Shown here: positions 1-7,889 of the stretch, in pieces
Position numbering within the stretch: the first letter of the stretch is position 1
How the letters are laid out: every line of letters starts with the position of its first letter
DNA from: a virus
Taxonomy: Duplodnaviria; Heunggongvirae; Uroviricota; Caudoviricetes
DNA: 7,889 bases
Strand: one strand, 5' to 3'
Virus record (IMG/VR): IMGVR_UViG_3300010283_000069
Program-made: the position numbers and the translations under genes
The notes under the pieces: model-generated
The model's database searches: none
Seen by the model: only the letters and a program-made list of their open reading frames with translations
What the model was told of the DNA's origin: nothing

Positions 1-47
1 AAGTCTTTGCCGACACCTTTCATAAGCGGAAGTTGCTGAATCGGCAT
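1..47 (-). CDS. 5' end (first 15 codons) of a gp10-like head-completion / tail accessory protein; the gene continues beyond the window start
   Basis: ATG at 45-47 (minus) immediately follows the TAA stop of the upstream gene (TAAATG junction). The frame reads MPIQQLPLMKGVGKDF and stays open to the window edge. Position after the gp4-like gene matches P22 order (4 then 10). Confidence 0.5.
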   Translation of the reverse strand, partial: MPIQQLPLMKGVGKD

Positions 48-548
48 TTATTCGCTCCCGTTATCGCAAGGTTCCTTCCGGTGGAAGTAATTCCAACCGT
101 TCCACTTCGCCAACTGATTACCGCTACCAACAGGCATACGGTTTGGATAACCGGACTTACATTTAGCGGCTTTTGCTCTGTCCATTGCAGACAGTTTGAC
201 GAGTCGCTCTTTCCCGTATCTGGCAGTGGTTATAAGTTTTGCAGACGCTTCCAGCGCATAATCTGGAGCAATGCGGCAGGCAAGGTTGAAAATGACGGCA
301 TTGATAGCGTTATTTGACAAACCGTGCTCATCGCCAGGATCCGGAGCGACATCTGCATCAGCGAAAATGTAGCCAACGTTGATACCAGGTGACGCATCAC
401 CTCCAAGCCATTCAGCCATCATCATTTCAAGGTCGTTGACGCCGTCTTCCATAGACTGCGGTTCGACATCGGTTAACGTGGCATTTGATGCCACACCGAG
501 CTTACGTAATGCCGCAAGGACTAAATCACCCTTCGTTGTCAGGTTCAT
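48..548 (-). CDS. gp4-like head completion / tail accessory factor (166 aa)
   Basis: The track ORF 48..611 is trimmed to the internal ATG at 546-548 ([31 protein letters not shown]...), which has an AAGG Shine-Dalgarno about 10 nt upstream. The 166-aa length and position downstream of the coat gene match P22 gp4. The longer 187-aa start at 611 has GAAGG directly abutting the ATG, so it is less likely. Confidence 0.8.
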
Positions 549-750
549 CTGCTGCCGCCTTAGGTTTTCGACCAGGCTTTTTACGCTGTTTTTCTTCTGG
601 CTCTGCAACATCCTTCAAAAGGTCATCAGGATGTGAAAACCAACCAGCATCCAGATATTCCTGAAGCTCTTCGGCTTTCACGATTTCAAAGTCGTAGCCA
701 ACGCCTTTCCACTTCTTCATGTCGCCATGACGAAAGATCATGTGTGTCAT
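526..750 (-). CDS. small hypothetical protein (74 aa) with a Lys/Arg-rich C-terminus, in the position of P22 orf69 between coat and gp4
   Basis: ATG at 748-750 is preceded by GGAGACAAGC (good Shine-Dalgarno spacing). Product is [16 protein letters not shown]...[21 protein letters not shown]. Stop TGA at 526-528 overlaps the gp4-like start by 23 nt. The track's start at 798 would overlap the coat stop and the terminator, so it is rejected. Confidence 0.55.
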
Positions 751-762
751 GCTTGTCTCCAG

Positions 763-786
763 ATAAAAACGGGAGCCGAAGCTCCC
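763..786 (-). terminator. Rho-independent terminator immediately downstream of the coat gene
   Basis: Minus-strand transcript reads GGGAGC-UUCG-GCUCCC then G-UUUUUAU: a 6-bp GC-rich stem with a UUCG tetraloop and a U-tract, starting 8 nt after the coat TGA-TAA tandem stops. Plus-strand stem arms are 771-776 and 781-786. Confidence 0.6.
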
Positions 787-794
787 TCTGGTTA

Positions 795-2090
795 TCACGC
801 GGTCTGGTTAGGCAGACCAATACCAATTGCCTCTGGCCGTACAGCACATGCTGAATACCACACAGCAATACGGCACTTACCAGACAGAGTATTGATATCA
901 CCCTGCGTTGCGAAGATGCCGTTAACACCAATACCAGGAATGCTGAAGGAAGACGTTTTCATGCCAGCAAACAGTTCATGGGTTACCGGAATCGGCTGAG
1001 ACAGCAGGCGGATTGAGTCATCAGCCCAGAACACGTTAGCGGTGGTTGTTGCCACGTTCAGAACGTTTACCGGAGTGGAATCAGCAAGAGAGGTGTTTAC
1101 GTTAGCGTAAGCCTTCTCTTCTTTTGTCAGTGAAGAGTCATCAAGCGCAATCGGCTTCGGCGTGATTTCGATGTGAGTATCATCGATCACACGGGTGATT
1201 GAGAAAGTCGCATCATCAGTCAGCACGTTCTTCGCCATCTGAGACAGGAATTTCACACCAGTGAAGCTGATTTTGTCGCCGCGCTTAAATCCGGTGGTGG
1301 AGGATACGATCACCGTTGCAACACGGTTGTCGACGTTCTCTTTGTTACCATCGGTATCAAGGGTGTATGCCTGCGGCTTAAACTTCTGCGCACCAGAAAC
1401 AGTTACACCAGTAGCGGTTGACTTGGTAACAGCCGGAAGTTTCGGTGAGCGAAGAATTTCATCAAAGCCAGCAATCTGACGCTGAATGGTACCGTTGCGA
1501 TACGCTTCTTCAGGAACGCGCCCGAAGATGTCACCATCTACCAGGTTGCGGCCTGCTTTGCGGTAATCGTCAGGGTTCAGGAAGTAACTGATGCCCATAT
1601 CGCGGTTTAGCTCGCGGGAGAACATCAGGCGCTCTGCATCAGACACAAAATCCCAGCCAGACAGGCCAGTAGATGGACCAATTGCGCGGGTATCGTGAAC
1701 AACAAGCGAGCCCATTTCAGTTGCCTGTTTGGCAATCGCTGACTCAATGTTATTCGCCAGTTTTTTGGCGGATGCCTGGATGCGGCGACGGTAAGAACGC
1801 TCATCACGCAGGTCATCTGCACGAAGCTCGAAGAAATCGTTATCCGGATCGCCCATGTTGCACTTCACGGAGAGTTCCAGAATCCCGGTTGCGTTGCCAG
1901 TTAAATCCCAGCCAGTCTGGGTTGGCGCTTCCTGCTCAACAGGCATCCACACGGTGTTGCTTGAACGCTGCATGGATTCTGCCGGAGGGGTGTATTTTGT
2001 CACTTTGGACGCCATTGGCGTCAGGTTCTGGACGGTTTCGATGATTTCATCCAGAGCATACGTGACCAGTTGACCTTCATTTAATGCCAT
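795..2090 (-). CDS. major capsid (coat) protein, P22 gp5 family (431 aa)
   Basis: Length and sequence ([23 protein letters not shown]...[16 protein letters not shown]...) fit the P22 coat protein as I recall it. The ATG overlaps the scaffold stop (TAATG). Lies between scaffold and the terminator, as in P22. Confidence 0.93.
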
Positions 2091-3001
2091 TATCGAATTC
2101 CTTTATTCAGTTGCGCCTTAAGCTTGCGGTATGCCTCTACATCCCCTTTGTTTGCTGCCGCTTCCATCTGCTTTTCAATCGCAGATATATTTGCAGCAAC
2201 AGCGTGTCCCTGAATGGGTTCATCAGGTAACGGGGCTTCTGAAACAGGCTTAGCTCGAGGCTTGAGAGTTAAACGTTCTGACAGTCGAGTGATTTCAATC
2301 AGCGCGGATTGCCCGTCCATCGCCAGCAACTGGCGTGTTTTCTCAGGATTAGCACCAAGGTGATACATGAGAGCGGCAGATTTCTCCGGGAAGAGGCGCA
2401 TGATGTCGGCACCGACTGCTGGCGGCACCAGTTGCATGAATGCATCCTCTTTCTCCTGATAGTCAGGGATATTGAGCTTTTCCGCTGCGTCGTAGTGCTT
2501 ACGGGCTGCCTCGACGTATTGCGCTGATTGCTGGGTGAACTCCTGAGTTTTGCGACCCTGCTCGGCGACAGCCTGGCTTCGTGCGTCCATAGCCTTGATC
2601 TGCCATTCACTGTTTGCCTGCTGGAAGGCGGCCAGTGCGCGGCTCTGGTCATAGTCGTACTTAGCCAGTGCATCTTCGGAAAGATAATCGTTAGGGTCTG
2701 GTTGTTTTGGTAACTCAGGGTTCACCCGCAGGTGCTCCGGCAATTCTCCACGCTTAACCGCTTCCATCTGCTGCTCAAGCTCACGCTGGCGTTTGCGTTC
2801 GATGCGGCGACGGGCAAATTCAGCATTAGTTGCCGGGTCTTGTTTTGGTTTCTCATCGTCTTTCAGGACAATCTCGAAGCCTTCTTCCTGACCTGCGCTG
2901 TCGTTGGCATTATCGACAACTAAGCCATCAGCAGATGCCGCTGCATGATTGCCGGGCAGGGTTAATTCTTCAGAAGCCTGAATGTCGGTGGTTTGGTCCA
3001 T
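2090..3001 (-). CDS. scaffolding protein, P22 gp8 family (303 aa)
   Basis: Exactly 303 aa, charged and helical, with a basic C-terminal segment (...[13 protein letters not shown]) as expected for the coat-binding helix-turn-helix. ATG at 2999-3001 has a GAGAG Shine-Dalgarno. Sits between portal and coat. Confidence 0.9.
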
Positions 3002-3014
3002 GATTAACTCTCTC

Positions 3015-5180
3015 TTATTGAGGTGTCTCGGCTACTCCGCCGGAGGGGATTTGAACTTGACGCATAAGATTCGCGAAATCCATGCGTTGTGAATGAGTCT
3101 GGTCTGCATCTTTAAGAAGCAGCTCAGCGTTAGCACGAGCATCTTTGCTGCGCTGTTGCTGGAATTGACCTACGAGCTTGAGGTACTCACGCAGTTCTGC
3201 CTGCTTGTCGAGGTCCATATTGTTGAAGATTTCTGCAATCTTCGCGGCGTTGAGTTGGTTTTGAGCTTCAACCTTGGCAGCTTCAACCTGAATCTGCGCC
3301 TGTTGGTTCTCTGCCTTGAGCAATTCAGCCTGACCTTGCAGAAGGATACCCTGCGCCTGAATTTGCTCTGCTGATGGCTGCTGCGGCTGCTGTTGCGCCT
3401 GTTGTACCATCTCCATCTCTTCAGGTGTTTCTGGTTTCTTCAGCCCCATCATCACCAGTTGCTTGTTCGCGTACTCTCGCATCATCTCGACGCCTTTACC
3501 GTCAAGCAGCGTGAAGTATTGCAACATCAGCATCTGGAACTCTGGAGTACCTTGCGGAACCTTGGTGAGTAACTCCTGAATCTCTGCGCGGTTCTGTTCC
3601 TTCATACTCTGGAAGGATGGTCCAACGTCGGTATAGCACTCATAGCGACCGCGAATGTCGTTGAGTGTGACCACATTACCGGACTGGTAATCTACAACTT
3701 GCGCGTAGAGTTGAACGTCTTTCTCGCTACCATCTTCAAGTGTCAGCGTTACATGACGAGGAACGTCATAAATATCATTGACCATTGAGGCATAAATCTC
3801 GCCATCACGTCGCATTGCGGTAGCAAGGTTATCCTGAAACACGTATGTCTCAAGGTCTGCCCGCATGTTCAGTTGATTGACGGTATCGAAAGCGACCTGA
3901 GAATTTGCTGCCTGCGCATCCACACCAAGACTAGCCACCTCTTTCACTGCGTTGGTGGCAGCCTCAAGCATGTAAGCGTTGGCTTGCGGCACTTCAGGGT
4001 TTTCCATGTAGGAGATTGGACCAATCGGCAGGTCGTTACCGTTTTCATCGGTCCTGTTCTGCAGATAGTACGGATAGTCATCATTTCCACCGTACATGTA
4101 TTCGTAGCCTTCGATTTGCTCAGGGAAGAAGGTCGGTTTCTTCTTCGGTGAACGAGCAACAATATCGGCGTTGAACGACATGATCATGTTACGAAGGCGT
4201 TGACCGTCTTTCGTCAGCCTTACCACGCCCTCGTAGCACTCCTTGTCACCAGCGAATGACCATTCGCCGTACACAGGAACGATTGGGATATGCTCTCCGG
4301 CTATCTTCTCGCGGTCTTTCAGTATCTGCGTGCAGGTGATGATCGACTTATACACACGCCGACGCTTGACCTTACGCTCTGCTACCTTAATGAATCCACG
4401 ATTAGCCAGGTCGTCGATGACGTCTTTGATATCCTGCTGGTAATAGCTGACCGGCTCACCTGTCAGCGGGTCGCGGTAGATGAAGACTTTCTCTTTCTTC
4501 TCTTCGACCTCGTAATACTCAGCGACGTAGACGACATCATTCGATACCCACGGAAACAGCCATGTATCGTTCGGATTCTGAAAAGATGGCAAGGTATCAG
4601 GATCAATATCGTAATCCTCTGCGAACTCTTTCCAGCCATTGCGTGACAAAGCGTTAATCACCGTGCAGTGCTTAGCGTCGCTCTTATCCATCTGCTTGCT
4701 GTTGGCGTCCCATATGACGTGCGAGCAGGCTTCATGGATTGGCAGGCGTCGGATTACCTGATTGTTGCTTGTTGGGTCGTTGTCTTCGTACTGGGTGACC
4801 AGACGCCATGCACCAACGCCGGACTCTATCTGCTCACGAACGCCAACGTTAACGGCAATCTTTGCCGTGTTATGGCGCATATCAGTACGATACATTCCCA
4901 TCAACACATCGGCAGCATCAGGATTAGCGCCGTCTTTGGGTCGGAAGAGAACGTCGATAGGGTTCCGGCGCATCTCTGCTACCAGTTTCCTGACCACCGG
5001 GCGAACAACATCGAATTGTCCGCGATATTGCAGGGTAGTGTAGTTTGATAGCCAGTCATCCCATTGCGACACTCGGCTAAAATACAGGTCATTTGTCGCC
5101 TCGGTTCTGGCTTCATCGCTCGCCATCCAGTCCGCGTCAAACTTACACAGAATGGAATTGAGTCTGTTTTCGTCGGCCAT
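3015..5180 (-). CDS. portal protein, P22 gp1 family (721 aa)
   Basis: 721 aa against about 725 for P22 portal. Gln/Ala/Glu-rich helical C-terminal ~120 aa typical of the P22 portal barrel. ATG at 5178-5180 directly follows the terL TAA (TAAATG), with GGAG 7 nt upstream. Confidence 0.93.
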
Positions 5181-6680
5181 TTAAGTTCTCCGTGCGATGG
5201 GCCTGATTGGGGCTGGTATCTTTTTCTCTTTTGGTTTTTTGATGTCGCGCATCATTTTGGCGAAGCGGCGCATCATGTATGCATAGCGAACGGCTGAGAG
5301 AACGTCGTCGTTAAGCTTGACGATTTTCCCGTTTTCATCACGGTGATAGAGGCGGAACTCCTCAAAGAATGGCTCACAGGTGTTGAATACTTTGAAGCGA
5401 CCATCGAGCATCATGTCGCGCAATTCAGTGATGCCAGGCTCCACAGCGTTACCGCCATCAGGCCATGTCGCATGCTCCTGCAACATCATAAATCCAGCGT
5501 CTGCATACTGCCCTTTGAGCTGCTCACCGCCGCCCTTCTCATGCTGGTTTCCGTCATGAGGCCATGCGGTTGGCACTTTATGCGCCCATGATTTAACAGC
5601 TCCCCACGCCTGAACGGCTGTCTTTTCTTTCGCCTTCCACACGCGTGAAACGTAGATTGTGTCTGCGTCCTTATCCCACCAAAGCTGAACCTGCGCCTGC
5701 GGGTGATCCCATCCGAAATCCATCCCGCCAATTACGTAGAAGTGATCCGGACACTCGAACGGCTGACACTTAATCGTCTCTTCCGGTATCTGGAAGATTC
5801 GACCGCTACCCATCGTAGGAATACCGCGAGCACGCGCCTCTCTCTCATGCTCTGGATAGGATGCGATGATTTGCTCTTTCTGCTCGTCGGTATAGTGCTC
5901 AGCGTCATAGATGGTCATGTTGACCACTTTCTGCGACTTGCTGGGGTTCTTCAGGAACTTGGTAACAACGTCAGACATCCCCATCAGCGGGGTAAACGTC
6001 AGAATTGAGAATTGCCCGTATTTGTTGGTACGGGTAAGACCTTCGCCATAAATGCTGTATGGTGGCTCTTCGTCAAACCACACGCCGTGGATTGTGTCAC
6101 CCTGCCAGCGAGCACGGCCTTGCGAGTATGGTTTGAAGTAGCAGATTGAAATGCCATCTTCAACGCCATCAGCCGTGTGATGCTTAACCAGAAGATGATC
6201 AACAAGGTTCGGAAAGAAAGGAGACTTCTTCCAGCTAATGATGTCTTCTTTCGGTATGGAACCGTAGCCAGGTTCATCATTCTCTTCGATACGACCGCAC
6301 AGGATGCGTTGAGTCGTTTTGGTTACAGTCTCGTTTGTCTCGCCACCAATCCAGAAGACAACAGGCTCATAGAAACGCTTACCTTTCCACTCCCCGCCAT
6401 ATTTACCATCAGCAGGATAGCCTTTTGTGCCCGGATAACGCCCGGTAAGGTGAAACGCGACTTCAGCAGCACCAGTAAATGACTTACCAAGCTGGTTACC
6501 AGCCATAAAACAGCGCTCTGGATAGTCATGCCCGGCGTCGATGAACTCACGCTGTTTGCTGTATGGCGTAAATTCATATAGCAGGTGTGTGTTCCGGTAG
6601 TTCTCTTCTTCTTCGAGTAGCTCGAGCAATTCTATTTGCTCTTCGTCGCTCAGGTTATCAAGAATCGCGTCCAGTTCCAC
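5181..6680 (-). CDS. terL: terminase large subunit, P22 gp2 family (499 aa), GTG start
   Basis: 499 aa as for P22 gp2. Walker A-like AGNQLGKS near residue 60, Walker B-like VWFDEE, and a C-terminal nuclease-like GMDFGWD motif. Start codon is GTG at 6678-6680 with AAGGAG 10 nt upstream; there is no in-frame ATG before the upstream stop. Confidence 0.93.
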
Positions 6681-7146
6681 GGTTGAATAGCTCCTTGATA
6701 CGAGAGCGTCGCTTATCGCGATCTCCCTTATCAGGTGTCACGTCTTCAACTTGCGACTGCTCTTTGAGGCCCAAATCACGGGCGATGATGTTAGCGTTGA
6801 GAAGGTCAGCGGCTGCGCCAGAGAATTTCTGGTCGTAGATGATGTCTTCCGCTCGTGATGTGACGTCAGAAAAACCTTCCATTGACCGGAAGGTTCCCCA
6901 TGTTTGCCTGGTGATATCAAGGAAGGTACACAATCCTGAAATAGTCATGGCTCGCATCTTAGGGACATTAGCCTTAATTATTTCTCCCTGATATGAAAAT
7001 ACCTTACCCTCCCATAGCGGGTTATCATCAGCCCACTCGAAGTATTCACAACAAGCTGCCCACAGCGCCTCAGGCGATTCGAATTTAGGATTTCGCCCAT
7101 GACTACTGCGGGCCTCCCAAAATCGGTTGCCCTTTGGTGCTGCCAT
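6658..7146 (-). CDS. terS: terminase small subunit, P22 gp3 family (162 aa)
   Basis: 162 aa as for P22 gp3, with N-terminus [29 protein letters not shown]. Lies directly upstream of terL and overlaps it by 23 nt. ATG at 7144-7146. Confidence 0.9.
6857..6879 (-). other. candidate pac (packaging initiation) site inside terS
   Basis: Minus-strand GAAGGTTTTTCTGACGTCACATC covers terS codons 90-97 (EGFSDVTS). From memory, the P22 pac site is about 22 bp at this codon position (approximately GAAGATTTATCTGAAGTCGTTA, encoding EDLSEVV). This sequence matches that in register at about 15 of 22 positions and contains the palindrome TGACGTCA. Confidence 0.35.
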
Positions 7147-7151
7147 ATTGA

Positions 7152-7223
7152 TTATTTCCCTTCTGTTTGCTTATCCCATTCATCGCGGAATTTGGATGGG
7201 TTGTCGAAACCTTGAGTTGCCAT
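7152..7223 (-). CDS. possible mini-ORF (23 aa, [23 protein letters not shown]) between the 80-aa gene and terS
   Basis: ATG at 7221-7223 lies 2 nt after the TAA of the 80-aa gene and has GGAG 7 nt upstream. Its TAA stop at 7152-7154 is 5 nt before the terS ATG. Not in the ORF track because it is below the length cutoff. Confidence 0.3.
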
Positions 7224-7225
7224 GT

Positions 7226-7468
7226 TTATGCTCCGGTAGTGAACAGGTCTAACGCTTCCTTCGATTTACGCACCGCTTCAAATGTGCGGATCGTGATATC
7301 TGAATTAGCGCCACCTGACTGGAAGTGAATTTTGAATAGCTCAAGCTTCAGCTCGTCAGTGCCAATGAACTGAAATGCTTCTTCTGCGGCTGCGTTCTGG
7401 TTCATGACCAGTTTGTAAATCTCTAACTGGAATTTCTGTTCTTCAGTCATGGGAATAATCTCTGCCAT
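7226..7468 (-). CDS. hypothetical protein (80 aa), in the position of the small conserved ORF upstream of terS in P22-like phages (orf80-like)
   Basis: ATG at 7466-7468 is preceded by GGAGCCAACA (good Shine-Dalgarno). Acidic, helical-looking product MAEIIPMTEEQKFQLEIYKLVMNQNAAAEEAFQFIG... The 80-aa length matches my recollection of P22 orf80. Function unknown. Confidence 0.65.
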   Translation of the reverse strand: MAEIIPMTEEQKFQLEIYKLVMNQNAAAEEAFQFIGTDELKLELFKIHFQSGGANSDITIRTFEAVRKSKEALDLFTTGA

Positions 7469-7493
7469 TGTTGGCTCCGTTTATCCGTTAAAA

Positions 7494-7515
7494 GGGATAT
7501 CAGTTAAGTTATCCC
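7494..7515 (-). terminator. hairpin followed by a short U-tract upstream of the 80-aa gene; possible weak terminator or RNA structural element
   Basis: Minus-strand GGGAUA-(10-nt loop)-UAUCCC followed by UUUUAA, about 25 nt upstream of the 80-aa gene ATG. Only 4 U and a large loop, so weak. Confidence 0.25.
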
Positions 7516-7709
7516 GTGTAGGGTATAAGCCATTGTCGAGACCACTCATTGAATGGCCTCTGCAATAACCGATGTCTTTCCATCAGTCCGCCACCACAAA
7601 GAATCTTTTTTGCCATAAGGCTGGAGGTTCATCTTTCAGTGGCTGCCAGTGTTATTTCCCCACTTTCTGGCTTGGGTTGTTTCGCTGTACTGCCGCAACT
7701 GGTGGTGCA

Positions 7710-7727
7710 CAGATTTAGTTAAATCTG
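7710..7727. repeat. perfect 8-bp inverted repeat with 2-bp spacer (CAGATTTA-GT-TAAATCTG); possible protein-binding site
   Basis: Read directly from the sequence. The arms extend imperfectly to 11 bp (9 of 11 matching). AT-rich and lying in a region without ORFs. Not followed by a U-tract on either strand, so not a terminator. Confidence 0.4.
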
Positions 7728-7889
7728 TTCTCGCCTGAACTATCTTTTACATACCCGGATTGTGGGGATGTAAATCACGGTTTCATTATCAAGCCCACCC
7801 GTAGATGGGCTTTGTAATGGATAGCTGTTGCTCAGTTCTCGTAATGCTTTGATTTTTCCGATAACGCAGTTTTGCGTTTGCCATCAGCA

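What the first reader, a model, noticed from the sequence alone, without database searches (positions are those of the whole stretch)
7469..7889. About 320-420 bp upstream of the 80-aa gene without a convincing ORF
Every other gene in the window is packed with junctions of 0-25 nt, yet here no ORF of 60 aa or more exists on either strand. The only minus-strand ORFs are 22-35 aa with poor or absent ribosome-binding sites. The region holds a hairpin with U-tract (7494-7515), a perfect 8-2-8 inverted repeat (7710-7727) and a GC-stem hairpin (7791-7812). In P22 I recall this lysis-to-packaging junction being occupied by orf201 and rha-type genes, so this may be a deletion scar, a replaced or decayed gene, or an unannotated small RNA or regulatory region.
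Basis: partly seen in the sequence, partly recalled or inferred. Interest (0 to 1): 0.5.

Follow-up and report, generated by a model that had tools for sequence, protein, structure and literature searches.

The report
Hairpin-rich non-coding spacer before packaging genes

Summary
Window 7469-7883 (415 nt, late-gene sense = minus strand) has no credible gene. Only the last codon and stop of an upstream KilA-N gene (7884-7889) lie in the window.

The stretch is 90-99% identical in more than 200 sequenced lambdoid phages and matches 47% of complete E. coli genomes. Nearly all records leave it unannotated.

It is not a decayed gene. Six-frame pieces hit no phage protein family. The 35-aa and 22-aa minus-strand ORFs lose their start, frame or C-terminus among relatives.

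It is a patchwork of modules whose minus-strand RNA folds into about nine hairpins (z = -6.4). Two are copies of a conserved two-tier hairpin (7819-7784, 7567-7531). Its upper stem keeps pairing through G-C, A-U and G·U exchanges only in the late-gene-sense RNA.

Other phages carry cargo genes at two slots inside the stretch: Sf6 gene 66, DUF551 and small ORFs at about 7571-7547, and the P22 pid moron at about 7493-7480. Here both slots are empty. A 2026 RNA-seq paper reports a P22 RNA fragment (P22G) 97% identical to 7695-7553.

Most likely these are RNA hairpins that mark and protect cassette ends within the late transcript. The function is inferred, not shown. Interest is modest.

The parts
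7884..7889 (-). Last codon (TGC) and stop (TGA) of an upstream KilA-N domain gene that runs off the window
   Evidence: Window 7771-7889 is 98% identical to EC.P3 L002 2814-2932, where the CDS ends at 2927. That protein ends ...LDIAC and has a KilA-N domain (PF04383, 2.8e-24).
7863..7878 (-). Small hairpin H0 (AACGCA-AAAC-TGCGTT) just after the KilA-N stop
   Evidence: Read directly from the sequence. Not analysed further.
7784..7819 (-). Two-tier hairpin, copy 1 ('type A'): lower helix CAUUA/UAAUG, 2x2 internal loop, upper helix AAGCCCAUC/GGUGGGCUU, UACG loop
   Evidence: The same element follows at least five unrelated upstream genes in other phages. Stem variants keep pairing in the sense RNA.
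7746..7774 (-). Hairpin H2 (UUUACAU.CCC...GGG.AUGUAAA), part of a 67-nt indel module (7704-7770)
   Evidence: The module is absent from EC.P3 and Dewey, where about 9-14 nt replace it.
7709..7728 (.). Perfect 9-2-9 palindrome ACAGATTTA-AC-TAAATCTGT (hairpin H3, or a possible protein-binding site), in the same indel module
7571..7693 (-). Conserved leader module 'M3'. It holds a predicted GCCAG/CUGGC hairpin, a hairpin enclosing the AUG at 7616, and the first 15 codons of the 35-aa ORF. It is homologous to the core of the reported P22 RNA fragment P22G
   Evidence: Recurrent mosaic breakpoints at 7693-7705 and at 7571-7566. P22G nt 60-204 are 97% identical to window 7695-7553 (PMC13397905).
7509..7616 (-). 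35-aa ORF (MAKKILCGGGLMERHRLLQRPFNEWSRQWLIPYTG), judged non-coding
   Evidence: No Shine-Dalgarno sequence. Among 71 homologues, 5 have AAG instead of ATG, several have frameshifts in the A-run, and the C-terminus changes at the 7571 junction, giving lengths of 10-65 aa. In phage L it is fused in frame to the DUF2560 gene as 'orf118'.
7547..7571 (.). Cargo slot 1, empty here. Other phages insert forward-oriented genes at this point
   Evidence: Inserts of 116-657 nt carry Sf6 gene 66 (PF13876), a DUF551 protein, and 56-57-aa or 80-aa ORFs. Each is followed by a two-tier hairpin.
7531..7567 (-). Two-tier hairpin, copy 2 ('type C'): lower helix UAUUG/CAAUG, internal loop, upper helix GAGGCCAUUC/GAGUGGUCUC with one G·U pair, AAU loop
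   Evidence: P22 has GAGGCCA/TGGCCTC, many phages have GAGACCA/TGGTCTC, and the window has the G·U intermediate.
7481..7549 (-). 22-aa ORF (MSGLDNGLYPTRDNLTDIPFNG), the homologue of P22 'orf25', judged non-coding
   Evidence: The start codon sits in the loop of hairpin copy 2 and there is no Shine-Dalgarno sequence. P22 orf25 shares only the first 9 residues and then diverges in the diverged P22 tail sequence upstream of the pid insert.
7480..7530 (-). 51-nt 'tail', nearly invariant in lambdoid phages; it folds as one extended imperfect hairpin
   Evidence: When copies are collected by the preceding hairpin alone, about 120 of 129 have a full-length tail with only scattered point differences, most of them in loops. 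With the 3' half of the hairpin it forms the 68-nt block 7480-7547, the most widely shared piece, present in Stx phages, Ayreon and mEp460. The inverted repeat 7481-7499/7510-7528 is 74% complementary.
7490..7515 (-). Hairpin H8 (GGGAUA-10 nt-UAUCCC) followed by UUUU: the top of the tail hairpin and a weak terminator-like site
   Evidence: The terminator discriminant is negative (d = -30), against +18.5 and +0.5 for two annotated terminators.
7480..7493 (.). Cargo slot 2, empty here. In P22 the divergently transcribed pid moron replaces about this segment
   Evidence: P22 L010 615-869 matches window 7228-7482 and 1501-1688 matches window 7510-7695, with 631 nt in between that carry pid, its promoter and its terminator (PMC3573128, PMC8835761).
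7226..7479 (-). Shine-Dalgarno sequence (GGAG, 7475-7478) and the 80-aa DUF2560 gene (7226-7468), the first gene after the spacer
   Evidence: PF10834, 2.6e-42. Annotated as orf80/hkbM/gene 67 in P22, HK620 and Sf6.

Best explanation
Window 7469-7883 is a non-coding spacer inside the long late transcript. It lies between the variable accessory-gene region that follows the lysis genes and the first gene of the packaging and head cluster.

It is assembled from short modules shared by recombination among lambdoid phages. The order on the late-gene strand is: [upstream gene stop] - two-tier hairpin - variable hairpins - conserved leader M3 - (cargo slot 1) - second two-tier hairpin - 51-nt tail hairpin - (cargo slot 2) - ribosome-binding site of the 80-aa gene. 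In this phage both cargo slots are empty.

Shown: the anatomy, the wide distribution, the absence of a conserved ORF, the alternative cargo genes at the two slots, and pairing of the two-tier hairpin upper stem that is kept specifically in the late-sense RNA.

Inferred: the hairpins act on RNA as cassette-end elements. They would give weak, Q-overridable termination and/or protect 3' ends and guide processing. This would stabilise upstream accessory-gene messages, as shown for the pid terminator. It would also limit read-through into the packaging genes when the late antiterminator is absent.

Also inferred: the near-identical hairpin-plus-tail sequences serve as homology patches through which cargo genes are swapped. 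Stable fragments such as P22G would be by-products of this hairpin-protected RNA.
For: 1. There is no coding signal. No ORF reaches 60 aa and no PHROG family is hit at E <= 0.01. The 35-aa ORF loses its ATG or frame in about 10 of 71 homologues, and its C-terminus changes at a recombination junction. The 22-aa ORF starts in a hairpin loop.

2. The sequence is widespread. 201-211 phage records match at 90-99% identity, across P22-like, HK97-like and Stx phages. 2556 of 5426 complete E. coli genomes match. The features under the match are 'none' or short hypothetical ORFs.

3. It is modular. Breakpoints recur at 7784/7771, 7713-7693, 7571-7557, 7547 and 7480. The minimal form in phage 2851, Ayreon and mEp460 is just hairpin plus tail.

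4. Cargo genes sit at slot 1 in Sf6, Emek and many IMG/VR contigs. The pid moron sits at slot 2 in P22. PMC3573128 states that related phages have no insert or another insert at that site.

5. The RNA is structured: z = -6.4 on the minus strand against -3.7 on the plus strand, and the gap is the most structured of 15 sampled windows.

6. The two-tier hairpin was examined in 43 unique versions from about 270 copies, falling into four stem families.
- Upper-stem positions show up to six different pair types. Only 2 cells are unpaired in the sense RNA, against 56 that would be mismatched in the antisense RNA.
- Twelve distinct stem transitions give G·U in the sense RNA and none favours the antisense. 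Background transitions in the gap run 9 against 11. Fisher p = 0.0016.
- The lower-helix pair A-U changes to G-C together with the GAUAAUG/GACAAUG polymorphism.

7. P22G, an RNA-seq fragment seen during P22 infection, is 97% identical to 7695-7553 (PMC13397905).

8. As precedent, the pid 3' hairpin is needed for pid mRNA stability (PMC8835761).
Against: - None of the window's hairpins scores as a canonical intrinsic terminator in the late sense. The simple scan found 0. The discriminant values are -14, -61 and -30, against +18.5 and +0.5 for two annotated terminators. The type C hairpin has no U-tract at all.
- The lower helix of the two-tier hairpin is not consistently kept. The CATCA variant in about 30 copies breaks a pair, and 3 events favour the antisense there.
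- Low diversity in the gap (pi about 0.02, against 0.096 at third codon positions of the 80-aa gene) is not clean proof of constraint. The first 15 codons of that gene are equally invariant at third positions, and gap divergence is uncorrelated with gene divergence. A recently shared recombination block explains this equally well.
- The four stem 'families' may be replacements by recombination rather than stepwise compensatory evolution.
- The element occurs almost only in Escherichia, Shigella and Salmonella phages, so deep covariation cannot be tested.
- P22 grows normally with the 3' end of the tail (about 7493-7480) replaced by pid and the rest of the tail strongly diverged, so the intact tail is not essential.
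- There is no transcript-end or processing data for this locus.
Confidence: 0.55

Rival explanations
1. The stretch encodes a discrete small regulatory RNA, the homologue of P22G (roughly 7695-7553, minus strand). It would act in cis on the downstream gene or in trans on host or phage targets.
For: P22G was reported from small-RNA sequencing of P22-infected Salmonella and is 97% identical to 7695-7553 (PMC13397905). The module is highly conserved and predicted to be hairpin-rich.
Against: No sigma-70-like promoter lies on either strand of 7100-7889. P22G starts inside the ORF201 coding sequence, and its listed 3' end falls inside the 5' arm of a hairpin, as expected of a decay or processing fragment of the late mRNA. 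Read counts are modest (374 and 488 in the paper's table). No Rfam family matches. Variation is too low for any covariation support in this module.
Confidence: 0.15
2. The stretch is functionless debris. It would be scars of repeated insertion and deletion of accessory genes, with hairpins as leftover terminators, and its conservation would reflect only recent spread by recombination.
For: Mosaic breakpoints and indels run throughout. Diversity is as low at synonymous sites of the adjacent 15 codons as in the gap, and is uncoupled from the rest of the 80-aa gene. The host range is narrow. P22 tolerates disruption of the tail.
Against: Upper-stem substitutions in the two-tier hairpin are strongly biased to those that keep sense-RNA pairing: 12 to 0, against a 9 to 11 background, p = 0.0016. 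Hairpin plus tail persists next to more than 20 different upstream genes and at least four downstream contexts. Folding is far beyond the shuffled expectation.
Confidence: 0.2
3. One or both small minus-strand ORFs (35 aa at 7616-7509; 22 aa at 7549-7481, the homologue of P22 orf25) are real micro-protein or leader-peptide genes.
For: Both ORFs are open in many relatives and have been annotated in some records (P22 orf25; Louie and Dewey small CDSs; N-terminus of ST64T/L orf118). The first 15 codons of the 35-aa ORF are conserved.
Against: Neither has a Shine-Dalgarno sequence (CCUCC, not GGAGG, precedes the 35-aa ORF). ATG is AAG in 5 of 71 copies, frameshifts occur in the A-run, and the C-terminus differs by recombination type (lengths 10-65 aa). 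The conserved N-terminal part is explained by DNA identity alone. The 22-aa ORF starts in a hairpin loop and shares only 9 residues with P22 orf25. There are no PHROG hits.
Confidence: 0.06
4. The elements act on DNA rather than RNA. The perfect 9-2-9 palindrome (7709-7728) and the extended palindromes would be operator or recombination sites for phage proteins, for example the neighbouring KilA-N or Rha-type DNA-binding proteins, or linkers for module exchange.
For: The 20-bp palindrome is perfect and several others are near-perfect. DNA-binding genes lie next door. 'Boundary sequences' are annotated at other Sf6 junctions. The hairpin-plus-tail patches do coincide with recombination breakpoints.
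Against: The palindrome module 7704-7770 comes and goes independently of the upstream gene: EC.P3 has the same KilA-N gene but lacks the module. G·U-type variation in the two-tier hairpin fits RNA, not duplex DNA symmetry. There is no protein-binding evidence.
Confidence: 0.12

Closest known systems
The orf25-orf80 intergenic region of phage P22 that holds the pid moron (Cenens et al. 2013, PMC3573128; Wolput et al. 2022, PMC8835761)
   Same: It is the same genomic junction and is directly homologous. P22 shares window 7510-7695 and 7228-7482 at 94-95% identity. The authors already noted that related phages have no insert (PS34) or another insert at this site.
   Different: The window lacks pid, its promoter and its terminator, so it is an 'empty' form. 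P22 lacks the first two-tier hairpin and the H2/H3 module, because orf201 abuts M3 directly. The conserved hairpins and the tail were not described in those papers.
P22G, a putative small non-coding RNA from P22 infection RNA-seq (Naaz et al. 2026, PMC13397905)
   Same: P22G nt 60-204 are 97% identical to window 7695-7553 on the late-gene strand.
   Different: P22G begins inside the orf201 coding sequence, which the window does not have at that place. Its ends are defined by read coverage only, and no function or independent promoter is known.
Morons and their flanking terminators in lambdoid phages (concept of Juhala/Hendrix 2000, from my own knowledge; used in PMC3573128 and PMC2629481)
   Same: It is a variable site in a late operon where unrelated small genes, each followed by a hairpin, are present or absent among otherwise collinear phages.
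   Different: Here no gene is present. Most cargo at slot 1 shows no recognisable promoter of its own. The hairpins that recur are weak or non-terminators by sequence criteria.
Boundary sequences ('bsq') at mosaic junctions of HK620 and Sf6 (annotation seen in NC_005344; Clark 2001 and Casjens 2004 from my own knowledge)
   Same: These are short, near-identical non-coding sequences located exactly at points where neighbouring modules differ between phages.
   Different: No bsq feature overlaps this junction in the part of the Sf6 record examined. The present element is longer (about 90-100 nt) and shows RNA-type structural conservation.
Intercistronic stem-loops that stabilise or process polycistronic mRNA (T7 RNase III sites, REP elements; from my own knowledge)
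   Same: These are hairpins with an internal loop placed between genes of a long operon, working in the sense RNA.
   Different: No cleavage or stabilisation data exist here. The lower helix is only 5 bp, shorter than classical RNase III substrates, and there is no sequence similarity.
Rfam RF03044 Proteo-phage-1 RNA
   Same: It gave a weak sequence match at 7641-7704 on the minus strand, sharing AAGCC.G..AGUG and AACAC.GGCAGCC.
   Different: The score is 18.7 bits against a gathering score of 42 (E = 1), and the model's helices are not formed. Genuine members score 74-81 bits and sit upstream of holin genes in other phages.

Membership tests
Protein-coding gene or pseudogene (decayed gene) | Homology of a translated frame to an intact protein family elsewhere | tested here: not met
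   Ten stop-to-stop translations of 29-66 aa were run against PHROGs. Nothing scored E <= 0.01 (best 0.05-0.06). The DNA homologues are unannotated or carry only short ad hoc ORFs.
Protein-coding gene or pseudogene (decayed gene) | Start codon, frame and length of the ORF conserved among homologues | tested here: not met
   For the 35-aa ORF, 5 of 71 copies have AAG for ATG, A-run frameshifts occur, and there are at least 8 different C-termini. The 22-aa ORF shares 9 residues with P22 orf25 and then diverges.
Moron (independently expressed inserted gene) | An extra gene present relative to collinear relatives | tested here: not met
   The window has no gene at either slot. Relatives have Sf6 gene 66, a DUF551 protein or small ORFs at slot 1, and pid at slot 2. 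The window is the empty site, not a moron.
Moron (independently expressed inserted gene) | Own promoter and factor-independent terminator | tested here: not met
   The scan found 0 promoter-like and 0 terminator-like sites in 7100-7889. The terminator discriminants are negative.
Intrinsic (Rho-independent) terminator | G+C-rich stem-loop | tested here: met
   The upper stems of the two-tier hairpins fold at -12 to -15 kcal/mol.
Intrinsic (Rho-independent) terminator | U-rich tract directly after the stem | tested here: not met
   The sequences after the three stems are UUGAUAAUG, GACAAUGG and UUUUAACGG. The T-scores are 2.1, 0.1 and 3.1, and the discriminant is below 0 for all three in the late sense. 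Control terminators scored +18.5 and +0.5.
Independent small RNA gene | Own transcription start and defined 3' end | tested here: inconclusive
   No promoter consensus was found. The only transcript evidence is the homologous P22G read-coverage block, which starts inside a coding sequence and ends inside a hairpin arm. No end-mapping data are available.
Structured RNA element (cis-acting) | Base pairing maintained through compensatory or wobble changes, specific to one strand | tested here: met
   This holds for the upper stem of the two-tier hairpin only. Only 2 cells are unpaired in the sense RNA against 56 in the antisense, there are 12 to 0 sense-preserving transitions, and p = 0.0016. It is not met for the lower helix. 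It is untestable for M3 and the tail because variation is too low.
Rfam RF03044 Proteo-phage-1 | Score at or above the gathering threshold, with the model's helices formed | tested here: not met
   The match scores 18.7 bits against 42 and the helix positions are flagged as non-pairs. Nothing reaches the gathering threshold in the window or in 10 related loci.
Rfam RF03044 Proteo-phage-1 | Genomic position: upstream of the holin gene, after a Q-like gene | tested here: not met
   Genuine members lie 130-600 nt upstream of holin genes. The window element lies after the lysis cassette and before the packaging genes.
Homologue of the P22 orf25-orf80 junction (pid insertion site) | Collinear nucleotide homology on both sides of the pid insert | tested here: met
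   Window 7228-7482 matches P22 at 94.9% and window 7510-7695 at 93.6%, flanking a 631-nt P22-specific insert that encodes the 86-aa Pid.

The most novel reading that the evidence does not exclude
The two-tier hairpin plus 51-nt tail (about 90-100 nt; window 7819-7784, and 7567-7480 as the complete copy) may be an undescribed, very common cis-acting RNA element of enterobacterial lambdoid phages. It would mark the 3' end of accessory-gene cassettes. It would shield the packaging and head genes from non-antiterminated transcription, or direct processing of the late mRNA. It would also serve as the homology patch through which anti-defence and other cargo genes are exchanged between phages with unrelated head modules.
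Probability: 0.2. Interest if true: 0.55.

Novelty: new member of a known kind. Interest (0 to 1): 0.3.

Why it matters
This junction is a hotspot where P22-like, HK97-like and Stx phages carry small accessory genes. Examples are Pid, Sf6 gene 66, a DUF551 protein, and next door Tad2-like, KilA-N and Rha genes.

A shared RNA hairpin that delimits these cassettes would help annotate such hotspots in the roughly half of E. coli genomes that carry the sequence. It might also explain how cargo is kept stable, kept insulated and swapped between phages.

For this window alone the practical message is simple: the gap is genuine non-coding sequence. It is not a missed gene or a sequencing error, and annotators should not call the 22-aa or 35-aa ORFs.

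Tried and rejected
- Rfam. Nothing reached the gathering threshold in the window or in ten related loci. The only lead was Proteo-phage-1 at 18.7 bits. I followed it by fetching genuine members and rejected it: they sit in a different genomic position, before the holin gene, and the model's helices are not formed in the window.
- tRNA and tmRNA: none.
- Promoter and terminator consensus scans: none found. A d'Aubenton-Carafa-type score also rejected the window hairpins as canonical terminators.
- Decayed-gene hypothesis: PHROG scan of six-frame pieces was negative.
- An open frame at the window edge ('...ADGKRKTALSEKSKHYEN*') first looked like the 3' end of the upstream gene. Comparison with EC.P3 showed that the real gene ends at 7884 in another frame, and I corrected this in the notebook.
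- Purifying selection from diversity. The gap is about five times less diverse than third codon positions of the 80-aa gene. I do not rely on this, because the neighbouring 15 codons are equally invariant and the histories are decoupled.
- Species-level genome scan for divergent copies. It gave only 8 hits, all Escherichia or probably mis-binned metagenome bins, so no deep covariation is possible.
- E. coli K-12 cryptic prophages DLP12 and Qin do not contain the element, so K-12 transcript maps cannot help.
- Literature search by sequence strings found only the P22G paper.
- Integron attC-like and transposon target-duplication readings of the GAYAATG repeats were considered. I dropped them because the repeat is simply the 3' half of the lower helix of two homologous hairpins.
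Full report
**Setting**

The window is the late region of a P22-like phage read on the minus strand. The genes are:
- coat, 795-2090
- scaffold, 2090-3001
- portal, 3015-5180
- large terminase, 5181-6680
- small terminase, 6658-7146
- an 80-aa DUF2560 gene, 7226-7468 (PF10834, 2.6e-42), equivalent to P22 orf80, HK620 hkbM and Sf6 gene 67

The finding concerns what lies upstream of that gene, 7469-7889.

**Check of the observation**

No ORF of 60 aa or more overlaps the stretch. The longest are plus-strand ORFs of 57 and 48 aa. On the late-gene strand there are ORFs of 35 aa (7616-7509) and 22 aa (7549-7481).

The '8-2-8' repeat is really a 9-2-9 palindrome (7709-7728). The GC hairpin is the top of a longer two-tier hairpin (7784-7819).

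One frame that is open at the window edge misled me at first. Comparison with phage EC.P3 (98% identical over 7771-7889) shows that the upstream KilA-N gene ends with Cys-stop at 7889-7884. The non-coding gap is therefore 7469-7883, 415 nt.

There are 79 nt between the 80-aa gene and the small terminase gene, and about 183 nt after the coat gene.

The region is more structured than chance. The late-sense RNA of 7835-7460 folds at -122.7 kcal/mol, against -91.8 +/- 4.8 for dinucleotide shuffles (z = -6.4). The opposite strand gives z = -3.7. In my own run the gap gave z = -4.7 and was the most structured of 15 sampled 360-nt windows; the fourteen coding windows ranged from +0.6 to -3.5.

**Relatives**

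The stretch matches 201-211 phage records at 90-99% identity. They include HK620, Sf6, P22, epsilon34, phage L, HK97-like HK106, mEp234/235 and Stx phages. It also matches 2556 of 5426 complete E. coli genomes. A scan of one genome per bacterial species found it only in Escherichia, plus a few probably mis-binned metagenome bins.

In nearly all records the matching DNA is unannotated or carries only short 'hypothetical' ORFs.

That test is negative:
- Six-frame pieces hit no PHROG family at E <= 0.01; the two best scores are E = 0.05-0.06.
- The only long annotated ORF over the region, phage L/ST64T 'orf118', is 38 leader codons fused in frame to an 80-aa DUF2560 homologue. It is most likely an over-extended start.

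**The small ORFs**

I examined the 35-aa ORF in 71 homologous copies:
- Five copies have AAG in place of ATG.
- Several have a 7-A run or a 1-nt deletion that shifts the frame.
- After codon 15 the peptide changes with the recombination type, giving lengths of 10-65 aa.
- CCUCC, not a Shine-Dalgarno sequence, precedes the start.

The 22-aa ORF is the homologue of P22 'orf25'. It starts in a hairpin loop, and the two share only nine residues before the sequences diverge. I judge both ORFs non-coding.

**Anatomy**

BLAST of the gap against about 140 related loci shows recurrent breakpoints at 7784/7771, 7713-7693, 7571-7557, 7547 and 7480.

The simplest form is in Stx phage 2851, Ayreon and mEp460. 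It reads [stop codon] - CCATTACAA - stem-loop - GATAATGG - CTTATACCCTACACGGGATAACTTAACTGATATCCCTTTTAACGGATAAA - [next gene or other sequence].

The window has this arrangement, but with 253 extra nucleotides (7783-7531) that end in a second, homologous hairpin. On the late-gene strand the order is:
- hairpin H0 (7878-7863)
- two-tier hairpin copy 1 (7819-7784)
- H2 (7774-7746) and the palindrome H3 (7728-7709); most of this segment (7704-7770) is a 67-nt indel absent from EC.P3 and Dewey
- leader module M3 (7693-7571)
- two-tier hairpin copy 2 (7567-7531)
- the 51-nt tail (7530-7480), itself an extended imperfect hairpin whose top is GGGAUA...UAUCCC followed by UUUU
- GGAG and the start codon of the 80-aa gene

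**A cargo hotspot, empty here**

Between M3 and the second hairpin (about 7571-7547) other phages carry forward-oriented genes:
- Sf6 gene 66 (PF13876)
- a DUF551 protein
- ORFs of 56-57 aa and of 80 aa, or two of these together

Each is followed by a two-tier hairpin, sometimes preceded by a canonical terminator.

In P22 a 631-nt insert with the divergently transcribed pid gene, its promoter and its terminator replaces about 7493-7480. This is the moron locus described by Cenens et al. (PMC3573128) and Wolput et al. (PMC8835761). Those authors already noted that related phages have no insert (PS34) or another insert there.

Upstream of the first hairpin, different phages have KilA-N, Rha, hkbL, GIY-YIG nuclease or Tad2-like genes. 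The hairpin plus tail is thus the constant piece between a variable accessory region and the packaging and head module, whatever the type of that module.

They flank it.

**Evidence that the hairpins matter as RNA**

I collected 43 unique versions (about 270 copies) of the two-tier hairpin. They fall into four stem families that share the lower helix CAUUA/UAAUG (UAUUG/CAAUG in the window's second copy) and a 2x2 internal loop, but have different upper stems.

- In the ten upper-stem pairs, only 2 cells are unpaired in the late-sense RNA. In the antisense RNA 56 would be A·C mismatches.
- Single positions show up to six pair types.
- Within families, 12 distinct stem transitions create G·U in the sense RNA and none favours the antisense. 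Two are mismatches in both, and two convert G·U to A-U.
- Transitions elsewhere in the gap show no such bias, 9 against 11. Fisher p = 0.0016.
- The window's second copy is the G·U intermediate between P22 (GAGGCCA/TGGCCTC) and the common GAGACCA/TGGTCTC form.

The lower helix is less well kept. The CATCA variant breaks a pair, and three events favour the antisense there. I report this as a weakness.

M3 and the tail vary too little for any test.

The gap's low diversity (pi about 0.02, against 0.096 at third codon positions of the 80-aa gene) is not decisive. The first 15 codons of that gene are equally invariant, and gap divergence is uncorrelated with gene divergence. A recently shared recombination block fits this as well as constraint does.

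**What the hairpins probably do**

They are not canonical terminators in the late sense:
- The consensus scan found none.
- A d'Aubenton-Carafa-type discriminant, in my implementation with ViennaRNA energies, gave -14, -61 and -30 for the three candidates. It gave +18.5 and +0.5 for an annotated Ayreon terminator and the pid terminator.
- There is no promoter consensus on either strand.

The late genes form one long antiterminated operon (PMC7067206 for the P22-like prophage BTP1), so this RNA is made as part of that transcript.

The best-supported reading is that these are cis-acting RNA hairpins at cassette ends. They would act as weak, antiterminator-overridable stops and/or barriers to 3' exonucleases and processing signals. 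This parallels the pid 3' hairpin, which is required for pid mRNA stability (PMC8835761). The identical hairpin-plus-tail patches also coincide with recombination breakpoints, so they plausibly serve as homology for cargo exchange.

This functional step is inference. No transcript-end data exist for the locus.

**The small-RNA reading**

Naaz et al. 2026 (PMC13397905) list ten P22 regions with abundant small-RNA reads. One of them, P22G (204 nt), is 97% identical over its nt 60-204 to window 7695-7553 on the late strand. That is the only transcript evidence.

P22G begins inside the orf201 coding sequence and ends inside the 5' arm of the second two-tier hairpin. Its read counts are modest. It looks more like a hairpin-protected fragment of late mRNA than a separate gene. 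I keep the sRNA reading as a rival at about 0.15.

**Comparison with known families**

Rfam gave nothing at gathering score. A weak Proteo-phage-1 match (18.7 bits against 42) was followed up. Genuine members score 74-81 bits. They lie upstream of holin genes and downstream of a protein with a weak Q-like antiterminator match. That is a different place in the phage genome, and the model's helices are not formed in the window. I rejected membership.

The closest known thing is simply the homologous P22 orf25-orf80 junction. The closest concepts are morons with flanking hairpins, the 'boundary sequences' annotated in Sf6, and intercistronic stabiliser or processing hairpins.

**Verdict**

The gap is real, non-coding and not an error or a pseudogene. 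It is the cargo-free form of a known accessory-gene hotspot, built from conserved RNA hairpins.

The locus and its mosaic nature are already in the literature for P22. What appears to be undescribed is the recurrent two-tier hairpin plus tail with sense-RNA-specific pairing conservation. That is a modestly interesting lead rather than a surprise.

Interest is 0.3. The most novel reading not excluded is a new, very common cassette-end RNA element that insulates the packaging genes and mediates cargo exchange. I give it about 0.2 probability.

Noticed in passing
L146, L215, L217, L218, L209, L224, L175, L223 and about 110 further IMG/VR loci (L145-L264): Genuine Rfam Proteo-phage-1 RNAs (74-81 bits) lie 130-600 nt upstream of holin genes (PF05106, phrog_2359). 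They lie about 160 nt downstream of a roughly 200-aa protein (phrog_3373), one copy of which weakly matches Q-like antiterminators (phrog_304, 4.5e-7). This 'sRNA' family therefore looks like a late-operon leader RNA.
   Followed up: partly
window 7147-7225: There is a 79-nt gap between the 80-aa gene and the small terminase gene. HK620 and Sf6 carry an extra roughly 60-aa gene (hkbN / gene 68) at this place.
   Followed up: no
window 612-794 (and 600-959): There is a gap of about 183 nt after the coat gene stop. The minus-strand RNA of 600-959 folds with z = -3.5, the second most structured of the sampled windows.
   Followed up: no
L004 639-1109 (phage Louie): The gene next to the gap is annotated 'anti-CRISPR protein' but has a Thoeris anti-defence Tad2-like domain (PF11195, 9e-27). 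This suggests the accessory region beside this junction carries anti-defence cargo.
   Followed up: partly
L008 801-1157 (phage L cII-101; the same in ST64T): The annotated 'orf118' is 38 non-conserved leader codons fused in frame to an 80-aa DUF2560 homologue that has its own Met (MAEITAL...). The annotated start is probably too far upstream.
   Followed up: partly
L136, L137, L138, L141, L142: The E. coli phage junction element occurs on contigs of metagenome bins labelled Cellvibrionaceae, Nanosynbacter, Bacillota and Collinsella. These are most likely mis-binned enterobacterial phage contigs.
   Followed up: no
L010 1480-1540 (P22): P22 keeps a diverged version of the tail hairpin (GGATA-loop-TATCC, with a different loop) upstream of the pid insert, followed by a run of ten G. 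The P22G paper places the RNA's 3' end 16 nt from the orf25 start. By the sequence listed in that paper, the orf25 ATG begins 4 nt after it.
   Followed up: no
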